From Penicillus capitatus (lineage: Eukaryota; Plantae; Chlorophyta), in the NCBI GenBank assembly GCA_965649825.1, contig OZ287697.1, positions 2,156,351 through 2,220,350 on the forward strand: a DNA stretch of 64,000 bases, given 5' to 3'. Of this stretch, positions 1-64,000 are shown piece by piece; positions within the stretch are counted from its first letter, which is position 1, and each line of letters begins with the position of its first letter. Made by a program: the position numbers and the translations under genes. A model generated the notes under the pieces. It was not told the DNA's origin and made no database searches. It saw nothing but the letters and a program-made list of their open reading frames with translations.

Positions 1-1529
1 CGAAAAAGACGATCTTTCCGTTCGACGTCTTCCGATACCACAGTCATGAGCAGTTCAAATTGCAGCTGTTCGATTTTTTGGTAAGTGGTGGAGAGGGTGG
101 ACACCAAGGAACGCATGATGTCCTCAGACATCGTCTCATCTTTGCATCCCTTCCACCAGACATTGGGCAACAGCTCCTTCAAATCATCCGTCGTTGGCTG
201 CTTTCGCACCAAACATCTCTCCAACAGTGCAAAAGCTCGATCGGAGGCGAAGAACACTTTTGCTACTACAGGGGAGCGCAGCAGGGCCACAAAGAGACTC
301 AGATAGGGATAGGAGGCAGTATAGGGCAGCTCTGAAGCGCGAAAGGGCATGACAGCACAGCTATCGGCGATGTGCGTCAAGAGGGTCTCTGTTAGAGCAC
401 AGAACTCTATGGGGCCCAATGCATTGGCCAGATGATCCATGAACAGACGCACGGCATGTGTGGACTCCATGCATTTGTCACCCAGCAGTCGTTTCAGACT
501 GGACACAATGCCTTGCTGAATATGAAATGGATTTCTCAAGAGGGGGCGCAAATGCTGAACAATCAAGGCTCCGATCAGGACCCCCTCATCAACGGTGAGC
601 TTTGAACTTCGAAAGACGGGAGACATTGCTGACATGGCATTGGTGGCAGCCATCGTCATTTCGATCAATCTTTCCAGACACTCTGTCAAATACTCCACCA
701 CAGATTGCTCCCCATTGGGCGGCGGCGTCTCGCACGGATGGTATCCGTCGATCGGGAAATAGAACGGCTGCGTTCCAAAGTTGAGTGTACAGCGCTCGTC
801 TTCTGAGAGACTGATGGCGGGAAAGTAGCCCAGCTCGGGTTTGAGGGTACGGATGTCGCGAAAGGCCGTTCCCATGGATTTGCCGTTACGATAGAACACG
901 AGCTCTCCGTCGTCGAAGTCGGCACAGCATCCAATCACATCACCTGGTGCCCACGCCTGTCCATAGTTTGCCGCTTCGACACTCCATTTCTTAATCCTCT
1001 TTCCATCAAAGGCATAGCTGTCTTCACCATCCCCCACACCCTCTTCGCGATTGAACAGACATGAAAGAGTGGCCCATCCGATTTGCTGAATGCCCCCTGT
1101 GCCCAAAACTGCCTCATACATCCAACGTCCCGCATAGAAGCAATGCGTGGCTCTGCAGCTGCTGAAGTTGCCTTTCGATTCGACGCAGAATCGATTTTCT
1201 TCGGATATGACGAGACGACCGAATCTGGAAGCAACGTCGAGTTCGACATGCTCTGGACCAAGACGGCCTTCAGGTGGCAGTGGGGTTTCTTGTGTCGCCA
1301 GCTGAGCCGTGCGTTGCTGAAGAGCCTCCTCGACAGCGCGATAAAGAATGCTGCCTCCTTCGACCAACACGTAGCTGCGGTCGACATTCAGGACGTGACG
1401 CAGGGCGCTGTTGAGTTCTTCGAGTTTGTCGCTGGCGGAAGACGTGGGACGCTCATGCGGATCATCCTGCCTCAGCAAAACGGCGAGGCCTTCGGACTTC
1501 TTTCCTTTTTCACTTGGTTTCAATCCCAT
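1..1529 (-). CDS. RKP: SPRY-domain E3 ubiquitin ligase RKP/KPC1 (RNF123) homolog, 5' part; runs off the window edge
   Basis: Uninterrupted minus-strand frame from ATG 1529 to base 1 (missing from the ORF track because it has no stop). It reads ...GRWMYEAVLGTGGIQQIGWAT...GVGDGEDSYAFDGKRIKKW...YGQAWAPGDVIGCCADFDDGELVFYRNGKSMGTAF...YFPAISLS, the RKP/KPC1 SPRY signature. Confidence 0.9.
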   Translation of the reverse strand, partial: MGLKPSEKGKKSEGLAVLLRQDDPHERPTSSASDKLEELNSALRHVLNVDRSYVLVEGGSILYRAVEEALQQRTAQLATQETPLPPEGRLGPEHVELDVASRFGRLVISEENRFCVESKGNFSSCRATHCFYAGRWMYEAVLGTGGIQQIGWATLSCLFNREEGVGDGEDSYAFDGKRIKKWSVEAANYGQAWAPGDVIGCCADFDDGELVFYRNGKSMGTAFRDIRTLKPELGYFPAISLSEDERCTLNFGTQPFYFPIDGYHPCETPPPNGEQSVVEYLTECLERLIEMTMAATNAMSAMSPVFRSSKLTVDEGVLIGALIVQHLRPLLRNPFHIQQGIVSSLKRLLGDKCMESTHAVRLFMDHLANALGPIEFCALTETLLTHIADSCAVMPFRASELPYTASYPYLSLFVALLRSPVVAKVFFASDRAFALLERCLVRKQPTTDDLKELLPNVWWKGCKDETMSEDIMRSLVSTLSTTYQKIEQLQFELLMTVVSEDVERKDRLF

Positions 1530-1607
1530 TCGAGTGACAGATGACAGACAGTGAGCCAAAGGGCACGCTGAGATGAAGTTTAGACGGTGCGCGCACCGGC
1601 AGTTCGA

Positions 1608-3098
1608 TCATGTACCGTCATCTTCAGAAGATTCTTCCATGTCTTCGCTGCTTGTTTCGCTCTTCTCTTGCGCAGAAGACCTCGGATCTGCAACACAATG
1701 GCGTCTCCTTATCCTTTATGAGTTGTCTAATGACCTGGATTGGTGTCAGAAGCGTCTTGATGGGACGGAAAGATCAAGGGCGCTTTGCCGATGTCTTCCA
1801 GGAAACGGTTCTCGGCCAAGAATCGAATGCACTGCAAGACATAGGACTTATCTCTCCTGATCCATATGATCCAATTCAGAAGATCACACATTGCACGATG
1901 ATCGATCGTACGAACCTGGTATCTCTGTACAGGAGCTTCTCCAGCAGAGACATCGGTTTTCGGGGAATGCCTTGTCGATTAAAGGATCCCTAAAGTAGGG
2001 ATGAATGTATAGATGATGTGTGATCGGGCAAGACGCAACTGGCTCAAGGATTCTTTTGTGCTGAGATGGATCCGTTTCCCATCTCTTGCGCTTTGCATCC
2101 CACCGATGGCGTCGTCCACAGTCCGGTCGATTTCCTCCATAGCGACGATAGAGGCCATCAGTCCCTGCAATGCTGCACGCGACCACACAAAATTGCGTTT
2201 CCTTCTGAAACATATATGGTATGTCCGACGGACCTGGACACGCCCAATTCCTGTTGCTTGGCAAGAATCTCTCGCAGTTCCTTGGCTCTCTCCGAGTTTG
2301 TTTGTTCGTTCTGCACCCACCAAATGAAAACGGCGATCAGAGGCATCACAGATGTCTACCGTGCTGGATGGAAGTTTTGAACGTGGGAAGTTCTTGCGTC
2401 TCTGCTCGATCCATCTGGAACAGACAGAGATCAACAAGATCTCGATCATGCAAGACATGAAGGGGGAGGCACTCTTTCACTTCCTGTCTTTCGGCCTCCG
2501 TCTGGGGTTCGCGCACAGTGACGTGACGCATCTGTTCCATCTCTTGTGCCCGGCGTTCCTGTTCAATCTCCTGTCGAGATCTGTAACGCCGCGACTGCCC
2601 ACGACCTCTTTGAAAATGTCTCCTTCCAGTTCCATGGGCTCTGGACAAACAAAACCCTTCACTTCTGTCATAGAAAACCCAAGAGGTTTACGTTCTGTAA
2701 GAAGGTGTTTCTTGTTTGACAGCCGTCTGCTGAGCAGTAAAGGCGAAGCCCTGCTGAAGGGGGGCATACATGGGAGCCTGTACATTCGGATCGAATCCAG
2801 GCGCCGCCGGCATCGCATAGTTCTGCAGAGGAATTGTCTGAACGGGCTGGAATCCCATGACTCCATAGTTCGGCGCTGTTAGCGGCATTCCGGACAGTCC
2901 TTGGACGCCGGTCCAGATCGCTCCGGTCGGATTCGGCGGAAGCGTCCAGCATGGAGGAAGCCACGCTGCGCTGCTCGTCTGGAGAGGGGCGGCCGACGCT
3001 CCCGATGAGCTCTGTGCGATTCCGGGAATAACCTGCTGGAGACCAGGATGGTAGGGCGGACGGTTCCCTACAGGCGGCGGTGGATCCGACGATGCCAT
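1608..3098 (-). CDS. NUFIP1: NUFIP1/Rsa1-like snoRNP assembly factor (spliced; Pro/Gln-rich N-terminus)
   Basis: Exons encode WIEQRRKNFP (NUFIP1/Rsa1 motif WxxERxKNxP), MSLLEKLLYRD and IRRDKSYVLQCIRFLAENRFL (plant NUFIP C-terminal motif). A final 47-nt intron leads to an acidic tail ending TGA at 1608. Internal boundaries are approximate. Confidence 0.7.
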
Positions 3099-3110
3099 CC
3101 TGTACGACTC

Positions 3111-3471
3111 ATGCAAGAGCGCCTTCTCGGCCGTTTCCTGCTCGTTGCATCGACAGGACTCTTCGCATACTATATCGTCTGGTTGCTGATTACGGTGAAC
3201 AGAACTGCAGATTCTCTCTCGTTACCAAAGCACAAGTGTGCAGCCGTTTGTAGAGGACGGACATTATCTTCTGTCTCTATTCCCCGATCGATTCTACGCT
3301 TTTCGAGTGCCGGTGTTCGTGGGCGTGGTATTTCTGTGCTTTGTGGCTGGAAACGTGGGACTGGTCCTCATCGGTGCGGCATTCAAGGGAGACCGTACAC
3401 CATCCAAGTGTCCCAACATTATCTCACTCTTTTTTAACTCAACGACGGCGTTTTCCAGAAAAGAAAACTAA
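3111..3471 (+). CDS. DPM2: Dolichol-phosphate mannosyltransferase regulatory subunit 2 (about 80 aa, two TM helices)
   Basis: MQERLLGRFLLVASTGLFAYYIVWLLIT, intron 3195-3243, then PFVEDGHYLLSLFPDRFYAFRVPVFVGVVFLCFVAGNVGLVLI. This matches the DPM2 pattern YYxxWxxxxPFV. Stop TAA at 3469-3471. Confidence 0.85.
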
Positions 3472-3477
3472 ACATCC

Positions 3478-5414
3478 ATGGTCGATGCTGCTTCCTATGC
3501 AGGGAACTGGCAGGAACAGATGGATGAGATCATTGCCTTACGTTCGATTTTGGGATCTGATTTCAGGTAACATCTCTCACTCTTTTGCAAGAGTGACATG
3601 AGATGACAGATTGTCGGAATGGGAAGGAGGGCCAAAACTGCAGGAAGACAGCGATTTTACAGAACTCCTCGACTGCAGTGTTCCAGCACAGCCCATCGAC
3701 GTGCACTGTCGAATCACCGTGCGAGTTGAGATGCCCTCAGACGGCATGACGCTCTCTCTCCTCTCGCCCAGCGGCAGTCAATCCAGTACTACAGAAACCG
3801 AAGAGCAGCTCTCTAAGGTCCAGTGTCCGCACGCGACATCTCCTCTGTACGAAGACTCATAGAGCTTAGGTCCTATATGTGCCGCCTCTGTGTCTGACGC
3901 TGGATCTTGTTCCTGGTTATCCATCGGATGCACCGCCCGGATTCCGTCTCTCTGCTTTTTGGCTTTCTCGACAGCAGCTCACGCAGCTGGCCAGGCAGTT
4001 GGATCAGATATGGCAAGAAGCATCTGGTTTTCCTGTGTGCTTCACGTGGATCGACTGGCTGCAGCGATCTCTGCTGTCGACGCTGCATATCGAAACGCAT
4101 TTTCTCATCGATGTGTCACCGCATTCGTGGCAAGAAAACAACGATCCGCGGATAGCGGTGTGTTCGGATGAGATCTCTCCACTGAAGATTATGCAAGACA
4201 TACTCCAACATGACATGATTCGATCGAACGAGGCGTTTCAGAAGAGTGCGTGGTCCTGTCCCGTCTGCATGGAAGAGCAGCCTGGAAAGAATTTTGTCCG
4301 TTTTCACACATGCCGGCATTTCTGCTGCCGCGAGTGTTTCCGGAAGTACTGCTCTGTCAATATCGAGCAAGGACGTGTCGAACTGCGATGCCCTGAGGTC
4401 AAATGCACCACCCCTGTGCCTCCAGAAGTTCTGAAGAAGCACTTGGAGAAGGTGATCTCTCATACAATGCAAGACAGGCAGGATGACGAAGGGTGGCTGG
4501 CACCAGGAAGAGTATGATCGTTGGGAGCAGCTCTTGCTTCAGCGAACGCTCGAAGCGATGTCCGACATCCAATACTGCCCCCGTTGCAGCACGGCATGCA
4601 TCGTGGAGAGCGATCACTTTGCCCAATGTCCAAAGTGCTACTACGCCTTCTGTACGGAATGTCTAGATGCGTGGCATCCCGGCGGGTGCACTCCACTGCT
4701 CAATAGACATCCATCGCATCGTTCTGTGTCACGCAGGGAATGCATTCGGTTGGAAAAGAAGCTGCTAGACGCTGTGGAGAAAGCTGAAGTGGGGGAGACA
4801 CCCAAGCAGGAGCGCCAACGCTATCTGCGGGATCTCAAGAATCAGGTCCTTACCATGCAGTATGTGAAGAAGAACACTCGGGAGTGTCCCAACTGTGGCA
4901 TGGGAATCGAAAAAGACGGAGGATGCAATCACATGTTCTGTACCTATTGCAATATGCATTACTGCTACGTCTGTGGATGCATGAACATCACTTACGATCA
5001 CTTCAGCGCACAAGGATGTGTGCTCTTCGATGAAAGTGTCATTTCTGAATGGGAACGGATGCAAGGGGGTCCACAACAACGACAGGTTTGATCAAAGATC
5101 CGTGCCTTGCTGCTTTGCGATGCGTGAATGCAGGCACAGGCAGAGAGGCGTCCCGAAGAGTGCGTTGTCCTGTATGGAGACCGTGGTTCCTGATGGTGTG
5201 TTGTAGGGGGCCAGACCCATACGACCCAGAGGAACAAGTCTGGGTGTACAAGAGATGCCCAGTTTGCAGCACGTTTCAGCCAAAGACAGATCGGAACAAT
5301 CTCATGCGCTGCTATGTCTGTTCCAATCGATTCTGTTTTCTCTGTCTGGCTGTCTTGCCAAAGAAGAATCCTCAAACACACTTTGGAACAGGACGCTGTC
5401 GCCAACACTCGTAA
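3478..5414 (+). CDS. RWD + RING1-IBR-RING2 (RBR) E3 ubiquitin ligase, RNF14/plant NHL8-like, with an extra C-terminal C6HC-type module
   Basis: Exon 1 QEQMDEIIALRSILGSDF (RWD start); RING1 CPVCMEE...CRHFCCRECF; IBR YCPRC...CPKCYYAFCTECLDAWHPG; RING2 CPNCGMGIEKDGGCNHMFCTYC; last exon CPVC...NNLMRCYVCSNRFCFLC...HFGTGRCRQHS*. Confidence 0.9.
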
Positions 5415-5486
5415 CACAGAACCTAAGGGGTAGAGCGGCTTTGTAGAAGATTCTGTTTCGGAAGTGAAGGGACAGGTCATCTATCG

Positions 5487-5491
5487 TGTAA
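5487..5491 (+). promoter_or_regulatory. Putative chlorophyte polyadenylation signal TGTAA
   Basis: TGTAA lies 72 nt after the RBR-ligase stop. Similar motifs occur at 21560-21564 (after the ankyrin gene) and 34449-34453 (after APC10). UGUAA is the known poly(A) signal of core chlorophytes. Confidence 0.4.
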
Positions 5492-5595
5492 AGGTGTGGA
5501 TGCATACGAGAACAGACGGTATCCATCGGTTTGCCCTTAACGCCACTTGGCAATGGGCCTCGAGGATATACAGAGTTTGTTTCTTCTAACGAGTC

Positions 5596-7821
5596 ATGGC
5601 TGCTCGGATGTGTCCTGTCTCATTTTTCTGTCTCCGATCATGCTGTCGTACAACAAGGGTGACGACGCAGCATGATGACATTGAGGTTGTGTCGGACGGG
5701 CACCGTCGTTCGTCGCCGTGTTGGCGATCTGTACACGCATCTGTTGCCATTCCTATCGTCATCGCCATGCCTCTCGCCTCAGCGACGACGGCATTGGAGC
5801 GATGAGAAGCGAAGGGAGAGAAGCTATGTGGAAGCTACACAAGCCCGGTGGACGCCTCCGCCGTTGGCGGATAACGAGGAAGTCGCACAGGAGACGCTGA
5901 CGTGTCCGGGATGCGGGATCCGGCTGCAGCGAACGCATCCAAACAGACCGGGGTAATTCCAACTGTACTGCAGCACCTAACATGAGATCTTCTCATCTTT
6001 CCTGCACCGTGCGTGCAGCTACTACCGAGTTCCCAAGACAGAAGCATCAGCTCCTGGCTATACCGTACCATACACTCATGGATGCCACCTCAGTTCTTAG
6101 AGCACGCAGCTTTCAGGAGACGGAAAAAGATTACTGGGGAGAAGAGATAGGGCCGAGGGTTGTGTCAGATCGAGTCTCTCCACAGAACGTCGCTATGTCG
6201 GATGTAATGTCCCTTAAGTCATGGCGTCTATCCAAAGCACATTGCTTGAATTCTGAGCAGGAATCGTCTTCGGAGGATGCGATGAGTGATGAATCTCAAG
6301 AGTACACTTTCGAGGAGGAATCGACACAAGAGGCGGCTGTCGTGTGCGAACGCTGCTTCTCTCTACGCCACTATGGGTTCTTCGGCATTCTGCCAGCTGC
6401 GCCGCATCTCAGCCTTCGCTTTCGCTAGGAGGTTGAAGAACATGGAGGCGGAGGCGCTGGTTCCTCAGTTCAGTGTGGAGAGGATTCTGAAGCCCAAGAT
6501 TGCAAAGACTAAAGGAAAGAAGGTGGTTATCGTCTGCGTTGTCGATGTCTTCGATTTCGACAGTTCTTTGCCTGTGGAAGAACTCAAGTGTGTTCAATCA
6601 TCACCTCATCTACCTCGACTGCACGTGCTATTGATGCAGATCCCTGTTCCCAGCATCCGCCAACCTTCCAGATTTTTTAAATTTTATTCTGGTCGGAAGC
6701 AAGGTGGATCTCATATCGAAGAAAATCTCCAAAAAGACGCTCGAGGTGCAATGCTAGAAGGTGTTAAGGTGATCGGCGAACGGATAGTGTTTAGATCTGG
6801 GTCAGGACCCGATTGAAAGAGGCAAAGCTGCCTTTTGCCAAGAGAGTGCATCTCATCAGCAGCCAGACAATGATGGGCGTAGAGAGGCTGATGATCGATC
6901 TGCGAAGAGAGATCGTGCGCAATACAGACTGTTACATTATCGGCATGCAAAATGCAGGAAAGAGCACCATGCTCAATTCGTTGAGGAGACTGGTTCAGAC
7001 AAACAAAGCCAAAAGTACTGCTGGCGGCGCCAGATGGGAGACAGAGTGGCGTTTTCGTAGATCCTGTCACGACAGCATCTCTCCCAGGAACGACGCTAGG
7101 GTTTGTTGACGTACCGGGCATTCCGGTGCCGAAGACCTGTCGAGTGTTTGATACGCCTGGGCTGCCACAGAATGGACAGATCACAGGGCGGTTGACGATG
7201 GAAGAGGTCTGTCACATCGTCGAGATCATCTACAGCTTCCCATCAGCTTCGTGTGTTCAGCTGAAGCTTGTCCAACCGAGAAAGACCGTGAAACCCCGTA
7301 CCTACAGATTTGGAGCACGCAGCAGTCTTCTGATCGGGGGACTAGTACGTCTGGATGTGATCGATCTGCAGGGTCGCACACTGTACATTACTGTCTGGAT
7401 GTCGGAGGAGCTTCTCTGTTTTCTGGGAAAGAGAGAAGAGATCGAGAGCACACTGGAGAAGCATCGGGGGTCATTACTGAGACCTCCAGTGCGCATGAGT
7501 CCACAACTGCAGAGTGCAGGACCACTCGTCCCACAGAGAGTCACTGTCACAGGCGACTCGTGGAAATCCTCCAGCACAGACGTGTGCATTGCAGGTGATC
7601 GCTGTTGCTGTGATGCCGCCCGTTCTGTTGACCTCTCTTGCTTTCTGACAGGATTGGGTTGGTTGTCTGTCGGTTGTGAAGGGGAGGCACAGTTTGATCT
7701 GTGGACACTGAAGGGTGTTCGGGTGACCACTCGGCCTGCATGGGTTAAAGATTACTCTACGGTTTTCCAGAGATCTGGATTCAGTGATACCGTCAAATCC
7801 CGCGGCGTTCGGAAGCGGTGA
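5596..7821 (+). CDS. BPG2: Circularly permuted YqeH/NOA1-family GTPase, plastid BPG2-like (spliced; start uncertain)
   Basis: Zn finger CPGCG...CERC.SLRHYG; VVDVFDFDSSLP; G1 GMQNAGKST; G3 DTPGL; C-terminal domain GGLVRLDV...WKSSSTDVCIAGLGWLSVG. Confidence 0.82.
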
Positions 7822-7869
7822 ACATTTTTGTGCCTATGATTTTATCCAATGCCGTTCCTGGGCCTTGTA

Positions 7870-9483
7870 CTAAGTCCACGGATAGAAATTAGGAAAGAGG
7901 AGCGTTCCGAGGAGTGCGTAAGCAAGGAAAACGAAAACCAGAATTCGGCGACGCTGTGAATGCCTGGACAGCTCAGCGGCATACCAGTAGAGTGCAGGAC
8001 AGGAAGATAAGAACCGTGTGATCACCTAGACGATCGCCTCGGATAAAGCATTGCCTGCACAAACGCACCTGAATGTGCATGAACAGGAGGGAAAAGACGC
8101 CCATGAACCCACATTGCCACACAAAGGGTATGGCCGCATACGCATAGAATCCGCGATCTAGGCACAGGACATAGCCACAGAATGCAACAGCCTGTCTGCC
8201 TTGCGTTTTTCGACGGTCAGATTCTGAAGGAACTGCCAGAGGGTGCGCGGCGGATCGTGCAGGATATGGGAGGCCCATCCATGCAAGGACAGGACGAGTA
8301 CAGGCAAGGCCAAGAGGAAATTGGGAAGCTGTCAGCAATGCTCAAAGATACAGAGAGTCCATCGCCTGAGTGCATTTGTCTGACCTGCTTCACTTCACAG
8401 TACTTAAGGAATCCCACACCCCAGTACTCTTTCTGTACAAATCCATAGAGGTACGGAATCGGGTCATTGCACCACGGTCGTGTCAGCAGCACGTCGTCCG
8501 CCGATTTGCAAAACTGAGAGTAGCCCATGTATTGCCAGGCAAGGAAGGGCATCACCGAGCACAGCACGGCCACGCAGCACTTGAAGCATTCCCACATCAT
8601 AGACGTTTGTTTTCTGCAGGCCATCAATCTACGCCATTGGTAATGGCCGAGGTATCCGACGTGGAGTATGCCTGTGCACAAACGAACATTTCTCTTCCGC
8701 TGATCGTTGGGCGAAATCACACCATTGGATCGTATGAGAGTGGAGGTAGCGAAGAAAAGTGTCCCCGTCCAGAGTTGCCTCTTGACATAAAGCGCATACA
8801 GACCCAGCAATGTGAAAAGGGCGAAGCTGCTTTCGGTGTACACCATCGATAAGAAGATGGAACTTGCAGGAATGCAATAGAAGACCGTTGCCATGTCCAC
8901 AAGATACGGATCCTCGACGATCTTGTCTGTCAAACTGTCCGCCGGATAATGACGCGATCTTTCTCGACTGCGGTCTAAACGTACCATGAGAACACATATG
9001 CCGAAGCGACATAGGCAGCATTGTTGAACAGAAGACCGGCCAAAACGAAACGATCTGTGGATATTGGCTCTTGATCACATCCCATCCCTACACAGCGACT
9101 TCAGGGGAAGTGTCGATGAGAGAGATTGGACAAGCGAAAAGGGCGGCGATCCATTGCATGATTTCTGGAATTGCCACATAAGATTTCTCCGTTGATCGGC
9201 GGTGATGGAGCTGACTTGGCAGTAGCGGGAAGAAGGCATGATACTGTTCATACTCATAACCACACTGTGCAATCCGAACAAAGAAGACGGTGTCCCAGAC
9301 GGCTAGGCTGCTCAAGACAGAGGCATCCTCTTCTCGAAGAGTGATGTCACACTCTTTTCGAGGCAATAACGACGTCGAGGTATCGTAATCGTCGAAAACG
9401 TAGTCGAATAGAAGCGTCAAACCAACATTCGCTATCCGAACAGCCGCGGCTAACAATACAACGCGTATCCGGCGACCAAACAT
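7870..9483 (-). CDS. PIGV: GPI mannosyltransferase 2
   Basis: DDYDTS...LAVWDTVFFVRIAQCGYEYEQYHAFFPLLP; PASSIFLSMVYTESSFA; RSNG; YLYGFVQKEYWGVGFLKY; FMHIQVITRFLSSCPALYW...NFYPWT*. An alternative in-frame ATG lies at 9516. Confidence 0.9.
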
Positions 9484-9523
9484 TATCTCTTGTGTCGCTG
9501 ACCGAGGATCGCACATTCGGCAA

Positions 9524-10791
9524 ATGGACACTGAACGCAAGAGGGTTACTTCAAGAGGAGAAAAATGCAGTCCAGTGGTGGTGCCAGATGCTATTCAGCG
9601 GTTGAAGGCGACATTCCGCAATGTTGGCACAGCAGCCGCGAAGAAAAAGGGAGTGTCCGTGTCGCTTCATCCAACAGATATCGTTATTGCAGCGCCGCGT
9701 AAAAATGGGAACACGTGGACGAAACAGGTCCCTCTATTCGCAGCCAACACACCATATATATTAGAGACCATTCTTCCAGATTGCGCACGGATTGCGTTCG
9801 AATGGGGATATGGATTTCGAAGAGATATCCATGGTGATACCCGAACTCGAGTTTGCAGCAGACTACGGTTATGGAGATATCGCCAAACGACAGATGTATC
9901 AACCTCAGCTATATCACACACACCTAACTTACCACGATGTCCCAAAAGGCGGAAAGTACATTGTCATCATCAGGTAAGACCTCATCTGATGCAATGTCTG
10001 TGTTCACTGTGTGCTGACGGCTTTAGAGATCCATACGATTCAGCCTTGTCCTTGTATCACTACTGGGAGAACTGGCTGTTCGTTTCGGGCGAACTGAACC
10101 TGGATGACTTCGTAAAGTACTTCTGGTTGGGTCAGGAAGATGATACGCGTATCCCATGTCAGATGCAACACACACGTGAGTGACTTCCTGATCCCTTTCG
10201 ACGAGATCGAGAATGAAATGCCTGTGCGGTTGCTAGTGGATTGGTATCCCCTTCGTCGATGTCCAAATGTGTTGTGGCTGCACTTTGAAGACTTGAAAAC
10301 GGATCTGCGTCAATGTGTGAAGCTCATTGCCAGTTTCATGGGAATCGATCCACACGATGAGGCTCGGATTGATTGTGCCATGCGACAGGTCTGCTAATCC
10401 GTACCATCTTTGTCACACGAACCCTTCGTGTGGTGGACAGGCTGACATTACGTTCATGAAGAAACACAAGACGAAGTTTGATAGTCATCTCATTAAAGGA
10501 GCGTACAATTTGGCGATGGGTCTCGATAAAGAGGCAGGAGGTGCCAATGCCAAAGTGAGAAATGGTCTTATCGGTCAAGGAAGGCGATCTCTCGGGAAGT
10601 CAGCGATCGAGTTGATAGACAAGAGATGGAAAGAGACAATTGAGAAAGAACTCGGTTTTACAAACTATGCAGAGATGAGAGCATCGATTAACAAAGAACT
10701 CGCTCGTCCATTCTCAGATCTCTTGCCGAGGTACGATGCTGCCATCTCTGTTCCGGTCAACGTCTTTCCTTGTCTGTCTAGTGAACTCTGA
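9524..10791 (+). CDS. Sulfotransferase family 1 (PAPS-dependent), paralog A
   Basis: Exons: APRKNGNTWTKQ / IAHGLRSNGDMDFEEISMVIPELE...YHTHL...YIVIIR / DPYDSALSLYHY...VLWLHFEDLKTDLRQCVKLIASFM / FMKKHKTKFDSH...KVRNG. Confidence 0.85.
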
Positions 10792-11627
10792 ACAGTTCAG
10801 TTGCGATGGCTCTAATGTCGAGCCATGGTCTTGATAGCATCATCCGTGGTGTGTTTTGCGGCCCTATTTTGTTATTGCCTTCCTGCTGTTCCATAGATCC
10901 GTTTCCAGTTTCTCTAGTGTTGTGCTATTTCTAGTCTCAAGTGCAAATTCAAAAAAAAAAGAGCGCTTGCGGATCTGAGGGATAGAGTGGAAGGAATGAT
11001 TGTTTGCAAACGACAGACATCTGATCTCCATGATTGTGCTTGGACAACAAGTGCTTCCAAATGAAGATAGTGATCCCAAAGAAGAGATTTAGATGCTTGG
11101 AGTATGTGGCGACTTTGGATTCTTTGAGAGCCTGACTGACTGAAGAATGGACTAACGGATGGGAACGGACACAATTATTTCGGAATCTCTTCCTTTGTTT
11201 CTGTATGTCTTAGAACAGAGCACTTGGCGTGGCAATGTCTCGTGGTTCTGGAAGGGAACCGACATCCTTTACCCTGACCAGAAGCGGACTGAGAGATTTG
11301 TAAGAATCTGTTGTGATTGTGTGCTCTCGACAGTCGTCGGCTAACCATTCCTTGTTGTCCAAATAAATTCGCCATGATACGAACAGAAGGGAGACTGAGA
11401 TAAAAGTGCCCAGCCGGTCATCCTCTTGTCACGCGGTCAGCAGATGGACAAGTCAATTTTTGAACCCCCTTCTTAAATCTCATCCGAACAATCGATCTGA
11501 CTCTGTCTGTCTATTCCATTGATCTTTGGGAACTCTCCATGCCTTGACATAGAAACAACAGAACTTAACATTCTCGACAAAAAACCAGTGTTTGATAAGA
11601 GTTGATACTCTAGAGCGAATAGTTGCG

Positions 11628-12804
11628 CTAGATGTCAAAATCATCAAGGTCTTCCGGCTCCGTGCTTGGCGGAGCAGTTTCTTTTTCTTCGGGATGGTAG
11701 CAAGTAGCCTGTAAGCACAAAATTTGATTCTTTATCTTGTATTCGCTAGGGCACTTACGTCTGGAGCATTGCTCCAATCGTTCCTGACGTTTCTGATCCA
11801 ATCCTCATACATTGACACATCGGTGAAGGCCGATACTGATGTATTATCGCAGGTGTGAGCGGGACCCAAGCGGTATGATGCTATCCCAAACACCATGTCG
11901 GGTTCACAGTCACTTCCACTGCTTGAAGGATTTTTCCGGAGAAACGGCCCTGAACAAACAGGTTTTGGATGAGCGATTCAGAATCTGATACCTCCCGAGT
12001 CTCCAGGGCACACACTGGCTTCCCCGTCTGTGCATATTATCGATCTGGGAGTTGGGGTCGATGGTGCTTTGGGTTTGCACAACTCATGTTCTACTACAGT
12101 CAGGGTTGCCTGTTGTAAGTTTTTAGGACGGTCGTAAGGCGGTATCCGTCCGCAACCCACGACGATAGCTTCATCGCCCTCTTCAATCCTCGTTGTAGAA
12201 ACATCCGGATAGCAAGGGGAAGACACCTTAAGACCCTGACCCGGCTGCGGTTTCAGCTTCAGTAAGGCGATATCATTTTCAGCGGATGGCGGATCGCCGG
12301 GAAACTTTGAGTGGTAGCAGAAATGTTCAATGTCCTTTAACATACAAAATAAGAGACGCATCAAGTAAAGGAAAATTACCAAGATTTCGGACTGTGCAGC
12401 TTTTGGGCATTTTGAGTCCGTGTGGCACATAACGCCAGTTTTCACTACTATTTCGTCTTCGGCTATACCGACCTTGGCTGCTTCTTGTTTGCAGTGAGCT
12501 CCCGTTAAGAAAACGTTCTCGCCGATAAGAGTGCCGCCGCACAGAAGACCGCCGGTTCGGGTCACAAAATAACATACGTACTCATAACTGCCTTTATCTG
12601 CTGTTTTTCTCCCTAGACAACGATTCTTGGACACCAATGCGCCAAGAGAGAAAGCTCAACGGCTATGTTGGCGAGAAGTTCGCTCTCGGGATAAGGATCT
12701 TGGATCCCTGCGTCGGCGAAGATAAGTCAAGATCGAGGTAAACGAGCCTTACCATAGGAAAAGTCATGCAAAAGCAACCAGGAGAAGAGCAAGGCGAACA
12801 GCAT
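11628..12804 (-). CDS. Secreted trypsin-family (S1) serine protease
   Basis: Signal peptide MLFALLFSWLLLHDFSYG. The catalytic triad is intact: CGGTLIGENVFLTGAHC, ENDIALLKL, CPGDSGG. C-terminal FTDVSMYEDWI followed by an acidic tail. The intron 2 boundary is ambiguous. Confidence 0.85.
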
Positions 12805-15261
12805 GTTGACGTACGCAGCACGCGAAAAACTCCGATCAAGGCTAAAGGATGAAAACCACAGAACGGCTCTCCTTTAAAGGCATCCGGTAAAACCGTCGCG
12901 TGCTGTCTGTTCCAAAAATGAGACACTTGTTATCCGTGAGTCTATTTGCAACGACAGTGACTTTTCCATCGCATCTAAATTTGACTTTGGGCCACATGCA
13001 AGCTTATGAGTCTTCTAGAAACCGAACTGTTTCATAATGCCCTTGAACAGACACAGGAGAGTTGGTTCACACCATAAATGGAGGCGACTGTTGTTAGGCG
13101 ATCAGTCAAATTAGAGAGTATCATGAAAATCCCAACTGTTCGAATCTCTGACTCATGTCCGCACAATATTCATGTCACCTAATGTCGAGAGTAACAAGTG
13201 GCAGAGCAGTCGAAAATTGTTTTCGGCGATGATTGCACACTCCCTTGTATGACTTTGCGTCGTTGCCATCTCCATGCGACAGTGCCAGGCGACACTGACA
13301 GACTTGATTGCTTCAAACAATGATTCTTTTTCCTGACAACATGAACTCAAGCTGAATGAGGCTTTACTGACAAGATCTGGAAAGTTACGGAATCGAGTAG
13401 ACTCTCTTCTGGCTTGACAGAGGATACAGACAAGTGATCTCCAAACTCCGAGTAGTAATCGGCCCTCGAAATATAGGAGAAGCTGATCGCGGTCTTTCGC
13501 TCAATGATTTCGGCAAAAGATGTGTGGGTCTATGAATTGGCTATCAAAACATCTTTACCGAATTCAAAAAAAAAAACTCTGGACCCTCCGAAGGTTTAGG
13601 AAACATACAGCATTCTTCAGTGGGCAAACGGTCGGTCATTATGAATGAAACTTTGCAAGGATATTCTGCAGGACGCAGCACGGAGTTTGCTCTCTCGAAC
13701 GCATGATGAATTCTTACACCGCATCGAATCACTTTTCCAAAAGCATTTTGCACTAGAAAACGAAAGTCTCACAGCACAAATCGTTAGATTGTTGTATAGA
13801 CATGTGTGTGCTCGTTAGAAATCCCCCTCCTTATGTAAGATTTTTTAGCTTGGATCATGTTAAAAATCATGTCTCCATTCACGAAGAACGCTGAGCTGTT
13901 GGTCCCGGCCTTTTCCGAATAGGGGCTACTTTTACGACAAATCGAGGCGAGCGAAACCTTCACAGTGAACAAAAGTTGTATCACAAGAGATGGACGCCAA
14001 ATGGCGGCGCGGAGCAGAATGTGTTTTAAGACAGTTCTGTACGAGATGCTAAAGTTGGCTAGAAAGTACGTCGTGTTACAGAAGGAATCGATCCAGCGGA
14101 CATGCAGGCATCTTCATCCTATGCCGTCGTCGATCGTCAGTGTGGAGGAACCAACTGATGCTTTGATTTTAAGAAACAGTTGCGGAAAGTTTAGGACGAC
14201 GGTATTCTCGCGTAGAAAAGTTACCGGCGGCGTCGCCCTTCTCTTCATGCGGAAGGACTTTTACCAAAATCTCATCTTGTAGAACCCAGTACGCCGAAAA
14301 TGATGTCTGAAGGAATGCGTTCGTCTGTGTTCTGAATACTGCGGCATCGATTCGCTACTGAAATCGAGATCGTGCTAAGCAGCTTACGTCGAAGAAAACG
14401 GCGTGTTACATTAGAACGCTGAGTGTCAGCTTCTCTATTTCGTGGCGGAAGAGTTAGAGAAATTGAAATAGGTGAACTGCTGTCTGGCTTCTGAGTCCTG
14501 ACCAAGCCGACCGAAAGGGTTTGGTGTGATAGAGCAGCACCCGGACGATTTTAAAACATATACGGGAGAGACTTACCAGACAGATGGTTCAAGTAGAAGA
14601 ATAGTTGCTCCTTTTGTCACTGAGGTTTCGAGTTGCCTGCCTGCCTGCCTGTCTTGCATCCAAGACAACAGAGATGGGATGATTTTACAGAAGTAGTAGC
14701 ATTCGATTGATGGAATAGTGTTCCTGGTTGAGGTATTATTTCCGCTCATTCGGGCGTCATCAACGAAATTGCCTTGCGGGCGCGTAAATGGGATGCATTG
14801 GCGGTCAAGTGATCTAGAAGGCAGCTTCTCCTAGATGCAGGAATAATTAGTCATGGCAATACTTCATGTGTACGTAACGCTATGTAATGGTGTTTTCCTT
14901 CATGCATTTTCCCATTTTGTAATGGACAAGATCACTAACTCAACGGACGATGTCACTTCGAAAAGACTTCTCTTCACGCAAAGATTTTTAATACATTTCA
15001 GCAGTAGCTGCACAGCTCTGCTTGGATTGGTGCAATTCTCGATGACTCGCTCGTTCTTGCGAGTTTTCTGTTTTCTTTTTGATTTCTGTGAGTTATCCGA
15101 CTCTCAGATTCACAATGGTAAATTCTTCAATGAGAGTGATGGAGTTGGTCTGGGATATCGGATCAAATGTAGTGAGAGAGGCTGCATGGAAAACCAGGAG
15201 GTTGAAACTCAGCCAAGCCTTGGGCACATAGCTGCATTTGTCATATCTGATGTGACCGCCA

Positions 15262-15624
15262 AGTTTTGGTCACCGAATTAGCCCGGTGCTGTCTGGCGAG
15301 CTACGTGATCCGTTAGATCGGTGCTGTCTGGCGAAGGTTTTGGTCACCGAATTAGCCCGGTGCTGTCTGGCGAGCTACGTGATCCGTTAGATCGGTGCTG
15401 TCTGGCGAGCTACGTGATCCGTTAGATCGGTGCTGTCTGGCGAGAGTTTTGGTCACCGAATTAGCCGGTGCTGTCTGGCGAGCTACGTGATCCGTTAGAT
15501 CGGTGCTGTCTGGCGAGAGTTTTGGTCACCGAATTAGCCGGTGCTGTCTGGCGAGCTACGTGATCCGTTAGATCGGTGCTGTCTGGCGAGAGTTTTGGTC
15601 GCCGAATTAGCCCGGTGCTGTCTG
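15262..15624. repeat. Composite minisatellite: constant 17-mer alternating with two spacer types
   Basis: CGGTGCTGTCTGGCGAG occurs 10 times (one copy ends in A, the last is partial). It is separated by A = CTACGTGATCCGTTAGAT (5 copies) or B = AGTTTTGGTCACCGAATTAGC(C) (5 copies), in the order B-A-B-A-A-B-A-B-A-B. Confidence 0.95.
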
Positions 15625-17259
15625 AAGATAGAAGCCAGAGTAGCAAAAAACCCAGAAGTTAGTTGCCTGGTCAACAAGTTTTTGCTGCACCTTGGTGTTT
15701 GCTCCCTCCTCTTGGATCATTTCAGACAAAGTCTCGACATGAAACTCTTGGTTGTTCTCTTGGTACCTTTGGTGTTCTTGGAGTAGGACTGTTTTCTTTA
15801 AACTATTTCTGATGTTTCATGCAGGATTGCTTTTGTCAGAATGGTGGTGGAGATGGTGCCGCCACCAATGAACGTCAGTAGTTCTTGGTTTCTAGCTTAT
15901 GTCTAACAAAGACTTGCAGGAAGTTTATGTTCAAGTCGCATACGACGGGGCTGCCATCGGCGGCGTTCAATTTGTAGCAAGCATACAGCAATGCTGCGAT
16001 ATGTGCAAAGCATCCAGCGGTAACTAATTCTCTTTCTGACCGCTTAATTTGAGAGGTCTTCCTCTAGAGTGCGCCTACTACACTGCTGTCGAACTACCTT
16101 ACACTGGATATGATTGTTGGCCGTAGTACCATCAGCAGACCAGCAGCGTCAGCTGGGTTTCCATACTCAGGAGCAGTTACGCACAAGGCATGTCTCCCTT
16201 GTTTTGTCTCGTATTAAAACGGTCAGTCTAGGATGGCGAAGAAGCCGCAGAAGTCGATCCCTGTTCACACAAATATAGAGTCAGATACACACACCCAACT
16301 ACCACTATAGGAAGGATATTAACCATGGGAGCATGCTGTAGAGCGTGCTTGCATAATCCTGAACGTAAGTCCGACAGTCCTCGACTCTTATTGTTTTTTG
16401 TACGGCTGGCATCAACTGGTCCTATAATATTCCAGCTGGAGTCTGCTATTTGCACCAGAACATCGCGAAACATGTCGACGATCCAGTTTTCATTTCCAGC
16501 TGGGAAAACCTGCCTTCTAAGGCCACATACCGCTCCTACGTTGTTTAAAGCTGTCTCAATCCCATGCCGGTCGTGGTTCACCAGCCCATGGCCCAACGCA
16601 AAGCCCATTGTCCCATCATTATTGTTCTACATTTTTGTCTAGATGTAACCTGACGTCCAACTGTCCGACGTTGCAATTGTTGATGTCATTAGATCCTGTA
16701 GATGAATCGCATGTGGCAATTCGTACGTTTCGCGTTCGTTGCAACTCCACGCCAAACGTGAACGTACAGCGACTGTCTCTGAGAGACCGCCCTTTCGACA
16801 TTTCTCAAGGTATTGAGAGAAATGCGTGGAGCGATGTTTGCTCAAGCAGAGAAGAAACTGTTGATGATAGATCCAGTGTCTTTCCTACCGGCCAAATCAC
16901 GAGACATGCAGTATACCTACAAACTTTAGAAGCGAAATCAGTCTTCGGAGATTAAACGAGCTTTCACAAATAACAAGTCTTTGAGTTCGAGCGACTGGAG
17001 GGTTACGACCGCACATTGTTTTAGCTACACGAGAGATGAAGAGGTGGTCACGCAAGAAGCGTTAAACGCGACGTCGCCGAGGGCCGGTAAAGCCTTTAGG
17101 ATGAAAACTTTAATGCACATGAGGAAGTTCTTCTCGTCATTTATTGCATTTTGCTGCACCGACAACATTTTGTGTGCCGATTTTGACAACTGTCGTCATC
17201 ATTGTTCGCTTATCTACCAAGTACTGTGCTTCTCCATCGACACCGACGCGAGCGTTGCA

Positions 17260-18528
17260 ATGGACGACGTAGAACACGTCGAAGTGGATCTGCAGCTGCG
17301 ACCAACTGGCGATGTTGCCGTCGTTCTGCATTTACTTTCCGACGATGAGGGTGCTCAAGAAAGTCTAGACGGCAACGGACCTCCACCCGAATCCGTACTG
17401 ACGTCGTTCGAGTGGTCAGCAGATGCCAATTACATGCGTGACCATATGGCAAAGCTCGTGGCCTTCACGCCCGACTTGGACGTTCTGCGTCTTTCCAACT
17501 GCGACTCCGTCACGGACCATGTGCTTGAAATCCTGTCCCCGCTCACGAATCTCGCCTGGTTGGATCTCAGTCGATGCAGCTACATCACAGATGAAGGCAT
17601 GCCATGGCTCAAATCTTTTTCGAATTTGGAGCATCTGGATCTCGACCAGTGCATTGGCGTCGGCGATGCGGGGATTCAGGAACTGGCCTGTTTAGCCAAA
17701 CTGACGTACTTGGACATCGGTCGACCTCCACGGGATATCTGGCTGTCACACATTTCATCTTATGCCCGTCAGCTACCCAGCAAAGGCGAAAAGATTACAG
17801 ACAGTACATTGATTGCGCTGGAATCACTGAAACAGCTCGAATGGCTGGGTTTGAACTATACAGACATTACCGGTCAGGGACTGGCGGCGCTGTCCCAGTA
17901 CGAACAGCTGGAACGATTAGAGTTAGGCGGATGCGATATCGCCGATGTCGAGGCTCTCTGCGATATTCCCCAGCTAAAATTTCTTTCCCTCAGAAACTGC
18001 GACAGCGTATCAGACGGAACAGTTGTCACGCTGGGGAAGATTACACAGTTAATGGGGTTAGACTTGGGTGGATGCGATTTCATTACAGACGATGGTCTTG
18101 AGCCTCTCATGTCACTGCAGGAGCTTCGCACCCTCAGTGTTGCCCGCTGCAAGCGACTGACCCACGACGGGCTGCTCTACATCGGCTATCTGTACAATCT
18201 GAGACACTTGGACCTGAGTGGCTTGGAAAACCTCTTTGGCTACGGACTGGATAGTCTGAGTCAGTTGAATGAACTCTGGTGGTTGAATCTAACGGGAAAC
18301 AAAAACGTCACAGACGATGGTCTTAAATGCCTGACGTCGCTGCAATCGCTGAAGCTGCTTGGATTAGGAAGCTGCATTAAAGTCACGCTGGATGGCCTCA
18401 ATCACTTTTTGCCGTATCTGAAGAATCTGAAATTTCTGGATCTCTCACATACGCCACGGATTCGACCGCGATCCAGATTGGCTCCTTTGCGTGAGAAGTA
18501 TGTTTTTGTCAAGGTACAAACCGGATAG
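17260..18528 (+). CDS. Cysteine-containing LRR protein (FBXL/AMN1-type repeats), intronless
   Basis: A single long ORF with about 14 repeats such as LxxLDLSRCSYITDEGM, LDLGGCDFITDDGL and LSLRNCDSVSDGTV. No F-box is visible. The start may be further upstream (ATG 17101). Confidence 0.85.
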   Translation: MDDVEHVEVDLQLRPTGDVAVVLHLLSDDEGAQESLDGNGPPPESVLTSFEWSADANYMRDHMAKLVAFTPDLDVLRLSNCDSVTDHVLEILSPLTNLAWLDLSRCSYITDEGMPWLKSFSNLEHLDLDQCIGVGDAGIQELACLAKLTYLDIGRPPRDIWLSHISSYARQLPSKGEKITDSTLIALESLKQLEWLGLNYTDITGQGLAALSQYEQLERLELGGCDIADVEALCDIPQLKFLSLRNCDSVSDGTVVTLGKITQLMGLDLGGCDFITDDGLEPLMSLQELRTLSVARCKRLTHDGLLYIGYLYNLRHLDLSGLENLFGYGLDSLSQLNELWWLNLTGNKNVTDDGLKCLTSLQSLKLLGLGSCIKVTLDGLNHFLPYLKNLKFLDLSHTPRIRPRSRLAPLREKYVFVKVQTG

Positions 18529-18701
18529 AACTTAATTTTGGCTCTGTGTATCGGTGATACCGACGACATAGAAACACTTCTTCCAAATAAACCGTTGAGA
18601 ACACTGCAATAAACGATCTCTGCTTTCCATACGTCTGAGCTGTAATCATTACAAGAGACAGCGATTGAAGGAGAGACGCCGCGTCGTCGAAACAGAAAGG
18701 G

Positions 18702-20074
18702 ATGTTATCCGTATTGTCATGGACGCGCGTCCATTGCAGGCTTTGTCGCAGCACCAGTCCTCGACCACGACGCCCTTCGCTGCAAATTGCACCTCGGCGT
18801 CCCCGTCGTCCGTTTCTCATATCCTGTCGGGCTCATAAGATCGCTGTCCTCCCCGGGGACGGTATTGGTCCTGAGATCACGAAGGTTGCCGTGCCTCTGC
18901 TAAAGGCAGCCGGTGATCGGGCAGGAACCGAATTCGTGTTCGAAGAAGCTGCCTTTGGTGGCGTGGCGATCGATACCAAGGGATCCGCTTTACCGATAGA
19001 AACGCTCAAAATTTGCCAGAAGAGTGATGCCGTGCTGTTGGGAGCTATCGGAGGAGATCAATGGAATGCTCTCCCTCCACAGGACCGTCCCGAGCGTGGA
19101 TTGCTTAACCTTCGATCCGAGCTAAAGACATTCGCCAACCTACGTCCAGCTCTCGTCCTTCCCCAGGTCCACCCTCACTTCGTTCAGCATGATGGACTGT
19201 GATAAGATGATGTGACAGCTAGCAGCTGCATCCAGTTTGAAAAAAGAAGTCATATCGGGCGTAGATCTCATGATCATTCGAGAACTGAACAGTGGCATCT
19301 ATTACGGAGAGCCGAGAGTGGGTCATAGCGGCATCACACATTTGATGAGTAAGGAAGATGTGTGAGATAGGGGATCAAGACGACAAAAGGAGAACGCATT
19401 GGATTCAATTCCATGGTCTATTCTGAGTCAGAGATCGAGAACATCGCCCGTGTGGCGTTTGATCTCGCCATGAAACGCGGCAGACGACTCTGCTCTGTTG
19501 GCAAATCGAATGTCTTGGAAGTCTACCGTCTGTGGGAAGAAGTGGTGAACCGAGTGGCAAAGGACTTCCCTGAGGTGCAGGTGGAGCATATGTATGTCGA
19601 CAACGCCTGTATGCAACTCATCAGTCGCCCCATGTACTTTGACACCATCGTGACAGGTCTCAACAACACTTTGGGAGTCTTCTCCATGACAACGATGAGA
19701 TCATAGGCAACATGTTTGGTGATATCATGTCCGATGCAGCTGCTGCATTGACAGGGAGCTTAGGTTTGCTCCCCTCTGCCAGTCTCAGCAGTTCGGGACC
19801 TGGATTGTTCGAACCGGTGCATGGCTCGGCACCGACGTTGGCTGGAAAAGATGTGGCCAATCCTCTTGCCATGGTCCTCTCTGCGTCCATGATGTGCAGA
19901 TACGGATTGGATGTGCCAAAAGCTGCAGATCTCATCGAATCTGCCGTGACACGTGTGTTGGACAAAGGCTACCGGACAATGGACATTCAGTCCGAAGGCA
20001 CAGAAGTGGTGAGCTGCTCTCGAATGGGCGAGCTGCTGGTGGAAGAGATCAAAACACCGGTTCGTCATGCTTGA
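18702..20074 (+). CDS. leuB: 3-isopropylmalate dehydrogenase, plastid
   Basis: Arg/Ser-rich transit peptide, then [64 protein letters not shown] and FEPVHGSAP. Confidence 0.95.
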
Positions 20075-20077
20075 GTG

Positions 20078-20682
20078 TCACGGAAAGGCGGCTTTTAGTC
20101 TCTCCTTAAGCTTCGGCAACTTTCCCTTCATTTCTTTCGCGCACTCGTCCACGCATTTCGTAGCTCGGGCCTGCAAACCAAAAACGCACAGGGCTGAGCA
20201 TACAGGTTCTCAATGCAGATCCACTTGAGCGCTGGAAATCTCGTTTGGACTGGGACGAGCAGATAAGGAATCTTTGACAGCATCTTGACATTGCATGGCA
20301 CATCGCTGCAGACGTTGCTACGAAGAACACCCGCGTCATAGAGGCAGACATCGGGCTGTTCGTGGACCTGGAAGTTTTGAAGCTCTGCGTCCATGGCGCT
20401 CTGTGCCGCCTCGACCACCTGTCCGCACTGACCTACGCTATTGTACACCGATCTGCTTCGAACGTCAAGGGCAGACATGTCGGCGCACCAGGACTGCAGT
20501 TCGCGTCGGTCTCTACTCTTCTCGCAGCATTGCGTCTGACAGAGGAAAGATTCTCGCAACGTCGGAAAAAAGTGTTTCCTGTCGACCTCTGCCAACACAC
20601 CGTCGAGAGCCTAATATCCGGCTCTGAAGAAAACAGGTTTTGCAGACGGAGGCGGTGTCACTTTTTCTAAACTCTCGGTCAT
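20078..20682 (-). CDS. FAM136A: FAM136A/DUF842 family protein (5 exons)
   Basis: Reconstructed as MTESLEK|ALDGVLAEVDRKHFFPTLRESFLCQTQCCE...ELQS|CVGQCGQVVEAAQSAMDAELQNFQ|QRLQRCAMQCQDAVKD...SSAQ|ARATKCVDECAKEMKGKLPKLKERLKAAFP*. The FQxRLQRCAMQCQD and CxxxC motifs are diagnostic. Confidence 0.8.
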
Positions 20683-20707
20683 CGGCGACAGGGAATGATT
20701 CAATGCG

Positions 20708-21485
20708 ATGACGTTTCGGCTTCATGCAGCATGTCGATGTGGACGTCTCGAAGCGATTCGGCAGGCAATTGCGGAGGGCAATGCAAAGGGCTATCCGCCG
20801 AGTGTCACCTTACAGCAGCGCGATCCGATTCTCGGTGCCATGCCGCTGCACTGCGCTGCGGAACATGGACATCTCGCTCTCGTCCATGCCCTCGTTCGTC
20901 ACAAGGCATGCATTTCTCTGTTCTCTCCCTCTGGAGACGAAGAGTACGTCACAGGTTGACATCGACGCCGGAGATAGCAGTGGAACGACGGCGCTACATG
21001 TGGCGTCCATTCGTGGCCACGTGACCATTGTGGAGTACTTATTGCAACAAGGAGCAAGGGCAGATCTAGCTGACGTCTATGGCAATACGGCGCTCCATTG
21101 GTTGGCGACGACGGAGAACGAAGAGATCGTCGAGCTGCTCCTGAACAACAGAACGCCATTCGAGCTCCGCAATCGTCGTGGATGGACGCCACTTATGACG
21201 GCCGTTTTCTGCAGACGGCATGCCATTGTTGCTTATCTCTTGAACCGAGGAGCGCATATCAACGCTGTCAACAACGATGGCAACACACCATTGCACTTGG
21301 CGTGCAACCAAAACGACGAAGCAATGATTCAACTCCTCCTGCTTCACCATCCAAGCCTTGGCATCGCAAATCACGCAGGACAAAAACCGACGGCCATGTG
21401 CCACAGTGCAGATCTTGTCGATCTCCTACGAGATGCCAACGATTCCATATCGAGTGACGAAGAATACGATATAGATATGGCCTAA
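20708..21485 (+). CDS. Ankyrin repeat protein (about 5-6 repeats, one intron)
   Basis: LHAACRCG; GAMPLHCAAEHGH; GTTALHVASIRGH; GNTALHWLA; GWTPLMTAV; GNTPLHLAC. Confidence 0.88.
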
Positions 21486-21754
21486 TCTGAACAACACCGT
21501 CACGAAGCATAGACACCGAAGTCTTGTACCGCCACTCCATCAAACGACGAAACGTGACGTGTAAATGCATTGCGTTGGATCGTGGCATGGGTCGGTCTCG
21601 ACCACAACGCCGGCGACACCATTCTGTCTAGGATGGATGTCTAATGAATGTGATTGTACGCCAGAGGGACGGTACGGCGTTGTCCGTCTGACTTGGCATC
21701 CGTCTTTTGTTTCGCGAGATCTCGTTTCTTGGCTTTTTCTTTCAGTGCTCGAAG

Positions 21755-22507
21755 ATGGCTCAGGTTTCGAGTTTTTTGGGCAAGCCTATTGCCGTGGCTT
21801 TTCCGCAGCCCCATGCAGCTGCGCCACGTCGTATGTTCGTTCGTGCAGAAGCGGATGCCCAATCGACGACGCGTCGAGTCGCTCTTTTGGGCAGCGTCAC
21901 GGCAGCCGGTGCCATTCTTACCCGGGTCGAGTCTTCCTTCGCAGCCTATGGCGAAGCTGCAAAAGTTTTTGGCAAACCAACCGACACATCTGGTTTCATT
22001 CCATTCGTCGGCGAAGGCTTCGCTCTTCTGCTACCGTCAAAATGGAATCCGTCTAAAGAAGCCGAATTTCCCGGAACTGTCCTGCGTTGGGAAGACAATT
22101 CTGACGCCCTTACGCACGTGGTGATTACCAGAACGCCGACAGACAAAACATCGATTGAGCAAGTCGCAACGCCCGAGAAGTTCCTCGAATCCATCAGCTA
22201 CTACATTGGAAAACAAGTATTCAAGGGAGAGACAGCTTCCGAAGGCGGCTTTGCTAAAGATAAGGTCTCCACGGCGAGTCTTCTGGACCAAGATACCGTC
22301 AAGGACAAGAATGGACGTTCCTATTACAAATACAATTTGTTGGTTCGTGCTGCTGATGGCAATGAAGGCGGACGTCATGTGTTGCTGACGGCGACGGTGG
22401 GAAGCGGCAGCATTTTTGTGGCCAAGATTCAGTGTGGAGATAAGAGATGGTTCAAAGGTGCCGATAAACAAGCACTGAAAGTGAGCGATTCGTTTACCGT
22501 TGCTTGA
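21755..22507 (+). CDS. psbP: Photosystem II oxygen-evolving enhancer protein 2 (23 kDa)
   Basis: Bipartite transit peptide with twin Arg (TRRVALLG) and cleavage site SFA|AYGEAAKVFG; FALLLPSKWNPSKEAEFPG; GETASEGGF; RAADGNEGGRH; GDKRWFKG. Confidence 0.96.
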   Translation: MAQVSSFLGKPIAVAFPQPHAAAPRRMFVRAEADAQSTTRRVALLGSVTAAGAILTRVESSFAAYGEAAKVFGKPTDTSGFIPFVGEGFALLLPSKWNPSKEAEFPGTVLRWEDNSDALTHVVITRTPTDKTSIEQVATPEKFLESISYYIGKQVFKGETASEGGFAKDKVSTASLLDQDTVKDKNGRSYYKYNLLVRAADGNEGGRHVLLTATVGSGSIFVAKIQCGDKRWFKGADKQALKVSDSFTVA

Positions 22508-22621
22508 GGCATGGATGATGTGACGGATGGATGTGGGAGATGCACCGCACGGGCGAACGAACAAACAGCACCGTTGTTAAATGTTGTTTTTTGAGCGCTG
22601 TGCGTTGTTGTGGTCGTTACG

Positions 22622-24046
22622 ATGCCTGTGCATTTGCGTTTTGGCCGGGGCAAATTGAAATCGCCCGTGGAGCTCGTGACGAAAGTCAATGGAGCACTCA
22701 TCAGTCTGCGCGAAGCGAAAACGGAACGCGCAACGGAAAAGGCCATGGAGGACGTTTCACGTCACCTCGAGCAGATTAAAGTGGATGTCTCGCACAACAA
22801 TGCACTGTTCCATGCGTCCATACGACAGGTGACAATGCTCGGTCTCGATGATCAGCCACCCAGCAAAGAACAAGCTCAAAAACTCAACCACGAAGCAATA
22901 GAACATGACCTCGTTAAGCACCTCCTTGGACAGCTGAAGGAGTTGGAATTCGAGACACGCAAAGACGTGGGATTGGTCGTGGGAGCATTCCTGAGAATGA
23001 AGAATGGGGTCGGATGTCCCATGGCTGATTATCTGGCCCAACATCAAAACATCATGCGTTCATTGATGGACCGATATCGAACGCCTGGTGATCCACATCT
23101 TGGACTGATCTGTGGTGGCATCTTGCGAGACTGTATACGACATGAAAATCTCGCGAGGTCTTCTGAATGGCAAGAGTGAGAAAGTGTGATGTGGTGGATG
23201 ATAGAATGATTGCTGAATCTCCTCTGCTCTTGCGATTCTTCGTGGATATCGAGGAGAACAAGTTTGAAATAGCAGCCGATTCGTTCGCCACCTTTCGAGT
23301 GCGTCACAGACTTCCTGGTTATCTTAGCAAAATACGATGCACGGATGATGTGACAGGAACTCATTGTTCGCCACAAGGCATTGATGGCAGAAATACTGTG
23401 TCTCCGTTTCGATGAACTCTTTCCCGAAATGAACATCCTCATCCAATCCGAGAATTTCTTTATACGTCGGCAGACGCTCAAAGTACACATCCACTACTGC
23501 TGATCAGCAGAGGGGAGGGCCTTTGCGTGTGCACTAGTTATTGAGCGAAATCTTGGTGGATGAAGAGTATAGTAGAGTGGCTGGCAAGTATGTTCGCGAT
23601 GTTCAGAATTTGATGATGTTGATGAATCTGTTGCGCGATAAGTACGACAGTATTCAGTTCGAAGCCTTCCATTCCTTCAAGGTCGTTCAGTATCTCCAGG
23701 CAGAGAGTGCGTTCGTTCGTTCATGGAGAATGGCCTGCAGGTTTTTCTCGTGGGCGATGACAAGGCACCTGAAGTTCTGGACATCCTTCAGAAAAACAAA
23801 CAGAAGCTTCTTCAATTCTTGTCCACATTTCAAAAAGAGAAAGGTAAAGAGCAAAGGCATCCATAGAGGCACTCCGCTAAATGGATAGATGAATCCAAAG
23901 CAATTTGGGGACAATGCATACGAAGAGATCTCGTTCATTGTTTGGATAGATTGCAACAGAAAGAGCATGCATTCTCACACCTTTCTCACACTTTTGGCGC
24001 AATCTGTGTGTACGGAATCCAGTCTTTTGACGACGGAATCCGATAG
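22622..24046 (+). CDS. MO25: MO25/CAB39 family scaffold (3' end uncertain)
   Basis: KSPVELV; LEFETRKDV; CGGILRDCIRHENLA; FEIAADSFATF; LSEILVD; NLMMLMNLLRDKYDSIQFEAFHSFKV; NKQKLLQFLSTF. Confidence 0.88.
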
Positions 24047-24328
24047 GAAGGATTGCAACATCAAATCTCCATGCTCTCTTGGATGATGAGTGAGATCTGT
24101 GACAGGCATTCATCTTCCGTTTGTCATATATCACTCACTTCGCATTCAATGACACGTCATCATTCATGGAACAGTTTGCTTTCCATGGCAATCCGGTCAT
24201 GAAAGTGTGTCTGTAGCGGAGACGGACGAAGGTTTCGCTGATGAAAAAGAGTATGTCTGTGAATTGATTAAGAAGATCCCTGGCTGAAAGTTCCATTTCT
24301 TTCATTTACAACGTCGCTTGTATCATCT

Positions 24329-27300
24329 CTACACGTTTCGGAATGGAAGATGCGGACTCTGATTCGCGCTACTCGATGTGACTTTAAGGATCACTAAGGG
24401 AGACTGGATTTTGTTTTGTGTCAAAACAAGACGAGGTGCTTGTAGCTCTCCCTCAGAAACAGCTATAAACATCGCCTCTAACGTCGCGGAGGCAGAGGGC
24501 GACAAAGGCACGTAAACAGATCCGTGTAATGGAACACAGGCTTGCCATCCACTCTCTGGCAGAATCTCATAAGCGATTGACTCCTTGCTGTGGAGGGACC
24601 CTGACCGCTCCAACATCCAAGTCAGTGCAATGGGTGTGCCGGCGCTGATGGCTGGCGGCGGCAAGAGTGAGATTTTGAACAGGTCATTCTTGGGTCCTTC
24701 GCCACCCATCAAGACATCCAGCTCCAAGGGACATCTGAAATGACATGACTGCTCAGATGGGATCATCATCTCTGCGTCGCTTTCCACAGGTGGGAAGACA
24801 ATGTTGGACAGAATCGTATCTGTGCCAGACGACTGGAGGGGCTTATGATGGTCGAACAGTCGGGTTTTGTAGGACATGGAGAATTCCCCTGTGACGATCT
24901 GTTCATCGCTCTCCCGTGCAGAGGCCGCCAAGATCTTGGCTTCGTTCTTTGTCAATCGAAAGGCAATGTTCATAACCTCAGCTGGATGCAAAGCTGTGGG
25001 AAAGAGAGGTCCGATCAGAGCCGGACGGCAGTTCTGTTTTCGTGGACAGAAGAGCTCCAACTGAATAGATTCGATCTCGCAGCAGACAGGAAGTTGAGAA
25101 GCCAGACGGATCGTCACCAACATCGACGTGGCATTCATCTTGATGAAATTGGATTCGAAGCAAAAGGGACTCCATAGAGGGACACTGACAAGAGAGGCGT
25201 GGGATCGCCAGCAACCGAGAAAATATTCCAACTGTGTCTGAAGATGCACCGTGCCCTCCAGGTTCAGCGAAGCATCTGGCCGGCATTCGAAATCGCAGCC
25301 GTGCTCCAGTCGTGTCAAATCGGCAGAGAGCTGTCGCGTGAGAGAGGTCACAGGAGTGAGATCCATCAACATCCAGATCGCCAACATTCCTTTGTAGAGA
25401 AATCCAGGCGGCAGTGTTATCCTGCCATCGTCAATAGCAATCCATGCATCGATGCCATCCGTATCGCCGATGGATTTATTGGTGATGTTTGCCTGCTGAG
25501 GAAGATGCAAGGCATTGCTGGGATGGGTCACCGCAATGGTCAATGTCCCATGTTGTATGTCTGCTGTGTGCTGTCCCTTTAAAACGAGACCCATCCACTG
25601 AGACTGACCGCTAACCAGGCATCCCTGAGGCAAGACGACGAGGACTTCCATTCTCTGCAGGGCTGGTTCGACATGCAGCACCACTGCCTCGTGGAGAGCA
25701 GGACTGAGATATCCGAGTGCATCCGTCAGGTGGTATCTCTTTTTGGGATGGCAGATGGTCCAAGAAGGATGTGATACACTGCCTTCCTGTTTAAGCGGTA
25801 GGCAGAGAGATGTGCCCAGATACTCCCCTGTTAAATACATCAAAGCGTAGAACCCTTCGCGAATTGGACAGCACTGAAAAGACAGCTCCGTGACGCCAGG
25901 CTGCAGCGTGACTGTTTCCTGGTCTCCTTGAACGGTGCAGAAAAGCTGAAGAGAGGTCTTCTGAAGTTTATCCGTCGGCGGATCCTGCATCGAACGCATA
26001 CGATTCAGACGGGATTTGGGAAGATCTGCGCCGGCTAGGGCGAAGGTGGGGTCGCAGGTTCCATCAACCATAGATGTCATCGACCGTTCTCCGCTCAGCG
26101 AATCCTCTCCCACAATTGTCAGACAGATGACGACATTCTTCAAAGGGAGTGGCTCGCCCAGCGACGAGTGCACCTCGACGTCGATCGTTGCAACGTCCCC
26201 AGCATGAAGCAGCAGCGCCCCAGCGGGTGATTGGCCGCGCTCGTCGTCCTCTTGTCTCTGAACGGCAGGCGGCGCGAGAGATGGATCTTGACCTTCTTTC
26301 TCAAAGAGTTCGGATCGGCCATCATTCTTTGGCGCTATCTGCATCATCACACGATTTCGCCTGAGGAAAAGAGACCAGGGGAATCGATGTTGGGAAACTT
26401 GGATAGCAGGTGAGGTGTTGAGTGTTGCGTGCGCCATGGCTTCGGACGTTCCGATCTCGTGGGCACAGTTCGTAAAATCGGCCATCATTTTTCGTCGTTC
26501 ATCGACGTTTGTGCATTCCTGTGGAAGAGAGAGGTACGTCAAGCAGGTCGACATCAGTCGTTTAGGATCATCTCCTCGCAGGCAGGCACTTAACTGAGGC
26601 AATACATGTGCACTCAACACATTCCATCCTGAAACAACAGCATCTGCCATACACGGGGAAGCCCAGAAGTGTTTGCCATCTGACCTTCTCTCAGATACAT
26701 GTCGACCTTCATGTGATAGAGCTGCTGAGCTGCCGCAAGCAGACCATGATTCAGTAGGAGAGGCGCCACGTCCACTCTCAATAGAGCACTGGTCCTGAGG
26801 CGGCCACATCTGTTCACAAAAAGCAGCTGTTTGCAGAGAGCAAAGGAAAGAGGAGGAACCTGGCATAGCACCATGCAGCAGCGAGCGTCAGTTCGACGAA
26901 GAGATCCTCGTAGAGCTCTTCCGAAGCCAAAGCACGGCGCACGCGCCAGTCCACCACCCAACTGAGTTTCTCGGGGATCACGAGCGATTGCAGGGCGCCT
27001 TGATAGGAGTCACTGCTCGCTTCGGGATTGAACCCAGAACCGCCCAACTGCAGCACACGATCATCTTCACGGCAGCATCTCACAAACATCGACAGACCGC
27101 ATGAGATGCCAAGCTCCTGGGAGAGCTAGGGTCCATGGAGTGCATGGGTCTACCCAGTGGCTGATCCAAACTCGACATGACGCTCTCCGAAGGCGGAAGG
27201 GATCCTGCATAGAACGATGACCCTGCCACCGAATGCAGCGTCAGGTTGATGCCGTCTCCAAGGTGTGAGCTGTTCATGGGCGTCATAGTCGTCTCATAGC

Positions 27301-29530
27301 TGATCACCGAAGCGTTGTCCTCTTCCTCATCTCGTCGCATTTCGTTCGGCCTGTTGTCTCCTTCAGAAGGAATGGAGACGAAGGAGCCGCCTGATCCATG
27401 AGGGGAGTCTGGAGGCGTTGTCAGAATCTGCACCACTGTGTTCTTGCGACTGTGTCGTGGAGTATTGTTGGCCAGTCCTGCTCGCGTCATCCAGGATGGC
27501 ATTCCTTCCGCATCGAAGGACAGATGTCCATCGCTCCCAACTGACAAATCCTGCTGAGACGTCATGCGACGACCTGATACACGTTTCTGCAATGTCTCGA
27601 TGAGGGAGGACGTTCTCTGGACAGAGACACTCAGTCGACGCGTGGAATCCATCGAGGCATTCCGTGATGCCGATAGACAGACTGGAGTGAACGAAGGCAG
27701 CATGTCGGCATGAAACCCTCCCAGACCTTCTCCTGGCATCGTTCCCATTGCGATCTCGCCGTAGATGGCGTCGAAAATCCGACGAAGCTCTTCGCGAGCA
27801 CTGGCGTAGAGATGGCCTAGAGAGGAATAGAATCGCCAGTGACGTACGTCTCTGAGACGATGGGTATTGCGTCGGAGATGTCCGCCTAGACTATCGAAAT
27901 CCAAATCGGCAGTGACATCCTCCAAACCACACACTCCCACATCCCAGTCGACTTCACTCAACTGAATTCTGGCCTTCTCTGCTGTATCCTGTCCATACCA
28001 GGTGCCTGGTCTGCTCTGCATCTCGTGATCGTGTGCACTGTAGAACTTGGCAGATGTGGAAGCCACTGAAAGACAGGCACTAAATGCCCAAACCTATTGA
28101 CCAGTCATAACCACACATGTCACACGGTAGATGGTCTGATGTGCGAGTAAGTACCTCTCTGAAATACGGATGCAGTCCAATTTCGTGTTCCCTTTCGGAG
28201 ATGAGCTTTGAGAAGTCTTGGATGAATTTTAGTCCACGGTCGACGACTTCCGTCGGACGATTGAGGCGATAGAGCAGTCGTGCTTTGGCCGAAAAGAGAT
28301 ACTGTCGCAGCTTGAACTCTTTGAGCGGTTTATTGGCTAGAACAGACTGATGGACCGATTTCCACGTCGCTGTCATCAGGACAGCAACATCGTCTCCCTT
28401 CTCGTCCCCTCCTGCCAGTCCAATGCTGACAGAAATCCTCCAGTCGGTGAGCATCTCTTACCAAATGACTGGCCATAAAGGGATCCCCCTTCCTCCAATG
28501 CCTCGATGCATGCTGCTTCGAGTTCATAATATTCCCTCAGTGCGTCTTCCAACAACCGGACGCCTTCCAGCATCAAAGCAAGACTATCCTTTACCAGAAA
28601 GAGTGTTCCAAAGTTTCCCCTTCTCTCCATTCGATGACTCATGAGCTTGCGTGCCTGGCAATGCCATCTCGCATGAAGTGTGAGATTCAGTGGTTACACT
28701 TCTTCATCGTATGCCGTCTGTCGTGTCTGAAAGGCAACGCGAATGCAGTTCTTGATGCAATTCTCCAGCGCATCGAGACCCACGATCATTCCTTGAGCGT
28801 CCTTCAGCTGTGTGGCATCGTAGAGATCCAACCGAACGCATCTCTCGTATGATTTCTTGGGATTGAAATCGTCTTTGATCTTTTCGAAGACCTACACGTG
28901 GTCGCTCCTTGTCGATCCTCGCAGATATAGTTGGTCTCTTAACCTTCTTGGGTCCCTTTGCTTGAGGATCGGCTTCGGGTGGACGAATGTAGGCAATGAG
29001 TGTCTCACACATCGCCTCCATCGTTCCACGGTTTCCATTCACCATCATATTGAGCCGCGGTCTCAAACTCGCCTTGTAATCTGTCGTCTCCGATGCCGTC
29101 ACCTAATTCTTAACTCCGTCGAAGAGATTGGGGATTTTGCAACGGATCACACAATAATGATGTGACAGTATGGTAGACGGAACCATGACGTAGGATTATT
29201 CTGGCTCTGGCGCAGACGCTGTATGCGTTGATGTTTGATGGGCAGAAATCTAAGCAAGACATGCCATCCATGAAATAGTGATGTGACGTAAGGGTCGGTG
29301 GCCACTCGATATCCAATTCATCCACCGTGACCATTTTCTTAAATTTGTTCTCGAAGCTGACATCGGTAAGAGGGAGTCGCACCCCGAGTGCCTAGAAAAG
29401 GACGTCGCTGGCGAAAGCATCCACAGAAGAGGTGGTGCTCTGCCTCCTGTATGGGTGGCCAGAGCTCTCGCCCTGTAATATCCTCAAAGCAAACGAGCAG
29501 TTTGCTCAGACCGCCGCCACTATCGACCAT
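24329..29530 (-). CDS. TRAPPC10: TRAPP II subunit TRS130/TRAPPC10 (multi-exon)
   Basis: N-terminal CFEDITGRELWPPIQEA; DYKASLRPRL; FGTLFLVKDSLALMLEGVRLLEDALREYYELE; EFKLRQYLFSAKARLL; long C-terminal exon 24329-26866 with Ig-like TRAPPC10 strands. Confidence 0.85.
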
Positions 29531-29754
29531 CGACGACCGCAACATCTGACGGAACCGAAAGGCAAAAGTGTACGACAGACACATCAGACGACCAAGCGCA
29601 TTTCGAGAAGAAGCAGACGATAAACGCGTTACACATGATTTCTCACACATTGTCTAGAACAACAGCATTCATACATCTATCTCATTTGTGTGACTTGATG
29701 CGACAGACAAGACGTCTGTCCTTCGGCGTGACAGCGACTGGGACGTCAAGATCT

Positions 29755-30233
29755 TCACCCTTCTTCCATTCGGCTGTTCTCGAGTTCGATGAAGCGACGT
29801 ATCTCCTGAGGAAAAGAGTGAGATGAAAGGTCACTCTTTGTCTTAAGATTTACGGCGATGGATGGTGGTATGTTTGGAGGATCCTCTCGGATAAACCCGG
29901 CATGGATGTCCCCCGATTCTCTCCACCTAACCCTGACATCATCTTCACTTTCTAGCCTGGAAAACGGTTTTGCCGAAGGACAACGACATCCAGGTGGGTA
30001 CTCACTGGTCACTGTCACGACGGACACACGGTTTCAAGTCGTGCTTATCCCATTCGACTGTTCCTAGCTGCATCTAATTCGCCTCGAAGGGTCGAAGGAG
30101 AGAGGAGACCGACCACGTAGAAGTTCTCAGTCGTCTTCAGGATTTGGCATTTGAACCAGATATCGTATTCCGGGTCAAAATGCATAACATAGTCGCCTTT
30201 GTTCAGCAGGCCGATCGCTTTGTCGTTCTTCAT
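29755..30233 (-). CDS. Small hypothetical protein with a possible Tudor/chromo-barrel-like N-terminus
   Basis: MKNDKAIGLLNKGDYVMHFDPEYDIWFKCQILKTTENFYV resembles a Tudor-knot beta-barrel. Plausible GT-AG introns link to VRVRWRESG. The 3' end is uncertain. Confidence 0.35.
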
Positions 30234-30559
30234 TTTCGCACGCTTGTGGTTTTAGTCGTGCGCGATGACGTCACATCCCGCAGGTCAGAAAACAGATGCT
30301 TGGTCATGCCATACGATGGTTAGCGACCTAGCAGTCCGAAGGGCCGTCAGATTTGGGGAATTTCGAGTCAGGATGCATAAACGCACGTCATCGTTACCGC
30401 TACAAAGTGGAGTTATCTCACTACGCATCCTAGAAACTGACAGCAGTACTTCAGCGCCTAGCAAAGTGGTGCGTTGCTTCCTAGACTGCTTTTTCACAGA
30501 AATGCCCCACGCAGCAGAAGTAACGTCTCAAAGATTGCTCGTCGCTTTCGCTTAGAGCC

Positions 30560-31823
30560 ATGAGGCTTGGCAGGAAAGTAAGCGTTTCTGGATGCGCCGT
30601 CCGCGGCGAAGAGATTCCATGTCGCACTCGACAACAGACACGCAGTTTACGGACACATTGACGGAGGACTTTATTCCCCGAAGCTCGACGGCAGACCGGT
30701 AGGAACACTCTCCGTGTGACATGACCGTCGTTAGTTAGAGTGCTGTCTTCCTTGGAGAATCGGTCGAGCCAGACGCCGCTCAGGACGACTTCACAGGACG
30801 AAATCGGATTGGAAGCCTCCGAAAGGCACGGAACATATCCTTCCGCCACGTCTGGAGAAAAAAATCTTTGCTTTGGCCGAAACGTCGGGGAACATGAAAC
30901 GCATGTCCGTTGAGCTGGACACTCATCAGAAGTGTGTAACCAATCTGGCGGCCACAGTTGTAAGTCCTTTCTCCACGGACGATCGGCCACAAGAGCCTTG
31001 CCGATAGGTGCGCCAAAATAATCAAATCCGCGAACTGAAGCGGCACATCAAGGAGCTTGTGGCCCTTCTGGAAACCACGCATGGACACACGCCTTCGTGT
31101 ATGGACACATCGTTGACGGATCTGTCAGATAGCCCATGCAGTAGCACCTCGACGCCTGAAAGCCAAATCTCAAGCCCGTCGGAGTTTTCCAAAGAGGATG
31201 ACGACCGCGATACAGTTTTGCACATCGATAAAGAGAAATCAGAGTATTCACAAGTATACATACATACATACATACATACACCATCTCTGTCCTATCGCCC
31301 ATGCGCATCGTATTCTCGGTCTGTCTGTTTCAGGAGACGGGGGAAGATGTGGTTGTGGCTGCCATGACAGCCACGACGAACGAAGTGAATGACGATAACA
31401 GTCGCCACGATCGACGCTGTTCGACGTCCACCAGGCATCCCATGCCGACGGTGACGCATGTAGAGATTGACTGCAGTAGTACCTCGGAATGATGATATAC
31501 TTTGGTGGCAAAGTCCTTCGTGATACGTAAACAATGTCCTAAAGCGGCAGAAGAAGAATGTGGCGTCTTTGCCATTCCGATCCATATAGCACTCGATTTG
31601 GAACCCATTACTTGTGCACCGAACATTTTGTGGCGTACTTGCGCATGGAGGCCTTCTCCGTATGAAGGAGGACGCTTGGATCCCGTTGTTTCTGAAAGCG
31701 ATGCTCAGAATACATGCACGTATCATCATCGGCAGTGTTTCTGGGATTTTGTATGCTCATCTCTGTTGGCGGCAAATCTGTTCGCTTTATGATCATAAAG
31801 AACGGGCAATAAGCGTATGTTAG
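30560..31823 (+). CDS. Hypothetical protein: coiled coil, Ser-rich region, possible C-terminal TM segment
   Basis: Spliceable exons LEKKIFALAETSGNMKRMSVELDTHQKCVTNLAATV|VRQNNQIRELKRHIKELVALLE...; hydrophobic IIIGSVSGILYAHLCW near the end. Boundaries are uncertain. Confidence 0.35.
31256..31280. repeat. (TACA)n microsatellite inside an intron
   Basis: gtatacatacatacatacatacatacacc directly follows a splice donor. Confidence 0.8.
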
Positions 31824-32344
31824 CCCGGCTAGCAGGTGTGATCTGGTTTCTTATTTCTATTAGCCTCAGCTGCCGTAGTCAACACTTTGCCATTCAATTT
31901 CTCGGAAATAAATAAATCTAGATGATGTACCTATCCATCCATCCGTGTATGTACGTACCCGCGTCCGTATCCAACTCAACCAAGCTCTATTTCTGCGAAG
32001 ACATACATAACATGTCTTTCAAATCCGTCAGTGATAAACCTCTCCTATATGCTGTGATCGATTCCGCAATACCCCAGTGCATTGCTCGGATGAAGAGGAT
32101 GAGGTCTTGCGTTGTGTAAATTTAATCAAATCCTGTCCATACGTATGATTGATGGTCCGTCCATCGACGCCAATAACGAAACAGCGTTTCCCTTACAACC
32201 AAGCAGCTAGCCATTCCTCATGTCATTGTGGCACAGAACGTGTTCGTTCGTTCGTGCGTTCTCTAGATGCAAGCGATGGCGGTGACGGCACATTGCGAGA
32301 TCTCCCACTCATTGCACGTCATGCACAAACGTCTGTGTACTGTG

Positions 32345-33647
32345 TTATGAGTTGAATGTGTGATGTTCTTCTTGTCGCCGTCGTCGCTGTCCTCGTTGCT
32401 GTGAAGATGAGATCTTGTTGGCTACCCACTCATACACAACAAAACTGGTGGCATTGGCAATCACACTGCGCACCATACAGGGACTGAATCCTCTGTACAG
32501 GCCCCTTAGACCTTCTGCCTGGATCGTCTCATTCCATACAGCATCGATCAGAAAGGATGCAGAAGAGTGAGATGGTGTGTACTTTACGGAAACAGTCATA
32601 GATGCCACGGTATGTCGGACGGTGTACATCATCTGTCTGAATCTTGCTTTTGACGACATCGAAGGGATAACAGAGAAACCAGAAGGCAGCGCCACCGATA
32701 CCGCCAGCCGCCGCCAGAGACACTTGATCTAGTTCAGACGGACTCTCAAGTCCCTGCAACCAATCTCACTCTTCTCATGGACGCACGCATTGCAGTGAAC
32801 GCAGCAGGACCTTGATGGAAGTAAAGTAACTCCGTAGGGCTTCATAGCATCCAAACATCGCCATGTTTCCAGGAATCTCACGTAGTAGTGTGATGCCCAT
32901 GCCACGGTAGAGAGCGATGGGTCCACCTTCTCGTTGCACGACGTGACGGGCCACATCCATAGGTCCACGATAGAGCTTAACGGTGGACGGATCGATGCCT
33001 GCTGCCACCAATCGAGCCTCTGCTGTGGCAAAACTCCCCTGCGCTTGCAATCGGCATTTCAGAAGCTCCGTTGGTGTTGCGACGAAGGAAACGGCAAACC
33101 CTGCGCCTGCACCGGCCAATGTCTGATCCCAAATCGTTAACGGCGATCCTGATGTCACACTCTTCTCACACATTACCATTGACGAGTATCCCGACCGTCA
33201 GAATGACGGAGAATGTACTCCGTGAAGCCTCTCGCCGAGAAGAGCACAGCATTAAAGGCAGCGACCGTTGCCAGAGGTGGTCCCAGTCCACGATAGAAGC
33301 CTTGAATCCCTTCCTTCCCAAAGGTCTGCCGTGAAATCATGAAGTCATTCATAAACACATTGGTGCATGGTTTCCAATCACACCTTCAAAATGGCGTCCC
33401 ATCCACCTGAATACTGTCCCCCACTCACCTGACTCTGCAACTTCACCTACCAACATCGCTCACGTCACATCAACCGGCAGCGTTCGCTTTGGGACTTTGA
33501 TCGTATCCAAGGGATGCCCGACGAACACTTGAGCAGCGCCTGCGATCGATCCGGCTACGAGATCCTAGTGCGGGACGCCTTTTTTGTTTCGTTCTTTTGA
33601 GGTGGTAAACGTACGGTCGTGACTTTGGAGGCGCCGTCGTTTGTCAT
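32345..33647 (-). CDS. Mitochondrial carrier (SLC25), carnitine/acylcarnitine/BOU-like
   Basis: Three carrier repeats: [37 protein letters not shown]. Also [21 protein letters not shown] and [21 protein letters not shown]. Confidence 0.92.
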
Positions 33648-33752
33648 GTCGCTTTCTTGTTTCTCCTCTTCGTGATGGGACGTGTTGCGTCCATCTGCTG
33701 CGACTTACGTTCGAAGGAGGTGGAAAAGTTGACGACGCCATAAACCAACGCC

Positions 33753-34421
33753 ATGAATCTCGACGAGCCCAGATGGATGGAAATCGGCCAGCGCGCCTCA
33801 TGGTTTGTCTCGACGGCTAAACCAGGCAACGGCGTTGAGCTCATGCGCGACGGCAATACAAATACTTACTGGCAATCAGACGGCAACCAGCCTCACCTTA
33901 TCGATATCAAATTCAATTGCAGAGTTCGCCTCGTTGTACGGTCGCCTCTATCACTCGACATCCATTGTTCCGCTTTCTTCTCCTTCAGGAGTTGCAAGTG
34001 TACTTTGACTATCGCCAGGACGAGAGCTACACGCCGAGTCGCATTTGTATTCGCGCAGGAAGTTCGCACAACGATTTGAAGGTGCAAGAATGAGTGAGAT
34101 GAGCGACGGTTGTGATGTGTGAGATGTATGAAGGATGTGATCAAGCATGAATTCCATGAACCGAAGGGCTGGCAGAAAATCTCATTTCAGCAGCTTCATG
34201 GAATGGAAATGCAAGACCCGGAATCCGTTTTCAAAGCCAAGCGTCTGCAGATTGCTATTCTCTCTAACCACCAGAATGGGCGTGACAGTCATGTGCGCCA
34301 GATTAGGATCTTGGGGCCAAAGCGCGAGCCTGCGGAGCTCTCTTCGTCACGCCCTCAGGATGGATCGATAGAAAAGGCGCCTCTTGAGGAGAAGCGCGAA
34401 CGGCGATGCAAGATCGTATAG
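33753..34421 (+). CDS. APC10: Anaphase-promoting complex subunit 10 (DOC1)
   Basis: [36 protein letters not shown]; DESYTPSRI; [19 protein letters not shown]. Confidence 0.95.
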
Positions 34422-34519
34422 AACCAGAAGGACAGTGTACGTCAAACGTGTAACCGTTTAGTAAGAGAAGCACTTCTTGGTCCGCTCGCACACGTCACGT
34501 CGTCGTATCGATTGACGCA

Positions 34520-37500
34520 ATGGCGGGGGGCTCGAAAAAGAAAGTGAGGGAAAGGAAAGCGGCGCATAAAGCAGTGATAAGGAGAAATGCTGTAGGGACG
34601 CAATCGACACAAAGGTGGTCCGAAAACGACGAGTGACGTGGCTCGCAATGTGCGTTCGTTCGTGACCTCGACGAAAATCCAGACGCTCACCACTTGTTCT
34701 ATACCGTTAGGGGTCGAATGCCACGACTGAGGTGACAACTGATATCTCTGAAGGGCACTCCGAGGCACAGAGGGAGCAGAAAGAGATTCCCTCTCTGCCA
34801 GAGGGTGAAGAAGATTCTCAGACAAAAGGGAATGGATCGATAACTGAGGCTCCGCAAGAGAGCACTGTTCCAGCAGCATCCCCATCTGAAGATGTTGCCG
34901 TGCCTCGAGATTTGAGACCTGCTTTAACAGAGCTGAACAATGAGGAATCGGATGTTGTCCATCAGGAGGCGGTTATGCACTGGCAGCAGCGTTATGAGGA
35001 GGTGTGTGCGGAGCTGGAAAAGGTAAAAGAGACGACCGATGTGGCCAATCGAGCAAAGGAGAAGGCGGAGCAGGACTGCATTGCGGAACGCGATAGGCAG
35101 TCATTCTTGCATCAGCAGTTGGCGGAGGCCGCAGAAGTGCAGGAGTCGATGGCCACACAAGCAAAAGAGTGGGAAAAAGTGAGAGAAGCCTTGCTGGATG
35201 AGGTATCGGCGTTGAAAGGACAGCTATCCGAAGTCGAGGCAGAATGTGAAAAGGCACAGCAGTCGGAAACAACGGCCATACAAGATGCCACTTCTGCAAG
35301 GGACGAACTACAGGAAATGCACAAAATACAGAACACGCTTAGCGCCCGTTGTGAAACACTCGACATCGTGGAGCAGAAATGCGAGAAATTGCAGCTGGAG
35401 AAGGACGTTATGGAGTCAGAGCTTGAAGAGACAAGGCAGCTATCTGCATCGAGACTGATAGAGCTGGAGAATGTGCGACGTAACGAGGCGTGCTTGCAGT
35501 CTGAACAGACGCGTCTCGAAGAGGAGTCCCGTGAAAATCAAGCACTCTTCGAATCAAAGCTGGAAGCTGCAAGGAACGTGCATCAAGATCAAGAGGATCA
35601 GCTGACGAAGCTTAGGGAAACGCTCGCGGCGACAGAGGCAGAATGCCGGCAGATTGGAGAAGAGAAAGAAAACATGTCTGCTGCATTGAAGGAGCGTGAA
35701 GAGGCAGAGCACGCGCATCAGGGCAAGCAGGAAGATCTTAGGAACAAGCTCAAGGCTGCTGTTCGCAAAGGAAAGCGCATCGAAGAGGAGAAACTCGCAC
35801 TGGAAGCTCAGCACTCCGACCTCGATGCCCAAGTCAAAGGACTTTCGTCACAGGTGGACGATCTCACATCTCAGATCGCTGTATGGGAAGAGAAGCAGCG
35901 GCTGGCTGAAGAACAAAGGGCAGAATTGGAAGAGGAATTGGCCAGAGAGCGTGAAGTCTCTGCAGAAAGGCAGGTGGCCTTGACACAAGTGGATATGGAT
36001 TTTGCGGCATTCAAAACCGAGTGGCAGTTGCGCCTCGACGAAGTGGAAGGCATGAAGAACGAAGTTATGGAGAAAGAGAACGGCACACGGACGAAACTCC
36101 AGTCGGCAGTGAAGAAGGGCAAGCGGATTGAAAGCGAAAAACAGCAACTGGAACGGCAGGTTTGGTGCTACAGAGGATCTGTGTTCATCAGATAGCGATG
36201 TGTTTGTGTAGATAGAGGAGATGGGTAACGTAATATCAGGAATAATACCAAAGGTACCGGAGATTTCTGTTTTGAAGCAGCAAGTGGTGCAACTATCGAC
36301 CGAATTGGCATCTGTGGAACTCCAGCTTCAAAATTGTGTCAAAGAGGGAGCAGATCATCGAAACGAAGTTCTGCGATTGACTAAGGAAGCAGAGACATTG
36401 CAGACAGAATGTTCCAAAGCGGAAACTGCCCAGAAGCTGCTCCAGGTGCAACTTCAAGAAGAGCTCGACAGAAATGTCCGGGCAGACATGGCTCTTGAGG
36501 AAGCAACGCAGCGAATCTGTGATTTCGAGAAAGAGAAGGCGGAGATGGAAGACCAAAGAGCACGACTCGAAAGCACCATTACGGGAAATGAGACAAAACT
36601 TGTCCGTGCCCGCGAAGCGATCGAAGCCTTGAGGAAGGAACGTTCTTTGCTCTCTGAGCAGCATGCCACCCTCGAGCAGGAGGTCCACAGCTTGCGATCC
36701 GAGAACGAGGCAATCATACAGCAGCAGGACAATCCTGAAGAGTCAGAGCTCGAAAAGAAGATTTTAGAAATAGAAAAGGCGCATCGCTTAGCAGAGAAGC
36801 GTCTGGAAGAAGCGTCAGATCAGCTGCTCGAGACGCAAGAGGCAAAGCAGAAACTGGAGATGCAGTTGACAACGCTGCAAGAAGAACTCCAGTCTTCATC
36901 CAATCCTCCAGATCACTCAGCCGACCTTCAAGTAACTCTGGTCCACGATTGAAAACGGAAGCAGCTGTTGTCTGTCTGCTTCACCAGGTCATCGAATCTC
37001 TCTATCAGACAGCCACCAGTGTTGCCCAACAGTTGAATTTGCCGTTTATGGAAACGGCATCGCTCAGCAACGGCGATATGAGCAATGCTCAGCTACAGGC
37101 TGTTCAAGTATTGTTGGAAGGCACAAGCGTCGGCATCAAGAAAACTCAAGAACAAGTGAGAGACTGCCTCTTAGCAGAACAGAGAATGTCGACATTCATC
37201 ACTGTGTAGTTGGCTCAGCTGCCAGCCGTTATGGGCGAACTCGAATCATCTAAATCGACGATCCGGCATCTCGAGGAGGAGCTTGTCGGTTTGAAGAAAG
37301 AGGCTGTGACACCGGCATCCTCCTCGACAGTGGACATTCCAACGACTTCTCTATCCACACCCTACGCTCAAGTCATCAACCATCCCTTCATCTTTCGGCA
37401 ATGACATGTTCATGAGGTTTTGCAGATGAAAGGTATCAAGCGACGGGAATTGCAGGAGCCAACGATGGCAGATAGCCACGTCATCGACTTGGACAACGGA

Positions 37501-37722
37501 GTCATAGAGGGCGAAACGGAATCGAAGACGGGAGAATATACACCGTTGATCTCTATCCAGGCTCTTCGTTCGGCACCTCCGCCCGTTCTGCATTTCATGC
37601 AATCACTCGACCATCAGACACAAGGGGCCGGACGTCTCTTAGGACATCAACCCATTGCCCGCGTTGGTGTTCTGGCCTATGTCGTGGCCTTACACGTACT
37701 CTTATTCATCCTCATGGTTTAA
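34520..37722 (+). CDS. Long coiled-coil tail-anchored protein, TNO1 (TGN SYP41-interacting)/golgin-like
   Basis: About 900 aa of heptads with two KLxxAV(R/K)KGK motifs (LRNKLKAAVRKGK, TRTKLQSAVKKGK). C-terminal QPIARVGVLAYVVALHVLLFILMV* TM anchor. ATG 34520 is joined by two GT-AG introns. Confidence 0.7.
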
Positions 37723-37758
37723 TCGGTCCGATAAGTGTTGTTGTTGTTATGGAAGACA

Positions 37759-39807
37759 TCATTGCACCTTAATAATGCCGGCCGTCATCAGTTTGTTAAG
37801 CTTGGACATGATCTCGGGATTCTTCAAATGCTTCTGTGCGCCACGGGGATCGTTCTCGAAATCTTTCAACACCTGAGCCATCACAGGATCTGTCAGGATC
37901 TGTTGGATCTCTGGATCAGCCATCGCTCGGTTTCTTCTCTCCTGCAATTCTGCCTCGGATGCCTCTCCTCTCGCAAATCTGAGAACACATCTTCATCTGT
38001 CACATCGAGCAAAGAGTGACAAAGTGTGACCTGTTGATCTGTTGAATGCAACGTTTCAAACCGTCTTTCATCTCTTCGCTGTCAGGATCCACCTCTAGTC
38101 CTTTCTTGTAAGTCTCCATTGCCTTCTCATACTCTTTCATAAAAAACTGTAGGCTGCCTTTACGCAAGTAGCCCTTTCCAAAATCTGGTTTCAGTTCGAT
38201 GCACTTCTCGGCGTCCTTCAGTCCATCGTACCAGGCACAGAGCTTCGTATAACAGGCTGCTCTGTTGCTGTACACTTTGTAAGCTTCCTCATTCATCTCT
38301 GGAGGTCCTCTCTTCAATGCCTCTGTGTAATGTTTGACAGCTTCGGGGTACTGTTGCAGTTTAAATGCCTCGTTTCCTGCCTCTTTCTCTTTGGCACTGA
38401 GTTCCAGATCGATGTACGCTTTCTCTTGGTCATCTTTGAGAATCCTCTCTGCATCACGCAGCGCATTGAGCGTGTCTGCATTGCGATGTTCTGTGAGGGA
38501 CTGATTGAACACCTCAACCGCTGCATCGAGTCTTCCCAGTTTCACCAATGCCTTGCCTTTACGCGTCATAGCCTTAGCAATTAACTTGAAATCAAGATGC
38601 AACTCTGTTCCGCGTGCAACGGCTGTCTCACAGTCTTCAATGCACTTCTCATAATCTCCCATTTCCAAGTAGACAGCTAAAGGTCAAATATCTCATACAC
38701 AAGAGTGTCAGCATGTGGTACTAACCGGCTCGATTGGTCAGGAACGTGATGTCTTCGTCAAACAGCTCAAGTGCTTTTGTGTAGTGCTCAATAGCTTTGG
38801 CGAAATTCTTCTTCTTGTAAGCTGCATTACCTGCTTCTTTTTCCTTCAATGCTGTTTCATGTGCCGTTTTTTGTGCCTTGTCTTCCTCGGACATGGGTAT
38901 TTCTTCCACGACGACGGGTTCTTCCTTCACCTCCTGTGGAGCCTTTGCCGGTGTCTTCACAATCATTACCATCACACATCAAATCTCTGTGGCACACAAA
39001 ACCTGGATATCGGGTGGATCGTTCGCGCCAGTAGCACTGGGTGCATCAGCAGCTGCTGCCACGTTGAGCCCCAATCCCACTTCCATCACCTGGGCACAAT
39101 ATTATCTTCTCTCTTTCTGCTCACGAGCTCACCAGTTGCATGCGTGGGTCATTCAGATACTTCATCATGTTCTGTGGACTCGATTGCAAGTCCTGTAGAA
39201 AGGCCATGAAATCTGGCTTGTCCATCATGGCTCGCGTTCTCGGATCGGACATCAAACGGCCGAAGAATTCTGGAGAAGAAAAAGGACTCTTGGGTTGCTT
39301 CATGGCAGCTTCCACTTGTTCCTTTGCCTCTTTCAATTGAGCATTCTCTGGATCCAATTCCAAACCTGAACAGATGGATGGGTACATCAGAGACAAGAGA
39401 TCTGGTGTCAGCGTTGACTGCCTTTGTCATAAGCAGACAGTGCCTCATCCAATTGCTGTAGTCCATGATAAGCTGCTCCCAGTCGAGAATAGCCTCGGAC
39501 CCAAGTTGGATTGAGCTCTACCACTTTCTGTGCATCTTCTAGCGCCGCATCGAATTGTTTGAGACTCGCCTGAGGTGTCGTTATTAGATGAGGATGTAAC
39601 TGCGAGGAAGCTAGACCCTGGCTGCCGATCGATTGCTGTAGAGGACGTGGTTGGATGGGCTGATTTCAATGGCTTGCGTGAAGAAGTCGATCGCCTCGTC
39701 AAACTGACCCGCCGTAAACGCTTTGTTTCCTTTGGCCTGAAAGCAAACCACTCCATCACTTTTTCGATGCACGAATGGACTGACACCTTGAGTTCGCTTT
39801 CCGCCAT
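37759..39807 (-). CDS. HOP: Hsp70-Hsp90 organizing protein (TPR1-DP1-TPR2A-TPR2B-DP2)
   Basis: [11 protein letters not shown]...LYSNRSAA; [17 protein letters not shown]; [11 protein letters not shown]; [20 protein letters not shown]...KLMTAGII. Confidence 0.95.
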
Positions 39808-39889
39808 CGGACGTTGCGAAATCGCGAAAGAAATCGAAAAGATGCAACATTTTATCGTCAATAACATTCTAGATGCTTCGATCGATAGA

Positions 39890-42032
39890 TCATCGATCGC
39901 TCAGAACATTTCGCAATCTATCATCGTCGATTTGTCCATGGCATGCCACATGTTTAGCGACGTCGGCATGGGTGGGATTGGAAAGATGGATCGATGACGG
40001 TTCAGCTCTATCTGAGCGACATGGGCTTTCATAAACAATGCTTCCATTTCCCTGGCCCCGACAGTCGGGATGCGTGGCAATAGTGAAGATGAGCGATGTT
40101 CCAAGTCCGAGGTCCATTGAATGAGATCTTGTACGGCATCAAGGACAATTCCCCCTTCTTCTTCGATGCCATGTGTCATAAGAAGATTCAATAGACGAGA
40201 GACGTGGTAAGTCATCAATCCCCGACGAAGCGATGGCGCAGAACTGGGCTGCATCCAGATTCCGAGCGACTTCATGACATCCACATGTCTCAGCATCTCT
40301 ATGGCGAATGCAGGTTCCTCGGCCAAGCACTCGAGGCAGCAAACGATGGTCATGACATTCGTGATCTCACGATCCTGCGAAAGAGGGGCATTGGCAATGC
40401 CTTGCAGTCAAGACATCGAGGAGATGCACTGGCGGCGGACACGTGTCATCTGCTTGGAAGACTGGCAGGAGACGGATGAGTAAGGAACACCATGTTGATT
40501 GGAGTCTTGTCGCAACAAGGGCTTGTCGAACGATTTTGTGTTGCACAAGAGACAGGAGGACTTCTAAACGAGTCCTTCGTCTGTCCTCCGTGCATTCAAC
40601 AGACATGTCGGCATTCCATGTATTCAGTGCGTCTCCCTGAATGTTAACAAGGAGGATGGATCAATGCTATTCAGATGCGTGGAGTGTATGGCGCTTTACA
40701 CGAAAGAGAGTGTGGATGTCCTCCGTGATCGAGGCAATGCCTGCTTGCTGTTCCAGTTCTCTCAAGTTTCGTCGAAGGGCTGAGGTTCGGCACCTCTCCA
40801 CGCCGCAGAGATGAAGTGCCGTTTCTGCCTTGTCTGCTACAGTAGCACTGATCCACTCCAAAATGTCGCCTCGAATGGCCTAGAAGTAGAATAACGTATA
40901 GGCCTACCGCGATTCGAGGCACTGACAGCGCATGCTACAGCTGGGTCACGCCCTATGAGTCCGACTAACAATCCCAGAGCTTGACGTTGCACGTCCTCCT
41001 CCACGCTCAGAGACAAGAACAGCCAGAGGCACTTGAGCAGTCGGTCATCTCTCGACAGATCCTCGACTTTCACATGGCGAAGTATGCTGTTCAGGAGACA
41101 GAGGATTGCTTCCTGTGGCCGGGGAATGGTATGCCTCGGATGATATGAACCTTCCTTTTGACCTTTGTCTGTGAGCATTGGGCTCTTTCCAGTGCGAGAA
41201 CGACATTTTCAGTTGGAAATCTGTCTGCGACGTCATCAAAGACGTCAGGAGCCATCGTCACAACAACCATCAACGTCTCTGCACCGTCTTGTCGTGTTGT
41301 CTCCTGCTAAACGCGTATACGGCGTCACGTGCTGTCAGACGTTACCTGACCGTCCAAGTCCGTGATACGAGAGCACAGTGCCTAGTGGTGAAACGCCGTG
41401 CACCGAGTGTGTTGCCATTGGTAAGTCGCGCACGAGTAGAACGGTCGGATGCATGACAAATCGCATGAGCGAATTTCTCCGCAGCGCCAATTCGCGAATG
41501 ACGGCCGTTGCCGTTGCTGGCGATTCGCTGCGCAGGCAGTCCTCGAGGTAATCACGCAAGTCCCCGACATCGACGGCGGCCTGTTTCAGAAGGACTTAGT
41601 CATAGAAGGCCATCCATCCTCTGACAAACACACCAGGGCATGCACGTCTCTGTTTCCTCGAAGAAATTCTGCGACGATGTCAACAATGGGTATGGCAATG
41701 GTGGTGTTTTCCGTATCATGATTCGAAGAGGAGTCGTCTTGCATGACGCCTTCCGATCTCATGTGTTTCAAATGTGAAATGCATTTGGAAAATCTGTGGA
41801 GTTGAGGGATCGGCACCGTCGATCGAATCACGCCACTATTCGCAAAGTTCCAAAAGGTCGTTCGAGCAAAGAACACGGACTCTATTCCCTAGAGCCCATT
41901 CCTCGGTAGACGGTTGGATACAACATCTTCATCAGCTAAGTTTTCCCCATGCATGACCCTTGTTCGGGGAGACGTCACATCACCCTCACGCAGGAACTCC
42001 ATAACGAAGTCTACCTGCTGTTCACGAGGCAT
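39890..42032 (-). CDS. Hypothetical alpha-helical (ARM/HEAT-like) protein, multi-exon
   Basis: A series of Leu-rich helical exons (LLSLVQHKIVRQALVATRLQSTWCSLLIRLLP; CLECLAEEPAFAIEMLRHVDVMKSLG; YHVSRLLNLLMTHG) separated by GT-AG introns. No family recognised; the start is uncertain. Confidence 0.45.
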
Positions 42033-42290
42033 GCCCTAGGCGCAAGCGCTTCGTCGAGTAGCCAATAGGAACCTGCCTCCGCTACTCAGTAACGCATGGT
42101 GACATTCACTCTTCGTTTTTAATCGCTGCCAATCTGGTGAATCGAATCCTCTTCACATTTCGTTTCTGAGAGCGGTTGTGCGTTTCGGTTGTCGCTGAGC
42201 TCTCTCTGTTGGTGCCGTTCGTGCGGTGTCGGTTTATCTATCAAGAGAGAAGACTTTTTTGTTTTTCGTTGCCGCAGTCGCGGTGTCACT

Positions 42291-44341
42291 ATGGAGAGCT
42301 TCTGGCCAGAAGATATCACTCACTGCATTCCGGCCAGCGAACTGACGCAGTTAGTGGTAGACAAGAGGAAGCCTGACCACGTTATCTACTTCGGCGTCCT
42401 GAGAAAATCGGGGCGCCCAGTGACGATAAAAGTCTTAACGGTTGATGGAGTGACTTCACGAAGTCGTTTTATCCAAGAAGCTGCACTCCTGAAACTCCTC
42501 AAACACAAGTACAGTGCTTCACATCATCCATGTCCTCGCTTTACCCATGAGACCCTCTAGAAATATCCCTAACCTTGTCGGTGTTTCGACATTGCCTCCC
42601 CGTTTTGCCGATATTCGCGAAAATGGAACAAGAGCATTACCTGTCATCGTTTCACAACAATACAAAGTGTTCTTGGCGTTTTCGTTTGGTGCATGGAATG
42701 ACGTGTTGTGTGATCAGGGTTCTTCACTCAGTTCTTACATACAGTCGACCCAACTCAAACGCAAATCCAAGAAAGAACGAGCCCGTCACTTTGACATCAT
42801 TTTGGACGTGTTGATCGACGTCGCCGACGCTTTGCTCTATTTGCACCATCGTCGTCCAGCAGTTGTACATCGAGGACTGTCGATGGCACACATAACGGTG
42901 GTCGAAACAGAATCCGGGAATTTCATGGGAACACTCAACGATTTAAGCAGCGCACTGGTATTCTCCTGCACACGCGATCGGTCTGCTTACTCATGGATGG
43001 TGTGGTGATGTTGTTTAGCTTTGCGCTGAAGATACTCGACGTGTGAAGAAACTAGGAATGGATTCTCTTACGGACGATGCCATAAACAGTGAGGATCTCT
43101 TGTCCATGGATTTCTTCAAAGAGCCGTTGTCTTTGACGGCCAGTCAATCACCCACCCCACTGCACACACCTCAGCGCCCACTCATGACATCCCAAATCGC
43201 CACAAGTCCTCAGAAAAAAACGACAAGCTCCAGAAAATCGCTGGCACCTATGCCGCCAGTGCCGAGGGAGAAGGGGTCAAAGAAGAGTGTCGACATGACA
43301 ATGGGAAAGAAGAATACCCCTCGAGCCCGGCCTCCATCAGCCAATGGAATTCGAGGCAGAACATCATCCAGCAGTGATGTTGCTTCGGTTCGGGACAAAA
43401 CATCCGTAAACGGAAAGAAAAAGGGTAGTAGTATGTCGTTGACCGTCTTCAGGCCACTCGAAATCCAGGAGGAGTCTGTCGATGGCGACGCAGCAAGCAC
43501 CTCTACATCTCGCATTTCGGGAAAAAGTCATTCTACCACTGGCGTGATCAGCCAAAATAAAGCAGAAGATTCTCCCATCGCCTTTACCAGTCCGCCCAGT
43601 GTTGTGGTCAATGAAAGCAGTGCCGCGATGAAGAGGATGCCGTTACAGAAAACGCGTGGATACGACTCGGCGTCCAGCTCACGATGGGGGGACTGCTTAA
43701 TCAACGATAAGGTGTGACATTGCTGCCAGATCCACACATGCATGTCTCACTCACTCTTTTGGTTTTTTGCAGAATGGTATAGAAATCACAGATCTGTCAG
43801 CTAGAACATCGACTTCGGACGCAATTCCTGCCGGCAAGCAACCGGTGGATTGGACACCCATTGGTCCATTATTCTCTCGATTTTTGAATCGTGTGCAATA
43901 GAGTGCGTTTTTCTAGAGAGCGGATCGATGCCACTTTCGAGTACGTCCGGCGTCGAGAAAGCGGCGACTCGGGTCGATTCTGTGACACACCTGAAGAAAT
44001 CTTACGGCGAAGCACATCTCGCACCCGAAGTACTCAAAGGACAGCCCTATGGGACAGCCAGCGATGTTTTCAGTCTTGGCCTCACTATCTATAACGCCCT
44101 GGCACAGATGGCGCCGATTGCGCTTTCACAGAAACCTGGACACTTTCAGTTCACATTTGGCGAAGGCTTCCCTGAGGAAGTACAGTCTTTGGTTAGAGAC
44201 TGTTGTCATGTGAAACCCAGTGCTCGTCCGAACGTGGAGACCGTGAAGAAGAGGCTGCAGTCCATTAAACAATCGGAATGCATGAAGCGTCTGCTTGCGC
44301 GAAAGCGAAAGAGATTCTCATGCTTTGGCCGATTTGGATGA
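42291..44341 (+). CDS. TKL-like pseudokinase with a long Ser/Lys-rich insertion in the activation segment
   Basis: VTIKVL (beta3 Lys); FIQEAALLKLLKH; DVADALLYLHHRRPAVVHRGLSMAHI (HRD replaced by HRG); NDLSSA (DFG replaced by DLS); insert; HLAPEVLKGQPYGTASDVFSLG; RDCCHVKPSARP. Confidence 0.8.
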
Positions 44342-45059
44342 AGATAAGAGCTCAGATACGGTCGCCCTCGTCTTCAGCTATCATCATGGGGTGTGATATG
44401 CTCGCCTCGACTCTCGATCTCTTTTCAACCGTTTATGTATGGATCTGTACGCTCGATAGAGGTACGATGGTCATTATTTTTTTGGTGGGTGGTAGACAAT
44501 GTTTGCAACATGACTGCCACTAGGCAGAACGATGGAATCACTAACTGTACACAACAGCATGTGGCCGGCGTATTTTCTGCACACTCATTCTTCCCTAAAG
44601 TGCGCTTAGGCACAACAAAAACTTGTGTTGAATACTCTGTTGCCATTATCCGTCTTTAACTTTCGTGATCTACTAACTGAACCGCGTATGGATCAGGATT
44701 TTCATAATGCGTCGTTATCTGTCAGCACCTAAACGGTCGACTAAGCATGCCTAGCATGGGTCCCATTCCGAATACGATGTGAATATAGTATTCTGGATGC
44801 CGTTCTAAAGTCTTTCCTGCACTTCGTGGCAACTCGAGGCACACGGCAGTGCCTCGTTAGAGTGACTGTGTGTGCATCGTCCGTCGCATTTGCAACTGTA
44901 AAAGTATTTTTTTAGCTCTGAATGCTGAGTCAACCAAGGACACGAACGGCAGCGTGTGCGTATCTTAGATGCGTACCCAGTCCGTCGGAGGTATTTCAGG
45001 GAAAGCCATTCTGCATTTTATGCTGCTTCGTCGGCGACTTTCAGTTCAGTTGTAGCAAT

Positions 45060-46184
45060 ATGGAACCTTTCTCTGCCCGTGACCTCTATACCCTAAGACA
45101 TGTGAAGCGCTTTACGCATAACAACAGTGCCGTCCTTCGAACGGTTTGTTGTTGTCTGTAGACCGCAGAGGGTGAACAGAAGTTGCAGCGACTCCTGTCC
45201 GCCGAAGCTTGTCGACTGTAAGGCCACGCCACGCCGTGCTCCTTAGGCAACTTGTCCGCGCAGGGAAAGTCTCTTAATTTCACAACTGTCCGGCACTTCC
45301 ACGTGGGACCTTGGCACGCCTTCGGCGTTGGCCCCCTGGAATTGGACGACACCCACGGTCGAAGATCTCTTGTTCGAAGAGCACGTGCGACTGAGTTTGG
45401 GTCAGCTCACTGGAGGAAACGATGCCTTGACACCGTCTTGTTCGGATATCTCAGGTGAGTTACAGCGAATGCGTGCCTCGGCGTAGACATGACACTTCTA
45501 CTGCGTGCTATTGCAGAACTCTCATGCGCTTCTCCTCCACTTGACAGCCCAGATGCCACGAATGCCACGACGCACAAAAGATCTGGAGGTGCCGAAGAAG
45601 GCATTCTCGATGTTCGTATGTGCGGAGAGCGTCGTCTGTTCGCACAAGTCACGCTGTTCGCATCGGGATTTGTTATTGGTAGGCCTCGACTCGACAGCAC
45701 ATGCGCACGATGCCATGACGAGAGAGACGCTGTTTGTTTGTCTAGGACCGAAGGGCAAGTCCATTCGCAAAATCGAGATTCTTTCTCGTTGCAGAATAAG
45801 TTCTTCGGTTATTGAAAATGAATCGGACAGGAAGATTCGTCTGTTTTGCATTGATGTAGGAGCCCACTCTATGCCACCTATGCATGCACTAAGCACTCTT
45901 TATGCGTGCCTAGGGTGATAAAGAAGCCCGGGAAAAAGCTTTTAGAATAGTGGCGATGGCAGTAGCGCGTTACAAGGCACTCTGTGATAGCACCCTTGCC
46001 CGTAAGAATATCACCACGAGGCATGTCTATGCACCGAGGTGCTTCCTTTGCTGTAGGAACGAAAGTTGAACACGTCCAACACATTGAGGGAGTGAAGTTT
46101 TACTACTATCCGCCGCCCAAGTCCCGCGGACAGGGTGCAAAAGAGACCGTCAATCTCCCGTCTGTTACGACGGGTAGTATTTGA
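45060..46184 (+). CDS. STAR/QUA1-KH domain RNA-binding protein (SPIN1/Quaking-like), divergent
   Basis: QUA1-like ARDLYTLRHVKRFTHNNSAVLRT..QRLLSAEACRL; RTKDLEVP; KH loop GPKGKSIRKIEILSRCRI; GDKEAREKAFRIVAMAV. Exon joins are partly inferred. Confidence 0.6.
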
Positions 46185-46932
46185 TGCCATGCATTTTTTA
46201 CTTGCACATGCATCAAGCATGAATAACCAAGAGGAGTAAAGTTTTTTCCTGGCAAATGATGCATGGTTTTCACTCGTCTTGCTGTCCTTCGCCATTGAAG
46301 GGGACGAACACACATACACAGACTGCAGGTATCTATACCAGTTGCAAGGAATTTATTCTCTTTTTTCGTATACTAAGATAAACAGCGACTCTTAGCTCTG
46401 CACGACCCGTGGGGAAGGAACCGGAGGTGTGCACTTCTCGTTGTCTATCTCGCTGTGGCCATCTCGTGAAAATAAAAACCTTGCAACGTTCTTTTTTCGG
46501 CGCATTATCTATGGGAGTTTCTAGTTTAAGCGGTTGGTGATTTTGTAGTATCCGATATCCATGCATTCTTACCCGGGTACCGTTCAGTGTGGTGCATTTT
46601 TATCGAGAGTTCTGTCCTGCAGTCTGAATCGGCCTACTATTATACACAAGAACTCAGGTTTTTAAATGACGTACAGAACTTAACACTCTCTAACTTTCTA
46701 TAGAATGGATTCTCATTCTTTCTCTTGGATTCAACCTCAGATCTGTTGAAACCGATCTATGCTAAACGTATCCATTCAAGTGGTTTCTCCAAGAGAGACA
46801 CGTGAACTCTTTCCAATGAGGGGGCGAAGTTGTTTTGGAGCTTATTTGCACTAACAGAAGATCAGAGCATTCTTAGCGGCGCGACTTGTGACCAAAAATG
46901 CTCGCGTTAATGGTGGATGACAGCCAGTATTC

Positions 46933-47566
46933 ATGTCGAATCTATACACGTCGATTCCGTTCTCAATGCGTCTCGAACGTCATCTGCTGTGTCTGGAAAC
47001 GTACATTCGTTTACATCGGCGTCACGAACAATCGTCGAATACGAATACATCGACAAACGCCTCAAATGTGAAAGCGTTTAAGAAAGAGGAGCTTGTGATG
47101 GTGCGCCGTTGCGATCGCTTACTCGTACCAATCTCATCACACACTTTCAGTTTGCCAAGATGCAAGGACTGACCATACCGAAATCGATAACCAAACACGT
47201 CTGGAACATCGATCGCCAATCCTCATCGAATCCAGGATTCCTAGGATCTCATCGAGACGATACACAGAGCACGGTCTCCATGTCTGAAGAGGGAGGCCAC
47301 AATAAACGGCATGTATAAGGTGACGTGCATATGTTGCCAGTGTAGAAAACAGTGCATTGAGCAGCATCTCTCAGGACAAGTGGCAAGGCATGGTGACTCA
47401 GGCCTTCCAATTGCTGGAATGGATGCCGGCGGCGGAGACTGCCAAAGCGTCATCTTCGTTGCAGCCGATGAGTGAGAAAGCTGACCTCGAGAACGGATGG
47501 GTTCGGAAACGACGTAGAAACCGTGATTCTACACAACGAGATGGCAAGAAAGACAAAAAGACTTGA
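46933..47566 (+). CDS. Hypothetical small basic protein, possible SAP/Rho-N-like helix pair
   Basis: AFKKEELVM|FAKMQGLTIPKSITK across a GT-AG intron; basic tail WVRKRRRNRD...GKKDKKT*. The structure is uncertain. Confidence 0.3.
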
Positions 47567-48560
47567 TCATCATCATCAGATGTGTCCTACAGGCCTTAGG
47601 CTTGAGATTGGTGAATGACAGACATCGTTGTGTTTATCTTGTGCAATAAAAGTGAATGGGAGAAATCACATTTTCTAGAATTGTTCCCCTACAGTGAGCA
47701 CGAAGGTAAACGACGGACGGCGACATGAGCACGTGACCATGCATTTGTAGCGATGTGATCGTGTAACGTGATGATCGGCGTCACGACTTTGTCCGTTGCA
47801 TGGAAACGAATGCACAGCCGCGATCGAGGGATCGCTTCGTCGAATCACGATTGTTGTTGCATGACCCTTAGTATCTTTACGACCATCCATGTTTTCTTCC
47901 AAAAACGGCGACTCTTGGCGAAAGCGCTGTTTCATGCATAGGCTGCGCATTCGGTATGCAGGTTTGCTTGTCTAGCTGGCCTTCTTTGCCATCCCACTAG
48001 GCATAGTTCTTCTTGCCATGGTCTTAAACGATGACAGAGAAGTGCACGAATATTCTACTCGTCGTCAACCGCTCGTCGTCATTCGACCTCATTTTCTTGC
48101 ACTGCATGAATTCCAGACCCTCAAATCACGCCTCTCATCTCATTCTCTAATCGTCGATAATCAGCTGGACCAACACAACTTTGAGAATACCCGTAGGTGG
48201 ATTGCTGAATTCGGTGATGAAGGCATTAAGCGTTGGCGATCTATACTAACCATCTCCGAGTTAAAAATGAAAGCCCTACGGTAGTGTAATAGCTACAGAA
48301 ACTCTGCACACCGTGTTCTTGATTCATGTATCACTACAATGCTATTCGGACAACATCAACAACAGAGAAACCTTGGAAATCCATCATGGACTCTGAGAAC
48401 ACCGGTTATGCATCGATCCGAGTTGCACGACAGAAACAGCTGTGTTCATAGCCAGTCATGCTCCACCTCAAAACTATGATTCTGTCGCAGAACTGTGGCC
48501 ACAATCGGAGTCAATATGTTCTCACACTTCCAATGTATTCTATTACAACTTAAAAAACTG

Positions 48561-50895
48561 TTAAAATGACAGATTAGGAGAGTCATTGAACTTCCGAATT
48601 AATTCTAGCAACTTCTGACGTATTATTTCTGTGACTCCAGCGACGTCTCTAGACGCAAGTCAAACACCAGACGGTGAGTAAACAGGACAGATAGACAGAA
48701 AAGGGCATACCTGGTGATGTCTCTAGCTTTCCAGCTTTTCTTCCGATCCGTCTTCTGCCCTCGACATCGTCTCTTGATGTCTTCTTGATCTGGCTCGGCC
48801 CTATTCTTTTTTAAATCTTCGAAGACTTTGCTGGTCTCCTGTGGGGATGGCGACAAGATCAACCTGCAAAACACAAACAAAACACCGTCAGCCTATACAA
48901 TAAGCATCATCGTTGACTACCCGAAGGACGGAAAATCGTGCAACAATCGAAAGAGACTAGAAATGACATCCTTGGAAGAGGTCGGTAAAGAAAGATTATC
49001 ATTTGGCAGGCGAATCTGCCTCTTGTCCAATCCAATCAGCAACATCGGCGTCTTGAAGACTTGTACCATCGCCGCCAATTGGTGAAAGACTCTCTCTGAC
49101 TTGAAAGATGCCTTGTAGTCATCTATAGTCTTTCGCTCGACGGCGATCTCCGACGTCAAAATACAATCCCCCACCTGCCATACATTTATCTGTGTAGCTG
49201 TGATCTTGATTTCTCATTATCCTACCTTAAGTGTTGAGGGAAGGAGTCGGAAGTTTGCCCAGAACAGTGCGGGTGGGAGCTTGGCCCTAAACTCCCGGTT
49301 GTCCATAAGAATGTCCCCCCGCCTGCCTCTATCCTGTCGCGTCAGCATCCACGAAGAAACCTCAGCTGGAATGGGGATTGAATCCTTCTGTGCCATGAGG
49401 TCTGAGAAGATATCTGTCTCCCTTTGGATGGCAATCTTTATGATCCTCTTCTCGACCGAATGCTGACAACAGAATTGATGCAGCTTCATTGGTTTCCCAT
49501 TCGCAGCCTGGATTCAGCTAGATGAGTCATGGAGCAAGGAAGGTAATCATACTTGAAAGATTTCCACTTTTCTTGAGAAAGCGACGTCGTAATGATAGAA
49601 GATGACGTGATCTGGGCAAACTTTCGAAAGAATCGAATCATCTTCACCATCCACTAAGTAGAATTGGACGCCGGGGAGTAGATCGTCCAATGCCAGATCA
49701 TCATCCACTGTCATCTGCAGTGTTCTACTTGTATTGTACCTACGCATCCATCGATTTTAAAATCGCTCAATTGAGAAATTTCTCAACGGACATTGCCAAA
49801 TCATGATTCAGCGCGGAGCGCTTTCCCTTTCCTGATGTCTTCTTTTCTGCAATTTGCTGATAAGATTCGACATATCTGTCGAAAAAATCACTCAGGAGTT
49901 TCCTTGGATCTGCAGTCAAGAGGACCACAAGTTACCACTTTCTGCATCACGGGCTAGAATATTACCTTTCATCGCTATTTTTAGCTGATCTGCTAGCGAT
50001 CGCTCTTTGCATACGACCAAGATGGATGCAGCTAGTTTTTCTAGATCTCCGGCAACGGCACCCTGAGTCTCATGTATGATGTCGGACAGCCGTTCCTTCA
50101 ATGCTTCCCATCTGGGAAACGGCTCCAACACGGGACGCAGATAGGCCTTTTTGCCTAAAACCCACAGTACAAAATACTGCATTGAGAATTTGTATGGTTA
50201 CCGGCAGCGGCACTCTGTGCCTTTCGTTTTTCGTCTCCTTGTCGATCAACATCTGTCTTCATGTTCAGAGCAAAAACACGGTTCGCTGGGTCTTCGTCTG
50301 TGTCATCTCCTCGCAGTCGGACCATCCGTCGTACTACTTGGGGCAGAAGGCCAATCAGCCACATTCGTTTCGCTTCTGATTTTGGTCGCGTCACTCGGGG
50401 CTGGGATGATACGGATCTTCCTCCAGGTCTTTGGTCGAAGCCCTCTGCCCAGACAGGTTGCAAAACGACATGCCCGGGTCCGGAGCAGGCAAGGCGAAAT
50501 CACGCCTAAGGCGTCAGTTGTTACGCCGTCACGTCCAGGACATTAAACCTTCTCCGGAAAGCAGAGCGCGGAGTACCTCGCCGTCTGCTAAAATGGGGGA
50601 CAGTCTCGTACGTCTGACGCCCGATTTGACTGCCGTCCGCGGGCGCTGAAACAGTGTCAGATGTGACGTCTGTTTCCACGGCATGCGGAAAGAACCTCTG
50701 TACCGAGGCTTTGATCGCAGATCCGGGTTCAGAGATTGAGAGCCCCCTGAAGTTGGCACTGTCCAGAGACATGGAACAGATCTTGCATTGCGCGATAAGC
50801 AAGGAGAAGGTCAAAACATCGGCCACGAGGCACGAGCACTTGGATGTGTTTTCGCCGAGTGGATTTAAAAATGTCCACAAAAGAATCAAGAGCAT
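48561..50895 (-). CDS. Shortened, divergent XPF/ERCC4 (UVH1/Rad1)-like endonuclease (start uncertain)
   Basis: VLEPFPRWEALKERLSDI...ILVVCKERSLADQL; VIFYHYDVAFSRKVEIFQ; ERCC4 domain ILMDNREFRAKLP...LKVGDCILTSEIAVERKTIDD...RVFHQL; DLKKNRAEPD; truncated HhH VAGVTE. Confidence 0.75.
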
Positions 50896-50910
50896 TCCAA
50901 AGCCTGTCGA

Positions 50911-53187
50911 TTACTTCTTTGTCAAGTGCATTTTACGAATCCTCACCGATTTGGGTGTCACTTCCACAAGTTCATCCGGTTTGATGAATTCCAGGGACTC
51001 ATCCAATGTCAGGTCCATGACTTTATCGAGCACGACTGTTGCCTCTTTCAGCGAAGTACGTATATTCGTTAGATGCTTCTTCTTGCAGATGTTAATTCGG
51101 AGATCCGAGTCTCTGTTGTGCACGCCCACGACTTGACCTTCGTAGACTTCATCTCCAGGCTTCACAATGAATGTCCCCCGGCTCTGGAAGTTTTCCAGTG
51201 CATAGGCCGTAGCTGTGCCAGTTTCGTGAGCCGTCAGCGAACCGTTCTCGCGAATGGGCAGTTCTCCACATTCCGGTTCAAATCCCGAAAAGATCGTGTG
51301 CAGAATGGCGGTGCCTTTGGTAACGGTCAGCAGATGATTTCTCAAACCCAGGAGTCCACGCGTTGGCATCTTATACTTTAGGACATTAAGAGATCCAATG
51401 CCGGGTGCCATGTCCAGCATCGTGCCTCTTCGTTTACCCATGAGTTCCACCACGACGCCCACGTAGTCTGCAGCCACCTCCACCATCGCCTCCTCAAATG
51501 GCTCACACTTCACACCTTCAATCTCTTTCGTGATCACCTTCAGTTTCACATATCGGAAGAGGTCAGAGAAGCGGGAACCCTACTGTCATCGGCCCGACAG
51601 CGAACTCGTATCCTTCGCGGCGCATCGTTTCGATCAGGATTCCCAGATGCAATCCACCACGACCGCTGACGGTAAAGACGTCTACTGTTGGACCTAGGGA
51701 CGTCGCATTTGTCAAGGACACCCCTGTGACGTGGTGCTTAGGACACCTGGCTTGACTCTGAGAGCCAGATTGCGTTCAAGTTCACGTTCCAGTCGATCTT
51801 TGAGGTTGCGCGATGTCACGTACTTTCCTTCCTTTCCAGCAAAGGGACTGGTATTTACCATAAAGGACATCGTTACGGTCGGCTCCTCCACGTGAATCGT
51901 TCCCAGAGGAATTGGCTGCGATCGATCCGAAATAGTCTCGCCGATTCGAATGTCTCCGATCCCAGCAACGGCGCAGATATCCCCTGCCTCCACCGATTCC
52001 ACACTGACTTGGCGGAAATTGTTATAAACAAAGAGCTCAGACACCTTCGCCGATCGCACCTCTTCAACACCTTCTCGGCAGACACTCACGGCATCTGCCT
52101 TTTTGAGAGCACCCGCCGAGATGCGGCCAATAGCAATGCGACCTTTGTGTTCTTGAAAATCGATGTTGGTCACCAACATCTGCAGCGGCGCATTCTTCTT
52201 CACCGTTGGAGCCGCAATCTACACCAACGCTCCTCACTAACCCCCTTATACCTTTCTACCAAAAGTGTGACCTCGGAGACGATGGACTGAAAGAGAGGCT
52301 CCAGTGTTTCTTTCAGTTCTTCGGGTTTATCTCCAGCGATGCCTTGTATTCCGGAGGCATAGATAATGGGGAAGTTGCACTGCTCGTCTGTCGCTCCCAG
52401 TTCCAGAAAGAGATCAAAGGTGGCATCGACAACAAACTCCGGCCGAGCAATGTCTCGATCGATTTTGTTGACCACCAAGATCACACGTTTCTGCAGCTCC
52501 AGTGCTTTTCGCAGCACGAAGCGGGTTTGAGGCATCGGTCCCTCAACGGAATCCACCAAAAGCAACACACCATCACACATATTGAGCACCCGTTCCACCT
52601 CGCCTCCAAAATCGGCGTGGCCCGGTGTGTCAATGATGTTGATCTTGATGTCGCCATATGTAATGGCCGTGTTTTTGGAAAAAATCGTGATGCCACGTTC
52701 ACGTTCCAGATCAAAGGAATCCATAATGCGCTCGTCCACTGCTTGGTTAGCACGAAAAACACGGGACTGACGCAACATAGCATCCACCAGTGTTGTCTTT
52801 CCATGGTCAACGTGCGCAATGATGGCGATATTGCGAATATCGTCACGTGTGCTCGTGTCTCCGCTGTCCGTCTCGGTCGTCCCTGCGGAAAGACAACCCC
52901 TGTCACGAGGCCGCCTTTACATAGTGCGTACCTACGATCCAACGTCGCCGTGTGACAGTACCTCAGAACGTCACGAGAGAGTACTAAAGGTGAGAGCTCT
53001 CGTCGTAGAAGGCATCTCCCTGTCACGGACAGATCGCTGCCACGATAGACAGACGCTCTTGAGGACTTCGTGTCGTACGATGAGAGGGAAGTGTGAGGTT
53101 GTGTGATGGAACGTGAGTAAGAGGATATCGCAGGACGCTGTGGCGCAGGACACCGATGAACGAACGAACCTTCAGTAGCGACGCCAT
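50911..53187 (-). CDS. typA: TypA/BipA translational GTPase, plastid SVR3-like
   Basis: [19 protein letters not shown]; ERERGITI; [16 protein letters not shown]; NKID; VEEPTV...[16 protein letters not shown]; CEPFE; KKHLTNIR; [11 protein letters not shown]. Confidence 0.95.
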
Positions 53188-53230
53188 CAGACAAATCGTG
53201 AAATGTTGTTCATCGAAGCGCATCTGCAAC

Positions 53231-54969
53231 ATGTCGACGTCCAAAGGCGACGCCGTTTTGGCCGACCTCAAAACGCTGGAGGTTATTCATACATACCACA
53301 GCAGATTGGACGCTGTATGTTCGTTTGTTCTGTTGCTCGCAGAGCCGGTTGGTAGAAATGGATGTGGCCAGTTTTCAACAGAATCTTAACAAGGTGTGTC
53401 AAAAGGCCATTGGCTGTCGAGAGGCTGACGATTCTGTGTATGAGGTTTCGAATGGGATCAAGGACATTTCTGACAAGCTCTCAGCCGCTTTGGTGACAGC
53501 AGAATCGGAGAACGCGCACAACGAATCCAAAAAGGTCACTCTTTGTGTACGAAGAGTGACAACGGTTAACTTCATTGTCTAGAGGGAACGCATCGAACAA
53601 ATGAGCGAAGAAGTGGTCGATTCCAATCCTTACAGTCGTCTCATGGCCCTTCAAAAGATGGGCATCGTACAAAACTATGAACAGATCCGATCCAAGACGG
53701 TCCACGTTTGTGTCCACCTTCGTAACTGGAAGGCGAGATCCTTCAGGTAGCTATTGTGGGCATCGGTGGTGTTGGAAGTGTAGCAGCCGAGATGTTGGTG
53801 CGTTGTGGCGTCGGTGCTCTGTTTCTCTACGATTACGACAAAGTGGAGCTGGCCAATATGAATCGACTGTTCTTCCGACCCGATCAATGCGGCATGACCA
53901 AAACAGACGCAGCTGCCGAGACACTCTGTATCGGTGGCCTCCCCAATCATGCCACTTAGAAACGCTCTTCTGTACCATAGATGATATTAATCCGGACGTG
54001 GAGATTCATTCCTTCACGATGAACATCACGACGGTTGAGGGATTTGATGCATTCAAGTCATCGATCGCGGAACCTCGGGGTCTCGGAAAAGTGGATTTGA
54101 TCTTGAGTTGTGTGGATAACTATGAGGCGCGGATGACCATCAATCAGGTCTGTCTTGAGCTGGACCAGGTCTGGATGGAGAGTGGTGTCTCGGAAGATGC
54201 CGTTTCCGGACACATTCAGCTCATCATTCCTGGACAAACTGCCTGTTATCAGTGTGTTCCCCCTCTTGTCGTCGCCTCGGGTATCGACGAATCGACCCTC
54301 AAACGAGAAGGCGTCTGTGCCGCTTCGCTGCCAACAACAATGGGTGATGTTGACATGACGGCCCGCAAGGGACGAAAGGTGATGCGCTTAGGTATTGTGG
54401 CGGGTCTGTTGGTTCAGAACAGTCTCAAATATCTGCTCAGTTTCGGATCGGTGACGCCATTCTTAGGATACAATGCAATGAAGGACTTCTTTCCATCGCA
54501 TGCTGTTATGCCAAACAACGAATGCACCAATGGACTGTGCAAGAATCTGCAGAATGAGCGTAAAGTACTGCCGTCGATTCAGGCAAAGACGTCATTGCAC
54601 ATGTTTACTCATGGTAGGGCAAGCCATTGTTCTATGGCGGTGCTCCGGAGGACGAGAAAGAAGAGGAGACAGAAGTGATGCACGAAGACAATGAATGGGG
54701 CATCGAAATTGTCAAACAGGAGACACAAGAAGAGACGCCAGAAGAGACAGATGTGACTCTTCCAGATGGCATTGAATACTCTGCACCTATCGTATGCATT
54801 CTCTACAGTCAAGCGACAACTGTCGTTTTGCTTTACTCTGTAGGTCCAGGAAACATCGACAGCCGAAAAAGAGGAAAAAGAAACAGATGTGAAAGAGAAG
54901 GTGCCTGAAGCATCAGTAGAAGATTTGATGGATCAGCTGAATGCGCTCAACAAGGAGACGACGGAGTGA
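53231..54969 (+). CDS. UBA5: UFM1-activating enzyme E1
   Basis: [23 protein letters not shown]; [13 protein letters not shown]; [15 protein letters not shown]; [10 protein letters not shown]; [14 protein letters not shown]; catalytic [12 protein letters not shown]; C-terminal [12 protein letters not shown]. Confidence 0.95.
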
Positions 54970-55050
54970 GACAACAAAGGCAATTACAATTGGGCCGACG
55001 TTACTTCTTTCGACACAAGATGTCCTGTTATTATTGATGAATTTCAGATT

Positions 55051-57238
55051 TTACCATTGTTTTGACAAATCTGGTCGAAGTCTGGGTTTGCAGATGAGCT
55101 GCGGTCCGTTGGGGATCATCACAAACCTTGCCACGAATGCCAACGCCATCAACGAAAGGACAGCTCGATAAAAACTGCTGCTGCAGGATTGGCCGCCAAT
55201 GACACCGCACACCACTCCTTCACACAACTGAAGCAAAACTCACTGAATTCTTCTGTCATGTGTCTTTACCTTTACGAATGCATAAAGGAGTAGTGTGAGG
55301 ACGGCGTAGATAAGGAGATCGGGAGATCGTTGGAGATCTGCGCTTATTTTATCGCGACCAATGACAAAGGCTCCAGAGATCAGATCCAAGGCGTCTTGTT
55401 TTCTGCCGTCCTCAAAGTTGTTGAGGTAGTAACGTGTAACACTCTTGATACCGTCGTCGATCAGTCCCCCTACGGAACGCTTTCCTGTGCGAGTGAAACC
55501 ACTCTTTAGCGCTCCCGTTCCACTATATTGAAGGGAGATTTCGTCTCCGTGATCTGCCCAGATCACTTTGAACTGGGCCTCGACCTGCACAAACACAAAG
55601 CTATGGACGACATGACAGGAGATGGTGCTGTATCTGACATGAGGGAAAGATGCTGGCAGAGATGCTTGGACCTCAAGTAGATGCGCTTTCTTGAGAAAGG
55701 CCTCCAAGGCATAACGGCCAAACACAGTTTGCACGACGTTGGTGCGATCAAGGCAATCGACACAATTGGTGCGAACGATGCCGTTTTGAACAGATGTTGC
55801 CCGACCCTCCTCCTGTCATGCACTTGTGTTCGCACACGAAATCGGGCGAGGATAGAGAGAGATACGATAACGAACTGGCCAAAGCGATCCAGATCTGCTC
55901 GGATTCTGTCGAATAGGATGGAGATACGATGATATCGAGTCGTTCCACATTCTTTATGGAAATCAAAATTGATGAGACGGAAGCCGTCTTTCGTCCTTGA
56001 GAAACGCCGAGTGGCATTGTCGAATGCACTTGTCAAGGAACCCTCAGATCCAGTGGCGTGTGCCAAATTCACCGCAACGCATTCCTATCCAACAACATCT
56101 CTGCATCCCATCCCCCACGACACAGGCCTTGCTCACTGTGTACGTACGGAGAAGGTCATTGACGTGAACATCGAAGGCATGTGTGTAGTCAATCTCTCTC
56201 CCGAGACGCGTGGGTGGTTTGTACTTGACGTTCGGAATGCTTGTCCAAAACACGGGGATCGATCCTCGTAGCTGAACGAACGAACACATATGTCCATTCG
56301 ACAGACACAGAAGCTGTTCTGTCTCGACAAAATTTGCCACAGATCCCTGACATCAACATATACAGGTTCGTAAGGCGTAGACGCGAAGAAGCACTTGGAG
56401 ATCGGCGCCCCTTCTCCAGTTGCGTGTGCCCAGGCGTTTCACTGAACGACGTGCCACAATGGTCAACTTCCCGGCTACTCGGTGCGAAAATTCTAAATCT
56501 GTCAGCTCCTGTACGAAGCCTTGAATGACAGGTAACACAAATCCATGTGCTCTCAGCTCTACATCGCCGACATCTGGACATTCTCTCGGAAAAGGATGTG
56601 CATTACGTGTGACGGGTTCCATCAGATGACGATTCCAGAAGAAACGGGTGTCTTCCAGTTCCCATGACCCTTCTCCTCTTTCATTGCTGACGGCCGCCTG
56701 TCGCTCAGTCGTCAGCGTCAGTCGGATTCCGCTGCTGAAGTACAGTCCTCTTCCGGCTTGTTTGGGATCCACTGCCGATTTCACCAATTCAATATAGCTA
56801 CACACGGGCTCGCACAAATCACGCGTTTATACATCTATGCACGCACTTGGCATCTTCTGATGATAAACGTCCCCTGGGAAGATGCAGTTCTGTCTGAACG
56901 ACTCGGTAAACTGGAGAACCATGCACCGTCGCGACCTGCAGAACCAAGGCTGTCGCTGTCCGGTCTGCGTGAGCAAATGAGTGCACTTGTTTTGCTTCCT
57001 TGATAGTGACGAGGACCGTTGCTTTGGCAAGGCGCAGCATTCCCAGAAGTCCAGGGAACACGATGCAGTTACGAAGGAAACGCGGCTGCGTCGACGTTTC
57101 GGCCGTGCCGGTTCGGAGGTCGATCTTCAGCGTCTCGACATATTCCCCTGTCGAATGGAAAGGCTGGAGGTCGACGACGTCGCCTGTTCTCTTGAGGGCG
57201 ACGCCAATGAAGGGGTTCGTTATTGCGGTTTCAGTCAT
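55051..57238 (-). CDS. SAC1: SAC1-type phosphoinositide phosphatase with two C-terminal TM helices
   Basis: DTRFFWNRHL; FVLPVIQGFV; ARRSVKRLGTR; ANFVETEQ; FVQLRGSIPVFW; WADHGDEISLQYSGTGALKSGFTRTGKR; RYYLNNFEDGRKQDALDL. Confidence 0.92.
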
Positions 57239-58072
57239 GGCGCTTCTTCGCGTCTTCGAGTCCCCAAACAACACCTGTGGTCTCGCGTGCCGCAGCGTCG
57301 AGCTGTGCTGTCGAAGGTGTTGGCGGCGAAACTGGTCGTCGGTGCTTGACGTAAAGGGTCCAGTACATATACACGCCGAGAGAGATTCCGAGCGCGGCCT
57401 ACAGAAAGAAGTGTCTGCTGGGGTGTGGGAAACGGTCGTCGACTGCAAACCTGAAGGCGAAATTGACGAAACGCTGGTTGCAAAGATGGCATTTACAATG
57501 ATGGCAAAGTGACCATGCGACGAATCCTAGACTCTGGACGGGACGGATGTGACATTGTAGAAGACGGTGGACACTGAGAAGCATTGTCTTTGTGGTCTTT
57601 CATCTTGAGTTTGCATGTCTCGCTAAAAACTGTCCCGCGTTCACTAGAGAAGCCGATTGAGTATGGCAGACGGGAACGCTGACTGGTAATACATCTAAAG
57701 GCCAAATGACGCACGGTAAGGGGTTGTCCACGTAAAGCAATTCGAGGCGCAATGACCTCCGACTTTTCCGTTTTAGTGTTTCGGTGCGGAATGTGCTCGA
57801 AAGAGACATCATGGCAGTCGTGACGCATCTGCTGTGGCGAGTTCTGACAGTTGTCGCCCGTTCCAGTGACAGCGACAATCACAGACGGGCAGATGACGAG
57901 CCATTTTCGTTACCTAGGCGAACAACGCAGTCGCTGTCTTCTGATCGTGACATCCGCTGAAATAACAGGCCGCGGCGAAACCGTAAGTGCTACTATTTGC
58001 GGCGAGCCTCTGCTTCTTCGTTCGTTCGTTCGTTTATTGGGTTTTCTCTTTGTCGACGAGGACTCATACACG

Positions 58073-58820
58073 ATGTCTTTGAAGTTGGCCATCCTCGCCA
58101 CGCTCATGTGCTGCGCCTTCGAGGTGAACGCCCTGACATTCGCTTACTCTTATAATACGACGCATTCCTTAATGTTCTGAACAGGCAAGCGCCTATGAGA
58201 TCGATGAAAGTAAGCGACATGTTCCATCTTTTGTCGAGACTCCATTGTCTGTTGGGGACATAGAACCGACGACAGACCAGACAGGCAGCAGGTTTCGCCG
58301 CTATCCTTGTAAGATGTCTTTCTTGCCGATACGTCTTTCTGAGAGCCGTTTCTTGTTGGCAGATGCACCGCCGACCAATCTCTATAGCGGCAAGCAGACC
58401 AGAGGAGACCACTCTTCTAACGCCTTCGTGTTGTAGAGAAAGCCGCAGGCGCCGCAGTGGACACAACAGACAGCATGCCACGCAACATCCCAGGTAAGGG
58501 ACGTGTCATTACGTATGCTTAATTCTGAGAGCCGTTTCTTGTCGGCAGATGCACCGCCGACCGATCTCCGTATTGCCAAACACAGCAGAAATGGTCAATC
58601 TCCTAATGCCGTTCTGTGTTGCAGATCAAGGTCATGATATCGGGCAGTGGACCGGAGAGATTTCTTCGGAGCATGCCAGTCATCCGTCTGCAGCGCATTG
58701 TATGAAGCTCTGCCGCGAAGGATACGGTGAGTCATTCTCTCCTTTTTCTAATCGAACCCGCAACTTTCAGGATGCATGCCGTGTAAGAAGTACTATGGCC
58801 GACTGTTGCGTTTTGTCTGA
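58073..58820 (+). CDS. Orphan secreted prepropeptide, 125 aa, 8 exons
   Basis: Exons 58073-58123, 58185-58209, 58264-58308, 58363-58389, 58437-58493, 58549-58569, 58625-58726 and 58771-58820 splice in frame. Product: MSLKLAILATLMCCAFEASAYEIDEKPTTDQTGSRFRRYPYAPPTNLYSEKAAGAAVDTTDSMPRNIPDAPPTDLHQGHDIGQWTGEISSEHASHPSAAHCMKLCREGYGCMPCKKYYGRLLRFV. Introns are 44-61 nt; intron 4 is GC-AG. Confidence 0.65.
58337..58568 (+). repeat. 46-bp direct repeat (58337-58382 and 58523-58568) covering an intron 3' end plus a micro-exon
   Basis: TTCTGAGAGCCGTTTCTTGT(T/C)GGCAG|ATGCACCGCCGACC(A/G)ATCTC, with two mismatches between the copies. Confidence 0.9.
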
Positions 58821-59689
58821 CCACTCCTAAGGATTCCCAGATTGGTAACAAATTTACCTTTCGTTGCATAAAGCATCCGTCTAGTGGTTGTTGTTCAAGG
58901 TGCGCATTTTTTCTGTTTCGCGCTAGATTGTTCTGATGAGTTGTCAAACATTCTCGACGTTGTCGTCTCATGAGCTGAATTTAAGAGAACATGTTGGCTA
59001 CACTATTAGACTCCATTTGGCAGGACATTACTATGGATCTAACCACCTGCATATCGCACAGAGACAGGTAATGGATAGACTCTATAGAAACAGATTTCGC
59101 ATTCTTGCGTCTTGAAGAGATCGATAAAGTGCATTTTAATTGACCTCTGCACGTCATACTGCGCTCTTTCGTGAGTGTAAACCACTTGTGTGCAGAAGGG
59201 AATATGATGTAACGTCATTCCTTTCGTTGAATGCCTAAGAAACCTTGTGGTTTATTCATAACAAACAGTCGCTTGTGGTTTGTCGTTCGGAAGATATCGC
59301 AATTAATGGTGGTAGTGGTTCGAGGACGAAACCAGTTTTCAACGCTGCACGCTGCAAGATGGAGAGTCTTTTCACCGTACAGAATAATTCGTTCGACAGG
59401 TGAACGTAAGTTCGGGCCAAGTGTCCAGATAGAAGCCACCACACAGTCCAGGGAATGTCTGGCCTCATTTTCCAATAACCTGAGTCTTTCGCAGGTGCGA
59501 TGTTCTTACGCACGTTTATCGCGAGGCGCGGAGACGTAGTTACGAACACCACCACACTATCATGACTCAACATCTTCACACAAAGTTGACAAGTTGAGAT
59601 GGAACTTTATGAGGAGCCCATCGAGTTAAAACAGCGAAACAACAAGCCTGGCATACGAACGACAGACAGGCCACAAATAAACTGCAGTT

Positions 59690-60977
59690 TCAGGGACGCA
59701 ACAATGATTGAAGATCAGCCTTGATGCTTTCGTCACAGAAGGTAGATGCGTTACATATGACATCATACGGAGTGTCGCCACCGTCGCTCTCGATAGTCTT
59801 TGATGCGCCCCTGTTAAGCAGAAGCTGTGGAGAGATGATCACCACGAGACTCTGAATTGATCTGCGGCAAACCTTTACGGCGTCGACATATCCTGCTGAT
59901 GCCGCCATGTACAGCGGAGTTCTTCCATAATTGCCCTGTTTGTTGACATCTGCACCTCCATGAAGCAAGAACTGCAGAGACGGTACATCTACCTCACTAG
60001 ACTTTGAACAAACTTGCGACGTACCACGATCATCTTCACGCGTCCTAGTTCGGCGGCAGCAAAAAGCGGAGTTCTTAACGCATTGTCAGCCGCTTCGGTA
60101 TCTGCACCTCCAAAGAGTAGATTCTGTGGAGGAGGTATTCTCCGAGACACTCCAAACAGATCTGCGACAAACCTCTGCGGTTTTTACGCGTCCATGTACT
60201 GCTGCCTCATAAAGTGGCGTTCTTCCGTAAAAGTCGGGCTTGTCAACACTAGCACCTGCGTTAAGCAAGATCTTTGGAGACGCTATGTCAACAGCAGACT
60301 TTAGACAAATATGCGACACACCTTTACGACTAGTTCACTTCCATTTCTCGCTGCCTTGTAAAGCGCCGTTTCGTCTGCTCTGTCAATCGCGTCGATCTGC
60401 GCACCCCAATTAAGAAGGACCTGCGGAGATGATGATGCGACAACAGGGATCTTAAGGGAAATGACGTGATGGTTCACCTTCGCGGTACGTGGACGACCAC
60501 AGGCTGCTGCATAGTGCAGCGGAGTCCTTTTCGCGTCATCTTTTGCTTCGACGTCCGCACCTTGTCGGAGCAGAATCTGCACAGGCGGTCATCCTCGCAA
60601 ACCATTCGCACATCGGGACATACTTTCGCAGTTTCCGCCTGTCCCCTCACTGCCGCGACATGAAGTGGCGTCGGTATCGCGTTTTCTTTGTCAAAGTCTG
60701 CGTCCCATTTATGCAAAAACTGCAGCCTCAAGCTTTATGATGTTCGGATCTTGGGATAGCGTGATCCCTACTTGATCATCCCCGTAGTTTCTTTTGGCGG
60801 CTGAGCCGTGCGAGGAAGTGTCTTCAACTCTGCTTTCCGCTAACCACTCGGCCCCTTTGTGAAGCACAACGTTTGACGGCGTAAACAAGATGTTCCATCC
60901 GAAACACTTCTGCTGCAGAGTGTCGCACGGGGGACGAGAAGAACGCAGAGCCACGCGTACAGCACGGCATTCTTCAT
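59690..60977 (-). CDS. Ankyrin repeat protein with a predicted signal peptide; one repeat per exon
   Basis: MKNAVLYAWLCVLLVP|RAEW...; then exons PTPLHVAAVRG, RTPLHYAAACG, ETALYKAARNG, RTPLYEAAVHG, RTPLFAAAELG, RTPLYMAASAG and DTPYDV, each ending at the same phase-0 position. Confidence 0.8.
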
Positions 60978-62829
60978 GTTCTTAAACACAAGAGGCAACC
61001 GACACCGCAAAGCAGATGCCTATTCGTCAGCTGTAAAACGCGAGGTCGAAACAAGACACTGCTGATAATGGTGCATGATAGAATTTGTTTGCAGTCTGTA
61101 CTGACACGCGAAATGATCAAACACCGTCAACGCCTCTCGTTCACGTCTATTTGAGGAACATGCCTAGACAGCAAAACCCTAAACATCTGCTTTTCTCACA
61201 GCTAAGGCCAAGAAACGTCGAGCAGACAGATCGTTGTCTTTTGAGGCTGTCGAGAGGTCATCCGATATTTTAAAACAGAGACGGCCTGGGACAAAGACCA
61301 CGTCATCTATATCGCCGTCAAAGTTCAATGGTTCTATTCATTTGACATAATTATGATGGACACCATTGAGGAACGTTTACCTATTACGTTCGTGTGATCG
61401 AGAGGCGAATCCATCTTCTAACAGAGGATGGACGTTCCACGCAGTCATGCGTCTTTTCCAGTATCGCCGTTATCTTGTTCCTTGACAGTGCCATCCATTG
61501 ATGACCGTGATACGAGAGATCTTCGCATTTACGGTGTTGTTACGTACAACTGTGCAGTTCTTCGGACGGTGAAGTCAAGCACCGATCACAGTTGTTGGAG
61601 TCATTCCAAGGCACACAGATACCTTGTGAGAACACACATCAGAAGAGATTTAATCGAAGAGACTCAGTCTGCAGTGAACACGACATCGGACTGTCGATTT
61701 GACACCCTTTGGTGTAGCTGTGTCTCAAAGGCACAACTATCCAATAAGCTTCTATCCAAAAAGGGAACTTCGCACGACATTTCATTACTTTTTGGTACAG
61801 CAGCCCTTCCGGGAGTTCTGCTTAACAACGAAAGGTCACCAAATATGAAATCACCAAGAACTGGAATCACTTGCAAGGAAAAGGACACGATTCCTTCCTT
61901 CAAGATACACATGACCAAGGAGCGGTCGGCACACAATGTAAAGCAAGAGTGTTGGTTGTAATATAATCAAATCTACAAACAGGAGCTGAGTTTTCAGAGG
62001 CCCATTCCTGGCGGCGGAGAACTACTTGGTCTGTTCATAGGCTAGGCGACTTCTTAAAGTCGAGTTCTGGTATGTCTATAGGCGATGTTTGGTTAAACGG
62101 CTTAGGCTGATCAGTGTAAGATAGCTTCCAGAGAGTTCCTCAACTATAGAGATCTCACAAGAAGTCCTCGCGAACTGTTTAAAAGCCTGTTGTCTACCAT
62201 GTAGCCATCCTTCTAGTATCCATGCAAAGATCTAGCTAAATAGAACATTCGTGTCTCGTCCTGCATCAGGATACCTGTTTGTTTGCAGTTGCCGAGGTGG
62301 AATTTTGCGTAAGGATGCTGACGAGTATGATAATAACTTTGATGAAAGAGTATTTATAAGTGATCTTACTCTGCCAACGAGAGACGATTGGAAATGGACT
62401 GTCAGTAAAACAGCTCTTCCTGTGAGTAGCACCGCTGTAAGAAGAAGTCGCACAAGTTGCTTTTGGCTACCGGCCACGTCTGCATTCCGTTCAGAATTCA
62501 GCTGCCGTTATGTCGAGAGTTCGGAAGATCTTAGTCACTCGCGACATGAAGATATTCTGTGACTCGCAGGGCAACCATCGATGTAAACTGTGTTCCTTAA
62601 TGAAAAGTATAGCTAATTCCGATCGGAAGTCAAGAAAACAACACAGACAATGGGTCTCACGATTTCGAAGATTCGTCTTATCGAAGGGCCCAAAAAATCT
62701 CCTACACGTAATTTTCGGCTGTCAAAAGTGTCAAGTGCGGCAGGAGATTTTCTGCTTAATCATCAAGGATCTCAGCTGATGCAATGTGCTTGCACATGAC
62801 TGCAGGCAGCGTGCATATCGCCGTTGGCA

Positions 62830-63991
62830 TCACGCTGGGAAGCTTCTTCCCAGTTCTTTGTTGATGGCCTCTCGCATCTCGGTGTAACTGTCATAGCCAG
62901 TGACCGGCTTAAGCATTGTGTTCCACACTTGATCCATCATTTGGTGTGCTTCTGCCGAGAACACTTCCCTTGACTCGTTCGGTTTTCCTTTCCTGACCTT
63001 CCCGGGATTCTTGCTCTTGTCCAGACCAGCATCTCTCTTCAGTCCAGCAGCCTCGTTTCTGGCGAGCTTGAACAGGTGCGAGTCAAACTTAGAGTCGTGC
63101 TTCTTCATGAAGTCAAAACTCGCCTAAGAATCGCAGACCAAATCATTCCAGGTGCGTAATTCTATACATCCAAACCTGTCGCTCAACCAGATCAAGCAGA
63201 TCAGGGTCTCCGACACCCAAATTGGTGAAATCTGACAAAAGCTTGATGCATTTCTTGAGATCTGCTTTCAGGTCTTCGTAGTGCAGCCACAAAACATTCT
63301 CGTCCTTTCTGTGAGGATACCACCCGGCTAGAAGAAAGGCGCCCTCAGAATGGATTGACTTGCGAGAACATCCTTGCCTAAGTGTCGCATTTGATCGGCG
63401 TTGAAATCAAGGATATCTGATTTCGGGTTGTCGTATACAAAGAACCATTCGATAAACTCGTTCAGCGTAAGATCTTCTGGCTCAAAGACCCAATGCATGA
63501 AGTAGTGATAAAAGGACAGCGCGGCGTCCTTGGGGTTCCTGTCACAATGGCCTTCGGTGAGTTAGTTTATTACGTGCCGCTTTTCGAACCTGGTCACCAC
63601 GACGCATTTCTCGGCAGATGGACAGTGCTCTGCCGCTGCATGCGTCTTGTAAATGCGCGGTTCGAATGAACGTGCGTTACAGTCGCCGGCACCACCCAAT
63701 GCGGAAAATTCCAGGAAAGGAATCGCTTCATTAATATCGTCGTAGTCCATACTGCCACCCGTCCGCAGTCCATGGAGAATCTGGCAGCTATGCGTCGATT
63801 CATCTCGAGAAATCTGGCGACTCTACCTGTTGAACCCACGTTGTTCCGGATTTGGAGCCGACGGCGAGAAGAATATCTCCATCTCGGAGTTTGACATCTA
63901 GTCCTTGGCGCACTTTATCAGTAGGAACGAGTTTCTTTATCCGCGCAAAAATCTCATCGACTTTCGACGGTACGCTGAACGCCTCGTCCAT
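62830..63991 (-). CDS. Sulfotransferase family 1, paralog B (the true start may lie beyond the window)
   Basis: GDILLAVGSKSGTTWVQQ|ILHGLRTGGSMDYDDINEAIPFLE...IYKTH...VVVTR|NPKDAALSFYHF...VLWLHYEDLKADL...|FMKKHDSKFDSH...KVRKG. Confidence 0.88.
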
Positions 63992-64000
63992 CTTTTTTGC

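Follow-up and report, generated by a model that had tools for sequence, protein, structure and literature searches.

Two genes that follow each other closely on the same strand, one for the small membrane protein DPM2 and one for an RNF14-like RBR E3 ubiquitin ligase, raise the question of whether they are expressed from one messenger RNA or from two. Here we report a computational analysis of this pair in a stretch of 64,000 nt from the green alga Penicillus capitatus (the window). The locus was compared with those of two sister metagenome genomes, of which L001 is almost identical to the window over the locus and L002 is ~90% identical across the exons. The features on which the argument rests are the following.

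3096..3098, minus strand: start codon of a divergent RNF123/KPC1-like E3 gene, from the list of open reading frames (start context caggATGg)
3111..3194, plus strand: DPM2 exon 1, with the start codon ATG1 (context cgactcATGc) and transmembrane helix 1; 6% diverged from L002
3195..3243, plus strand: DPM2 intron 1 (49 nt, GTGAAC...TGCAG); 18.4% diverged from L002
3244..3407, plus strand: DPM2 exon 2, with the motif PFVEDG and transmembrane helix 2
3408..3458, plus strand: DPM2 intron 2 (51 nt, GTGTCC...TTCCAG), newly proposed; 19.6% diverged from L002
3459..3566, plus strand: exon of 108 nt shared by both genes, placed by its coordinates; spacer and context of the ligase start codon (ATG2) are the same in L001 and L002
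3478..5414, plus strand: gene of the RNF14-like RWD+RBR E3 ligase (546 aa), from matches to Pfam and solved structures
5487..5491, plus strand: TGTAA, candidate polyadenylation signal of a transcript with both reading frames; conserved in L002

The DPM2 reading frame opens with the ATG at 3111 and closes with TAA at 3469-3471, which is followed by ACATCC (3472-3477) and, in the same frame, by the ligase ATG at 3478; the ligase stop codon, likewise TAA, occupies 5412-5414. The coordinates in the window sequence confirm the 6-nt gap between the DPM2 stop and an in-frame ligase ATG that a preliminary description had given. The junction is no assembly quirk, as two independent long-read metagenome contigs (L001 and L002) agree on it; the DPM2 stop codon is TAA in the window and TGA in L002.

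The DPM2 gene encodes 86 amino acids (261 nt including the stop codon) and ends in ...RTPSKKEN. Intron 1 carries a 1-nt deletion in L001, and the joined exons give a full match to DPM2 in Pfam. Intron 2 carries a 1-nt indel in L002, its length falls within the 43-55 nt class of the other introns of the locus, its position and phase match those of intron 2 in the annotated DPM2 of Myrmecia, and its removal yields the same C-terminus in the window and L002. A 103-aa DPM2 with a longer coding tail was rejected, the tail being intron 2 (3408-3458). Both reading frames are complete and conserved, as in the preliminary description, but part of the DPM2 C-terminus that had been read as coding is intron; the correction touches neither the stop codon nor the 6-nt spacer nor the shared frame. 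The match to PF07297, the Pfam family of the regulatory subunit of Dol-P-Man synthase, covers residues 3-72 of 86 (E 3e-19; 69.7 bits vs a cut-off of 27.3), and the sequence shows two hydrophobic stretches. Between the window and L002, 16 codon changes in the coding sequence are synonymous and 2 are non-synonymous (97.7% amino-acid identity). The spliced 86-aa protein is absent from the protein collection searched.

The ligase gene consists of seven exons (3478-3566, 3610-3817, 3870-4451, 4507-4685, 4737-5085, 5134-5159 and 5207-5414). Pfam places an RWD domain (E 2e-19) at residues 12-166, which bears out the RWD start near the N-terminus noted before, followed by IBR/IBR_1/IBR_2; the catalytic-type motif GGCNHMFC is present, and the RBR core matches the solved structures of ARIH2, parkin and ARIH1. 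The best homologues are proteins of Caulerpa lentillifera (identity 42-43%, query coverage 97-99%), 'E3 ubiquitin-protein ligase rnf14' (identity 34%, query coverage 99%) is among the named homologues, and the orthologues of Micromonas type are named RNF14 by JGI. By its predicted domain order, RWD and then RING1-IBR-RING2 with a catalytic cysteine motif, the protein is an RNF14-type RBR E3 ligase. The gene model stays open in the window and L002, with 125 of the 204 substitutions at third codon positions, and the two versions differ by 99 synonymous and 77 non-synonymous codon changes (85.9% amino-acid identity). Judged by sequence comparison, both the DPM2 and the ligase reading frame are under purifying selection.

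The exon structure bears directly on the number of transcripts. The exon of 108 nt comprises the final four codons of DPM2, the TAA, ACATCC, ATG2 and the first 30 codons of the ligase, so that the DPM2 frame ends and the ligase frame begins within a single exon with introns on both sides; the acceptor of DPM2 intron 2 is 19 nt upstream of ATG2, and the first donor after it belongs to ligase intron 1. The 6-nt spacer leaves no room for a terminator and a promoter, and it is far below the tandem spacing of 257 nt, including a TGTAA, between the ligase stop at 5414 and the next tandem gene (YqeH/NOA1-like, ATG at 5672). On the other side, the start codon of the RNF123/KPC1-like gene lies head-to-head with the DPM2 ATG at a distance of 12 nt, which restricts the space for a promoter and 5'UTR of DPM2. 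This divergent gene is identified by SPRY, TPR_RNF123 and U-box matches (Pfam) in the L001/L002 gene lists, and in-frame indels (+3, -6) between the window and L002 in 3000-3095 point to coding sequence on the minus strand. A search for tRNA genes found none.

The same crowding can be read in another way. In a compact genome that tolerates overlap, with a divergent start 12 nt from ATG1, overlapping separate transcripts are conceivable: a ligase promoter would lie inside DPM2, DPM2 would be polyadenylated inside the ligase gene, possibly in a mixed state with mono- and bicistronic transcripts, and the adjacency would be held by shared regulation or by chance. The density of genes and the head-to-head starts favour such an arrangement, and in another green alga with a compact genome internal promoters have been reported to be common (PMC12633428), while incompletely polycistronic loci exist (PMC7896298). 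However, with the DPM2 acceptor 19 nt before ATG2, the last DPM2 exon would have to end within the coding sequence of the ligase.

Polyadenylation motifs do not decide between one and two units. The only plus-strand TGTAA in 3000-6000 is that at 5487, 73 nt past the ligase stop, and L002 keeps it within a 3' region with 26% divergence and many indels. The earlier remark that no TGTAA precedes the ligase stop is therefore true, but it makes a weak argument, as only ~1.6 occurrences are expected in the TGTAA-free span. We rejected this absence as evidence for one transcript, since the TGTAA count of the window equals the Markov expectation and the PsbP gene has no TGTAA within 300 nt of its stop. 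That the usual motif is not reliably found after genes here is in keeping with two units.

The distribution of ATG codons is more informative. After the ATG at 3111 no further ATG occurs before 3478, a distance of 367 nt that ranks second among 1,245 plus-strand gaps between ATGs in the window (mean 51 nt) and is the longest outside repeats, the first being a tandem repeat. (Elsewhere in the window, long stretches free of ATG are tandem repeat or have no pairs of reading frames.) CAT occurs 8 times in the interval from 3111 to 3478, which makes the depletion strand-specific. Along the spliced path of 267 nt, 0 ATGs are found vs 5.2 expected (P = 0.0055), and each of the five dipeptides able to yield an ATG out of frame is written with the codon that avoids it (P = 0.09 by synonymous resampling, times 0.14 for the lack of an internal Met). 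In Myrmecia, the spliced path of 542 nt has 1 ATG vs 9.5 expected (P = 0.0008), which opens a reading frame of 3 codons, and its 272-nt spacer is ATG-free, whereas its two introns contain 8 ATGs in 463 nt. Gonium has 2 ATGs before the ligase start, opening frames of 6 and 1 codons (P = 0.02); in the GC-rich Micromonas clades the depletion is not significant and one in-frame internal ATG is kept. A point against a scanned bicistronic mRNA is an upstream ATG at 3092 (window and L001), which would, if transcribed, open a frame of 111 codons that overlaps ATG2. Two separate units leave unexplained both the strand-specific ATG-free path, which runs exactly from ATG1 to ATG2, and the ATG-free spacer of Myrmecia beside ATG-rich introns.

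As to the start codons, ATG1 lies in a poor context, with C both at -3 and at +4, and a pyrimidine at -3 is found in seven of the eight lineages or clades examined; A occupies this position in three neighbouring genes of the window that are called with confidence. ATG2, with T at -3 and G at +4, lies in an intermediate context, and a purine at -3 precedes the ligase ATG in four of the eight lineages; this counts against the scanning route.

A search for synteny in chlorophytes, suggested in the preliminary description, recovered DPM2 next to the RNF14-like gene in Gonium, Myrmecia and clades of Micromonas type. With the window clade, the order DPM2 to ligase on the same strand is thus found in four chlorophyte lineages (window clade, Chlorophyceae, Trebouxiophyceae and Micromonas). 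The spacer between the two genes measures 6 nt in L001 and L002, 264 nt in Gonium pectorale (where DPM2 is unannotated), 272 nt in [Myrmecia] bisecta, and 17, 2, 42 and 53 nt in four marine clades of Micromonas type, one of which falls into the same 90% protein cluster as Micromonas pusilla CCMP1545. Among marine metagenome loci, the pair is kept in all 12 with ~650 nt or more of sequence downstream of the DPM2 stop. DPM2 is absent at the RNF14-like locus of rice, the one land-plant locus checked, and the sequences compared give the pairing the appearance of being confined to chlorophytes. Four short contigs with RNF14-like proteins from Logan, JGI and ENA (L006, L007, L027 and L028) showed no DPM2 upstream, and an exact-match scan of JGI metagenome contigs with a 20-mer of the junction gave no match; the searches turned up no transcript contig of this alga or its relatives, and the four short contigs speak neither for nor against a shared transcript. 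Annotations of these loci have gaps: the DPM2 of Gonium was missed, the models of Myrmecia and Micromonas pusilla cut the N-terminus of the ligase short, and in the metagenome contigs gene calls of prokaryote style run through introns. The retention of the gene order across four chlorophyte lineages is a further point against two overlapping units, which we consider unlikely.

The same comparison bears on a product that the preliminary description had envisaged, a membrane-anchored fusion of DPM2 and the ligase made by readthrough of the stop codon; a reassigned TAA would give the same product. The two frames agree in the window, L001 and L002, with only ACA TCC between the stop and ATG2. Across lineages, however, the two reading frames are in register in 3 of 8, about the rate expected by chance, and the Gonium spacer contains in-frame stops. 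The stop codon is followed by A in the window (TAA-A) and in L002 (TGA-A), and a purine in this position is associated with efficient termination. Reassignment of TAA/TAG to Gln is known in some ulvophytes. Such a code was rejected here, as the TAA/TAG of the ligase closes its frame close to where the Caulerpa homologues end, beyond which the sequence is divergent and rich in indels, and the DPM2 stop of L002 is TGA; the code here is the standard one. An alternative splice that fuses DPM2 to the ligase was likewise rejected, since the first ligase exon has no AG acceptor in frame with the DPM2 donor. The evidence lends no support to the fusion as a meaningful product, and we give it hardly any credence.

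From the shared exon, the conserved order, the ATG-free path and the weak context of ATG1 we infer, in agreement with the preliminary description and with a probability of roughly 0.7, that DPM2 and the RNF14-like ligase are transcribed in the nucleus as one unit, which yields a bicistronic mRNA of the green-algal type, translated by leaky scanning. Transcription would start just upstream of 3111 and give a very short leader, splicing would remove the two introns of DPM2 and the six of the ligase, and the 3' end would lie past the ligase stop, perhaps specified by the TGTAA at 5487. Scanning 40S subunits would reach AUG1 in its poor context, where a part would initiate and produce the 86-aa DPM2 of the ER membrane. 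Others would scan past AUG1 and could reach AUG2, with its G at +4, since no other AUG, in whatever frame, occurs in the 267 nt of mature RNA that precede it; they would translate the ligase. Re-initiation after termination, across the 6-nt spacer, may contribute a minor share.

Under leaky scanning any first reading frame cuts the output of the second (PMC11892635), so the DPM2 frame could also be mainly a long regulatory upstream frame that throttles translation of the ligase, with the DPM2 protein secondary. The position of the DPM2 stop upstream of six exon junctions could moreover invite nonsense-mediated decay, exposure to which has been discussed for CDC26_TTM3 (PMC11892635). Against this stand the much stronger constraint on DPM2 than on the ligase (97.7% vs 85.9% identity with L002), the full-length match to PF07297 and the absence of a second DPM2 copy within the 64-kb window, and we regard a mainly regulatory role as very improbable.

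A bicistronic DPM2-ligase mRNA would have close parallels. The hallmarks of green-algal bicistrons are a short first reading frame, a short distance between the frames, a short 5'UTR, a weak Kozak-like context of the first start and AUG depletion before the second (PMC11892635; PMC7896298). The DPM2 frame (261 nt) compares with medians of 291-357 nt, and weak first context, AUG depletion and colinearity among chlorophytes are shared with the published cases (PMC7896298; PMC11892635). The distance of 6 nt compares with a median of 40 nt in Auxenochlorella, where some stop and start codons overlap, and as a tiny ER-membrane subunit in first position DPM2 resembles OST4, DPM3 and Kish at their bicistronic loci (PMC11892635). 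Unlike those bicistrons, the pair is known here from genomic sequence alone, and the start context of its second frame is intermediate. By analogy, the pair matches the published leaky-scanning bicistrons and would add a pair to a known class. It is not among the entries examined in the curated bicistron tables of Chlamydomonas and Auxenochlorella; the searched portions of the supplements of Duenas 2025 (PMC11892635) have no entry for DPM2, IBR, RWD or PFVEEG, and only a bicistron of DPM3 with thioredoxin/PUB. The literature searched holds nothing relevant on DPM2 in bicistronic or polycistronic transcripts or in Chlamydomonas, nor on RNF14 in green algae. In PMC11892635, CDC26_TTM3 is cited as a deeply conserved bicistron of land plants and green algae, and it likewise has a small first frame before a larger, functionally unrelated one. 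The present pair differs from it in its genes and in its absence at the rice locus. Gene overlap and sharing of UTRs are features of the compact picoeukaryote genomes of Mamiellophyceae, in which tandem genes lie few nucleotides apart, and the Micromonas-type loci have spacers of 2-53 nt. From simple compaction one would expect neither that this pair is retained in the larger genomes of Gonium and Myrmecia (264-272 nt) nor that a spacer is free of ATG.

If confirmed, the pair would add to the catalogue of green-algal bicistrons a well-annotated example in which both protein families are known, unlike most catalogued bicistrons, which contain a protein of unknown function. It would also extend bicistrons to the chlorophyte of the window, whose ligase is closest to Caulerpa among the database matches, and to Micromonas. 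The series of spacers between the same two genes (2, 6, 17, 42, 53, 264 and 272 nt) would help to separate leaky scanning from termination-reinitiation. It is conceivable, although doubtful, that the bicistron is older than the split between Mamiellophyceae and core chlorophytes, that it is among the oldest nuclear mRNAs for two proteins, and that it has been retained for an output ratio fixed by translation. The partners would then be a regulator of Dol-P-Man/GPI synthesis and a ribosome-associated ubiquitin ligase, and a fixed ratio of DPM2 to the ligase would imply that the supply for glycosylation in the ER is linked to translation surveillance of the RNF14 type.

The DPM2 gene begins with an ATG at position 3111 (+) and ends with a TAA stop codon (3469-3471), which is followed by a 6-nt spacer (ACATCC) and, in the same frame, by the ATG (3478) of a multi-exon gene. 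The DPM2 product matches Pfam family PF07297 over residues 3-72 with 69-70 bits (cut-off 27.3 bits). Pfam places an RWD domain (from residue 12) before IBR-type domains in the downstream protein, its RBR core resembles the solved structures of ARIH2, parkin and ARIH1 (structure match), and the named homologues spanning its whole length are RNF14-type ligases; the top matches are two Caulerpa lentillifera proteins (42-43% identity). An identical arrangement is carried by two independent long-read metagenome contigs from sister genomes, L001 (nearly identical over the locus) and L002 (~90% identical across exons). Both the 6-nt distance between the DPM2 stop and the in-frame ligase ATG and the presence of two recognisable conserved proteins, as given in the preliminary description, are thus confirmed, and the arrangement is a real, well-conserved feature.

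Features of the locus
2688-3098, extending to lower coordinates, minus strand: divergent RNF123/KPC1-like E3 gene (SPRY, TPR_RNF123, Ufd2P_core and U-box in the L001 and L002 gene lists)
3195-5206, plus strand: 5' splice sites of the introns of both genes (GTGAAC, GTGTCC, GTAACA, GTCCAG, GTGATC, GTGCAC, GTTTGA, GTGCGT)
3459-3566, plus strand: shared internal exon of 108 nt with introns on both sides (last four DPM2 codons, stop, spacer, ligase ATG and first 30 ligase codons)
5134-5159, plus strand: ligase mini-exon (26 nt)
5672, plus strand: ATG of a YqeH/NOA1-like gene, 257 nt 3' of the ligase stop, with a TGTAA in between

The gene models were refined by comparison with L002. Introns of the locus are 43-55 nt long with degenerate 5' splice sites and contain the indels relative to L002, and exons are 6-17% diverged without indels. 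Intron divergence is 18-36%, except for the first ligase intron (3567-3609), which lies just 3' of the ligase ATG and is unusually conserved (7%). The segment 3408-3458 (51 nt, GTGTCC...TTCCAG), previously read as the C-terminal tail of DPM2, behaves as an intron: it is 19.6% diverged with a 1-nt insertion in L002, and an intron of matching position and phase (AA/GT in the Lys codon after Ser) interrupts the DPM2 annotated in Myrmecia bisecta. Unspliced, the L002 reading frame would continue beyond the ligase ATG; spliced, the window and L002 both encode a terminal RTPSKKEN, with an unchanged stop position (TAA in the window, TGA in L002). DPM2 therefore comprises 86 aa, and its stop and the ligase start sit within one ordinary internal exon. 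The ligase model (seven exons, 546 aa) is open in both sequences. Substitutions relative to L002 are coding-like in both genes, judging from the codon changes (16 synonymous and 2 non-synonymous in DPM2, 99 and 77 in the ligase). Database gene calls at L001 10001-10360, L003 5422-5736 (Gonium locus) and L004 6001-10584 (Myrmecia locus) are unreliable; on L001, where DPM2 intron 1 has lost 1 nt, ENA call P0001 continues across that intron, and the Micromonas pusilla and Myrmecia ligase models miss N-terminal exons.

A synteny search in chlorophytes, as had been proposed, found the pair in Gonium, Myrmecia and four marine clades (A-D) of Micromonas-type metagenome loci. From these comparisons, the pairing is chlorophyte-wide, with DPM2 directly 5' of the RNF14-like ligase and both genes on one strand.

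Spacers between the DPM2 and ligase ORFs
L001 and L002: 6 nt, junction matching the window
Gonium pectorale: 264 nt, DPM2 ORF unannotated
Myrmecia bisecta: 272 nt, DPM2 and ligase both annotated, the latter without its RWD exons
Marine clades A, B, C and D: 17, 2, 42 and 53 nt, respectively (GC 58-73%)

A DPM2 profile scan of metagenome contigs yielded 17 loci, and the ligase was next in all 12 with at least ~650 nt past the DPM2 stop. The clade D ligase falls into one 90% cluster together with a protein of Micromonas pusilla CCMP1545. DPM2 was absent from the one rice RNF14-like locus examined and from several RNF14-like contigs.

The RNF123/KPC1-like start (3098, -) is located 12 nt from the DPM2 ATG, a gap identical in L002, and in-frame indels relative to L002 mark the 5' stretch of this gene as coding; neither 5'UTR can thus be more than very short unless it extends into the coding sequence of the other gene. 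An ATG at 3092-3094 (window and L001; ACG in L002) would, if transcribed, open a 111-codon out-of-frame ORF overlapping the ligase ATG, which predicts a transcription start within 3093-3110; the resulting leader of ≤18 nt would itself promote leaky scanning. The genome is compact, yet 6 nt is well below its normal tandem spacing. A second Dol-P-Man/GPI pathway gene, encoding PIG-V GPI mannosyltransferase 2 (8217-8987, -, further exons to ~9500; PF04188, E 4e-28), lies <5 kb from DPM2 and is kept in L001 and L002; its proximity is probably coincidental because it is absent at the Gonium and Myrmecia loci.

The plus strand has no ATG between 3111 and 3478. Among the 1,245 intervals between successive plus-strand ATGs of the window (mean 51 nt), this 367-nt stretch is exceeded by one alone, which falls in a tandem repeat (15263-15624) with periods of 35 and 73-74 nt, reaching 8.5 copies when counted by the shorter period and lacking ATG on either strand. 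The depletion in DPM2 is strand-specific, since the same stretch contains 8 CAT. The spliced path of 267 nt has 0 ATG vs 5.2 expected (P = 0.0055); conditioned on the protein, DPM2 uses the avoiding codon in 5/5 dipeptides able to create an out-of-frame ATG (P = 0.09), and the protein has no internal Met (P = 0.14). The Myrmecia path (542 nt) has one ATG, opening a 3-codon ORF, vs 9.5 expected (P = 0.0008), with 8 ATGs in the 463 nt of its two introns, and the Gonium path has two, opening 6- and 1-codon ORFs (P = 0.02). Depletion is not significant in the GC-rich Micromonas-type loci, which keep one in-frame Met. The DPM2 start context (cgactcATGc) has C at -3 and +4, with a pyrimidine at -3 in 7/8 lineages; three other window genes (PsbP, NOA1-like, RNF123-like) have A at -3. 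The ligase start is intermediate (T at -3, G at +4), with a purine at -3 in 4/8 lineages.

The preliminary description also argued from the lack of TGTAA before 5487. This is true, and the copy at 5487 is the only one on the plus strand within 3000-6000 and is kept in L002 inside a divergent 3' region; as an argument it is weak, since the window count equals the Markov expectation and only ~1.6 copies would be expected in the span. The motif may not be the organism's general poly(A) signal, because the intronless PsbP gene (21755-22507) has none within 300 nt past its stop. The suggested readthrough fusion is not supported by conservation, given an in-frame relationship in only 3/8 lineages, in-frame stops in the Gonium spacer, and an A after the DPM2 stop. 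Stop-codon reassignment can be excluded from the ligase terminus and the L002 TGA stop.

[quoted passage not shown] 2021, PMC7896298; Duenas et al. 2025, PMC11892635). The present locus resembles these bicistrons, its short 5'UTR being predicted, and the small ER-membrane subunits OST4, DPM3 and Kish recur as first ORF in the same sets. On sequence grounds, the locus most likely produces a bicistronic mRNA translated by leaky scanning (probability about 0.7); bicistronic and internally initiated ligase transcripts may coexist as a mixture. The pair is absent from the curated Chlamydomonas and Auxenochlorella bicistron tables checked, though it may have been listed before. As a bicistron, the DPM2-RNF14-like pair most likely adds one further case to the type known from green algae.

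Follow-up and report, generated by a model that had tools for sequence, protein, structure and literature searches.

Positions 58073–58820 (plus strand) raise the question of whether a gene can be divided so finely that it leaves no long open reading frame (ORF) and, if so, what such a gene would encode. The window, a 64,000-nt stretch of Penicillus capitatus DNA, has a GC content of about 50% and short introns. Its genes include PsbP (PF01789), TypA/BipA, a UBA5-like ThiF gene, a SAC-domain phosphatase, an ankyrin gene and Sulfotransfer_1. The PsbP gene (21707–22507, plus strand) encodes a presequence in which a transit peptide comes before a twin-arginine lumenal signal, and no signal peptide leads it. 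On this basis, the organism was taken to be a green-lineage alga with a primary plastid. TypA of the window finds its nearest match, with 94% identity, in an ENA metagenome assembly and its best named match, with 54% identity, in Botryococcus. The locus occupies a 2.2-kb gap between the minus-strand SAC-domain phosphatase gene and the minus-strand ankyrin gene, and the gene density elsewhere in the window is about one per 3 kb. On the sequence features described below, we consider it fairly probable that the locus is a real, lineage-restricted and intron-dense plus-strand gene for a small secreted protein.

The gene model was rebuilt base by base, and the 125-residue frame from eight exons that had been claimed in an earlier note was reproduced exactly, with the use of one GC donor (intron 4) that goes unmentioned in that note. 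The exons are joined into a 378-nt coding sequence (CDS) that begins with the ATG at position 58073, ends with the TGA stop at positions 58818–58820 and is translated into MSLKLAILATLMCCAFEASAYEIDEKPTTDQTGSRFRRYPYAPPTNLYSEKAAGAAVDTTDSMPRNIPDAPPTDLHQGHDIGQWTGEISSEHASHPSAAHCMKLCREGYGCMPCKKYYGRLLRFV. Introns 1–7 are 61, 54, 54, 47, 55, 55 and 44 nt long. Six of the seven introns are of the GT-AG type, and the remaining one (58390–58436) is of the GC-AG type with the donor GCAAGC. Exons 3–7 (45, 27, 57, 21 and 102 nt) are each a multiple of 3 in length and each of phase 1-1. Exons of 21–27 nt are undocumented elsewhere in the window.

Exon 1 (58073–58123) carries the ATG, with A at position −3, and encodes MSLKLAILATLMCCAFE, which would form the n- and h-regions of a signal peptide. 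Intron 1 (58124–58184; gtgaac...aacag) contains a read-through stop at 58178–58180, and its gtgaac donor is also used in the adjacent ankyrin gene. The 25-nt exon 2 (58185–58209) contributes ASA-YEIDE with the signal c-region and the predicted cleavage site, and it is followed by intron 2 (58210–58263; gtaagc...catag). Exon 3 (58264–58308) encodes KPTTDQTGSRFRRYP and carries the R-x-R-R motif. Intron 3 (58309–58362; gtaaga...ggcag) precedes exon 4 (58363–58389), which encodes YAPPTNLYS with the first APPTxL motif. Intron 4 (58390–58436; gcaagc...ctaac...tag) is the weakest link of the model. Exon 5 (58437–58493; EKAAGAAVDTTDSMPRNIP) repeats the first part of exon 7 in diverged form. After intron 5 (58494–58548; gtaagg...ggcag), exon 6 (58549–58569) encodes DAPPTDL with the second APPTxL motif. 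Intron 6 (58570–58624; gtattg...ctaat...tgcag) leads to exon 7 (58625–58726), which encodes HQGHDIGQWTGEISSEHASHPSAAHCMKLCREGY(G), an acidic, His-rich stretch together with the first two Cys residues. Intron 7 (58727–58770; gtgagt...ctaat...tttcag) separates exon 7 from exon 8 (58771–58820), which provides (G)CMPCKKYYGRLLRFV, the basic tail with the last two Cys residues, and the TGA stop. All of the motifs named in the earlier note are thus present: the signal-like start ending in ASA, GSRFRR, the two APPT(N/D)L motifs and the basic four-Cys C-terminus. Introns 2 and 3 have lengths divisible by 3 and contain no in-frame stop, so the ORF needs the removal of introns 1, 4, 5, 6 and 7 only, and splicing at intron 2 is not proven by the ORF alone.

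The two APPT(N/D)L motifs derive from a diverged internal tandem duplication with a period of 186 nt (58309–58680, plus strand; copy 1, 58309–58494; copy 2, 58494–58680). Copy 1 comprises intron 3, exon 4, intron 4 and exon 5, and copy 2 comprises intron 5, exon 6, intron 6 and the start of exon 7. A 46-nt core (58337–58382 versus 58523–58568) is 96% identical between the copies, and the remainder is about 55–67% identical. The core consists of the last 26 nt of the intron, with a branch-like CTGAG and the acceptor, and the first 20 nt of the exon. Introns 4 and 6 are about 67% identical, and exon 5 and the first part of exon 7 are about 55% identical; both alignments beat shuffled controls, and the score of the exon 5–exon 7 alignment is exceeded by only 0.2% of shuffles. 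Both copies retain a branch motif (CTAAC or CTAAT) and an acceptor. Intron 4 is the paralogue of intron 6, and the old GT donor has become AT in copy 1, where a GCAAG donor lies 6 nt 3' of the lost GT and preserves the frame. GCAAG is the usual form of GC donors.

The pattern of the duplication, with a retained core and a drifted remainder, fits a history in which splicing and coding were kept up; a possible alternative cause of the 96% identity is gene conversion, acting locally on the 46-nt core. The gene would have grown when a two-exon unit was long ago duplicated in tandem and in frame, and such growth in frame is possible because the internal exons from exon 3 onwards are of phase 1-1.

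The claim that the product is an orphan held in all of the collections searched. When the 125-residue model was compared with 5.8 billion proteins, a single match was obtained (P0001), which is an unspliced, prokaryote-style ORF call from the same locus of a related metagenomic alga; exon 7 is the only piece of the model with this database relative. No protein from a spliced transcript of the locus is found among the 5.8 billion proteins, and the best TypA match in the collection, at 94%, comes from another assembly; the alga of the window thus appears to be missing from that collection. A Pfam scan of the product returned no family at E ≤ 1, a PDB sequence search returned no match at E ≤ 10, and JGI metagenomes gave no match when scanned by protein and by a conserved 22-mer. 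Paralogues of the locus were also looked for within the window, and none was found.

Three related copies of the locus are found in the ENA assembly ERZ25074695 (L001, 9930–10641; L002, 3775–4486; and, inverted, L002, 13944–13234). As observed by alignment and blastn, all three lack a 192-nt segment (57941–58132, plus strand) that covers the 5' UTR, exon 1 and the first 9 nt of intron 1 and is bordered at both ends by a 4-nt CTGA microhomology. A transposon origin of this segment was rejected, as no other copy of it occurs in the window or the fetched loci. All three copies also lack one 186-nt duplication unit and have the exon 6 acceptor changed from CAG to CGG. In two of the three, the exon 3 acceptor is changed from TAG to TGG, and exon 7 contains a 4-nt frameshifting insertion. 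The donor and acceptor of intron 7 are kept in every copy. Relative to the best copy, the window shows roughly 8 non-synonymous and 3 synonymous changes, as counted from the alignment.

The copies are homologous to the window only over positions 55537–59022, and their surrounding genes differ from those of the window. Identity is flat at ∼92% with no exon–intron contrast, whereas a true orthologous comparison between the window and L003 gives about 93% identity in exons and 55–75% in introns. In the copied block, the SAC gene has lost 1 nt within the region of the conserved SFVQLRGSIPVFW motif and gained 4 nt in exon 1. Given the SAC frameshifts, the uniform identity and the foreign neighbourhood, we read the copied block as a pseudogenised segmental duplicate that evolves neutrally. 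Because the copies decay neutrally, they neither support nor refute the eight-exon model; these three decayed copies do not show purifying selection, and the missing exon 1 and lost acceptors do not count against a gene, since the block itself appears pseudogenised. The duplication units of the window differ from each other by far more than 8%, which dates the duplication to before the split from the related copies; these probably lost one unit by recombination across the 46-nt core.

No intact orthologue of the locus was found among the loci examined (L001–L004). By synteny, L003 (TypA-UBA5-SAC; ERZ26696514) loses homology at window position 56145, inside the SAC gene, L004 ends too early to cover the position of the locus, and the ankyrin ORF, used as a handle for a syntenic orthologue, gave no match. 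Before this abrupt break, L003 is syntenic with the window at 85–88% identity; beyond it (positions 1–4755), L003 carries ORFs unrelated to the window together with a retroelement-like ORF for gag/aspartic protease. In the UBA5-like gene, the part that encodes the acidic C-terminus (window 54725–54962) matches L003 positions 6163–6603 three times in tandem at a spacing of about 215 nt, which we read as an expansion of this repeat in the L003 genome. In ERZ25074695, the SAC gene and the locus are duplicated together (L001, 7516–10641; L002, 1360–4486 and, inverted, 14292–13234). The inverted pair in L002 is about 10 kb apart and flanks TGT and RING-finger genes.

A spliced ORF of this kind could arise in DNA that contains no protein-coding gene, such as intergenic or promoter DNA or a non-coding transcript, through the free choice of GT...AG pairs. 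This explanation, which we hold to be somewhat unlikely, was weighed with a Viterbi algorithm that finds the highest-scoring spliced ORF from ATG to stop (introns of 40–65 nt; GT or GC donors); the codon log-odds used for the score were derived from about 5000 codons in the window's confident ORFs. In dinucleotide shuffles of the region, the best models average 8.5 exons and 316 nt of CDS; multi-exon ORFs are thus also given by shuffled sequence, and the spliced ORF alone is no more than expected by chance. The locus scores 20.6 bits versus 11.9 ± 3.1 bits for the shuffles, and none of 100 shuffles reaches its score, but the codon score is also reached by ∼12% of natural antisense windows, some of which exceed the locus. 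As a test, the codon-only gene finder was set aside for having too little power: the true ankyrin gene scores below the candidate and the candidate below some antisense windows. The in-frame codon log-odds of the candidate (0.11 bit/codon) is within the values of real genes of the window (0.04–0.24), and codon content is weak support for coding. The absence of a genuine homologue, Pfam family or PDB match in the searches and the damage in every related copy also speak for a locus devoid of coding function.

The permissiveness of local splice sites points the same way. Twenty local introns were curated; six of them, from the ankyrin gene, were curated by hand, and the remainder come from TypA, UBA5, IPMDH and Hop. 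For TypA and UBA5, the junctions were verified by comparison with the orthologous locus L003. The curated introns (e.g. 52210–52268, 53940–53990 and 60590–60640) are uniform in length (43–57 nt), and their 5' splice sites have almost no consensus past GT (e.g. GTCACA, GTCCAC and GTTTGT), which suggests that the introns of this alga are defined by their length and other signals and not by U1-type pairing. With donors so nearly empty of information, almost any GT...AG of 43–61 nt is allowed, and a splice-site weight matrix from the neighbouring genes was dropped. The donors of the candidate are more canonical than those of its neighbours, with A at +4 in 6 of 7 introns versus 6 of the 20 curated introns, a difference that could stem from the choice of sites in the earlier note.

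Against the absence of a gene stand four signals that coincide on one strand of 750 nt: T contrast, GTAAG density, symmetric exons and a signal-like ATG. T content is 28.8% in the curated introns and 23.5% in exons; in the candidate, the introns, whose lengths of 44–61 nt are close to the local ones, contain 31.6% T and the exons 20.1%, an enrichment in the same direction as in local introns but stronger. The exon-minus-intron T difference of the model (−0.115) is attained by 0.7% of shuffle models, and that of the unbiased best model (−0.143) is the most extreme among 378 natural 900-nt windows on both strands. GTAAG occurs four times on the plus strand of the locus versus 0.39 expected, which is the densest cluster in the 64 kb on either strand, and branch-like CTAAC/CTAAT motifs lie 15–25 nt 5' of the acceptors in introns 4, 6 and 7. 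Five of the six internal exons in the model are divisible by 3, a symmetry found in 1.1% of shuffle models. The crude rule for a signal-peptide-like start is met by only 8 of the 1531 ATG-ORFs of the window (0.5%). Moreover, identity between the duplicated halves has stayed at 96% over acceptor, branch site and exon but has fallen elsewhere, and a gene-free gap of 2.2 kb would be long at the gene density of this window. TGTAA was also considered as a poly(A) signal and rejected, as it is not consistently present 3' of known stops. The composition, splice-motif and phase statistics are independent of the choices made in the earlier note, and they favour a real intron-dense plus-strand gene as the most likely reading.

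A real plus-strand spliced transcript could also yield a different product, with introns 2 and 3 retained, with termination in intron 4 or with a start at ATG 57893; we regard such an outcome as unlikely. Retention is compatible with the open frame of introns 2 and 3, but their GTAAG donors and T-rich composition argue for splicing. The codon-only Viterbi search favours slightly different junctions from those of the eight-exon model. The GC donor of intron 4 is the sole non-GT site, and a transcript that leaves it unused would encode a protein of ∼70 residues that lacks the Cys tail; its GCAAG sequence, the form established for GC donors, argues against such disuse. At the 5' end, the ORF 57851–58180 is open upstream of ATG 58073 and contains the in-frame ATG 57893, which would place 34–60 extra residues before the hydrophobic segment. 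If transcription begins further upstream, a start at 57893 could bury the signal segment, which would become an internal anchor. The bases at position −3, A for ATG 58073 and C for ATG 57893, favour the downstream start. A possible 5' UTR intron of 78 nt (57983–58060, plus strand) was read speculatively from the sequence by its GTAAGT donor, a long pyrimidine/(TTCG)n tract and an AG at 58059–58060. This AG lies 12 nt before ATG 58073, and the putative intron is longer than local introns (43–57 nt). The two ATGs share a frame with or without its removal, and the perfect GTAAGT at 57983 adds to the GTAAG cluster.

Under the eight-exon model, the 125-residue product would enter the endoplasmic reticulum through an N-terminal signal peptide that is cut after ASA (residue 20). 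The N-terminal segment MSLKLAILATLMCCAFEASA passes the crude n-, h- and c-region rule for signal peptides, in agreement with the earlier proposal of a signal peptide, with the caveat of the in-frame ATG 57893; the start of the ankyrin gene is also among the eight that pass. Plastid targeting through an "ASA-F/Y" motif was rejected because the PsbP presequence of this alga is of the primary-plastid type without a signal peptide and because the residues after ASA are acidic. The secreted mature protein is predicted to have about 105 residues. Its N-terminus would be short and acidic and end in RFRR, and its middle part would be acidic and rich in Pro, Thr and Asp, with a net charge of about −6. 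The C-terminal tail, HCMKLCREGYGCMPCKKYYGRLLRFV, is predicted to be cationic, with a net charge of about +5. The four Cys residues of the mature part, spaced C-x3-C-x6-C-x2-C, probably pair as two disulfides.

The RFRR motif (residues 35–38) fits the furin minimal motif and precedes the first Cys by 61 residues; the four-Cys segment starts at residue 100, and no basic cleavage site stands directly before it. The four-Cys peptide would thus not be released by cleavage at RFRR. A Golgi furin/kexin-like subtilase may conceivably cut after RFRR (residue 38), and this cleavage would generate an 87-residue C-terminal product rather than a 26-residue Cys peptide. Furin/PC-like subtilases and secreted precursors with such sites exist in green algae, and of the 771 predicted secreted proteins of Chlamydomonas, 224 (29%) carry an RX(K/R)R site (PMC6313938). 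The motif is so common in algal secreted proteins that it carries little weight. The proposed prepropeptide of a hormone, defensin or toxin had been drawn from layout alone, and it is not borne out by a common motif at such a distance from the Cys residues. From the charge layout alone, an extracellular role (antimicrobial, adhesive or signalling) is a guess.

Two neighbouring genes had been linked to the candidate. The ankyrin neighbour had been described as a signal-peptide protein, and its first ATG (60977) does open a signal-peptide-like segment, which is an unusual start for an ankyrin-repeat protein. In this gene (59690–60700, minus strand), the 33-residue repeats are encoded one per exon, in exons of 99 nt, and the introns are of phase 0 and 47–57 nt long. 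The sulfotransferase is real (PF00685; E = 5e-22), but it is not directly adjacent to the locus, as had been stated, since the ankyrin gene lies between them. The Sulfotransfer_1 gene (62830–64000, minus strand) has five exons and runs off the end of the window, with its N-terminus outside. The enzyme contains a PSB-loop (GSKSGTT) and an RNPKD motif and is of the small-molecule type, not a member of the tyrosylprotein-sulfotransferase family. The product contains no DY motif, and its Tyr residues are found in YEIDE, YPYAPP and LYSE. The suggested sulfation link is undermined by the missing DY motif, the enzyme type and the intervening ankyrin gene, and sulfation of the product by the neighbouring sulfotransferase is only a guess.

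If the gene is real, it exemplifies the very short genes, split into micro-exons of 21–57 nt and with no long ORF, that standard annotation overlooks in intron-dense algal genomes; even where RNA data are lacking, such genes can then be recognised by the contrast in exon/intron composition and by the density of splice motifs. The catalogue of small secreted algal proteins is poor, and green-lineage peptide signalling outside land plants is known mainly from Chlamydomonas. The importance of the locus is modest, as it is one candidate orphan gene whose functional clue is the charge layout only. A far-reaching interpretation, which we consider improbable, would make the locus the founding member of a new green-algal peptide type. 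In such a peptide, an anionic APPTxL (hydroxyproline-type) propiece would mask a cationic two-disulfide C-terminal peptide that is released extracellularly as an antimicrobial or a cell–cell signal, and the gene would diversify by symmetric micro-exon duplication.

Among known systems, candidate prepropeptides and furin/PC-like subtilases have been described in Chlamydomonas reinhardtii (Luxmi et al. 2018, PMC6313938; 2019, PMC6919629). Like these prepropeptides, the candidate would be a secreted precursor of the green lineage in which a signal peptide is combined with an RX(K/R)R motif. It differs from them by the absence of sequence similarity, of a Gly-(K/R) amidation site at the cleavage point and of repeated peptide units bounded by basic sites. 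The overall layout is also similar to that of RALF (PF05498), a precursor of ∼120 residues with a signal peptide, a pro-region, an RR-containing cleavage motif and a basic four-Cys C-terminus. RALFs are land-plant peptides. Membership in RALF was rejected: the candidate has no Pfam match at E ≤ 1 and no YISY motif, its C-x3-C-x6-C-x2-C spacing differs from the two well-separated Cys pairs of RALF, and its RFRR lies 61 residues before the first Cys. Defensin-like (CS-alpha-beta) peptides contain six to eight Cys residues, and the candidate, with four Cys only, no Pfam family and no PDB match at E ≤ 10, was not assigned to them. A tyrosine-sulfated (PSK/PSY/RGF-like) peptide was likewise dismissed on the lack of a DY motif and on a neighbouring enzyme that belongs to PF00685 and is not a TPST.

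Alpha-hairpinin-type plant peptides contain C-x3-C...C-x3-C, and other four-Cys antimicrobial peptides have anionic propieces. The candidate is like them in its C-x3-C motif and in the cationic four-Cys segment that follows an anionic region. In contrast, its second motif is C-x2-C, its loop has 6 residues, no homology is observed, and its acidic part and Cys tail are not divided by a cleavage site. The spacing C-x3-C-x6-C-x2-C is not known from any of the peptide families compared, a comparison that is not exhaustive. On the features of its predicted sequence, the locus is best placed, as a candidate, among the orphan small secreted cysteine-containing proteins. This loose class is descriptive and does not constitute a family, and membership in it is silent on function. 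With the orphan small secreted proteins of fungi, oomycetes and algae, the candidate shares short length, a predicted signal peptide, few Cys residues, a lack of homologues, fast evolution and internal duplication.
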